Part shown: piece after piece, positions 1 to 24,000 of the stretch | How the letters are laid out: every line of letters starts with the position of its first letter | Position numbering within the stretch: the first letter of the stretch is position 1 | Origin: an uncultured Acetobacteraceae bacterium | Lineage (GTDB): Bacteria > Pseudomonadota > Alphaproteobacteria > Acetobacterales > Acetobacteraceae | Direction: 5' to 3' | NCBI GenBank assembly: GCA_964235765.1 | Contig: CAXSDH010000023.1 | Location: forward strand, 14,306 to 38,305 | Length of the DNA stretch: 24,000 nucleotides | Notes under the pieces: generated by a model | Databases searched by the model: none | What the model was told of the DNA's origin: nothing | The model's input: only the letters and a program-made list of their open reading frames with translations | Translations under genes and position numbers: made by a program

Positions 1-895
1 TGTTCAGGCCGATTTCCTCCACCACCCGCGTCTCCTTTCCGACCACTGCCTCTTCCGAGGTGGCCCGAGCTTCGATCGTGCGCGAACGGAAGGCTTCCGC
101 AGCGGCGCCGGTCAGCGGCCGGTTGATCGGACGACGCTCGACCGTCACCCGCTCCTCATGCAGGCGGACCTGCTCCTCGACCGGCGTCTCCACCACGTGA
201 GACGTCACGCGGACTCCGCCGCCCTCGACCTCGCGCTTGCCCACGACCAGGTTCTCCTTAACGACTTGGATCTTGTCGTTGAGGCTGTCCGTCGCCACCG
301 GCTGCGGCGTCGCAGGCTTCGGCGCCATAGGCTGGGTCGCCCTGGTAGTCGTGGCCTCGGTCCTGGCCGCCATCGGGGCCGCCATCGGGGCCGCAACCGC
401 AGCACCGGTGTCCATGCTACCCGCTGGCATCTCGCCGTGCTCGAGGATGTATTCTACCTGCGAGGCCATGGTGTCGCTGGCACGCACCGACACCATCGTG
501 CCGCCGCGGCCGACATGCTCGGCATAGGTGCGGGCGTCGCCCTCATCCATGCCGGCGCCGGTCAATGATCCGAGCAGGCCGCCCGCTGCCGCACCAATTC
601 CTGCGCCGGTCAGGGTCGCAATCAGCCAGCCGGCCGCAACCACCGGCCCAACGCCCGGGATGGCAAGTGCGCCGAGCCCGGCCAGCAGGCCAGCGCCGCC
701 GCCCAGCACGGTGCCGAGCGTGGCGCCGGTGCCGGCGCCCGTCGTCGTGTCGCCGGCCACGCTCGTCGCCACGGTGCGCTCTTTGTCGCCCGACACCAAG
801 GTAATGTCGTCGTGCGGCACGCCGGCACGCTCGAGGGTCTGTACCGTGCGTACGGCCTGGTCGTAGGTATCGTAACTATGGGTAATCAATCGCAT
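1..895 (-). CDS. General-stress-type membrane protein: YflT-like N-terminal domain, glycine-zipper hydrophobic segment and YsnF/AvaK (DUF2382)-like C-terminal repeats. The C-terminus is cut by the window edge.
   Basis: Absent from the ORF track because it runs off the left edge. Manual reverse-complement translation from the ATG (complement of 893-895) is open all the way to position 1. It reads MRLITHSYDTYDQAVRTVQTLERAGVPHDDITLVSGD, then a Gly/Ala zipper (GAGLLAGLGALAIPGVGPVVAAGWLIATLTGAGIGAAAGGLLGSL), then GMDEGDARTYAEHVGRGGTMVSVRA, then IQVVKENLVVGKREVEGGGVRVTSHVVETPVEEQVRLHEERVTVERRP, which is typical of YsnF/DUF2382. A GGAAG element lies 8 nt upstream of the ATG. Confidence 0.75.
   Translation of the reverse strand, partial: MRLITHSYDTYDQAVRTVQTLERAGVPHDDITLVSGDKERTVATSVAGDTTTGAGTGATLGTVLGGGAGLLAGLGALAIPGVGPVVAAGWLIATLTGAGIGAAAGGLLGSLTGAGMDEGDARTYAEHVGRGGTMVSVRASDTMASQVEYILEHGEMPAGSMDTGAAVAAPMAAPMAARTEATTTRATQPMAPKPATPQPVATDSLNDKIQVVKENLVVGKREVEGGGVRVTSHVVETPVEEQVRLHEERVTVERRPINRPLTGAAAEAFRSRTIEARATSEEAVVGKETRVVEEIGLN
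369..392 (-). repeat. Perfect 12-bp tandem duplication (gccatcggggcc x2), in frame inside the YsnF-like gene, encoding APMA-APMA
   Basis: Read directly: 369-380 and 381-392 are identical. Confidence 0.9.
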
Positions 896-945
896 GGCTG
901 GTTCTTCCGTTTCGAGAGGTTGTCGCGTTCAGGAGGCTTGGGGCG

Positions 946-1416
946 TCAGGATTGCGACATGCCGATATTGCCCTTGTAGTCGAGCCAGACGCCGGTTTTC
1001 GCGCCATTCTTGGTCGCCGTGCCGCGCCACACGCCGTCGTTGTCCTTCTTGAGGTCGGTCACGGCGGCGTAACCGCCCCGCTCGATGCGGCGGCGTGCCT
1101 CGCCCATGGTGAACGAATTGCGCCCATGCGCGGGCTGCGGCGCGTTGGCGTCGGTGGTCGCGACGGCCTGGTTGCGGTCACCCGAGGCCGCGGCCGTCCC
1201 GGTGTTGCGGTCGACCACGCCGCCGGGCGTGGTGCCGGCGCGGGTGTTGGTGCTGCTGCTGTTCGTGCCAGCGCCCGGGGTCATGGGAGCCGTGGGCGCC
1301 GTCGTGGTCATTGCGGGCGGGGTCGGGCGGGTCGGCGTCGCCGGGGTGGTGGTGGTCTGCGCCGACGCGGCGGCAGCGATCAGGCTGCTGGCCAGAACGA
1401 TGGTGAAAGTCTTCAT
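946..1416 (-). CDS. Secreted Thr/Pro-rich protein with a C-terminal PepSY-like domain
   Basis: 156-aa ORF. It has a Sec-type signal peptide (MKTFTIVLASSLIAAAASA-Q) and a low-complexity T/P/A region. The C-terminus, FTMGEARRRIERGGYAAVTDLKKDNDGVWRGTATKNGAKTGVWLDYKGNI, matches the PepSY pattern as I recall it. It lies 50 bp upstream of the YsnF-like gene on the same strand. Confidence 0.65.
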   Translation of the reverse strand: MKTFTIVLASSLIAAAASAQTTTTPATPTRPTPPAMTTTAPTAPMTPGAGTNSSSTNTRAGTTPGGVVDRNTGTAAASGDRNQAVATTDANAPQPAHGRNSFTMGEARRRIERGGYAAVTDLKKDNDGVWRGTATKNGAKTGVWLDYKGNIGMSQS

Positions 1417-1494
1417 GAGGAACGAACTCCTGCTTGGGTCTAGGTAAGCCAGTTCCAGGCCGCCGGGGCATTGCCCTGGACTGTCATACCCTAA

Positions 1495-1519
1495 GACGCA
1501 GCAAGCGCGATTTCGTTCC
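1495..1519 (-). promoter_or_regulatory. Candidate EcfG/SigT-type general-stress promoter (GGAAC-N16-CGTC)
   Basis: The minus strand reads GGAAC GAAATCGCGCTTGCTG CGTC. The alphaproteobacterial EcfG consensus is GGAAC-N16/17-CGTT, so there is one mismatch in the -10 element. It sits about 80-100 nt upstream of the PepSY-like start, and the downstream genes are stress-type. Confidence 0.3.
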
Positions 1520-1694
1520 CGAAAAGTTAGCTCGGCATGGCTGCTACGCTAATCAGCATGGACCCTGACCGATGCACTTCCGCGATCCAGCCCGGCGCGA
1601 TCAGCGTGGCGCGCGGGCGCGGCAGCGGCGCAGCCCCGCGCGGTCCGGCCCGTCACCCACTCCGCTGCTGCGTCTCCCGCGTGCAAGCACGCGC

Positions 1695-2483
1695 TCAGGA
1701 CGCGAAGTGCGGGTAGCCGGAACGCCGGCCCTCCACCTCCACCCGCCGCATCATCGCCGGCCACTCCAGCACACCGAACGGCCGCCGCACGCTGGGCTTG
1801 TACAAGTGAACGGTCCGCTCCAGCACGTCATCCGGCGGCATCAGCAGCTCCGTGCGCGCCGCCATGGCATCCACCTGGGCCCGGCACGCCATCTCGAGCT
1901 GGTAGAGGGTGTTGAACGCCTGCGCGATATCGGGGCCGCAGGTCAGCAGCCCGTGCGAGCGCATGATCATGGCGTCGTGCGCGCCCAGGTTCTCGACCAG
2001 GCGCAGCCGCTCGTCGAGATTGACCGCCGGGCCCTCGTAATCGTGATAGCCGATTCGCCCGTGGAAGCGGATCGAGGTCTGGTTCAAGGGCAGCAGCCCA
2101 CACGCCATTGACGACACCGCCATGCCGGCGCGCGTATGCGTATGCGTCACGCAGCCGACATCCGCACGGGCCTTATGGATGGCGCCGTGAATGACATAGC
2201 CGGCGTGGTTGATGCCGTAATCCGTGTCCGGCTTCCACAGTACCGTCCCCTCCACGTCGATCTTGGCGAGGCTGGAGGCCGTGATCTCCCTGTAGAGCAG
2301 CCCATGCAGGTTGATCAGCAGGTGCTCCGTCCCGGGAATGCGGACGGTGATGTGGTTATAGATCAGGTCCGTCATGCCATACAGGTCGACCAGCCGGTAG
2401 CACGCCGCAAGCTCGACCCGGGCCTGCCATTCCTCCGGGCTGACCTCGTCCTTGATGCACCTGAATCCGGTGTCGTACTTCAT
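1695..2483 (-). CDS. Class II aldolase/adducin family protein
   Basis: ORF 1695..2558 trimmed to the internal ATG at 2483 (MKYDTGFRCIKDEVSPEEW), which is preceded by GGGAACAGGGA. Family-typical stretches: ACYRLVDLYGMTDLIYNHITVRIPG, and the metal-ligand region HGAIHKARADVGCVTHTHTRAG. Confidence 0.85.
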   Translation of the reverse strand: MKYDTGFRCIKDEVSPEEWQARVELAACYRLVDLYGMTDLIYNHITVRIPGTEHLLINLHGLLYREITASSLAKIDVEGTVLWKPDTDYGINHAGYVIHGAIHKARADVGCVTHTHTRAGMAVSSMACGLLPLNQTSIRFHGRIGYHDYEGPAVNLDERLRLVENLGAHDAMIMRSHGLLTCGPDIAQAFNTLYQLEMACRAQVDAMAARTELLMPPDDVLERTVHLYKPSVRRPFGVLEWPAMMRRVEVEGRRSGYPHFAS

Positions 2484-2545
2484 GTCCCTGTTCCCCGGCT
2501 GCCGGCGAACAGCGTCCGCCGTTCCGCCAGGGACGGCAACCGCCC

Positions 2546-5500
2546 TCAGCGGTTCCACTGGATCAGCAGGTAGTCGATCGCGTCTGGCGTGTCCTTCAGC
2601 AGGGTATCTTGCGTGATGCTGAAATGCGCGTCGGCGGTGGCCTGGGTGAGGCCGGTGAAGGTCATGGAGCCGAGGATGCCGGTGCCTTCGCCGTTCAGTT
2701 CGGAGTGGATGGTCAGGCCGGTGTAGCCGGCGGCGCCGTCCGATGCGGTGAAGGGCAGGGTGCTGAGGCCGGGGTGGAAGCCGAAGATGGTGGCGGCGTC
2801 GCCCTGGTGGAAGTTGACGATGGTGCTCCAGGTCTCGACCGCGCCGCGGCCGTCGACGAAGAAGGTGTCGGTGCCGCCATCGCCGCCGTCGCCGCCGATG
2901 AGGAAGTTGGAGCCGCCGCCGCCGTCGAGCACGTTTTGGCCGCCCTTGGCGAACAGCGCGTCCGCGCCGGCCCCGCCGTGCAGGAACGCGTTCGGCACGG
3001 CGGCGGCGATGGCCACGGAATCCGTGCTGTTCCAGAGGTATTCCTGTTGCAGGTAGGTCACCGGGCCGGTGTAGGCCGTCCCCTGGGCATAGCCGACGCT
3101 GTTGGTGATGACGTCGGTGTAGGAGAACTTGGGCGGGTTGCCGGCCGCGGTGTCGGCCTGCGCGCCGACGATGGCGGCGAGGTTGGCGCCGGTGTAGGTG
3201 CCGGCCACGCTGCGGCTGTCGCCGGTGGCGGCCGCGGCGGCGAGCGCCGGCGCGGCGCGGCCCTCGACGACGGTATCGACGGCGGCCACGTCGGCCAGCA
3301 GCCCGGCCGGCGAAGCGCCGTCGGCGCCGAGCTTGGCGGTGAGCAGGTCGCGGCTCGCGCTGGCCAGCGCGGCGGTGTCCGTCGCGACCTGGCCGGTGAG
3401 GCCGTACGACTGCATGGCGGCCGGGCTGGTGGGGTCGAAGGCCTGGAACGGCTGGGCGGCGATGCCGGTGGCAATCCTGATGAACAGGTCGCCGGGGGCG
3501 CCGGCCGCCTGGGCAAGCGCCATGGTCTCGAACAGCACGGCATTGGCGATGAGCGCCTGGTTGGCGGTGCCGTTGACGTTCAGCACGCCGGAGACGGGGT
3601 CGAGCATGCCAAGCTCGGTGTCGCCGGGCAGGCCGAGCGCTGCGTTCACCATGGCGGTCGCCTGGCCGATGGTGGCCCCGGTGGTGGTGAGCAGCGTCTG
3701 CACCAGGGTGGTCAGCGCGTTGATGGCCGGCGCGCCGGCGGCGGCCGTGAGGCGGCCGGTGAACGGCAGGTTGGTGGAGGTGTCGGTGCCGCCGATCAGC
3801 ACCAGCGGGCCTGTCGCGGTGCTGCCGAGGATGTAGCGGCCCTGGGCGTCGGTGGTGGCGCTCACCTCGCCGGTGGTGAGCAGGCCGTCCCCGTTGGCGT
3901 CGGCGAATATGGTGGCGCCCTGGATGTAGCCATGGGTGGCGTGGCCCATCAGGCTGGAGCGGCCGAGGCTTTCGCCGGGGAAGGTGAAGGTCTGGGCGCG
4001 GACGTCGGACGGCGTGCCGGACTTGTGCTCGCTGGCGATCAGCAGGGCGCCGTTGGCGAGCTGGGTCGCGGCCGGGTGGTAGATGCTGGTGCCGGCGGCC
4101 GGCGTCTCGCCCTCGAACTCGTCGCCGGAAAGGCTGCCATCGGGGTTGAACACCTGGGCGCGGACATTGCGGTTGACGATGGTCTTGCCGCTGAAGCCGC
4201 CAAGCCCACCCGACTCCCAGGCAATGACGAACCGCCCGTCCGCCAGCGCCGTCAGGCTGGGCGCCGCCGGCGTCCCCGGCGTGAAGCCCACCGAGTAGTC
4301 CTCGGTCAGGGCCGTGCCGGTCGCGTCGAACACGCGGGCGCGCACCACCGCGAACGGCTGGTCGGCGGTCACCAGGCTCTCATCCACCCAGGCGATGGCG
4401 ACGCTGCCGTCCAGCAGCACGGTCACCGAAGCCTTGTCCTGCGTCCCGGCCGTGCCCGTGTTGACGGTGACGGCCCGGCCGGCCGAGCCGTCGGCCGCGT
4501 AGAACTGGGCAAAGATGTCCGGGGTGCTGCCGCTCACCAGCCCGGCCCGCGCGGCGAAGGCGACGACGAAGCCGCCATCGTGCAGCCCGGCCGCCGCCGG
4601 GTCGGCCGCGTCGTAGCTGGCCAAGGGCGCGGGCACGTCGAAATTGCCGCCGACCAGGGCGTTGTCGGCGCCGATCCGCTGGCCGGTCAGCTTCCGGGGG
4701 CCGTTCAGGCTGTCGTTCGTGCGCCAGAACGCGACCAGGCCGCCGCTGCCGAGCGAGGCCACGACCGGCTGGTCCTGCGGGCCGACCCGGGCCGCGTTGA
4801 GGAACACCGCGTCGCCATCGGGCGCGCCGAACTGGTCGAAGAACCGCCCGCGAATGTCGGTGGAGCGCGTGAAGTTGCCGTTGCGGTCCGTCTCGTTGTG
4901 CCGGTCGGTCCAGGCGACGAAGAACCGCCCGCCCGAAAGGCCTGTGACGGTGGGCGAGGTCTGGTCGAAGCCATCGACGAGGCTGATGGGGATGACCGGT
5001 CCGGACTTCGTGCCGTCGGCGTTCAGCAACTGCCCCCGGATCTCGAACCGGCCGCCAGCGTCCGGACTGTCGTCGACCCAGGCCACGACCGACTTGCCGG
5101 TGGCCAGCCCGGCAATGACGGGCGTGATGCGCTGCATGGTGTCGGTGGCGCCGGGGCTCATGAGCGCCTCGGTTCCCGCGGCGGCGCTGACCAGGACCTC
5201 GGGTCCGGCAGCCGCGGCGATCTGCGGCGGAGCCGGCGGCGGCGGCGGCACGGCCTGGAACTGCCGGGTGGCGAACCCCCCGCCGTCCTGGCTGATGAGG
5301 GACGAACCCTGCCGCAGGTTGAAGTCGGCGCCCTGCTTGGCGAGGGCGGCCAGGTCCGCCTGGCCGAACACGAGGTTGCCGCCCCCGCTCGCCACCAGCC
5401 CCCCGCCATCCTGGCTGATCAGGCCGCCGCCATCCTGGCTGATCAAGCCGCCGCCATCCTGGCTGATGAGCTTGGAGCCATCGGCCAGCCGGAAGCCGCC

Positions 5501-6238
5501 GCCGTCCTGGCTGATCAGCCCGCCGCCATCCTGGGAGATCAGGCCGGGCTTGTTGACGATGGCGTAGGCAAGGCTCGCGACGGCGCTGGCCGACCCCGCG
5601 CTGAGCAGGTTCGAGTACATCGTCCCGTTCAGCAGCGCGAGCGCCCCATCGGGACGCAACAGCGAACTGTCGTTCAGCTTCACCCCGGTCGGCAGCAGCT
5701 TGTACTGCCCGGCCGGCACCTGAATTTTTATGCTGTGCACGACCAGGGCGGACGGCGCTTTCGTGTCGCCGGCGTCGGCCGAGGCAAGCAGCAGCTTGTA
5801 GTCGCCAGTCGTGTTGATGTTGAAGCTGTAGCCCGCGTGATGGGTCCGGTGCCCGTTGCCGATCCACTCGTTCACATCCCCCAGCAGCAAGGGCGTGATG
5901 AAGCCGGCCGAATTGGCGAGCAGGGCGAAGGCGAAGTCGTTATGGGCGCGGTCGCCCGGAAGGTAGTCGTAGTCCAACACCAGCTTCTCGCCCGCAACCA
6001 GGTGGATCGGGGCGAATTGCGCGGTGGTCATCGTCTGCGGGGCGTAACCCTCGATCGCCTTGATGATGCCGTTGGTATAGGCGTCGTTGGCGAAGGCGGA
6101 ATAGCCGAACCCGGTCGCAGGCTTCAGCCCGGATACGATGCGCAGCCCGTCCGACCCGGTGCTCACCTGCGCCGCATTCGCCGCGACGGCCGAGGTCTGT
6201 CCACGAGTGAGATCCAGCGAGAAGTCCAGGTTGGGCAT
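2546..6238 (-). CDS. Giant (about 1230 aa) cysteine-free mosaic repeat exoprotein with a C-terminal RTX (hemolysin-type Ca-binding) block; probable type I secretion substrate or adhesin
   Basis: ORF 2546..6328. I prefer the start at 6238 (MPNLDFSLDL) because GGAG lies 6 nt upstream, and because the 30 codons above it hold the only two Cys residues in the ORF. No N-terminal signal peptide is visible. There are four in-register nonapeptides (LHGGAGADA LFAKGGQNV LDGGGGSNF LIGGDGGDG) about 105 aa from the C-terminus. Confidence 0.85.
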   Translation of the reverse strand: MPNLDFSLDLTRGQTSAVAANAAQVSTGSDGLRIVSGLKPATGFGYSAFANDAYTNGIIKAIEGYAPQTMTTAQFAPIHLVAGEKLVLDYDYLPGDRAHNDFAFALLANSAGFITPLLLGDVNEWIGNGHRTHHAGYSFNINTTGDYKLLLASADAGDTKAPSALVVHSIKIQVPAGQYKLLPTGVKLNDSSLLRPDGALALLNGTMYSNLLSAGSASAVASLAYAIVNKPGLISQDGGGLISQDGGGFRLADGSKLISQDGGGLISQDGGGLISQDGGGLVASGGGNLVFGQADLAALAKQGADFNLRQGSSLISQDGGGFATRQFQAVPPPPPAPPQIAAAAGPEVLVSAAAGTEALMSPGATDTMQRITPVIAGLATGKSVVAWVDDSPDAGGRFEIRGQLLNADGTKSGPVIPISLVDGFDQTSPTVTGLSGGRFFVAWTDRHNETDRNGNFTRSTDIRGRFFDQFGAPDGDAVFLNAARVGPQDQPVVASLGSGGLVAFWRTNDSLNGPRKLTGQRIGADNALVGGNFDVPAPLASYDAADPAAAGLHDGGFVVAFAARAGLVSGSTPDIFAQFYAADGSAGRAVTVNTGTAGTQDKASVTVLLDGSVAIAWVDESLVTADQPFAVVRARVFDATGTALTEDYSVGFTPGTPAAPSLTALADGRFVIAWESGGLGGFSGKTIVNRNVRAQVFNPDGSLSGDEFEGETPAAGTSIYHPAATQLANGALLIASEHKSGTPSDVRAQTFTFPGESLGRSSLMGHATHGYIQGATIFADANGDGLLTTGEVSATTDAQGRYILGSTATGPLVLIGGTDTSTNLPFTGRLTAAAGAPAINALTTLVQTLLTTTGATIGQATAMVNAALGLPGDTELGMLDPVSGVLNVNGTANQALIANAVLFETMALAQAAGAPGDLFIRIATGIAAQPFQAFDPTSPAAMQSYGLTGQVATDTAALASASRDLLTAKLGADGASPAGLLADVAAVDTVVEGRAAPALAAAAATGDSRSVAGTYTGANLAAIVGAQADTAAGNPPKFSYTDVITNSVGYAQGTAYTGPVTYLQQEYLWNSTDSVAIAAAVPNAFLHGGAGADALFAKGGQNVLDGGGGSNFLIGGDGGDGGTDTFFVDGRGAVETWSTIVNFHQGDAATIFGFHPGLSTLPFTASDGAAGYTGLTIHSELNGEGTGILGSMTFTGLTQATADAHFSITQDTLLKDTPDAIDYLLIQWNR
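2864..2980 (-). other. RTX nonapeptide block (4 GGxGxD-type repeats) inside the giant gene
   Basis: Period-9 pattern L-x-G-G-x-G-x-[DN]-x read in the translation, followed by GTDTFFVDG and a Cys-free tail ending IDYLLIQWNR. Confidence 0.8.
3974..5116 (-). repeat. Seven protein-level repeats of about 56-62 residues (beta-propeller-like) inside the giant gene
   Basis: A recurrent pair of anchors. The first is VVAW / FVAW / LVAFW / FVVAF / VAIAW / FVIAW / LLIAS. It is followed 16-22 residues later by IRGQLLNADG / IRGRFFDQFG / LTGQRIGADN / IFAQFYAADG / VRARVFDATG / VRAQVFNPDG / VRAQTFTF. Confidence 0.7.
5276..5542 (-). repeat. 24-bp (8-codon) tandem repeat array encoding LISQDGGG
   Basis: Six perfect LISQDGGG units plus degenerate in-register units (FRLADGSK, LVASGGGN, LVFGQADL). 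At the DNA level the units are near-identical (gccgccgccatcctggctgatcag on the + strand), and the few differences I checked are synonymous. Confidence 0.95.
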
Positions 6239-6326
6239 CGATCGCTCCAGCAAGGCGCCCTGTCCGCATTCGTTGCAGGATGAGCTGTGTTTCAATTCAC
6301 GCCCAGGTAGCACCTTCCTCTCGCGC

Positions 6327-6364
6327 AACGAACTTTAAATTCACAAAAAAATGCTAATTTCGAT
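6327..6364. promoter_or_regulatory. AT-rich core of the divergent intergenic region between the giant gene and the leuC-like operon
   Basis: aacgaactttaaattcacaaaaaaatgctaatttcgat is the most AT-rich stretch I noticed in the window. It lies between two divergent starts (6238 minus, 6491 plus). No confident -35/-10 pair could be assigned. Confidence 0.35.
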
Positions 6365-6490
6365 GCGCCAGAAGCAACCGCCGGGCTTCCCCGGGCCACG
6401 CAGGATTGTCCGCGCCCCCCTGCGGTTTGCCAAGCTGACGCGCCAGCCGCATGATGGCGAGCATTTCCCTACGAAAACCGGGGACCACCC

Positions 6491-7906
6491 ATGCCGCGCA
6501 CCATGTTCGAGAAGGTCTGGGACAGCCACCTGGTTGCGCGCCGCGCCGACGGGCGCGCCCTGGTCTATGTCGATCGGCACGTCATCCACGACCTGCACGC
6601 GCCGCACGCGTTCCGGCATCTCGAAGCCACCGGCCGCACCGTGCGGCGGCCCGACCTCACCGTCGCCGTCGTCGACCACATGGTCTCCACCGCCGCCGGC
6701 CGGGACCGGAGCACCAACCCGGCCGCCCTGCCGTTCATCGAGCAGATCGAGGCCGGCACCAAGCGCCACGGCATCCGCCTCTTCGGCCTCGACGACCCGG
6801 CGCAAGGCATCGTCCACGTCGTCGCGCCCGAACTCGGCATCGCCCTGCCCGGCGCAACCCTGGCCTGCCCCGACAGCCACGTCTGCACCGTCGGCGCGCT
6901 GGGGACCGTGGGGTTCGCGACCGGAACCACCGAAGTCAGCCATGTGCTCGCGACGCAGACCCTGGCGATCAAGAAGCCCAAGCAGATGCGCGTCACGCTC
7001 GACGGCGCGCTTCGCCCCGGGGTCACGGCCAAGGACGTGATCCTGTTCCTGATCGGCAGGCTGGGCTCCGACGCGGCGCGCGGCCAGGCGGTGGAATACG
7101 CCGGCGCGGTCGTCGCCGCCATGCCGGTCGAGGCGCGCATGACCCTGTGCAACATGACGACCGAACTCGGCGGCCGCACCGCGGTCATCGCGCCGGACGA
7201 AAGCGTCGCCGCCTGGCTCGAAGCCCGCCGCTACGCGCCCACCGGGTCCGCCTGGGATGCCGCGGTCCAGAGCTGGCGCGGCCTGCGCACCGACCCCGGC
7301 GCGCTGTTCGACATCGACGTCGTCGTGCCGTGCAGCGAACTGGAGCCGCAGGTCACCTGGGGCACCGACCCCAGCCACGTGACCGCGGTGGGCGGCCGCG
7401 TGCCGGAGATGCCGGCGGAAGCCGGCCCGCGGGGCGCCATGGAACGGGCGGCCATGGAACGGGCGGCCGACTACATGGGGCTGCCGCCAGGGACCTCTCT
7501 GGCGGACGTCACGATCGACCGGGTGTTCATCGGCTCCTGCACCAACGGCCGCCTGTCCGATCTGCGCGCCGCGGCACGGCTGGTGGCGGGGCGGCACGTC
7601 GCCCACGGCGTGCGCGCCGCGGTGGTGCCCGGCTCGAGCGCGGTCAAGCGCGCGGCGGAGGCGGAGGGCCTGGCGGACATCTTCCTCCAGGCCGGCTTCG
7701 AGTGGCGGGAATCCGGGTGTTCGATGTGCGCCGGGCTGAACGGCGAGGACGGCAAGCCCGGCGAGCGCGTCGTGTCCACCACCAACCGAAACTTCGCCGG
7801 CCGGCAAGGCGCCGGGGTGCGGACCCATCTGGCGAGCCCGGAGACCGCGGCGGCAGCGGCCGTGACCGGGCGCTTCACCGATCCGCGCACGCTGGTTCCC
7901 GCCTGA
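6491..7906 (+). CDS. leuC: 3-isopropylmalate dehydratase large-subunit family protein (LeuC-like, aconitase superfamily); probably a paralog with altered substrate-site motifs
   Basis: 471 aa, and as I recall E. coli LeuC it aligns end to end (MFEKVWDSHLV, YVDRH, EVSHVLATQTL, RMTLCNM, PQVTWGT). The Fe-S ligand motifs IGSCTNG and GCSMC are retained, as is STTNRNFAGRQG and the HLASPETAAAAAVTG ending. Confidence 0.9.
   Translation: MPRTMFEKVWDSHLVARRADGRALVYVDRHVIHDLHAPHAFRHLEATGRTVRRPDLTVAVVDHMVSTAAGRDRSTNPAALPFIEQIEAGTKRHGIRLFGLDDPAQGIVHVVAPELGIALPGATLACPDSHVCTVGALGTVGFATGTTEVSHVLATQTLAIKKPKQMRVTLDGALRPGVTAKDVILFLIGRLGSDAARGQAVEYAGAVVAAMPVEARMTLCNMTTELGGRTAVIAPDESVAAWLEARRYAPTGSAWDAAVQSWRGLRTDPGALFDIDVVVPCSELEPQVTWGTDPSHVTAVGGRVPEMPAEAGPRGAMERAAMERAADYMGLPPGTSLADVTIDRVFIGSCTNGRLSDLRAAARLVAGRHVAHGVRAAVVPGSSAVKRAAEAEGLADIFLQAGFEWRESGCSMCAGLNGEDGKPGERVVSTTNRNFAGRQGAGVRTHLASPETAAAAAVTGRFTDPRTLVPA
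7436..7465 (+). repeat. Perfect 15-bp tandem duplication (gccatggaacgggcg x2), in frame in the leuC-like gene (AMERA-AMERA)
   Basis: Read directly: 7436-7450 equals 7451-7465. Confidence 0.95.
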
Positions 7907-8511
7907 TGCGCCCGTTCCAGGCCGTCACCGGCCGGGTCGCCCTGCTGGACCGGGACGACGTGGACAGCGATCAAATCCTGCCCGGGGCCTGGATGCGCGG
8001 CATCAGCCCGGATTTCGCGGCCGGATTCTTCGGGCTGTGGCGGCGCGACCCGGCCTTCGTGCTGAACCGGCCGGAACTGCAAGGCGCTCCCATCCTGATG
8101 GCCGGCCGCAACTTCGGCTGCGGCAGCACGCGGGAGCACGCCGTGTGGGCCGTCGCCGCCTACGGCATCCGGGTGCTGCTGGCCGCCAGCTTCGCCGAGG
8201 TGTTCCGCGAGAACTGCCTCAAGAACGGCATCCTCGCCTTGCCGCTGCCCGAAGCGGCGCTGCAAGCCGTGCGGGAGGCCCAGTCCCGCGGCGCCCTGAC
8301 CATCGACCTGGCCGCGCAACGGATCACCGGACCGAACGGCTTCGCCCTCGCCTTCGACATCGCCGCAGCGGAGCGCACCGCGTTGCTGGAGGGGCTGGAC
8401 GACATCGGCATGTCGCTGAAATACACCGAAGCGATCCAGGCGTTCGAGCTGCGCGAGCGCGGCGCCCACCCCTGGTTGCAGTCGATGCAGGAACGGCCGG
8501 CCTCACGCTGA
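7906..8511 (+). CDS. leuD: 3-isopropylmalate dehydratase small-subunit family protein (LeuD-like)
   Basis: This is the last 201 codons of track ORF 6451..8511. The ATG at 7906 overlaps the leuC-like TGA by 1 nt (TGATG). Motifs: DVDSDQILPG, MAGRNFGCGSTREHAVWA, ASFAEVFRENCLKNGIL. Confidence 0.88.
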   Translation: MRPFQAVTGRVALLDRDDVDSDQILPGAWMRGISPDFAAGFFGLWRRDPAFVLNRPELQGAPILMAGRNFGCGSTREHAVWAVAAYGIRVLLAASFAEVFRENCLKNGILALPLPEAALQAVREAQSRGALTIDLAAQRITGPNGFALAFDIAAAERTALLEGLDDIGMSLKYTEAIQAFELRERGAHPWLQSMQERPASR

Positions 8512-8537
8512 GCCCAAAGTTTAAGGAAGCTGTCGCC

Positions 8538-9431
8538 ATGAGCCCAGGCAAGCGCCTGAAGAACCTGATCGCCCGTCCGGACATCCTGGTCATGCCCGGC
8601 GCCTACGACGCGCTCTCGGCCCGCCTGGTCCAGGCGCATGGCTTCGAGGCCGCGTTCGGCGGCGGCTCCGCGGCCACCTCCAGCCTGCTGGGCGAAGCGG
8701 ATTCCGGCCAGCTCAGCATGCGCGACTACGCCGACCACTACGCCCGGCTGGCGCGGGCGATCGACATCCCGGTCCTCGTCGACGCCGATACCGGCTTCGG
8801 CGGAGTCCACAACGTGCAGCACATGGTGCGCGCCTTCGAGCGGGGCGGCGCGGCGGGCCTGTTCATCGAGGACCAGGTGTTCCCGAAGCGCTGCGGCTAC
8901 TTCGCCGGCAAGGCGGTGGTGCCGATGGCGGACATGGTCGCGAAGCTGAAGGCGGCCCTCGACGCCCGGCAGGACCCGGACTTCATCATCTGCGCCCGTA
9001 CCGACGTGCTGGGCCTGGAAGGCGAGGACGCCGCGATCGAGCGCGCCCAGCGCTTCCTGGAAGCCGGGGTGGACATGACCTTCGTGCAGGGCGCGGACAC
9101 CGCGCAGTCGCTCGCGCGGGTCTGCCGCGAAGTCGCCTGCCCGCAGCTCGCCAACGTGTCCCAGGCCAGCAGCGCCGTGCCGCTGAGCGTGGCCGAGATC
9201 GGGCAAGCCGGGGCGGCGGCGGTGATCTTCCCGGTGGCGACGCTGCGCGCGGCGATCCGGGCAGCCGACGACGTGCTCGCGGCGCTGCGGCGGGACGGCT
9301 CCATCGCCGCCGTGCAGGAACGGCTGATGAGCTCGCCCGACTTCAACGCCCTGTGCGGCCTGGAAGCGCTGCAATCGCGCGAGGACACGTTCATCCGCCA
9401 GGCCCAAGCCCTCGTCGGCAGCACTTCGTAG
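8538..9431 (+). CDS. Isocitrate lyase / PEP mutase superfamily enzyme (methylisocitrate-lyase / dimethylmalate-lyase / oxaloacetate-decarboxylase-like)
   Basis: Internal ATG at 8538 in ORF 8037..9431, with AAGGAAG 8 nt upstream. Motifs: LVMPGAYDALSARL, PVLVDADTGFGG, GLFIEDQVFPKRCGY, FIICARTD. It lies 26 nt after the leuD-like stop. Confidence 0.85.
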   Translation: MSPGKRLKNLIARPDILVMPGAYDALSARLVQAHGFEAAFGGGSAATSSLLGEADSGQLSMRDYADHYARLARAIDIPVLVDADTGFGGVHNVQHMVRAFERGGAAGLFIEDQVFPKRCGYFAGKAVVPMADMVAKLKAALDARQDPDFIICARTDVLGLEGEDAAIERAQRFLEAGVDMTFVQGADTAQSLARVCREVACPQLANVSQASSAVPLSVAEIGQAGAAAVIFPVATLRAAIRAADDVLAALRRDGSIAAVQERLMSSPDFNALCGLEALQSREDTFIRQAQALVGSTS

Positions 9432-9466
9432 GCCGGCCTGACCCCAACGAAGCCGGGCCCCGATCG

Positions 9467-10282
9467 ATGCGCATCCTCTTCCTCGGCGACGTGGTCGGCC
9501 GCTCCGGCCGGGACGCGGTGGTCGCCGCCCTGCCAGGCCTGCGCGCCGGCCTGCGCGCCGAACTGGTCGTCGTCAACGGCGAGAACGCCAGCCACGGTTT
9601 CGGCCTCGCGCCCGACATGGCCCAGGCCATCCTGCGGGCGGGCGCGGACGTGATCACGCTCGGCAACCATTCATGGGACCGCAAGGAGCTGATCCCCTTC
9701 ATCGCGCAGGAGCCGCGCGTGGTGCGGCCGCTGAACTACCCGCCGGGCACGCCGGGCGCCGGATCGTACGTGGTCGTGCTGGCCGATGGCCGCCGCGCGC
9801 TGGTGCTGAACGCCATGGGGCGGCTGTTCATGGACCCGCTGGACTGCCCGTTCCGCGGCACCGCCGAGCTGCTGGCGCGCTACAAGCTCGGCGCCAGCGT
9901 GGCCGCCGTCGTGGCCGACTTCCACACCGAGGCGACCAGCGAAAAGATGGCCTACGCCCACTCCTTCGACGGTTCCGTCTCCCTCGTGGTCGGCACCCAC
10001 ACCCACTGCCCCTCCGCCGACCACCAAATCCTGCCCGGCGGCACCGCTTTCCAGTCCGACGCCGGCATGTGCGGCGACTACGACAGCGTGATCGGCATGG
10101 CCAAGCAGGGCGCCGCCGCCCGCTTCTGGCACAAGATGCCCGGCGAGCGCCTGCACCCGGCCGATGGCGAGGCCACCCTATGCGGCCTGTTCGTGGTAAC
10201 CGACGACATGACGGGGCTCGCCCTTACCGTGGAGCCCCTACGCCAAGGCGGCCGGCTGTCGCAGGCCCACCCCATCGGCTGA
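9467..10282 (+). CDS. ymdB: YmdB-family (TIGR00282-type) metallophosphoesterase
   Basis: Internal ATG at 9467 in ORF 9353..10282. Reads MRILFLGDVVGRSGR, VVVNGENASHGFG, ITLGNHSWD, DFHTEATSEK, VVGTHTHCPSAD, which are calcineurin-like metal-binding motifs in the YmdB arrangement. Confidence 0.85.
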   Translation: MRILFLGDVVGRSGRDAVVAALPGLRAGLRAELVVVNGENASHGFGLAPDMAQAILRAGADVITLGNHSWDRKELIPFIAQEPRVVRPLNYPPGTPGAGSYVVVLADGRRALVLNAMGRLFMDPLDCPFRGTAELLARYKLGASVAAVVADFHTEATSEKMAYAHSFDGSVSLVVGTHTHCPSADHQILPGGTAFQSDAGMCGDYDSVIGMAKQGAAARFWHKMPGERLHPADGEATLCGLFVVTDDMTGLALTVEPLRQGGRLSQAHPIG

Positions 10283-10361
10283 CCGCGCCGGGCCGGAGTG
10301 GTGCGGCAAGCCCCGCGGCTGCTAGAAGCAGCGACCCGCAACAGAATCGAGATCGACGGCG

Positions 10362-11111
10362 ATGGCCGGCCATAGCCAGTTCAAGAACATCATGCACCGC
10401 AAGGGCGCGCAGGACGCCAAGCGCGCGCGGCAGTTCGCCAAGCTGATCCGGGAAATCACCGTATCCGCCCGGCAAGGTTTGCCGGACCCGGCCTTCAACC
10501 CGCGCCTCCGCGCCGCCATGGCCGCGGCGCGGGAGGCGAACATGCCGCGCGACACCATCGAGCGCGCCGTCAAGAAGGCCACCAGCGCCGGCGGCGGCGA
10601 GGACTACGCCGAAGTCCGCTATGAAGGCTACGGCCCGGCCGGCGTGGCCGTGATCGTGGAAGCCCTCACCGACAACCGCAACCGCACCGCCTCCGACGTG
10701 CGGGCCGCCTTCAACAAGCATGGCGGCGCCCTGGGCGAAACCAATTCCGTCAGCTTCATGTTCGCGCGCATCGGCGCCATCGCCTACCCCGCCCCGGCCG
10801 CGACGGCCGACGCGATGCTCGAAGCCGCGATCGAGGCCGGGGCGGACGACGCCGCCAGCAGCCGGGACGGCCACGAGGTGACCTGCGCGGTCGAGGACTT
10901 CTTCGCGGTGCGGGACGCCCTCGAAGCCCGGTTCGGGCCGCCCGCTGCCGCCCGGCTGGAATGGCGCCCCTCCACGTCCGTCACGCTCGACGAGGAGCGC
11001 GCGGCCGGGCTGCTCAAGCTGGTCGATGCGCTCGAGGACAATGACGACGTGCAGAACGTCTACGCCAACTTCGACATCCCGGACGCCGTCCTGCAACGGC
11101 TGTCGGCGTAA
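10362..11111 (+). CDS. yebC: YebC/PmpR family DNA-binding transcriptional regulator
   Basis: [32 protein letters not shown] is the hallmark YebC N-terminus. 249 aa, with the canonical position upstream of ruvC. Confidence 0.95.
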
Positions 11112-11115
11112 CCGC

Positions 11116-11622
11116 ATGGCCCGGCTGATGGGCATCGACCCTGGGCTGCGCTTCACCGGCTGGGGCGTCATCGACGTGCACGGCAACCGTCTGCGCCACG
11201 TGGCGGACGGGGTGATCGCCACCGACAACACGCAGAGCGTGCCGCACCGGCTCAAGGCGCTGCACGAAGCGCTCACCCTGCTGTTCCAATTGCACCGGCC
11301 AGACGAGGCGGCGGTCGAGGAAACCTACGTGAACCGCAACGGCGCCGCCACCCTCAAGCTGGGCTACGCGCGGGGCGTCGCCCTGCTGGCGCCGGCCATG
11401 GCGGGGATCACGGTGGCCGAATACGGCGCGATGGAGGTCAAGCGGGCCGTCGTCGGCACCGGCGCGGCAGCCAAGGAGCAGGTCGCCATGATGGTGCGCC
11501 GCCTGCTGCCGGGCGCCACGCTGCACCGGGCCGACGCCTCCGACGCGCTCGCGGTCGCCATCTGCCACGCGCACCACCGCTCCACCCGGCTGCGCGTCGC
11601 CGCCGGCACGGTGATGGCGTGA
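11116..11622 (+). CDS. ruvC: Crossover junction endodeoxyribonuclease RuvC
   Basis: Internal ATG at 11116 in ORF 11026..11622. Reads MARLMGIDPGLRFTGWGVI, EETYVNRN, and ADASDALAVAICHAHH (the catalytic acidic residues). Confidence 0.92.
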   Translation: MARLMGIDPGLRFTGWGVIDVHGNRLRHVADGVIATDNTQSVPHRLKALHEALTLLFQLHRPDEAAVEETYVNRNGAATLKLGYARGVALLAPAMAGITVAEYGAMEVKRAVVGTGAAAKEQVAMMVRRLLPGATLHRADASDALAVAICHAHHRSTRLRVAAGTVMA

Positions 11623-12218
11623 TCGCGCTGTTGACCGGCCGGCTCGACTCCCTCGAGGCCGACCGCTGCGTCATCGACGTGAACGGCGTGGGCTACCTGG
11701 TCCAGGCCAGCACCCGCACCCTGGCCGCCATCCCCCCGCCGCCCGCAATCGCACGGGTGCTGGTGGAAACCCAGGTGCGCGAGGACGCGATCACCCTCTA
11801 CGGCTTCGCCGAGCCCTCGGAGCGCGACTGGTTCCGCCTGTTGCTGACCGTCCAAGGCGTCGGCGCCAAGGTCGCCTTGAACCTGCTCTCCGCCCTCTCG
11901 CCCGCCGACCTCGTCAACGCCATCGCCGCCGGGGACCGGGCAAGCCTGACCCGGGCGGCCGGCGTCGGCGCCAAGCTGGCCATCCGGCTGCTGAGCGAAC
12001 TGCGCGACAAGGCCGGCGCCATGCCCAGCGGCCCCGGCCTGCCCGCCCCCGCGCCGCTCGGCGGAATCGAGGCCGATACCCTCTCCGCCCTGGCCAACCT
12101 GGGATACCGGCGTGGCGAGGCCTACCCCGTGGTGAGGGCGATCATCGCCCGGTTGCCCGAAGGCGCCGGGGTTGATCAAGTGATCCGCGAAAGCCTAAAA
12201 GAGTTGGCAATCAAATGA
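11619..12218 (+). CDS. ruvA: Holliday junction branch migration complex subunit RuvA
   Basis: The GTG start overlaps the ruvC stop (GTGA). Reads [37 protein letters not shown], and the HhH motif [11 protein letters not shown]. Confidence 0.93.
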
Positions 12219-13246
12219 ATGACAGGCCAATCTCATCCGGAAGGTTAGAAGACGACGCCGGCGAGGCCAGCCTCCGCCCGCAGACGCTTGCCGAGTTCAT
12301 CGGCCAGAAAGCCAGCCGCGAAAACCTCGGAATCTTCATCCAGGCCGCCCGCGGCCGGGGCGAGGCGCTGGACCACGTGCTGCTGCACGGCCCCCCCGGC
12401 CTGGGCAAGACCACCTTGGCGCAGATCGTCGCCCGCGAGTTGGGCGTGGGCTTCCGTGCCACCTCCGGCCCGGTGATCCAGCGCGCCGGCGACCTCGCGG
12501 CCATCCTGACCAACCTGCAACCCCGCGACGTGCTGTTCATCGACGAGATCCACCGCCTGCAGCCCGCCATCGAGGAGGTGCTGTACCCCGCGATGGAGGA
12601 TTTCCAGCTCGACCTCATCATCGGCGAGGGCCCGGCCGCCCGCAGCGTCCGCATCGACCTCTCGGCCTTCACCCTCGTCGGCGCAACCACCCGCGCCGGG
12701 CTGCTGGCGACGCCCCTGCGGGACAGGTTCGGCATCCCGCTGCGCCTCGTGTTCTACACCCCCGAGGAGCTGGAGCTGATCGTGGCGCGCGGGGCGGAGA
12801 AGCTGGGCTTCTCCCTGACCAGGGACGGCGCCATCGAAATCGCCCGCCGCTCCCGCGGCACGCCCCGCATCGCCGGCCGCCTGCTGCGCCGGGTGCGGGA
12901 CTTCGCCGCCGTGGACGGCCAAGCCGTGGTGGACCGCCAAATCGCCGACGCGGCGCTGACCCGGCTCGAAGTGGACCGGCTGGGCCTGGACGGCATGGAC
13001 CGCCGGTACCTCCGCCGCATCGCCGACCACCACCAGGGCGGCCCGGTGGGCGTGGAGACGCTGGCCGCAGCCCTCGCCGAAGCCCGCGACACGCTGGAAG
13101 ACGTGATCGAGCCCTACCTGATCCAGGAGGGCCTGATCCTGCGCACCAGCCGCGGCCGCATGCTGGGCGAGGCGGGATGGCGCCATATCGGCCTGGCGCC
13201 GCCGCGCTTGCAGCCGCAACTCGATCTGCTGCCGGATGCGGAATGA
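12215..13246 (+). CDS. ruvB: Holliday junction branch migration DNA helicase RuvB
   Basis: ATGA overlap with ruvA. Reads [12 protein letters not shown], Walker [12 protein letters not shown], Walker [11 protein letters not shown], and [16 protein letters not shown]. Confidence 0.96.
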
Positions 13247-13640
13247 GAATCTACTGCCTGAAATTGCGGGTTTACTACGAAGACACCGACGCCGGCGGCA
13301 TCGTGTACCACGCTCGTTACTTGGCCTTCGCCGAGCGGGCGCGCACTGAAGCCTTGCGTGAGGCCGGCGTCCCTCATGTCGAACTTGTCACGCAATTTGG
13401 CCTTATCTTTGTGGTGCATCGTCTCGAAATGGATTATCTGCGCCCCGTCCGGCTGGATGCGGAATTGATTGTGCAAACCGGCCCATGGGCGCTAGGAGCC
13501 GCGACCGTAGAAGTCCGGCAAGGGTTCGCGGTTGGGGAAGAGGCGACCGGGCGGCTGCTGGTGACGCTCGCTTGCGTGCGGCAGGGCGACGGACGCCCGG
13601 CAAGGATTCCGGCCCGCTGGCGTGATGCGCTGGGCGGCTA

Positions 13641-13641
<1 letters not shown>
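13243..13641 (+). CDS. ybgC: Tol-Pal-associated acyl-CoA thioesterase YbgC (4HBT fold)
   Basis: Internal ATG at 13243 with an ATGA overlap onto the ruvB stop. [31 protein letters not shown] is the YbgC/4HBT signature, and the gene sits directly upstream of tolQ. Confidence 0.88.
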
Positions 13642-14369
<728 letters not shown>

Positions 14370-14371
14370 CC

Positions 14372-14875
14372 ATGGCCGCGCCGATGCAGGGCAGGGGCCG
14401 CAACCGCTACCGGCCGCTCGCCGAGATCAACGTGACGCCGCTGGTCGACGTCATGCTGGTGCTGCTGATCGTGTTCATGGTGGCCGCCCCGCTGATGACC
14501 TCGGGCGTGAACGTGGACCTGCCCAAGGCCAGCGCCGCGCCGCTGAGCCAGGATAGCGAGCCGCTGACCGTCTCGGTGAACGCCGAGGGCAAGATCTACC
14601 TGCAGGAAACGGAGCTGCTGCTGCCGGATCTCGCGGGCAAGCTGGGCGCCATCGCGGAGGGTAAGCTGGACCGCCGCATCTTCGTGCGCGGCGACAAGGG
14701 CCTGACCTACGGCCGCATCATGGAGGTGATGGCAACCATCACCCAGGGCGGCTTCACCAAGGTGGCCCTGCTCGCCGAGCAGGCAGGCGCCCCGGCGCCG
14801 GCGGCCCGCACGCCCGCTGCTCCCGCCCCGGCCGCCTCCGCTCCCGCGGCGCAGCGGCGCCAGGGGCGCGGCTAG
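14372..14875 (+). CDS. tolR: Tol-Pal system protein TolR (ExbD/TolR family)
   Basis: Internal ATG at 14372 in ORF 13952..14875, with GAGGAGAGG upstream. Reads [28 protein letters not shown] and [20 protein letters not shown]. Confidence 0.92.
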
Positions 14876-14896
14876 GCCACGAGCTGCCGACCGCGC

Positions 14897-14938
14897 CCAT
14901 GACAACTGCGCCATGACAACTGCGCCATGACACCAGCG
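14897..14938 (+). repeat. Tandem triplication of a 14-bp unit (ccatgacaactgcg, ccatgacaactgcg, ccatgacaccagcg), each carrying an ATG; the third ATG is the tolA start
   Basis: Read directly. The ATGs are at 14899, 14913 and 14927. The first two open identical 5-codon ORFs (MTTAP-stop), and each TGA overlaps the next ATG (ATGA). Confidence 0.9.
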
Positions 14939-15970
14939 CTTCGCCGTGGCGGCGCCGTTTCCGCCGCCTTCCACATCGCGCTCCTGCTGGCCTTGATCCT
15001 GGCGCTCCCGGCTCATGTGCCGGAGCCCGCTGCCGACGAGAACGCCATCACCATGGCCTTCGAGGCCGCCCCGGCGCCCGTGCAGCGGGCGCAGACACCC
15101 GGGCCCACGCCGGCCCCGGCGCCCGCGCCGGTGCCGACGCCGGACCAGCCCTCCCCGGAGCCGCCGAAACCCGCGCCCCCGGTGCCGCCGCCACCCCCAC
15201 CACCGCCGCCGCCGCCGCCGCCGCCCGCTCCCCCGGCGCCGCCCGCCCCGGCCCCGCTTGTGCCGCCGCCGCCTGCAACGCCCGTGGCGCCGCCCGCGCC
15301 AGTGACGACCGCGCCCGCGCCAACGCCGGTCCCGGCGCCGCGGCCCACCCCGCCCGCGCCGCACCCGCCGCCGCTGCCGCCCCCGCCGCGCCCCGCGCCG
15401 CCGCAACCGGCCCCGCCGCTGCCCGCCCCGCCCGCGCCGCCGGCGCCAAGGCCGGCGCCACCGTCACCCACGCCTGCGCCGCAGAGCAACAGCACCACCA
15501 GCCAGCCCAACCCCACCCGCAACCCGGCGCCGGAAAGCCGCGCGCTCGAAAACACCCTCGAACGCCTCCGCGCCCAGCAGCCGCAGCGCGAGGCGCCCCG
15601 CGCCGCCTACAACCCGCCCCGCGGCGGCGCCCCCGGCGGCGGCAGCCCGACCGGCGTGGACAACGCCCTGCTGAGCGCCAGCGTGCGCGGCGCCATCGGC
15701 GACCGCCTGCGCGAATGCTGGACCGGCGACCGCGGCGCGCTCGACTTCGACAAGCAGACGGTGCGGCTGGTCGTGACCACCGACACCACCGGCACGATCC
15801 GCGTCGCCGACATCGCCGCCTCCGACGCGTCCCGCACCGGCGGCGGCGTGGCCCGCGCCTTCGCCGAGCGGGCACGCCGCGCGGCGCTCGACCCGCAATG
15901 CGCGCAACTCCCGCTGCCCGGCTCCATGAAGGGCCAGAACCGCACCTTCGAGATCACGTTCCGTCCCTAG
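14927..15970 (+). CDS. tolA: Cell envelope integrity protein TolA (TonB-like proline-rich variant)
   Basis: Position between tolR and tolB. N-terminal TM anchor [18 protein letters not shown], a Pro/Ala-rich linker of about 140 aa, and a C-terminal domain ([12 protein letters not shown] through FEITFRP) resembling the TolA/TonB C-terminal fold pattern. Confidence 0.8.
15203..15223 (+). repeat. (CCG)7 trinucleotide tract inside a run of 14 consecutive proline codons (15185-15226) in tolA
   Basis: Counted directly from the sequence. Confidence 0.95.
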
Positions 15971-15984
15971 GGAAAGACCTTGCC

Positions 15985-17316
15985 ATGAACCAGTTCACCA
16001 ACCTGATCGGCCGCCGCTCCATGCTCGCCGCCGCCGGCGTCACCGCCTTCCCGTTGCTGGCCCGCGCCCAAGGCGGAGACGACCGCATCACCGTCGATCG
16101 CGCCCGCACCGCGCCGATCCCCATCGCCATCCCCAACTTCGCCGGCACCGGGCTCGGCGCCGAGATCGCAGGCGTCATTTCCAACAACCTCGGGCGCTGC
16201 GGCCTGTTCCGCCCCATCGCCCAAGCGGCGCAGATTGGCCAATCCGACGCCGGCGACACGCCCAACTTCCAAAACTGGAAGGCGATCGGCGCGCAAGCCC
16301 TCGTCACCGGCCGCGTCGAGGGCGGCGGCAGCAACGTCCGCGTCGAGTTCCGCCTCTGGGACGTGCTGCCCGGCCAGCAAATCCAGGGCACCGCCTACAC
16401 CACCACCTCGGCCAATTGGCGCCGCATCGCCCACATCATCAGCGACGTCATCTACGAGCGGCTGCTCGGCGAGAAGGGCTACTTCGATACCCGCATCGTC
16501 TACGTCGCCGGCACCGGCCCGCGCGACCGCCGGGTCAAGCGCCTGGCCATCATGGACCAGGACGGCGAGGCCAACCGCTTCCTCACCGACGGCTCCTGGC
16601 TGGCGCTCACGCCCCGCTTCCACCCGACGCGCGACCAGATCGTCTTCATGTCCTACAACAACAACAAACCCCGCGTGTACACCTTCGACCTCGGCTCCGG
16701 CGCGCAGCGCATCCTGGGCGACTACGAGGGCATGACCTTCGCCCCCCGCTTCGCGCCCGACGGCAACAGCATCATCATGTCGGTGGCCCGCGGCGCCGGG
16801 TCGGACATCGTCACGGCGGGGCTGGGCGGCGGCCGCGGCCGGCAACTGACCAACTCGGGCGCCATCGACACCAGCCCCTGCTACAGCCCGGACGGCGGGC
16901 AGATCGTCTTCAACTCGGACCGCGGCGGCGACCAGCAGCTCTATGTGATGGACGCCGGCGGCGGCAACCCGCGACGAATCAGCTACGGCAAGGGCCGCTA
17001 CGCCACCCCCGTGTGGTCGCCCCGCGGCGACCTCATCGCCTTCACCCGGCTCACCGGCGGCACCTTCGCCATCGGCGTCATGCGGCCGGACGGGCAGGGG
17101 GAGCGCATCCTCACCGAAAGCTTCTCGGTCGAAGGGCCCACCTTCGCGCCGAACGGCCGCGTGCTGATGTTCTACCGGGAAAGCCCGGCCCGCGACCGCA
17201 CCGGCGGCGGCTACTCCTCGCGCCTGGTGTCGATCGACATCACCGGCTTCAACGAGCGCACCGTGGCCACCCCCACCGATGCGTCCGACCCGGCCTGGTC
17301 GCCGCTGCTCGCCTAG
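15985..17316 (+). CDS. tolB: Tol-Pal system beta-propeller protein TolB
   Basis: Internal ATG at 15985 in ORF 15715..17316. It has a signal peptide and repeated propeller motifs ([80 protein letters not shown]). Confidence 0.95.
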
Positions 17317-17334
17317 CCCCCAAACTCCCCTTGC

Positions 17335-17363
17335 TTGACCCATCGCCGCCCGCGGCGTATCGC
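17335..17363 (+). promoter_or_regulatory. Possible sigma70-type promoter for pal-cpoB (TTGACC-N17-TATCGC)
   Basis: Read in the 73-bp tolB-pal gap. The -35 element is a good match and the -10 is weak (3 of 6). E. coli is known to have an internal pal promoter, but that is only an analogy. Confidence 0.25.
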
Positions 17364-17389
17364 GCAGCCCAAATCAAGGACAAATCGCC

Positions 17390-17869
17390 ATGAACCTCAA
17401 AATCGTCGGCCTCATGGCCGCGCTCGCGCTCCTGGGCGCGTGCTCCGACAAAACCGAGACCGCCGGCGCCGCGACCGGCTCGGGCGCCCAGGCCACCAAC
17501 GGCGGCGCCATCCCCGGTAGCCAGGAAGACCTGGTCGCCAACGTGGGCGACCGCGTGTTCTACGGCCTGGACCAGTCGAGCCTGACCGGCGACGCCCGCT
17601 CGACGCTCGATCGGCAGTCGGCATGGCTGGCGCGCTACCCGCAGGTCAGCATCCAAATGGCCGGCAACTGCGACGAGCGCGGCACCACGGAATACAACCT
17701 GGCCCTGGGCCAGCGCCGGGCCAACGCAGCGCGTGACTACCTGGTGGCCCGCGGCGTCTCCTCGGCCCGCATCTCCGCGACCAGCTACGGCAAGGAGCGC
17801 CCGACCGCGCTCGGCTCGGACGAGCAGGCCTACGCGCAAAACCGGAACGCGATCACCTCGGTCCGCTAA
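17390..17869 (+). CDS. pal: Peptidoglycan-associated lipoprotein Pal (OmpA-like C-terminal domain)
   Basis: Lipobox LLGAC. OmpA-family motif NCDERGTTEYNLALGQRRANAARDYLV, and YGKERP. AAGGA lies 9 nt upstream of the ATG. Confidence 0.95.
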   Translation: MNLKIVGLMAALALLGACSDKTETAGAATGSGAQATNGGAIPGSQEDLVANVGDRVFYGLDQSSLTGDARSTLDRQSAWLARYPQVSIQMAGNCDERGTTEYNLALGQRRANAARDYLVARGVSSARISATSYGKERPTALGSDEQAYAQNRNAITSVR

Positions 17870-18705
17870 TGCCCGCGCCCCTTCTCGTCCTGCTCAGACG
17901 CGCCTTGCCCGCCGCCGCGGTGCTCTGCGCCCTGGCCCTGCCGGCCCGCGCGCAGATGGACAGCCGCGAGGGCATCATGCTGCAGAACCAAATCCTGGAA
18001 CTGCGGCGCGACATGCAGACGCTGCAATCGCAGCGCGGCGCGCCGCCTCCGCCCTACCGCGGAGCCCAGGGCGGCGGCGGCGAACTGGCGGCGCAGTTGC
18101 TCGACCGGGTCGCCACCCTCGAGGAGGAGGTGCGGCGCCTGCGCGGCCAGGTGGACGAGCAGGCCAACGCCAGCCGCCGCGCGCAGGACGACCTGGCCAA
18201 GCAGATCGGCGACATGAACTTCCGGCTGCAGAACGCCGGGCCGGGTTCGCAGCCCGGCTCCCTCGCCCCGCCCCCAGGAATCTCGGGGCCCGCGCCGGGG
18301 CCGGGGTCCACGGGCCGCCGCCCGCCGGAATTGGCCATGCAGGAAGGCAACGCCGCCCTGGCCCGGCGCGATTACCCCGCGGCCGAAGCCGCCGCCCGCG
18401 AAGTGCTGGCGGGCGGACGGGGCTCCCCCCGCGCCGCCGACGCCAACTTCCTGCTCGCGCAATCCCTGTTCGGCCAGCGCAACTACCAAGGCGCCGCGGT
18501 GGCCTATGACGACGCCTATAACCGGTCCCGCACCGGATCGCGCGCGCCAGACGCCCTGCTCGGGCTGGCGAACGCCCTCTCCGGCCTGAACGAGCGCCCG
18601 GCCGCCTGCGCCACGCTCGAGAAGCTGCGGGCGGAGTTCCCCTCCGTGCGCGCGGACGTGCGGGACGGCGCGGTCGCCCTCCGCGCCCGCAACGGCTGCC
18701 GCTGA
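17869..18705 (+). CDS. cpoB: Tol-Pal system protein CpoB/YbgF (coiled-coil plus TPR)
   Basis: The ATG overlaps the pal TAA (TAATG). It has a signal peptide ending ARAQ, an N-terminal coiled-coil (LQNQILELRRDMQTLQ, LEEEVRRLRGQVDE) and C-terminal TPR-like repeats (AQSLFGQRNYQGAAVAYDDAY). Confidence 0.88.
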   Translation: MPAPLLVLLRRALPAAAVLCALALPARAQMDSREGIMLQNQILELRRDMQTLQSQRGAPPPPYRGAQGGGGELAAQLLDRVATLEEEVRRLRGQVDEQANASRRAQDDLAKQIGDMNFRLQNAGPGSQPGSLAPPPGISGPAPGPGSTGRRPPELAMQEGNAALARRDYPAAEAAAREVLAGGRGSPRAADANFLLAQSLFGQRNYQGAAVAYDDAYNRSRTGSRAPDALLGLANALSGLNERPAACATLEKLRAEFPSVRADVRDGAVALRARNGCR

Positions 18706-18755
18706 GCGCCGAACCCCGTACGGCGGAGGCGGTCGGCGTCGAGGAGTTCGCGGCC

Positions 18756-19922
18756 TTGATGGTGCCGTTGCAGCCGTTCACCGCCAGCCGGCGCGTGGTG
18801 GTCGGCGTCTCCGGCGGCGCCGACAGCATGGCGCTCGCGTTGTTGCTGTCCCGTTGGGGCGCGCCGCTGGCGTGCATCGTCGATCATGGCCTGCGCGCCG
18901 GGTCGGACGGGGAGGCGGCGCTGGCGGCCAGGCGGCTCGCGGCCCGCGGCATCGCCACACGCGTGGTCCGCGCCGCCCTCAGCCCGGGGCCCGGCATCGC
19001 CCGGCGCGCCCGCGAGGCCCGGTACGCCCTGTTGCTGGCCGCATGCCAGGAGGCGGGATGCGCCGACCTGCTGGTCGCGCACCACGCCCTGGACCAAGCC
19101 GAAACGGTTCAAATGCGGCGCGGCGCCGGTAGCGGACCACAGGGCCTGTCGGGCATGGCGGCCATCGTGCACCGCCCGGTAGCCCGCCTGCTCCGCCCGC
19201 TGCTGCACATTCCCCCCGCCCGGCTGCGCGCGACCTTGCGGGCGGCCGGGCTCGGCTGGGTCGAGGACCCCACCAACCAGGACCCCCGCACCCTCCGCGC
19301 CCGGCTGCGGTCCTCCATGGACGCGTCGGACGCGCTGGCCGCGCTCGGCACGGCCTCCCTGCACGGCCCAGCCCGGCGCAGCGCCGAGCAGGCCATGGCA
19401 AGCGAACTCGCGCAGGCCGGGATCCACCCCGAAGGCTACGCCCATGTGCCCGGCACGCTTGGGCCCGACGCCTTGTCCAGCCTGATCTGGACCCTGTCGG
19501 GCCAGCCCTATCCTCCGCCTCGCACGGCGCTTGCCCGCGGCCTGCAGCCCCGCACCCTGCACGGCGTCGTCATCCGGCCGGCCGGCCGGCTCGGCCCGGG
19601 ATGGGTGCTGGCGCGCGAGCCGGGCGCGGTAGGCCCCCCGGTGCCCGCCATCGCCGGCGCGCGCTGGGACGGCCGGTTCACCCTCGCTGCGGATTGCGGC
19701 CCAGAAGCCACGCTGGGCGCCCTGGGCGAGGACGCCGCCCGGTTCCGCCGCCAGTCCCGCCTGCCGGCCGCCGTGCTCCGCGGGCTGCCGGCCATCCGGC
19801 GAGCCGGCCGATTGCACCTTGTGCCGCATTTGGCCTACCCTGACGCAGCAACGTGCCGTAGCGTGCCGATCTGGTTCGATCCGCCCCGCCCCGCTTCAGG
19901 CGCGCCCTTCGTGCCGGCGTAG
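18756..19922 (+). CDS. tilS: tRNA(Ile)-lysidine synthetase TilS
   Basis: PP-loop motif VGVSGGADSMALA, then DHGLRAGS, HHALDQAETVQMR and WVEDPTN. The start is a TTG at 18756 or an ATG at 18759; see the finding on a possible upstream CTG. Confidence 0.88.
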   Translation: MMVPLQPFTASRRVVVGVSGGADSMALALLLSRWGAPLACIVDHGLRAGSDGEAALAARRLAARGIATRVVRAALSPGPGIARRAREARYALLLAACQEAGCADLLVAHHALDQAETVQMRRGAGSGPQGLSGMAAIVHRPVARLLRPLLHIPPARLRATLRAAGLGWVEDPTNQDPRTLRARLRSSMDASDALAALGTASLHGPARRSAEQAMASELAQAGIHPEGYAHVPGTLGPDALSSLIWTLSGQPYPPPRTALARGLQPRTLHGVVIRPAGRLGPGWVLAREPGAVGPPVPAIAGARWDGRFTLAADCGPEATLGALGEDAARFRRQSRLPAAVLRGLPAIRRAGRLHLVPHLAYPDAATCRSVPIWFDPPRPASGAPFVPA

Positions 19923-19952
19923 AAAACGCCCCGGCATGCCCGCAGGGGCTGC

Positions 19953-19976
19953 ACATGGGGAATGGACACCCCATGT
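19953..19976 (+). other. Perfect 8-bp-stem hairpin (acatgggg-N8-ccccatgt) in the tilS-ftsH intergenic region
   Basis: Inverted repeat read directly. A weaker 5-bp stem (gcccc-N12-ggggc) sits at 19928-19949. No T-tract follows, so this is not a canonical intrinsic terminator. Confidence 0.4.
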
Positions 19977-20040
19977 CGTGGGTTGAAAACACCGCTGGCC
20001 TCAGACGGCGCCGGCAGCAGACTGGGATCGCTGGGATCAC

Positions 20041-21963
<1,923 letters not shown>

Positions 21964-22005
21964 CGCCGCCCGGTGCTCCTCTTCCCAGCACGGGGAGAGG
22001 GGCCG

Positions 22006-22842
22006 GTGAGGCCTGTGCACCGGCCTTGGGCTGGCCTGCCGCCCCAGCCGCACGTCATGGGCATCCTCAACGTGACGCCCGACAGCTTCAGCGACGGCAA
22101 CCACCTGCTCGACCCACGGACTGCCATCGAGCGCGGCCGCCAGATGATCCGGGACGGCGCGGCGGTCCTCGACATCGGAGGCGAGTCCACCCGGCCCGGC
22201 GCCGCGCCGGTCCCGCTGGCGGAGGAGCAACGGCGGGTCCTGCCCGTCATCGCCGCCCTGGCCGGCGCAGGGGTGCCGCTCTCGATCGACACCCGCAACG
22301 CCGACACCATGGCCCGCGCGCTCGACGCCGGGGCCACCATCGTCAACGACGTATCGGCCCTAGGGCACGACCCCGCCGCCGCCGCCCTCGTCGCCGCACG
22401 TGGATGCCCCGTGATCCTGATGCACATGCGGGGCGACCCCACCACCATGCAAAGCCTGGCGGTCTACCGCGACGTCGCAGCCGAGGTCGTCCAAGAACTC
22501 GCGCTGCGCATCGCCGCGGCCGAGGCGGCGGGGGTCGCGCGCGCGCAAATCGCCGTCGATCCCGGGTTCGGTTTCGCCAAGCTGGCCAGGCATAGCCAGG
22601 AACTGCTTCGGCACCTTTCATCGCTCCTTAACCTTGGCTGCCCTATAATCGCCGGATTGTCGCGCAAGGAGTTCGTGGGGAAGCTGGCTGGAGTTACCGA
22701 CCCGAAGGCGAGGGGCCCAGCCTCGATCGCCGCCGGCCTGATCGCGTTATCGCAAGGCGCGTCGATTTTGCGGGTGCATGACGTGGCGCAAACGGCGCAA
22801 GCCGTTCGGGTGTGGCACGCTCTGGTGGATCATGTGGCTTGA
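22006..22842 (+). CDS. folP: Dihydropteroate synthase
   Basis: [27 protein letters not shown] and DPGFGFAK motifs. The longest ORF starts at GTG 21973. I prefer GTG 22006 because GGAGAGG lies 5 nt upstream and it leaves 17 residues before MGILNV, as in E. coli FolP from memory. The start is uncertain. Confidence 0.9.
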
Positions 22843-22861
22843 CCGAAGCAGAGGAGTTCAG

Positions 22862-24000
22862 ATGACCAGCAGACGCCTGTTCGGCACGGACGGGATCCGC
22901 GGAACCGCAAACGTGGACCCAATGACGGCAGAGACGGCGCTGCATTTGGGGCAGGCAGCCGGGCTGATGTTCGTGCGCGGCCACCATCGGCATCGCGTGG
23001 TGATCGGCAAGGACACGCGCCTGTCCGGATACATGATCGAGCCCGCGCTGGTCGCCGGTTTCATCGCCGCCGGCATGGACGTGACCTTGGTCGGCCCGCT
23101 GCCGACGCCGGCCATCGCCATGCTGACCCGAAGCTTGCGGGCAGATCTGGGCGTCATGATTTCCGCCTCCCACAACCAATTCGAGGATAACGGCATCAAG
23201 CTGTTCGGCCCCGACGGCTTCAAGCTGTCGGACCAGACCGAGAGCGAAATCGAGGAACTGATGGCCGCCGATCGGTCGGGGCGCCTGGCCGGCCCGCGGC
23301 AGCTCGGCCGGGCGGCCCGGCTGGAGGACGCCGGCGGGCGTTACATCGAGGCTGCAAAGGCGACGTTTCCGCGTGGCCTGACCTTGGACGGCCTCAAGAT
23401 CGTCGTGGATTGCGCCAACGGGGCCGCATATCGGGTGGCGCCGACGGTGCTGTGGGAACTAGGGGCAACCATCGTCGCCGTCGGCGTGGAGCCGGACGGG
23501 TTCAACATCAACCGTGATTGCGGCTCGACGGTGCCGGAGTTCCTGCGCGCGCAAGTCGTGGAGCACGAGGCCGATCTCGGGATCGCCTTGGACGGCGACG
23601 CGGACCGGCTGTTGCTGGTCGATGAACGCGGCGAGTTGGTGGATGGAGACCAAATCCTGGCGTTGATCGCCCGTTCCTGGAAGCAGTCGGGGCGGCTGAA
23701 AGGCGATGGCGTGGTCGCGACCGTCATGTCGAACCTCGGCCTGGAACGCTTCCTCGAGGCGGACGGGCTCGCCTTGCATCGCACCCGCGTCGGCGACCGC
23801 TACGTGGTCGAGCAGATGCGGGCGACGGGGCTGAACGTCGGAGGCGAGCAATCCGGGCACGTGATCCTGTCGGATTACGCGACCACGGGAGACGGACTCG
23901 TCGCCGCCCTGCAAGTCCTGGCGGTGCTGGTGGAATCAGGCCGGCCCGCAAGCGAGGTGTGCAAGATGTTCGATCGCCTGCCGCAACTGCTGCGCAACGT
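22862..24000 (+). CDS. glmM: Phosphoglucosamine mutase GlmM; the C-terminus is cut by the window edge
   Basis: Absent from the ORF track because it runs off the right edge. Manual translation from ATG 22862 (GAGGAG 5 nt upstream) reads [73 protein letters not shown] and [10 protein letters not shown]. Confidence 0.95.

What the first reader, a model, noticed from the sequence alone, without database searches (positions are those of the whole stretch)
2546..6238. Orphan, cysteine-free ~1230-aa mosaic exoprotein stacking five distinct repeat/domain types
**Seen in the sequence.**
- A single minus-strand gene encodes, in order:
  - an unassigned ~175-aa N-terminal domain;
  - an LISQDGGG octapeptide array;
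  - a PPPPPAPP linker;
  - seven ~57-aa propeller-like repeats;
  - a DANGDG Ca-loop plus an Ala-rich module;
  - four RTX nonapeptides;
  - a ~105-aa C-terminal tail.
- From the preferred start there is not one Cys in about 1230 residues.
- There is no Sec, Tat or lipoprotein signal.

**Established knowledge.** A C-terminal RTX block, no N-terminal signal and little or no Cys are hallmarks of type I secretion substrates.

**Inference.**
- It is a T1SS-exported surface or adhesion protein.
- No ABC transporter, MFP or TolC-like gene is present anywhere in the window.
- Its neighbours (an aldolase-family gene and a divergent dehydratase-lyase operon) give no functional clue.
- I do not recognise the overall architecture as a characterised protein.
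Basis: partly seen in the sequence, partly recalled or inferred. Interest (0 to 1): 0.7.

Follow-up and report, generated by a model that had tools for sequence, protein, structure and literature searches.

The report
Cysteine-free RTX-type secreted surface protein
This is a real 1,230-residue, cysteine-free bacterial protein, most likely exported by the common type I route; it belongs to an unstudied but widespread family rather than being an orphan, so it is a fairly ordinary find.

Summary
**Observation.**
- The gene is real: 2546-6238, minus strand, GC3 0.93.
- There are 0 Cys in 1,230 aa, against about 11 expected (P about 2e-5).

**What is wrong.** "Orphan" is refuted.
- About 20 unnamed homologues share the body at 35-49 % identity. 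All are Cys-free and lack a signal peptide.
- The propeller repeat matches most of 14,701 cluster representatives.

**Anatomy (AF2 and profiles).**
- CBM/MAM-like β-jelly-roll
- LISQDGGG octapeptide array (not modelled)
- Pro linker
- seven-bladed propeller
- small Ca-loop β-sandwich
- Ala-rich helical bundle
- about 195-aa C-terminal module (short RTX β-roll plus β-sandwich cap)

**Key result: the C-terminal module is portable.**
- It sits at 50-75 % identity on unrelated signal-less passengers (glycosidase-like, protease, β-helix).
- It has 412 matches in species genomes, mostly Acetobacteraceae/Rhodospirillales, with at least 8 in one genome.
- Its profile hits only type I-secreted RTX proteins in the PDB.
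- An Azospirillum serralysin-type protease carries a 40 %-identical copy. A type I secretion ABC/HlyD gene pair lies 18 kb away on the same plasmid.

**Verdict.**
- Type I secretion is well supported but unproven. No transporter genes lie in the window or within ±10 kb of 78 module loci.
- An adhesin or glycan-binding role is inferred only.
- It is a new member of a known kind; interest is modest.

The parts
2546..6238 (-). Complete CDS: 1,230 aa plus stop codon, pI 4.5, 124 kDa, 0 Cys
   Evidence: The start is supported by the conserved N-termini of homologues.
5552..6238 (-). N-terminal domain, aa 1-229: β-sandwich/jelly-roll (aa 1-~205) plus one helix (aa 214-229). It is always at the extreme N-terminus in relatives.
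   Evidence: AF2 pLDDT is >90 over aa 1-225. The best Foldseek PDB matches are CBM15, CBM16, CBM4, CBM6 and MAM domains, with E 4e-4 to 5e-3 and TM 0.4-0.58 on the target. There is no sequence match in Pfam or the PDB. The domain recurs in P0022, P0024, P0027, P0028 and P0034, fused to FG-GAP/VCBS/CARDB/RTX.
5276..5542 (-). Octapeptide array, aa 233-321: six exact LISQDGGG units plus degenerate units (LVASGGGN and others), interrupted by a helical insert at aa ~293-313
   Evidence: TRF finds a 24-nt period with 6.3 copies. The DNA of the identical peptide units is 79-92 % identical. AF2 pLDDT is about 42, so the array is not modelled.
5225..5248 (-). PPPPPAPP linker, aa 331-338
   Evidence: Homologues have a similar APPPP segment at the same place.
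3980..5134 (-). Seven ~55-63-aa repeats, aa 369-753, inferred to form a seven-bladed β-propeller. Motif: Q..P.V..L.DG.FVVAW ... [RK].Q.F.ADG
   Evidence: Repeat alignment and blade HMM: 7 hits in the query (E 1e-12 to 1e-25), and 7 or 13-14 in relatives. It has no Pfam model and no PDB sequence relative. It is the main source of the 14,701 matches. It was not structure-predicted.
3734..3949 (-). Small β-sandwich, aa 764-835, carrying the FADANGDGLLTTGE Ca-loop-like motif
   Evidence: AF2 pLDDT is about 90-94, all strands. There is a sub-threshold CarboxypepD_reg hit, E 0.084.
3146..3718 (-). Ala-rich all-helical bundle, aa 841-1031. It is conserved in all family members, including those with other C-termini.
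   Evidence: AF2 pLDDT is 92-98, with ten helices. It is conserved in the Hint_2 and DUF5648 variants. There is no informative fold match.
2549..3136 (-). Portable C-terminal module, aa 1035-1230: lead-in strands, RTX β-roll, β-sandwich cap, ending ...IDYLLIQWNR. It is the presumed type I secretion and Ca-folding domain.
   Evidence: It is 57-75 % identical in unrelated proteins. It has 412 matches in GTDB species genomes. Its profile hits AlgE4/6 R-modules, CyaA, PrtC, serralysin and I.3 lipases. AF2 pLDDT is 85-95. Foldseek's best interpretable hits are the same proteins, with E 0.1-1.6.
2864..3016 (-). RTX-like β-roll core, aa 1075-1125: FLHGGAGADALFAKGGQNVLDGGGGSNFLIGGDGGDGGTDTFFVDG
   Evidence: Pfam HemolysinCabind matches aa 1087-1120 at 14.9 bits, below the 23-bit cut-off. 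AlgE6 R2 (2ml2) matches at E 0.007. AF2 strands start at model residues 321, 330, 339 and 348, a 9-residue spacing.
6245..6248 (-). GGAG Shine-Dalgarno-like motif, 6 nt before the ATG
   Evidence: Upstream sequence printed
6405..6433 (-). σ70-like -35/-10 match (TTGGCA-17-GACAAT) in the divergent intergenic region. Weak evidence.
   Evidence: 2 sites found against 0.2 expected. It is a consensus match only.

Best explanation
**What it is.** The gene encodes a 124-kDa acidic, cysteine-free exoprotein of an Acetobacteraceae-like alphaproteobacterium.

**Export (inferred).**
- It is exported unfolded, C-terminus first, by a type I secretion system encoded elsewhere in the genome.
- The last ~195 residues are the export and folding device. 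They comprise a short RTX β-roll followed by a β-sandwich cap.
- This device would fold on binding extracellular Ca2+ and so drive and lock translocation.
- The same module tags many other exoproteins of the same genomes. One transporter therefore probably serves many unlinked substrates. This parallels PrsDE in Rhizobium.

**Function outside the cell (inferred, weaker).**
- The protein acts as a Ca-stabilised binding or adhesion protein.
- The seven-bladed propeller and the N-terminal CBM/MAM-like jelly-roll are the likely ligand-binding parts, probably for glycans.
- The N-terminal jelly-roll leaves the cell last. It may hold the protein on the producer's own surface polysaccharide.
- The Gly-rich octapeptide array and the proline linker would serve as a spacer.

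**Shown versus inferred.**
- Shown: the domain anatomy, family membership, portability and RTX relationship of the C-terminal module, and the lack of Cys and of an N-terminal signal.
- Inferred: export by T1SS, Ca-driven folding, and the binding role.
For: 1. **Portable C-terminal tag.** The last ~195 aa recur at 57-75 % identity on proteins whose remaining sequence is unrelated.
   - Passengers include a GH5-like cellulase, another glycosidase-like protein, CAP/SCP, β-helix proteins, cyclophilin, subtilase and a trypsin-like protease.
   - The full-length carriers inspected lack an N-terminal signal peptide.
   - Most carriers are short, probably fragmentary proteins whose N-termini could not be judged.
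2. **Many copies per genome.** There are 412 tblastn-confirmed copies in GTDB species genomes. Counts per genome are 4-8 among only the best 80; MAG JBBROS01 has at least 8, and it also encodes homologue P0004.
3. **Link to RTX proteins.**
   - The module profile hits only type I-secreted RTX proteins in the PDB: AlgE4 R-module E 7e-6, AlgE6 R1 4e-5, CyaA 7e-5, PrtC 8e-4, then serralysin and I.3 lipases.
   - AF2 (pLDDT 92) gives a β-roll with 9-residue strand spacing plus a cap.
   - The best interpretable Foldseek hits are the same proteins. CyaA block V gives TM 0.48 and rmsd 3.8 Å.
4. **Azospirillum case.** In A. brasilense MTCC4039 plasmid p5 the module is 40 % identical over 161 aa (E 6e-29). 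It forms the C-terminus of an M10 serralysin-type protease with canonical RTX repeats. A C39-ABC gene and an annotated HlyD type I adaptor gene lie about 18 kb away.
5. **Propeller-only relatives.** P0029-P0040 carry strong canonical RTX and serralysin-type C-termini.
6. **Composition.** There are 0 Cys against about 11 expected, and 0 in 22,236 family residues. The pI is 4.5. This matches the profile the RTX review gives for S-layer RTX proteins (PMC3034196).
7. **Precedent for unlinked substrates sharing a C-terminus.** PrsDE secretes at least 13 proteins encoded across the genome. RL2412 and pRL90140 share only their last 150 aa (PMC2275737).
8. **N-terminal domain.** It is a confident β-jelly-roll whose closest solved folds are carbohydrate-binding modules and MAM domains.
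Against: - **No transporter found.**
  - No T1SS ABC, MFP or TolC gene is in the 24-kb window.
  - None lies within ±10 kb of four full-length homologues or two small carriers.
  - None lies near any of 78 module loci. The only exporter-like ABCs there are MsbA-like and ChvA.
  - Whether the host genome has a T1SS at all could not be checked.
- **Weak single-sequence and structural scores.**
  - The RTX block fails Pfam's cut-off on its own.
  - The structural matches of the module are not statistically significant (E>=0.1).
- **Family members without the module.** Some have a Hint_2 or DUF5648 C-terminus instead. Either those use another signal, or export of the family does not depend on this module.
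- **The binding role rests on weak evidence.**
  - It relies on weak fold similarity (E about 4e-4, TM<=0.58).
  - No ligand-site analysis was done.
  - The propeller was not modelled, and the octapeptide array could not be modelled.
Confidence: 0.6

Rival explanations
1. It is a surface-layer (S-layer-like) protein. It would be exported by T1SS like RsaA of Caulobacter. The N-terminal domain would anchor it to LPS or capsule, and the rest would form a Ca-dependent lattice.
For: - It is acidic, Cys-free and about 120 kDa, from an alphaproteobacterium. It has an RTX C-terminus and a conserved domain that is always N-terminal.
- The RTX review describes exactly this profile for S-layer RTX proteins (PMC3034196).
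Against: - No sequence similarity to any solved protein, RsaA included, outside the RTX part.
- The body is made of discrete globular modules and linkers, typical of adhesins.
- Homologues vary in propeller number and in C-terminus.
- No adjacent rsaDE-like transporter is present.
- Nothing is known about expression level.
Confidence: 0.15
2. The conserved C-terminal module is not a T1SS signal. It would be a lineage-specific sorting or attachment domain used by a different, unidentified export or anchoring pathway. Alternatively, export depends on the invariant N-terminal domain.
For: - None of 78 module loci has a T1SS gene within ±10 kb.
- The module is far more conserved (57-75 %) than ordinary T1SS signals and than the rest of the protein (35-49 %).
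- Family members with Hint_2 or DUF5648 C-termini keep the N-terminal domain at the extreme N-terminus and also lack signal peptides.
Against: - The module contains a recognisable RTX β-roll, related at profile level only to T1SS substrates.
- It ends a serralysin-type protease in Azospirillum, with a T1SS on the same plasmid.
- To my knowledge, no other pathway exports signal-less proteins through a C-terminal RTX-containing domain.
- No recurrent unknown neighbour gene was found.
Confidence: 0.12
3. It is a secreted enzyme or toxin-delivery scaffold rather than an adhesin. The propeller or the helical bundle would carry a catalytic or membrane-active function. The swapped C-termini of relatives would resemble polymorphic-toxin logic.
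For: - The C-terminus is exchanged among homologues (RTX module, Hint_2, DUF5648) on a constant body.
- Hint domains mark autoproteolytic release in polymorphic toxins (own knowledge).
- β-propellers are often enzymes.
Against: - The query's own C-terminus is the widely shared secretion-type module, not a toxin domain.
- No immunity-like small ORF follows it; the next gene is a class II aldolase.
- No catalytic family was detected by Pfam or NCBIfam.
- The helical bundle has no informative fold match.
Confidence: 0.1
4. It is a non-functional or mis-called ORF: an artefact of high GC, or a decaying gene.
For: High-GC genomes produce long spurious ORFs. A 1,224-aa ORF exists on the opposite strand.
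Against: - GC3 is 0.93, with GC1>GC2.
- About 20 homologues are conserved end to end.
- AF2 pLDDT is 92 for the C-terminal 476 aa and >90 for the N-terminal domain.
- The frame is intact.
Confidence: 0.01

Closest known systems
PrsDE (type I) substrates of Rhizobium leguminosarum that share only a C-terminal RTX-containing region (RL2412 glycosyl-hydrolase-like, pRL90140 β-helix protein); also the Rap lectins
   Same: - Signal-less exoproteins with unrelated passengers carry a conserved last ~150 aa with about 4 RTX motifs.
- The genes are scattered over the genome, away from the transporter.
- One T1SS serves at least 13 substrates (PMC2275737).
- Rap proteins are Ca-binding, polysaccharide-binding matrix proteins (abstract of PMC9298526).
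   Different: - No detectable sequence homology: tblastn of the module against 72,556 plasmids hit only Azospirillum, not Rhizobium.
- The module here is longer (~195 aa) and lineage-specific (Acetobacteraceae/Rhodospirillales).
- Secretion has not been tested.
RTX β-roll plus C-terminal cap domains of serralysin/PrtC/alkaline protease, family I.3 lipases, AlgE R-modules and CyaA RTX block V
   Same: - The module profile matches them and nothing else in the PDB.
- AF2 predicts a β-roll with 9-residue periodicity followed by capping strands.
- They are the best structural neighbours.
- A homologous module terminates an Azospirillum M10 protease.
   Different: - Only about 3 recognisable nonapeptides are present, and the sequence is below Pfam's cut-off.
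- The conserved lead-in (YxGPVxxLQxQYIW) and the ~105-aa cap have no counterpart by sequence.
- Structural E-values are not significant.
- No protease, lipase or epimerase domain is present (Zn_serralysin 12.9 bits against a cut-off of 500).
LapA / MpIBP-type giant RTX adhesins (own knowledge; not tested against their sequences)
   Same: - T1SS-type C-terminal RTX.
- No N-terminal signal.
- A dedicated N-terminal domain that exits last and could retain the protein at the cell.
- Ligand-binding modules.
- Dependence on Ca.
   Different: - No tandem Ig-like extender repeats.
- No LapG, LapD or lapBCE genes nearby.
- The N-terminal domain is a ~205-aa CBM/MAM-like jelly-roll, not the small retention plug with a di-alanine site.
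- The protein is much smaller.
RsaA-type S-layer RTX proteins
   Same: It is acidic, Cys-free and about 100-130 kDa, from an alphaproteobacterium. The N-terminal part differs in role from the C-terminal RTX/T1SS part (PMC3034196).
   Different: - No sequence similarity outside the RTX part.
- It is built from modular globular domains.
- No linked transporter is present.

Membership tests
RTX proteins (PF00353-type Ca-binding nonapeptide repeats) | Tandem GGxGxDxUx nonapeptides recognised by the family model | tested here: inconclusive
   - The single sequence scores 14.9 bits (E 0.027), below the 23-bit gathering score. Only about 3 good repeats are present.
- A profile of 29 module sequences hits AlgE4/6 R-modules, CyaA, PrtC and serralysin at E 7e-6 to 4e-3.
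- Several module carriers pass PF00353 in precomputed annotation.
RTX proteins | Parallel β-roll fold with a C-terminal capping structure | tested here: inconclusive
   - The AF2 model has pLDDT 85-95, with strands spaced 9 residues apart followed by a β-sandwich.
- The best interpretable Foldseek neighbours are RTX domains, but with E 0.1-1.6 and TM<=0.48.
Type I secretion substrates | No cleavable N-terminal signal; acidic; few or no Cys | tested here: met
   - The N-terminus is a strand of the folded domain, with no hydrophobic core, RR motif or lipobox. No signal-peptide predictor was available.
- The pI is 4.5 and there are 0 Cys, P about 1.7e-5.
Type I secretion substrates | Uncleaved C-terminal secretion signal that is sufficient for export | not testable with these tools
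   Only indirect evidence: the C-terminal module is portable across unrelated signal-less passengers.
Type I secretion substrates | A cognate ABC transporter, MFP and TolC-like OMP in the genome (often linked) | tested here: inconclusive
   - Not in the window.
- Not within ±10 kb of 4 homologues, 2 small carriers or 78 module loci.
- One distant case is present: Azospirillum plasmid p5, with C39-ABC plus HlyD 18 kb from a module-bearing M10 protease.
- The rest of the host genome could not be searched.
LapA-like (BTLCP-linked) RTX adhesins | Tandem Ig-like extender repeats, and an N-terminal retention module cleaved by LapG with lapBCE/lapDG nearby | tested here: not met
   No Ig-like repeat families appear in Pfam. 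No such genes are in the window. The N-terminal fold is CBM/MAM-like.
Serralysin (M10B) metalloproteases | Zn-metalloprotease catalytic domain N-terminal to the RTX domain | tested here: not met
   NCBIfam Zn_serralysin scores 12.9 bits against a cut-off of 500, and the match covers only the RTX part.
RsaA-like S-layer RTX proteins | Sequence or structure relationship to S-layer proteins; lattice formation; very high expression | tested here: inconclusive
   No PDB sequence match outside the RTX part. Lattice formation and expression cannot be tested here. Composition is compatible.
Hint-domain / polymorphic-toxin-like proteins | A C-terminal Hint (PF13403) autoprocessing domain followed by a variable domain | tested here: not met
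   Absent from the query. Present only in homologues P0006, P0019 and P0020.

The most novel reading that the evidence does not exclude
The ~195-aa C-terminal module may be more than a generic RTX signal. It could be a lineage-specific sorting domain of Acetobacteraceae/Rhodospirillales, comparable in logic to the T9SS CTD or PEP-CTERM.
- It tags many otherwise unrelated exoproteins per genome.
- It was not linked to transporter genes in any of 78 loci.
- It would be read by a dedicated export or attachment pathway, either a specialised multi-substrate T1SS or something not yet described.

In the same reading, two further parts would be new. The invariant N-terminal jelly-roll would be a new device that tethers such proteins to the producer's surface polysaccharide. 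The LISQDGGG octapeptide array is a cross-phylum repeat with no model and no structure, and it would belong to that device.
Probability: 0.15. Interest if true: 0.6.

Novelty: new member of a known kind. Interest (0 to 1): 0.3.

Why it matters
**For this gene.** The result mainly removes a false 'orphan' flag. The protein is another large, Ca-dependent RTX-type exoprotein, which is a very diverse and well-known kind.

**What may be useful beyond this gene.**
1. A sharply conserved C-terminal module could serve as a sequence signature to predict the type I secretome of Acetobacteraceae/Rhodospirillales. Most of these genomes are MAGs from soil and lichen-type habitats. The signature would also allow a search for the matching transporter.
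2. Four module types have no Pfam or NCBIfam model although they are abundant:
   - the N-terminal jelly-roll;
   - the LISQDGGG-type octapeptide array;
   - the 7-blade 'Q..P.V..L.DG.FVVAW' propeller;
   - the β-sandwich plus helical-bundle unit.

   The propeller accounts for most of the 14,701 cluster representatives matched, including proteins of nearly 8,000 aa. Building models for these modules would annotate a sizeable piece of 'dark' secreted proteome.

Tried and rejected

- Looking up the exact protein, or the window's FtsH, to obtain the rest of the 48.6-kb contig: neither is on record.
- A genome-collection scan with the single protein found nothing. The second scan, with the module alignment, worked.
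- A homology search with the N-terminal 230 aa alone returned nothing, not even the self match. I treat this as a tool-sensitivity failure.
- A literature search for the octapeptide motif gave only chance string matches. The Hint-domain and exoproteome search was uninformative.

**Leads tested and rejected**
- Conserved gene neighbourhood: four homologue contexts share nothing. All-against-all clustering of 951 flank ORFs from the 78 module loci gave no recurrent transporter-like family. It returned only the carriers themselves and generic ABC importer ATPases.
- Exporter-like ABC ORFs near module loci: by NCBIfam they are MsbA-like, ChvA and importer ATPases, not T1SS.
- Homology of the module to the validated Rhizobium pRL9 substrate: no Rhizobium hit among the plasmids.
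- A link between the downstream class II aldolase and the aldolase next to the Azospirillum module protein: the two are unrelated (E 0.009), and only one other locus has such a gene.
- Recent DNA-level expansion of the octapeptide array: the units are 79-92 % identical at DNA level and differ mostly at synonymous sites. This is not a fresh slippage array.
- A solved relative of the propeller: the profile search hit only the RTX parts of the relatives used.

Full report
**1. The gene is real and its sequence features are there.**
- The minus-strand ORF runs 2546..6328.
- Its third-position GC is 0.93, with GC1>GC2. That is the coding signature of this 70 % GC window; the long ORF on the opposite strand lacks it.
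  - A GGAG lies 6 nt upstream.
  - All homologues start within a few residues of the conserved 'DLSFSLDL' strand.
- The product has 1,230 aa, a mass of 124 kDa and a pI of 4.5.
- It has no cysteine.
  - Neighbouring genes contain 0.89 % Cys, so about 11 are expected and P(0) is about 1.7e-5.
  - Sixteen family members totalling 22,236 residues also contain none.
- Features confirmed at the reported places:
  - six exact LISQDGGG units;
  - the PPPPPAPP linker;
  - seven ~57-aa repeats;
  - the DANGDG loop and the Ala-rich segment;
  - a short RTX-like block;
  - a ~105-aa tail.

**2. It is not an orphan.**
- The word-indexed search found 51 relatives.
  - About 20 cover 56-100 % of the protein at 35-49 % identity.
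  - None carries a functional name.
- The exhaustive search of 1.84 billion cluster representatives gave 14,701 matches at E<=1e-3 and 864 at E<=1e-30.
  - Most match through the propeller region.
  - Many are giant proteins of up to 7,932 aa with many copies.
- The family keeps a constant body: N-terminal domain, octapeptide array, one or two propellers, small β-sandwich, helical bundle.
- The C-terminus is swapped among members:
  - the RTX-type module in the query and in P0002-5, P0007-12 and P0014;
  - a Hint_2 domain in P0006, P0019 and P0020;
  - DUF5648 repeats in P0015-18 and P0021.

**3. Anatomy from structure prediction.**
- AF2 on aa 1-345 used 25 sequences.
  - It gives a confident β-sandwich/jelly-roll for aa 1-~205 plus a helix (pLDDT >90).
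  - It gives no usable model for the octapeptide array (pLDDT about 42).
- The closest solved folds of the N-terminal domain are carbohydrate-binding modules (CBM15, 16, 4, 6, 22) and MAM domains.
  - Scores are weak but consistent: E 4e-4 to 5e-3, TM up to 0.58 on the target.
  - There is no sequence-level PDB relative.
- AF2 on aa 755-1230 used 29 sequences and is very confident (pLDDT 92, pTM 0.88). It shows three parts:
  - a small β-sandwich holding the Ca-loop-like motif;
  - a ten-helix Ala-rich bundle;
  - a β-roll whose strands start every 9 residues, capped by a β-sandwich that uses the very last residues.
  - A blade HMM finds exactly 7 units in the query.
  - It finds 7 or 13-14 units in independent relatives, which argues for closed seven-bladed units.
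  - It has no Pfam model and no solved sequence relative.

**4. The informative part is the C-terminal ~195 aa.**
- In the exhaustive search this segment alone recurs at 57-66 % identity, more than the 35-49 % of the body.
- It recurs in shorter proteins that are otherwise unrelated. The full-length ones read lack an N-terminal signal peptide. They include:
  - a GH5-like cellulase;
  - another glycosidase-like protein;
  - a CAP/SCP protein with RTX repeats;
  - several β-helix 'passenger-like' proteins;
  - an ELWxxDG-repeat protein.
- A dedicated search added a cyclophilin, a subtilase and a trypsin-like protease.
  - Where a source names the carriers, the names are 'Ca2+-binding RTX toxin-like protein', 'serralysin' or 'hypothetical protein'.
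- A scan of one genome per GTDB species with the module alignment gave 412 confirmed matches.
  - The best 80 are almost all Acetobacteraceae, Acetobacterales or Rhodospirillales MAGs. Azospirillum sp. B4 and Nitrospirillum iridis are also among them.
  - Single genomes hold 4-8 copies within the top 80 alone.
- Only two of those 78 loci carry the full architecture of the query.
- The module is therefore a widely reused C-terminal tag. The query is one of its rarer passengers.

**5. Is the tag a type I secretion domain? Evidence for.**
- The module profile hits only type I-secreted RTX proteins in the PDB: AlgE4/AlgE6 R-modules, CyaA, PrtC, serralysin, family I.3 lipases and alkaline protease (E 7e-6 to 6e-2).
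- The best interpretable Foldseek neighbours of the AF2 model are the same proteins, although not significantly.
- Azospirillum brasilense plasmid p5 provides a linked case.
  - A 40 %-identical module (E 6e-29) forms the C-terminus of an M10 serralysin-type protease with canonical RTX repeats.
  - A C39-ABC transporter and an annotated HlyD type I adaptor lie about 18 kb away on the same replicon.
- Propeller-only relatives end in strong canonical RTX and serralysin-type C-termini.
- The composition (acidic, Cys-free) matches the profile that the RTX review gives for S-layer RTX proteins (PMC3034196).

**6. Is the tag a type I secretion domain? Evidence against or missing.**
- No ABC exporter, MFP or TolC gene is in the window. 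The window is a core chromosomal ruvCAB / tol-pal / tilS-ftsH-folP-glmM region.
- None lies near four full-length homologues or two small carriers.
- None lies within ±10 kb of any of the 78 module loci.
  - The only exporter-like ABCs there are MsbA-like and ChvA.
  - No other neighbour family recurs.
- Unlinked substrates do have a precedent.
  - Rhizobium PrsDE exports at least 13 proteins encoded across the genome.
  - Two of them, RL2412 and pRL90140, share only their last 150 aa with about 4 RTX motifs (PMC2275737).
  - The module here shows no detectable homology to Rhizobium plasmid genes.
- I could not examine the rest of the host genome.
- Export by T1SS is therefore the best-supported inference (about 0.7), not a demonstration.

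**7. Function.** Nothing tested here shows what the protein binds or does.
- The most economical reading is a Ca-stabilised binding or adhesion exoprotein.
- Two candidate binding modules are present: the CBM/MAM-like jelly-roll and the propeller.
- The jelly-roll is invariably N-terminal in relatives.
  - Type I substrates exit C-terminus first (own knowledge).
  - The jelly-roll would therefore be the last part to leave the cell. That would suit tethering to the producer's own polysaccharide.
  - This is speculation and is marked as such.
- Rival readings are kept with lower weights:
  - an S-layer-like protein;
  - a different export pathway;
  - an enzyme or toxin scaffold.

**8. Octapeptide array.**
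- The LISQDGGG type ([LIV][LIV][STAG]x[DNG][GAS][GS][GSN]) also occurs in unrelated proteins of other phyla.
  - There it is often at the extreme C-terminus of Sec-signal-bearing giant proteins.
- It has no family model and I found no literature on it.
- AF2 does not model it.
- The six identical peptide units are encoded by 79-92 % identical DNA, differing mostly at synonymous sites. The peptide is conserved; the array is not a recent slippage product.
- Its structure and role remain open.

**9. Verdict.**
- The interpretation (a type I-exported surface or adhesion protein) is reasonable and now better supported for export. It is unproven for function.
- The protein is a new, uncharacterised member of the very diverse RTX/T1SS exoprotein kind.
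- Interest is modest. The reusable C-terminal module and the unannotated repeat and domain families are the parts worth following up.

Noticed in passing
window 5276-5542 (aa 233-321); also P0041, P0042, P0048, P0051 C-termini and P0043-P0049 internal: The LISQDGGG-type octapeptide (variants VISNDGGS, IVSHDSGG, LVAQGGGN, LIGEDGSS) is a cross-phylum repeat. It has no Pfam or NCBIfam model, no literature and no confident AF2 structure. In several Sec-signal-bearing giant proteins it forms the extreme C-terminus.
   Followed up: partly
window 3980-5134 (aa 369-753): The seven-blade 'Q..P.V..L.DG.FVVAW ... Q.F.ADG' propeller has no Pfam model. It nevertheless drives most of the 14,701 representative matches, including proteins of up to 7,932 aa with many tandem propellers. 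It is often followed by canonical RTX and serralysin-type C-termini.
   Followed up: partly
L022, L023, L034, L080 (module loci in Acetobacteraceae/Rhodospirillales MAGs): A ~500-aa β-helix-like module carrier ('MATRTWNG...') is the commonest carrier type, present in 34 of 78 loci. In at least four genomes it sits directly next to uvrA.
   Followed up: no
L086/L087 (Azospirillum brasilense MTCC4039 plasmid p5, record 28-62 kb): Two module-related proteins sit inside a large polysaccharide/O-antigen biosynthesis region: an M10 protease and a protein annotated 'calcium-binding protein'. That region also holds a C39-ABC/HlyD type I pair followed by a TPR protein.
   Followed up: partly
P0013 (homologue, aa ~930-1063): The C-terminal ~130 aa turn into an Arg/Pro/Ser-rich sequence unlike any relative. 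This looks like a frameshift or assembly error in that metagenomic contig.
   Followed up: no
window 946-1416 (-): A 156-aa ORF has a Sec-like signal (MKTFTIVLASSLIAAAASAQ), a Thr/Pro-rich middle and a small conserved-looking C-terminal part. It has no Pfam match.
   Followed up: no
window 6491-9431 (+): A divergent operon encodes aconitase-family large and small subunits (LeuC/LeuD-like) followed by a PEP-mutase/isocitrate-lyase-family enzyme. With the class II aldolase at 1695-2558, this suggests an organic-acid pathway unrelated to the exoprotein.
   Followed up: no
window 15001-16000: GC rises to 0.80 with strong skew. The stretch lies just upstream of the TolB domains, in the same stop-free frame (14917-17316). 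It is probably a low-complexity TolA-like coding region.
   Followed up: no
L001 18069-18614 and L002 14983-15825: PEP-CTERM (exosortase-sorting) proteins lie close to two full-length homologues. In L002 one is directly downstream of P0004. This may only show that these organisms have exosortase systems.
   Followed up: no

Follow-up and report, generated by a model that had tools for sequence, protein, structure and literature searches.

Among short tandem peptide repeats, the RTX, pentapeptide, hexapeptide and ice-nucleation octad repeats have each proved to specify a solenoid fold of their own, with its own job. In the RTX repeat (PF00353, GGxGxDxUx), a short Gly/Asp-rich tandem repeat of secreted bacterial proteins, every unit contributes a strand and a Gly turn, and the profile holds an invariant Ca2+-ligating Asp per turn. 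The ice-nucleation protein (PF00818) has an 8-residue periodicity, with higher-order periods of 16 and 48 residues, and forms an extracellular beta-solenoid, and the triple beta-helix of VgrG and the T4 gp5 C-terminus (PF06715, VxGxxxxx), an obligate intertwined homotrimer, is likewise built from 8-residue units that contain a hydrophobic residue and a Gly. The BNR/Asp-box (PF02012, SxDxGxTW) occurs once per propeller blade. At the level of whole modules, LapA-like adhesins carry a retention module together with a helix and a polyglycine linker (PMC10990149). Here we describe an array of LISQDGGG octads that shares some features with the RTX, ice-nucleation, gp5/VgrG, Asp-box and LapA systems, found in a window of 24,000 nucleotides (the whole stretch of DNA that was analyzed). 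The protein carrying the octads comes from a lichen metagenome, and its host is an alphaproteobacterium.

The octad array and the protein that carries it

The octads are encoded on the minus strand, for which the sequence-only reading had given no orientation. The open reading frame spans 6328..2546, and its ATG at 6238 is the start of the protein. A GC3 of 0.93 in this frame, together with many database homologues, indicates that it is a real gene, and one database entry (P0003) is identical to its product. In a second, independent assembly of the source run, taken from Logan, window positions 4900-5900 are identical. The features of the gene are listed below in the order of the protein.

2546..6238, minus strand: whole gene, 1230 aa (translation, GC3, P0003 and homologues)
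5549..6238, minus strand: N-terminal domain, aa 1-230, predicted beta-sandwich/jelly-roll (AF2, Foldseek, relatives)
5351..5542, minus strand: proximal octad block, aa 233-296, eight slots (translation, relatives)
5300..5350, minus strand: spacer, aa 297-313, predicted helix (AF2 helix 293-309, pLDDT about 70)
5276..5299, minus strand: distal single LISQDGGG unit, aa 314-321 (translation, relatives)
5225..5248, minus strand: Pro-rich linker PPPPPAPP, aa 331-338 (translation)
2879..2980, minus strand: weak RTX nonapeptide block, aa 1087-1120, apart from the octads (PF00353)

Translation yields six perfect LISQDGGG units, five of which lie in the proximal block and one of which stands isolated, 33 residues after the last of these five. 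The eight consecutive octads of the proximal block stay in register and read, in order, LISQDGGG x2, FRLADGSK, LISQDGGG x3, LVASGGGN and LVFGQADL. The first unit occupies 5519-5542 and the isolated unit 5276-5299; the unit count, the register and the range of 5276-5542 proposed in the sequence-only reading were thus all accurate, the range being the exact span from the first to the isolated unit. A degenerate DNA pattern for LISQDGGG matched six times in the window, always within this array, with 0 matches in each of 100 dinucleotide shuffles and none outside the array in the 4.05-Mb genome. When the region is read against the pattern of the wider octad family (at least three in-register copies), seven of its eight slots fit or come close, and a profile made from 46 arrays matches it at E = 1.2e-18.

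The domain order of the protein is N-terminal jelly-roll, octads, Pro-rich linker, propeller-like repeats, weak RTX block and conserved C-terminal domain, and no Sec signal peptide was found in the 1230 residues. The N-terminal domain was modeled by AF2 with a pLDDT of about 95, and its best Foldseek matches were jelly-rolls of the CBM15/16/22/6 and MAM types, all of them weak (E from 7.5e-4, target TM 0.57). It is kept at residue 1 in 26 relatives and always stands ahead of the octads in this protein family. The spacer helix separates the proximal block from the distal unit, and its pattern x-A-L-A-x-Q-x-x-x-F-N is kept in the relatives. Directly after the PPPPPAPP linker comes an Ala-rich stretch, and TRF reports a period-3 GCG run at 5224-5249. 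The RTX block gave a PF00353 match of E = 0.027, whose 14.9 bits fall short of the 23-bit cut-off; the NCBIfam RTX and serralysin models also matched it weakly, and the whole-protein Pfam search returned nothing else.

Comparison with known repeat families

Searches of Pfam and NCBIfam with the whole protein and with eight pure arrays, at E up to 10, assigned no family to the octads, in agreement with the earlier view that the motif is not RTX and belongs to no named family. The RTX assignment itself can be rejected, as PF00353 was silent on the octad region and on seven other pure arrays at E <= 10. The two repeats differ in period (9 against 8), their hydrophobic and Gly/Asp positions do not fall into alignment, and the Asp that is invariant in RTX is dispensable in many octad units and arrays.

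Three further resemblances were followed. For the ice-nucleation protein, the language-model features of a pure array placed it as the nearest cluster with a score of 0.46, which is a lead only, and the ESM Atlas offered nothing beyond low-score leads; the octads, however, have no PF00818 match, none of the TxT/SxL water-ordering motifs and no 16- or 48-residue super-period. For the gp5/VgrG repeat, no PF06715 match was found at E <= 10, and phmmer against the PDB gave VgrG beta-helix and tail fibre matches at chance level (E 1.9 and 7.6). A three-copy ESMFold2 run of the octad region scored 0.00 with a pLDDT of 26, equal to the controls, a low score that is not evidence against binding. The patterns LISQDGGG x2 and ISNDGGS x2 were absent from 2.9 million viral contigs. 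For the Asp-box, the string S-Q-D-G-G-G-L-I, read across unit borders, fits S-x-D-x-G-x-h-h, but PF02012 reached only E 0.36-0.6 and 10.8-11.4 bits on octad arrays against a cut-off of 27, and this motif resemblance is a lead only. Unlike the Asp-box, the octads recur in tandem every 8 residues, and the N-type octads (A-x-G-G-G-N) lack its S and D.

Spread and unit rules of the octad family

A 12-unit array used as query retrieved 954 clusters (50% identity) at E <= 1e-3 and 196 at E <= 1e-10. Octads are common to 81 database matches, among them unrelated architectures (RHS, DUF11, FG-GAP, NHL, PD40, LamG and TPS), and they occur in unrelated extracellular architectures of at least five named taxonomic groups. 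The exact LISQDGGG x2 pattern was present in 10 species genomes, titled Terriglobia, Chthoniobacterales/Chthoniobacteraceae (4), Alphaproteobacteria, Rhodospirillales, Enterovirga and a Cyanobacteria-labelled MAG, among others. The sequence-only reading had pointed to similar octads in other phyla, and the homologue, pattern and cluster searches confirm this. Many carriers are lipoproteins or have a signal peptide, with the array just past the anchor; arrays are placed after lipoboxes, between domains and at C-termini, for example in RHS and DUF11 proteins. In the open literature, the octad motif strings appeared in no relevant paper. Judged from these sequence comparisons, the octads are one copy of a widespread extracellular repeat family without name or description.

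The family consensus is [LIV]-[IV]-[S/A/G]-[Q/N/H]-[D/G]-G-G-[G/S/N], and an array holds between 3 and 20 units. At position 5, 54% of units have D and 30% have G. Asn at position 8 was found in 6 of 489 D5 units and in 170 of 263 G5 units, so that D5 and N8 are mutually exclusive, by a statistic that is uncorrected for relatedness. No super-period of two or three units (a 16- or 24-residue coil) was detected, and the identity of unit types drops steadily with lag.

Conservation and age of the array

The closest database relative of the octad protein is 48% identical, and among same-genus genomes one alone has a full-length homologue, at 40% identity. Against the relatives P0004-P0008, the octads are 59-89% identical, whereas the N-terminal domain reaches 45-59% and the propeller 35-41%; no part of the protein is better conserved than the octads. 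Six relatives of 45-60% (about 50%) identity all keep the proximal block at 7-8 slots, and the deviant slot 3 is kept in P0004-P0008 as F-[KR]-L-x-[DN]-G. The distal block has one unit in the window protein and 3-5 in the relatives.

At the DNA level, the units had been described as almost identical and differing mainly at synonymous positions. The second half of this description stands, since the six perfect units differ from one another at synonymous sites alone, one of these being a serine codon that is either TCC or AGC; the first is overstated, with 19-22 of 24 nt identical in pairwise comparison and a TRF report of 6.3 copies with 70% matches. The mean unit identity of 20.8/24 nt compares with 19.9-20.2 expected from the same peptide and the local codon bias (simulation, P = 0.11-0.19). 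The window gene and the P0006 gene have slot-specific codons in common (TCC in slot 1, TTG in slot 5), and the five perfect slots that they share show 11 synonymous and 0 non-synonymous differences. Orthologous slots in different genes are at least as similar as paralogous slots within a gene (21.8/24 versus 20.5/24, permutation P = 0.05). Given the match to codon bias, the slot layout shared with relatives and the slot-specific codons, the identity of the units is ascribed to purifying selection that acts on the peptide. This is an old array held by protein-level selection, and not the product of recent duplication, of gene conversion or of an unstable DNA repeat. The earlier proposal of a recent or homogenized array does not agree with these data, and recent duplication or homogenization of the units is ruled out by the codon-bias simulation together with the slot orthology.

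These measurements also bear on the idea of a contingency locus, in which a recent or homogenized 24-bp array would generate in-frame length variants by slippage. Its period equals 8 codons, exact identity at lag 24 extends to 21 nt, and the distal block does vary among relatives, so that slippage is mechanically possible as had been suggested; the proximal block, however, has 7-8 slots in all six relatives, the distal block alone varying, and the independent assembly contains the identical array and no variant contig. With the codon-bias result, the synonymous differences and the slot orthology added, we consider such a locus very improbable, and the idea of a hypervariable contingency repeat is removed for this gene.

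Predicted structure and calcium

AF2 left the octads of the window protein unfolded (pLDDT 41-56). For the 12-unit array of a relative, supplied with 46 aligned arrays, it predicted a solenoid-like form with one short strand per octad (pLDDT 65.8, pTM 0.50), at a moderate confidence, four of the five models scoring 48-57. The Foldseek neighbours of this array model were all beta-solenoids (an autotransporter passenger, CsgA, ice-binding proteins, LbH enzymes and bactofilin), every match being non-significant at E >= 0.14.

From these observations we infer, with a probability of roughly 45%, that the octads are a folded repeat of strand and Gly/Asx turn, serving as a spacer or stalk behind the N-terminal jelly-roll, with the identity of the units kept by purifying selection. 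Each unit would form a short beta-strand (positions 1-4) and then a four-residue glycine turn, which may be capped by Asx at one end or the other (D5 at the start, N8 at the end), and the stacked units would build a thin folded rod of solenoid-like or ribbon-like shape. The eight fixed slots, the helix and the one further unit would together give a semi-rigid spacer or stalk, possibly also a surface for binding or self-association, that links the CBM-like jelly-roll with the exoprotein's propeller and RTX parts.

The low pLDDT in the native context and in the three-copy run would equally suit an intrinsically disordered, elastic Gly-rich linker, which as an entropic spacer would keep domains apart from one another or from a lipid anchor and might be decorated or self-associating. 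The continuous family range of array lengths is also compatible with a flexible linker, as are the positions of arrays in their carriers and the lack of a structural super-period. We hold this linker to be possible but doubtful, because the octads are the most conserved segment of the protein, which is unexpected for a disordered spacer, the exact peptide is kept across several phyla, the slot number and the deviant slot persist in relatives about 50% identical, the D5/N8 rule is strictly either-or, and two beta-branched hydrophobics per eight residues are unusual for a soluble disordered linker.

Calcium offers a different account of the same models. RTX-type proteins are unfolded without Ca2+, and the low octad pLDDT could be explained likewise if the octads were a Gly/Asp-turn solenoid that corresponds to the RTX beta-roll, with a period of 8, and needs extracellular Ca2+ in order to fold. 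The DGGG turn is indeed Gly/Asp-rich and an RTX block lies in the same protein. The silence of PF00353 and the replacement of D5 by Gly in nearly a third of units, most of which then carry N8, speak against this account; in addition, 21 of 171 arrays of at least five units contain neither Asp nor Glu, and the Ca co-fold score of 0.04 fell below the 0.11 of the Zn and Fe controls, in a test with little power. The acid-free arrays and the co-fold result also count against the earlier suggestion of possible Ca-binding, and we regard a Ca-dependent solenoid as quite improbable.

Secretion setting

A type I secretion ABC/HlyD pair is encoded in the genome, away from the octad gene, and no secretion genes adjoin this gene or the genes of two relatives. 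Type I secretion is the probable export route of the exoprotein. The protein resembles the LapA-type module (PMC10990149), with a folded N-domain, a helix and a Gly-rich stretch at the N-terminal end of an RTX exoprotein without signal peptide. By analogy, the fast-folding jelly-roll might act as a periplasmic plug while the octads (about 64 residues) and the helix thread a TolC-like channel and retain the exoprotein at the surface, a tether with which the missing signal peptide, the confidently folded N-domain at residue 1 in all 26 relatives, the weak C-terminal RTX block and the distant ABC/HlyD pair are all consistent. Such a tether nevertheless appears unlikely. The N-domain is CBM-like and differs in fold and size from the known retention modules, the LapG-type BTLCP protease (PF06035) had no match in the organism's own genome (96.8% complete), and adjoining secretion genes are missing from all three loci. 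Furthermore, Sec-dependent lipoproteins carry octads as well, and RHS and DUF11 proteins have them at the C-terminus; in neither setting would a passage through TolC make sense.

Implications for the octad family

Tentatively, and with clear reservation, the octads may represent a new class of beta-solenoid or ribbon, a modular rod whose conserved exposed face binds a common extracellular ligand in several phyla of soil and lichen bacteria; the candidate ligands would be a polysaccharide, ice or water, or the octad rod itself. If this were true, a ligand-binding exposed face would explain why exact LISQDGGG is kept across phyla.

The octad family has no database model, structure or paper. Its exact residues are conserved across phyla, and it comprises about 1000 clusters (50% identity), mostly from bacteria of soil, freshwater and lichens that are uncultured. 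With a family model, a 'low-complexity' stretch that recurs in many giant surface proteins could be annotated, and a structure would tell whether a strand-turn unit of 8 residues amounts to a new solenoid geometry.

An octapeptide array within one long gene

The repeat lies inside a single long minus-strand gene, whose GC3 reaches 0.93 in the minus frame; the opposite ORF gives a low-complexity translation. The 1230-residue product is present in the protein collection as P0003 and has numerous homologues. The sequence-only reading had placed the array at 5276-5542, and these coordinates were exact, with six perfect LISQDGGG units and eight in-register octads confirmed by translation:

6238..2546, minus strand: octad-bearing gene
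aa 233-296, minus strand: proximal octad block in a single 8-residue register (LISQDGGG x2, FRLADGSK, LISQDGGG x3, LVASGGGN, LVFGQADL)
aa 314-321, minus strand: sixth perfect LISQDGGG unit, by translation

The repeat is far beyond chance, with six matches to a degenerate DNA pattern for LISQDGGG in the window and none in 100 shuffles. No match to this pattern was found elsewhere in the 4.05-Mb genome, and a profile built from 46 arrays matched, within this genome, the octad gene only. The only public run containing the window DNA is a lichen metagenome, an independent assembly of which yielded an octad region without any difference.

The surrounding window (1-24000) is housekeeping in character, comprising a leuC-like aconitase, a PEP-mutase/ICL family gene, ymdB, yebC, ruvAB, tolQ...tolB-pal-ybgF, tilS, ftsH, folP and glmM, and no secretion or mobile genes adjoining the exoprotein gene were found in it. 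A long GC-rich stretch of imperfect 6/18/24-nt repeats (15128-15482, plus strand) falls in an ORF between the tolQ-like gene and tolB; this ORF has no Pfam matches, and the repeats probably encode the Pro/Ala-rich stretch of a TolA-like protein.

Conservation and age of the array

The octad part has the same layout in the window protein and its closest relatives (P0004-P0008), which are 45-60% identical to it there. It opens with two units, then a degenerate slot of the form F-[KR]-L-x-[DN]-G and a further two to three units. Next come LVA-x-G-x-G-N-type units, numbering one to three, and a degenerate slot that closes the series; a helical spacer then leads to the distal block. The proximal block comprises 7-8 slots in all six proteins, whereas the distal block has one unit in the window protein and 3-5 in the relatives. 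No other part of the window protein is as well conserved as the octad block.

Identity of regions of the window protein to its relatives
Octad block: 59-89%
N-terminal domain: 45-59%
Propeller region: 35-41%

The near-identity of the DNA units had been taken as the mark of a recent or homogenised array, which the codons do not bear out. The six perfect units have 19-22 of 24 nt in common (mean 20.8), and the same peptide encoded with codons drawn from the usage of neighbouring genes, or of the remainder of the octad gene, would give 19.9-20.2 (P = 0.11-0.19). The units are thus alike because their peptide is identical in a 71% GC genome, and they vary synonymously (CTG/CTC/TTG, GAT/GAC, GGC/GGG, TCC versus AGC). 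Furthermore, the window gene and the P0006 gene both have an odd serine codon (TCC) in slot 1 and TTG for leucine in slot 5. Orthologous slots agree at 21.8 of 24 nt, non-orthologous ones at 20.5 (permutation P = 0.05), and the five perfect slots common to both genes differ by 11 synonymous and 0 non-synonymous changes. The array is not a hypervariable DNA array; together, the slot layout, slot-specific codons and high peptide conservation show that it is old, stable in position and maintained because selection acts on its peptide.

Four of the six perfect units use GAT, a rare codon that accounts for 16% of local Asp codons (P about 0.007), and GAT is likewise common in octads from two relatives (L013:6001-11166; L014:6001-9192). 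This excess may come from the context of a following GGC, or may reflect inherited codons.

Anatomy of the octad

The consensus drawn from 177 proteins, [LIV]-[IV]-[S/A/G]-[Q/N/H]-[D/G]-G-G-[G/S/N], resolves into a D class (h-h-S-[QNH]-D-G-G-[GS]) and an N class (h-h-A-x-G-G-G-N). D5 and N8 almost never occur together in one octad: in counts uncorrected for relatedness, N8 is found in 6 of 489 D5 units versus 170 of 263 G5 units. Both classes keep an Asx residue flanking the Gly-Gly pair, an arrangement expected of a tight turn with a cap. Array length ranges from 3 to 20 units, and no 2- or 3-unit super-period was found. Some arrays directly follow a lipoprotein or signal-peptide anchor, others lie between domains, and others occupy the extreme C-terminus in RHS and DUF11 proteins; all of these positions are extracytoplasmic.

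In RHS proteins, a toxin domain normally follows the DPxG motif; in four from other phyla (P0039, P0043, P0070, P0083), octad arrays reach the last residues after this motif. Many array-bearing lipoproteins (P0088, P0111, P0142, P0164, P0139 and others) carry an entry motif ahead of the first octad, roughly L-x-G-x-V-x-x-D-x-x-Y-V-V-A-x-G-G-G-N, similar to the opening strand of a CarboxypepD_reg-like domain.

Predicted structure and a possible role

AF2 modelling of aa 1-365 of the window protein (26-row alignment) predicted a jelly-roll fold for aa 1-230 (pLDDT about 95), for which the nearest solved structures, all weak, are carbohydrate-binding modules and MAM domains. The octads were modelled at pLDDT 41-56 and a helix at 293-309 at about 70. 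Modelling aa 226-330 in three copies gave no complex signal (score 0.00, pLDDT 26). For the regular 12-unit array of the family member P0014 (46 aligned arrays), the best model placed one short strand in each octad, with a pTM of 0.50 and a pLDDT of 65.8 (48-57 in the other four models), and its Foldseek neighbours were all beta-solenoids, none significant. Of the Gly/Asp-turn solenoid proposed earlier, these models weakly favour the solenoid. The calcium part found no support: in co-folding, the P0014 array scored lower with Ca2+ than with the Zn and Fe controls, and arrays without acidic residues exist.

We consider it somewhat short of an even chance (about 0.45) that the octads are a folded strand-plus-turn repeat, whose units would stack into a thin rod that serves as a spacer or stalk of eight fixed slots beside the N-terminal jelly-roll. 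The main weight here is carried by conservation, since a floppy linker would be expected neither to be the most conserved segment of the protein, nor to preserve a slot-specific deviant unit, nor to follow the D5/N8 rule.

Route of secretion

The window protein lacks a signal peptide and carries a weak RTX block (aa 1087-1120); its C-terminal domain has many paralogues, both in the same genome and in relatives. Outside the window (G000:C10:24013-27201), the same genome encodes an HlyD-family protein (343 bits, above the curated cut-off) and, adjoining it, a PrtD/HlyB-like ABC transporter (320 bits), a pair that is likely its type I secretion system. These features together suggest that the protein leaves by type I secretion.

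The C-terminal region of about 190 residues (RTX block plus tail; 2546-3180, minus strand; aa 1020-1212) has further copies on contigs C82, C3 and C38 of this genome and 11-12 matches in each of two related genomes (G009 and G019). It is apparently a C-terminal module common to a family of exoproteins.

The suggested type I route raises a rival arrangement, in which the N-terminal domain could be a periplasmic plug and the octads the thread through an outer-membrane channel. The model for it is the LapA-type adhesins, whose retention module comes with a helix and a polyglycine linker (PMC10990149). Against this analogy, no LapG protease was found in the window's own genome (96.8% complete), and other phyla have octads in lipoproteins and at protein C-termini as well.

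A widespread octapeptide family

A word-based search found 81 proteins, of which about 28 carry the N-terminal domain together with octads. The remainder have unrelated architectures with octads alone in common, including RHS, DUF11, FG-GAP/VCBS, NHL, PD40, LamG, IPT and one TPS-domain protein; Chthoniobacteraceae, Acidobacteria, Chloroflexota and Bradyrhizobium appear in the source names of the 81. An exhaustive phmmer search with a 12-unit array against 1.84 billion representatives returned 954 proteins at E <= 1e-3, of which 196 reached E <= 1e-10. Among about 185,000 species genomes, the exact two-unit DNA pattern was restricted to 10, every one a MAG, including Terriglobia, Chthoniobacterales/Chthoniobacteraceae (4), Alphaproteobacteria, Rhodospirillales, Enterovirga and one labelled Cyanobacteria, and the two-unit pattern had no match in 2.9 million viral contigs. 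Neither Pfam (2025) nor NCBIfam (2026) holds a model for the octad, and chance matches aside, twelve of its motif strings were not found in a corpus of 8.4 million open papers and preprints. The window repeat is a member of a widespread, undescribed octapeptide family, an addition to the short repeats rich in Gly that bacterial surface proteins carry.

Follow-up and report, generated by a model that had tools for sequence, protein, structure and literature searches.

The three-gene locus and its assembly support

The window, a 24,000-nucleotide stretch of a lichen-metagenome assembly of Acetobacteraceae type, carries three tightly packed genes on the + strand, to which we refer collectively as the trio. 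The features of the locus are listed below.

6239-6490, + strand: intergenic leader/promoter region 5′ of the trio, shared with a divergent exoprotein gene
6491-7906, + strand: LeuC′ (LeuC-like), 471 aa; LeuC paralog serving as the large subunit of a [4Fe-4S] hydro-lyase of the aconitase family
7436-7465, + strand: 15-bp sequence duplicated perfectly in tandem (AMERA-AMERA), located in a variable LeuC′ loop; read from sequence
7906-8511, + strand: LeuD′ (LeuD-like), 201 aa; small subunit of the hydro-lyase
8512-8537, + strand: 26-nt spacer between the LeuD′ and lyase genes with the ribosome-binding site AAGGAAG; read from sequence
8538-9431, + strand: ICL/PEP-mutase-superfamily enzyme, 297 aa; a probable C-C lyase dependent on Mg, from a new 'RCGY' clade

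The stop codon of the LeuC′ gene (TGA, 7904-7906) shares one base with the start codon of the LeuD′ gene (ATG, 7906-7908; TGATG). An earlier description made from the DNA letters alone (the sequence-only reading) had noted this tight packing, with its 1-nt overlap and 26-nt gap, and its coordinates and junctions, together with the Fe-S cysteines and the two altered motifs it reported, were exact upon re-reading. The third-position GC of the trio's three frames is 0.92-0.96, akin to that of the neighbouring real genes. No coding signal was seen in the 6239-6490 region, which contains a putative sigma-70-like site on the + strand (6427-6455; 2 sites versus 0.1 expected in shuffles). The trio is flanked by the exoprotein gene and by ymdB-yebC-ruvCAB, and neither a transporter nor, as had been remarked earlier, a regulator adjoins it in the window.

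The assembly was checked against the Logan contigs of what is probably its source run, which represent the same data processed by another assembler. These contigs join the upstream gene to LeuC′ (5500-6607) and match positions 6578-8501 and 8532-9453 with no differences. The AMERA-AMERA duplication is intact and ungapped in the contig spanning 6578-8501. LeuC′ relatives differ in length at this point.

LeuC′ and LeuD′ compared with the canonical leucine enzymes

LeuC′ matches the PF00330 model with 494 bits and retains the cysteine ligands of the Fe-S cluster that the sequence-only reading had recognized (GSCTN and GCSMC, beginning at residues 348 and 409, respectively), as well as the catalytic D-S-H, N/E (CNM..E) and NRNF.GRQG elements. 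Its score against the LeuC equivalog model TIGR00170, which does not resolve paralogs as all three LeuC clades pass it, is 569.5 and lies narrowly above the cut-off of 560.25, compared to 791 for the canonical LeuC encoded on contig C3 of the same genome. The two LeuC proteins are 52% identical.

The most conspicuous differences concern the substrate-site motifs. LeuC′ contains DRHVIHDLHAPHAF (encoded at 6572-6613) and CPDSHVCTVGALGT (6866-6907), whereas the contig C3 LeuC reads DRHLVHEVTSPQAF and CGDSHTSTHGAMGA at these sites, so that HDLHAPHAF and PDSHVCTVG of LeuC′ stand against HEVTSPQAF and GDSHT.THG of the canonical enzyme. The deviation had originally been described relative to E. coli LeuC; as the textbook motifs are present in the canonical LeuC of this very genome, the contrast is real and does not reflect an alphaproteobacterial habit. 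Instead, the altered motifs are diagnostic of a separate LeuC clade, in which they are invariant or nearly so (35 rows), and differ from all five canonical sequences. This clade is monophyletic (stem length 0.67, support 85/100) and is set apart in the tree from both canonical LeuC and a third paralog clade. Its diagnostic residues include L35, H36, A37 and P127, among others.

LeuD′ matches PF00694 and scores 195 bits against NF002458 and 142.4 against TIGR00171 (cut-off 116.25), and is 40% identical to the canonical LeuD of the genome. The LeuD′ clade is characterized by a P-x-x-x-x-R variant of the recognition loop and by the GCGSTREHA motif; six residues are absent in Acetobacteraceae-type LeuD′ proteins, the window copy included. 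LeuC′ and LeuD′ are predicted to form a heterodimer with an ipSAE of 0.92 versus 0.00 for the best control, a mark that 55 of 80 solved complexes attained, as did 3 of 110 mismatched pairs, and a pass of this kind within the family of a known complex signifies likeness rather than binding. In the predicted interface, the clade-specific LeuC′ residues 35-36 and 127-129 contact the LeuD′ loop 26-33.

A second leuC-leuD pair adjoining leuB was sought and found on contig C3, where the canonical leuC-leuD-leuB genes lie together (leuB, 475 bits, cut-off 353). A canonical LeuC (755-781 bits) is likewise present in four of four proteobacterial genomes carrying the trio, and in these genomes, as in this one, LeuC′D′ is always an extra copy. 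Canonical LeuCD and LeuC′D′ share the fold, subunit structure, Fe-S ligands and catalytic residues. Unlike the former, LeuC′D′ forms a separate clade, carries substitutions at the predicted interface cleft and shows no linkage to leuA or leuB, neither of which was found near the trio in any carrier examined. The window trio is not a leucine biosynthesis locus, and what the sequence-only reading had regarded as probable is thus borne out by the canonical genes on contig C3 and by the separate LeuC′ clade. LeuC′ lies narrowly above the LeuC equivalog cut-off, so the pair may still isomerise isopropylmalate or citramalate to some extent.

The genome contains further relatives of these genes: a short-type module on contig C4 (418 + 173 aa, 103.8 bits against LEUD_arch), a true prpB on contig C2 (416.6 bits), and a decayed second copy of the trio at the site where relatives have theirs. 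The trio is patchy within the genus: an ortholog-level lyase gene (58% identity) occurs in only one of ten other same-genus genomes, and a second same-genus match, at 44% identity, is no closer than this genome's ordinary paralogs.

The RCGY lyase clade and its linkage to LeuC′D′

The product of the third gene matches PF13714 with 166 bits and remains under the cut-offs of the PEP mutase (119 bits) and CPEP mutase (176 bits) models. Among its solved relatives, E. coli PrpB (1mum; E 4e-50, 174 bits) comes first and the P. aeruginosa protein PA4872 (3b8i) 18th. The enzyme keeps the Mg ligands, Arg154 and the loop cysteine Cys119; D55, D82, D84, E111, C119 and R154 are invariant in a nine-sequence alignment (A1). 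Retained in this manner are the counterparts of D58, E115, C123, R158 and the DxD Mg site, which constitute the ICL/MICL catalytic core (PMC7609661).

Several residues seen in E. coli PrpB are missing, namely, the His of KRCGH, Glu188 and the residues at positions Tyr43/Ser45. Aligned to 1mum, the protein shows KRCGY in the loop, Gln in place of Glu188 and S-Q-A at the T-E-F positions. Assignment as PrpB was rejected on account of the 247.6-bit score against the prpB model TIGR02317 (cut-off 354.4), the lack of KRCGH and the Gln at the Glu188 position. We take the roles of the Glu188, His125 and Phe186/Leu234/Pro236 positions to be those given in the PrpB structure papers. As residues of superfamily lyases are missing, the enzyme may, judging from its sequence, catalyse a reaction other than malate-type cleavage.

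Such enzymes form a single monophyletic clade of 33 members (SH-aLRT 100), all of which have the RCGY loop, with its invariant Cys, and Gln or Met at the PrpB Glu188 position. The Arg241 position is variable within the clade, and a Xanthobacteraceae subclade additionally lacks the loop Lys and Asn210. The clade signature, [K/N]RCGY combined with the loss of Glu188, is absent from E. coli PrpB as aligned, and we know of no other characterised lyase of the superfamily that displays it.

The special lyase clade and the special LeuC′D′ clade are co-inherited. The LeuC′D′ pair lies directly upstream of 24 of the 27 [K/N]RCGY, Glu188-less lyases and of none of 53 ordinary KRCGH lyases, and the internal grouping of the RCGY lyase tree mirrors that of the LeuC′ tree. 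The LeuC′-LeuD′-lyase order is found in about 30 genomes of Acetobacteraceae, Xanthobacteraceae and Beijerinckiaceae and of one member of Vulcanimicrobiota; it was present in all six assemblies looked up, on one Roseomonas plasmid and at 23 genome loci, from which one further locus, truncated by a contig end, is counted apart. The three-gene synteny is kept in every relative with sufficient flanking DNA.

The usual neighbours of the trio in relatives are importers of the TctC/TctCBA, MFS or NitT/TauT-type ABC families and GntR-FCD regulators, which fits a catabolic role and agrees with the earlier proposal that a catabolic or shunt module is the more likely function. No other enzyme recurs across all trio neighbourhoods in about 30 relatives, and these relatives share no recurrent synthase, dehydrogenase or other gene of biosynthesis near the trio.

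Proposed pathway and alternative explanations

Combining these findings, we regard the trio as a conserved and uncharacterised unit of two enzymes whose most likely task is the uptake and splitting of a branched organic acid with no involvement of coenzyme A. The overall reading of the genes as a hydro-lyase-plus-lyase module gains support from paralogy, synteny and co-inheritance, and its probable form is an operon by which an imported acid with two or three carboxyl groups is degraded in two CoA-free steps. We infer the following reactions, pathway direction and substrate. In the first step, LeuC′D′ would function as a heterodimeric [4Fe-4S] hydro-lyase, either hydrating a substituted cis-butenedioate of the maleate or citraconate type or shifting the hydroxyl group of a 2-substituted malate to give a 3-substituted malate, as originally proposed; both options would yield a (2R)-hydroxy acid. 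In the second step, the ICL/PEP-mutase-family enzyme would bind this product via Mg2+ and break its C2-C3 bond, releasing a carboxylic acid together with pyruvate or glyoxylate as the 2-oxoacid, while the loop cysteine would protonate the leaving carbanion. Two substrates can be put forward, each as an outside guess at most: citraconate/(R)-citramalate, giving pyruvate and acetate, and 2-methyl-3-alkyl-maleates from fungi or lichens, which would be split into pyruvate and a fatty acid.

The proposed sequence of reactions has known parallels. In the nicotinate fermentation of Eubacterium barkeri, the 2,3-dimethylmalate dehydratase DmdAB works with the lyase Dml: again, a LeuCD-like Fe-S hydro-lyase produces a (2R,3S)-substituted malate, from which an ICL-superfamily lyase releases a 2-oxoacid and a carboxylic acid with no CoA. 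The sequence-only reading had drawn this analogy, and it holds in logic only, as the DmdAB subunits are of the short archaeal type (presumably about 420 + 160 aa, with the NCBIfam naming 'LeuD/DmdB family'), whereas the window pair, set apart from DmdAB by description only, is of the long bacterial LeuC/LeuD type (471 + 201 aa). The bacterial LeuC/LeuD models match the window pair best, and LeuD′ scores 68.6 against LEUD_arch, below the cut-off of 108.95; the contig C4 module fits the DmdAB type better. Furthermore, the window lyase has RCGY and no Glu188, unlike Dml, compared here by description only, and neither the window nor the gene families that neighbour the trio in the ~30 relatives include nicotinate-fermentation genes (e.g. 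methylitaconate isomerase).

The methylcitrate cycle, too, couples an aconitase-family enzyme with a subsequent ICL-family lyase (AcnB or AcnD/PrpF with PrpB), with the difference that the hydro-lyase is AcnB or AcnD and not of the LeuCD type. The PrpB positions F186, L234 and P236, which we take to form the C2-methyl pocket, read F, I and P in the window lyase. Maleate hydratase, a LeuCD-like enzyme of two subunits exemplified by HbzIJ in Pseudomonas alcaligenes and by a 57 + 24 kDa protein in P. pseudoalcaligenes, hydrates maleate and citraconate to D-malate and D-citramalate. Its reaction, compared by description, resembles the proposed LeuC′D′ step. In two relatives (L023 and L027), an FAA-family hydrolase and a flavin hydroxylase adjoin the trio, as in the hbz cluster; no gentisate dioxygenase was seen at these loci, and to our knowledge the hbz cluster includes no ICL-family lyase.

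A different division of labour, which we consider improbable, would have LeuC′D′ remove water from a 2,3-dihydroxy acid, either hydroxycitrate or one of the tartrate type, after which the ICL-family protein would decarboxylate the resulting oxaloacetate-type 2-oxoacid in the manner of the Pseudomonas aeruginosa oxaloacetate decarboxylase PA4872. This would suit a clade lacking the Glu188 position and the loop His, which presumably help to hold the leaving carboxylate in true lyases, and tricarboxylate-type importers are frequent beside the trio. Annotation pipelines give PA4872's name to third-gene homologs, and the NCBI pipeline labels a 60%-identical homolog 'oxaloacetate decarboxylase', but the name is automatic with no experiment behind it. 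PA4872 belongs to the same superfamily but is distant (90.8 bits, E 1e-24, versus 174 bits for PrpB), and no member of the RCGY clade lacks the loop Cys, which serves the lyases as general acid.

Less probable still is a spare LeuCD isozyme, for leucine or for isoleucine via the citramalate route, that an unrelated lyase adjoins by chance. Both proteins exceed the NCBIfam LeuC and LeuD cut-offs and their catalytic residues are all intact. Set against this are (i) the canonical leuCDB genes elsewhere in the genome, (ii) the separate clade with diagnostic changes in the predicted substrate cleft, (iii) the tight linkage to a co-evolving lyase clade in at least two phyla, (iv) the rarity of the lyase gene within the genus (one of ten genomes), and (v) the absence of leuA and leuB nearby in the carriers examined. 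Least probable of all, in our estimate, is a biosynthetic route, e.g. to a phosphonate, of the kind in which the same two superfamilies are paired: in FR-900098 and phosphinothricin synthesis, an aconitase-like isomerase acts alongside an enzyme of the PEP mutase family. The window enzyme falls below the cut-offs of both mutase models and scores higher against prpB (248 bits), biosynthetic genes do not recur nearby, and the neighbours that do recur are importers and GntR regulators.

Returning to the CoA-free breakdown of an imported acid, we suggest tentatively that the RCGY proteins are a functionally new branch of the ICL/PEP-mutase superfamily, which together with LeuC′D′ would constitute an undescribed CoA-free pathway for acids that lack assigned catabolic genes. 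If so, a remodelled leaving-group pocket would explain the loss of the His, the Glu and, in some clade members, the Arg. Examples of such acids would be citraconate, (R)-citramalate, alkyl-substituted maleates and alkylcitrate-derived fungal or lichen acids. Citraconate and (R)-citramalate are not handled by the known itaconate genes (PMC9875883).

Thousands of database entries of the LeuC′ clade are labelled leucine-biosynthesis enzymes, one of them with the GO term 'leucine biosynthetic process', and the partner lyases are labelled 'oxaloacetate decarboxylase' or 'methylisocitrate lyase'. This labelling is very probably wrong and inflates the apparent redundancy of the leucine pathway in soil and lichen bacteria. 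The two enzymes, with their cognate binding protein and a regulator of the GntR family, amount to a small orphan pathway, and identification of its substrate would assign a role to an accessory trait that is widespread in Acetobacteraceae, Xanthobacteraceae and other groups. The RCGY clade is, furthermore, a natural experiment in which an ICL-superfamily active site has dispensed with the conserved His and Glu. One lyase subclade has lost the loop Lys and gained a Lys at the Phe186 position.

The trio and its relation to the leucine genes

Three adjacent genes encode LeuC′ and LeuD′, paralogs of the isomerase subunits LeuC and LeuD, and a lyase of the ICL/PEP-mutase superfamily. The coordinates of this trio, its one-base overlap and its 26-nt gap had been called correctly to the base by the sequence-only reading, and the two altered LeuC′ motifs and the cluster ligand motifs GSCTN and GCSMC lie where it had placed them.

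Features of the trio and its upstream flank in the window
2546-6328, reverse strand: exoprotein gene, a 1260-aa open reading frame upstream of the trio and divergent from it; its coding signal is strong, and Pfam holds no match for it
6427-6455: predicted sigma-70-like site, within the 252-nt leader 5′ of LeuC′
6491-7906, forward strand: LeuC′, full-length aconitase-family large subunit (471 aa; PF00330, 494 bits)
6572-6613, forward strand: LeuC′ motif DRHVIHDLHAPHAF, read directly
6866-6907, forward strand: LeuC′ motif CPDSHVCTVGALGT, read directly
7906-8511, forward strand: LeuD′, full-length aconitase-family small subunit (201 aa; PF00694 match)
8538-9431, forward strand: ICL/PEP-mutase-superfamily lyase (297 aa; top family match prpB)

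LeuC′ and LeuD′ overlap in the sequence TGATG, the spacer between LeuD′ and the lyase carries the ribosome-binding site AAGGAAG, and no intrinsic terminator was found between the trio genes. The third-position GC content of 0.92-0.96 in all three frames indicates coding sequence in a window of 70% GC; GC and GC3 of the trio agree with the surrounding DNA, and a recent insertion betrayed by odd composition is not supported. LeuC′ also contains an AMERA repeat. In second-assembler contigs of the probable source run, a lichen metagenome, the upstream gene is joined into LeuC′, and the rest of the trio is covered identically, with a uniform depth of about 11. Single-base variants at about half depth occur in the source-run contigs at window positions 8502, 8522, 8531 and 9454, that is, at the end of LeuD′, in the spacer and just past the lyase, which suggests two co-occurring strains. 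Directly 3′ of the lyase stop and 5′ of ymdB, a GC-rich inverted repeat (GGCCGGCC...GCCGGGCC, 9432-9466), which has no T tract, may mark the end of the operon.

The LeuC and LeuD equivalog models are only just passed by the window proteins (569.5 against a cut-off of 560.25 for LeuC′, 142.4 against 116.25 for LeuD′). The genome holds three LeuC-type genes, and the one on contig C3 of the same assembly scores 791 bits, is followed by leuD and then leuB (475 bits against a cut-off of 353), and carries the motifs DRHLVHEVTSPQAF and CGDSHTSTHGAMGA, the very E. coli forms with which the sequence-only reading had compared LeuC′. Window LeuC′ and LeuD′ are 52% and 40% identical to the contig C3 copies. 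In a maximum-likelihood tree, LeuC′ and 34 relatives form one clade (support 85/100) on a long stem of 0.67 changes per column. This clade is separate from canonical LeuC and also from a third clade of paralogs, to which the genome's own copy on contig C16 belongs. Canonical LeuC of 755-781 bits is also present in four of four proteobacterial carriers of the LeuC′ clade, and 19 positions are fixed differently in this clade and in canonical LeuC, including residues 35-37 and 127 of the two altered motifs. On sequence grounds, LeuC′ and LeuD′ of the window are not leucine genes. The earlier claim that they are probably not the leucine-biosynthetic leuCD is borne out by the canonical leuC-leuD-leuB set on contig C3, which is the second, canonical-motif copy beside leuB that had been proposed as a check, and by the separate clade; nor are the motif differences typical of alphaproteobacterial LeuC, given the standard motifs of the genome's own canonical protein and the clade-diagnostic positions. 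NCBIfam NF009116, the top match of LeuC′, was rejected as a clade marker, as canonical LeuC scores 755 on it.

LeuC′ and LeuD′ are predicted to bind each other, with an ipSAE of 0.92 against 0.00 for the best control. Of 80 solved complexes 55 attain this mark, as do 3 of 110 mismatched pairs; where a complex is already known for the family, such a score in its members expresses likeness and not proof. In the modeled complex, residues 35-37 and the region of residue 127 lie at the subunit interface and face loop 26-33 of LeuD′, the region that determines substrate choice in the archaeal isopropylmalate and homoaconitate enzymes. Unlike the YLRT motif of homoaconitase, the Arg of the LeuD′ recognition loop does not mark tricarboxylate substrates: the position is Lys in canonical LeuDs, and the Arg is shared with the other paralog clade.

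Conservation of gene order and of a distinct lyase clade

The order LeuC′-LeuD′-lyase was found in six of six assemblies looked up via close and distant homologs (60-81% identity) and on a plasmid of Roseomonas haemaphysalidis, p546-2, whose LeuC′/LeuD′ homologs are WP_207415396 and WP_207415397. A lyase scan of species-representative genomes returned 80 loci, 27 of which encode a gating loop of the form [K/N]RCGY, read as KRCGY in the window lyase. LeuC′ (56-65% identical) and LeuD′ lie directly upstream of 23 of these 27 RCGY lyases, and at one further locus LeuD′ is present at a contig end. A LeuC′ of the window clade stands beside none of the 53 lyases of the scan with the usual KRCGH loop, a few of which are accompanied by distant short-type aconitase-family genes in DmdAB-like modules. 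The RCGY lyases form a single clade (SH-aLRT 100, stem 0.66), the inner groups of which correspond to groups in the LeuC′ tree, a pattern that joint inheritance of the genes would produce. Judged by gene order and phylogeny, the trio is a conserved unit, and the synteny check that had been proposed for it came out in its favor. Among the carriers of the trio or its lyase are members of the Acetobacteraceae, Xanthobacteraceae, Beijerinckiaceae and 'Candidatus Lustribacter' (Vulcanimicrobiota), and a Sphaerotilaceae isolate has the lyase only. Roseomonas haemaphysalidis 546, Acidisphaera sp. L21 and Paraburkholderia sp. ZP32-5 are carriers in culture. In Pseudaquabacterium rugosum (L070:6114-10840), an RCGY-type lyase without LeuC′ and LeuD′ ends the row TctC-HpcH/HpaI-TctB-TctA-lyase, with a LysR regulator.

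Lyase active site and candidate substrates

The window lyase scores 247.6 bits on the prpB family model, well below its cut-off of 354.4; among solved structures it is closest to E. coli PrpB (E 4e-50), and a protein-atlas search returned generic 'methylisocitrate lyase' clusters only. Active-site positions were derived from an alignment to E. coli PrpB and the genome's four other superfamily members. The RCGY clade retains the acids that bind Mg, the Arg and the loop Cys, which donates a proton to the leaving carbanion; the counterparts of these residues constitute the catalytic core (PMC7609661). In the window lyase, the loop Cys is C119, the loop Tyr is Y121 and the Gln at the Glu188 position is Q184. 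It also carries the changes listed below, which are absent from the PrpB-aligned relatives compared.

Active-site positions of PrpB and their state in the RCGY clade
Loop His (KRCGH): Tyr
Glu188: Gln; Met in the Xanthobacteraceae subclade
T-E-F after Asn210: S-Q-A
Tyr43 and Ser45: changed
Arg241: not conserved

The Xanthobacteraceae subclade moreover has Asn in place of the loop Lys, and Lys at the Phe186 position. The window lyase reads F, I and P at the three positions that accommodate the C2 methyl group in PrpB; this reading would fit pyruvate as a product, and the altered leaving-group side of the enzyme would speak against succinate.

We propose that an acid is imported into the cell and would be hydrated or isomerized by the Fe-S enzyme LeuC′D′ to a (2R)-hydroxy acid, from which the Mg lyase would release a 2-oxoacid and a carboxylic acid in a CoA-free cleavage. 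DmdAB/Dml and the methylcitrate cycle follow the same two-step logic (hydro-lyase, then lyase, in the former), but the window trio draws on different subfamilies. A full-text literature search found no description of a LeuC′-LeuD′-lyase module, and public records name the proteins LeuC, LeuD and either 'oxaloacetate decarboxylase' or 'methylisocitrate lyase'. The main rival to cleavage of a (2R)-hydroxy acid is a dehydratase-plus-decarboxylase pair that would act on a dihydroxy acid. For the hydroxy-acid route, citraconate or (R)-citramalate, acids not covered by the known itaconate genes (PMC9875883), are candidate substrates. Maleate is another candidate because an FAA-family hydrolase and a flavin hydroxylase lie beside the trio in two relatives, and alkyl-substituted maleates of fungal or lichen origin are a candidate on account of just the lichen source and the less polar leaving-group pocket.

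Genomic neighborhood and further modules

The neighbors of the trio in relatives are TctC or TctCBA, MFS or NitT/TauT-type ABC importers (the NitT/TauT arrangement was seen in locus L025) and often a GntR-FCD regulator. HpcH/HpaI genes accompany it in L022, L026 and L028, loci that also hold a cognate TctC binding protein and a GntR-FCD regulator, and a divergent BKACE and HpcH/HpaI pair is common only to the closest Acetobacteraceae relatives (LeuC′ 77-81% identical). Xanthobacteraceae neighbors comprise unrelated regulators, a GGDEF protein, a YggS-like protein, a glyoxalase, TctC and Liv-type ABC parts, and the neighbor-family survey found no extra enzyme recurring across the whole trio clade. 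The window contains no importer, GntR-FCD regulator or BKACE and HpcH/HpaI pair for its trio, which is followed by ymdB, yebC, ruvCAB, tolQRAB-pal, cpoB, tilS, ftsH, folP and glmM. Three same-genus genomes keep ymdB-yebC-ruvCA without the trio and without the upstream genes. An ortholog-level lyase (58% identical) was found in one of ten other same-genus species genomes, G004, on a short contig that also bears LeuC′ and LeuD′; the 44%-identical match in G008 is no closer than the genome's own ordinary paralogs (39-41%). The trio is, by this distribution, an accessory trait. In Acidisphaera sp. L21 (L024:13888-19323), 3 kb from the trio, third-clade LeuC/LeuD lie together with a LysR regulator, an MFS gene and an HpcH/HpaI aldolase; this class II aldolase-family gene stands where the ICL-family lyase would be.

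A trio remnant is present on contig C136 (C136:3469-3742), exactly at the trio position of relative L026 and beside intact BKACE and HpcH/HpaI genes whose protein is 91% identical to that of L026. It consists of about 50 LeuC′ N-terminal codons, frameshifted and fused to lyase codons ~197-240, followed by unrelated sequence. Its DNA identity to the window trio is only 73-81%, and the intact trio is therefore a diverged second copy and not a recent duplicate. Since contamination of the assembly, a metagenome bin, is estimated at 3.5%, contig C136 could belong to a co-occurring strain. Contig C127 is 83% identical in DNA to the TctABC-BKACE block of L026 but has no GntR gene.

The genome holds two further modules that combine aconitase-family with ICL-family genes. 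On contig C16 (L017:8776-15584), immediately after paaABCDE-like genes, a KRCGH lyase, a 163-aa protein without a family and LeuC/LeuD of the third clade precede TctC-TctB-TctA. On contig C4 (L018:1473-9485), an IclR regulator, short archaeal-type (DmdAB-like) large and small subunits and an ICL-family lyase with the loop KRCPA, devoid of Gly-His, are followed by a five-gene Liv-type ABC importer.
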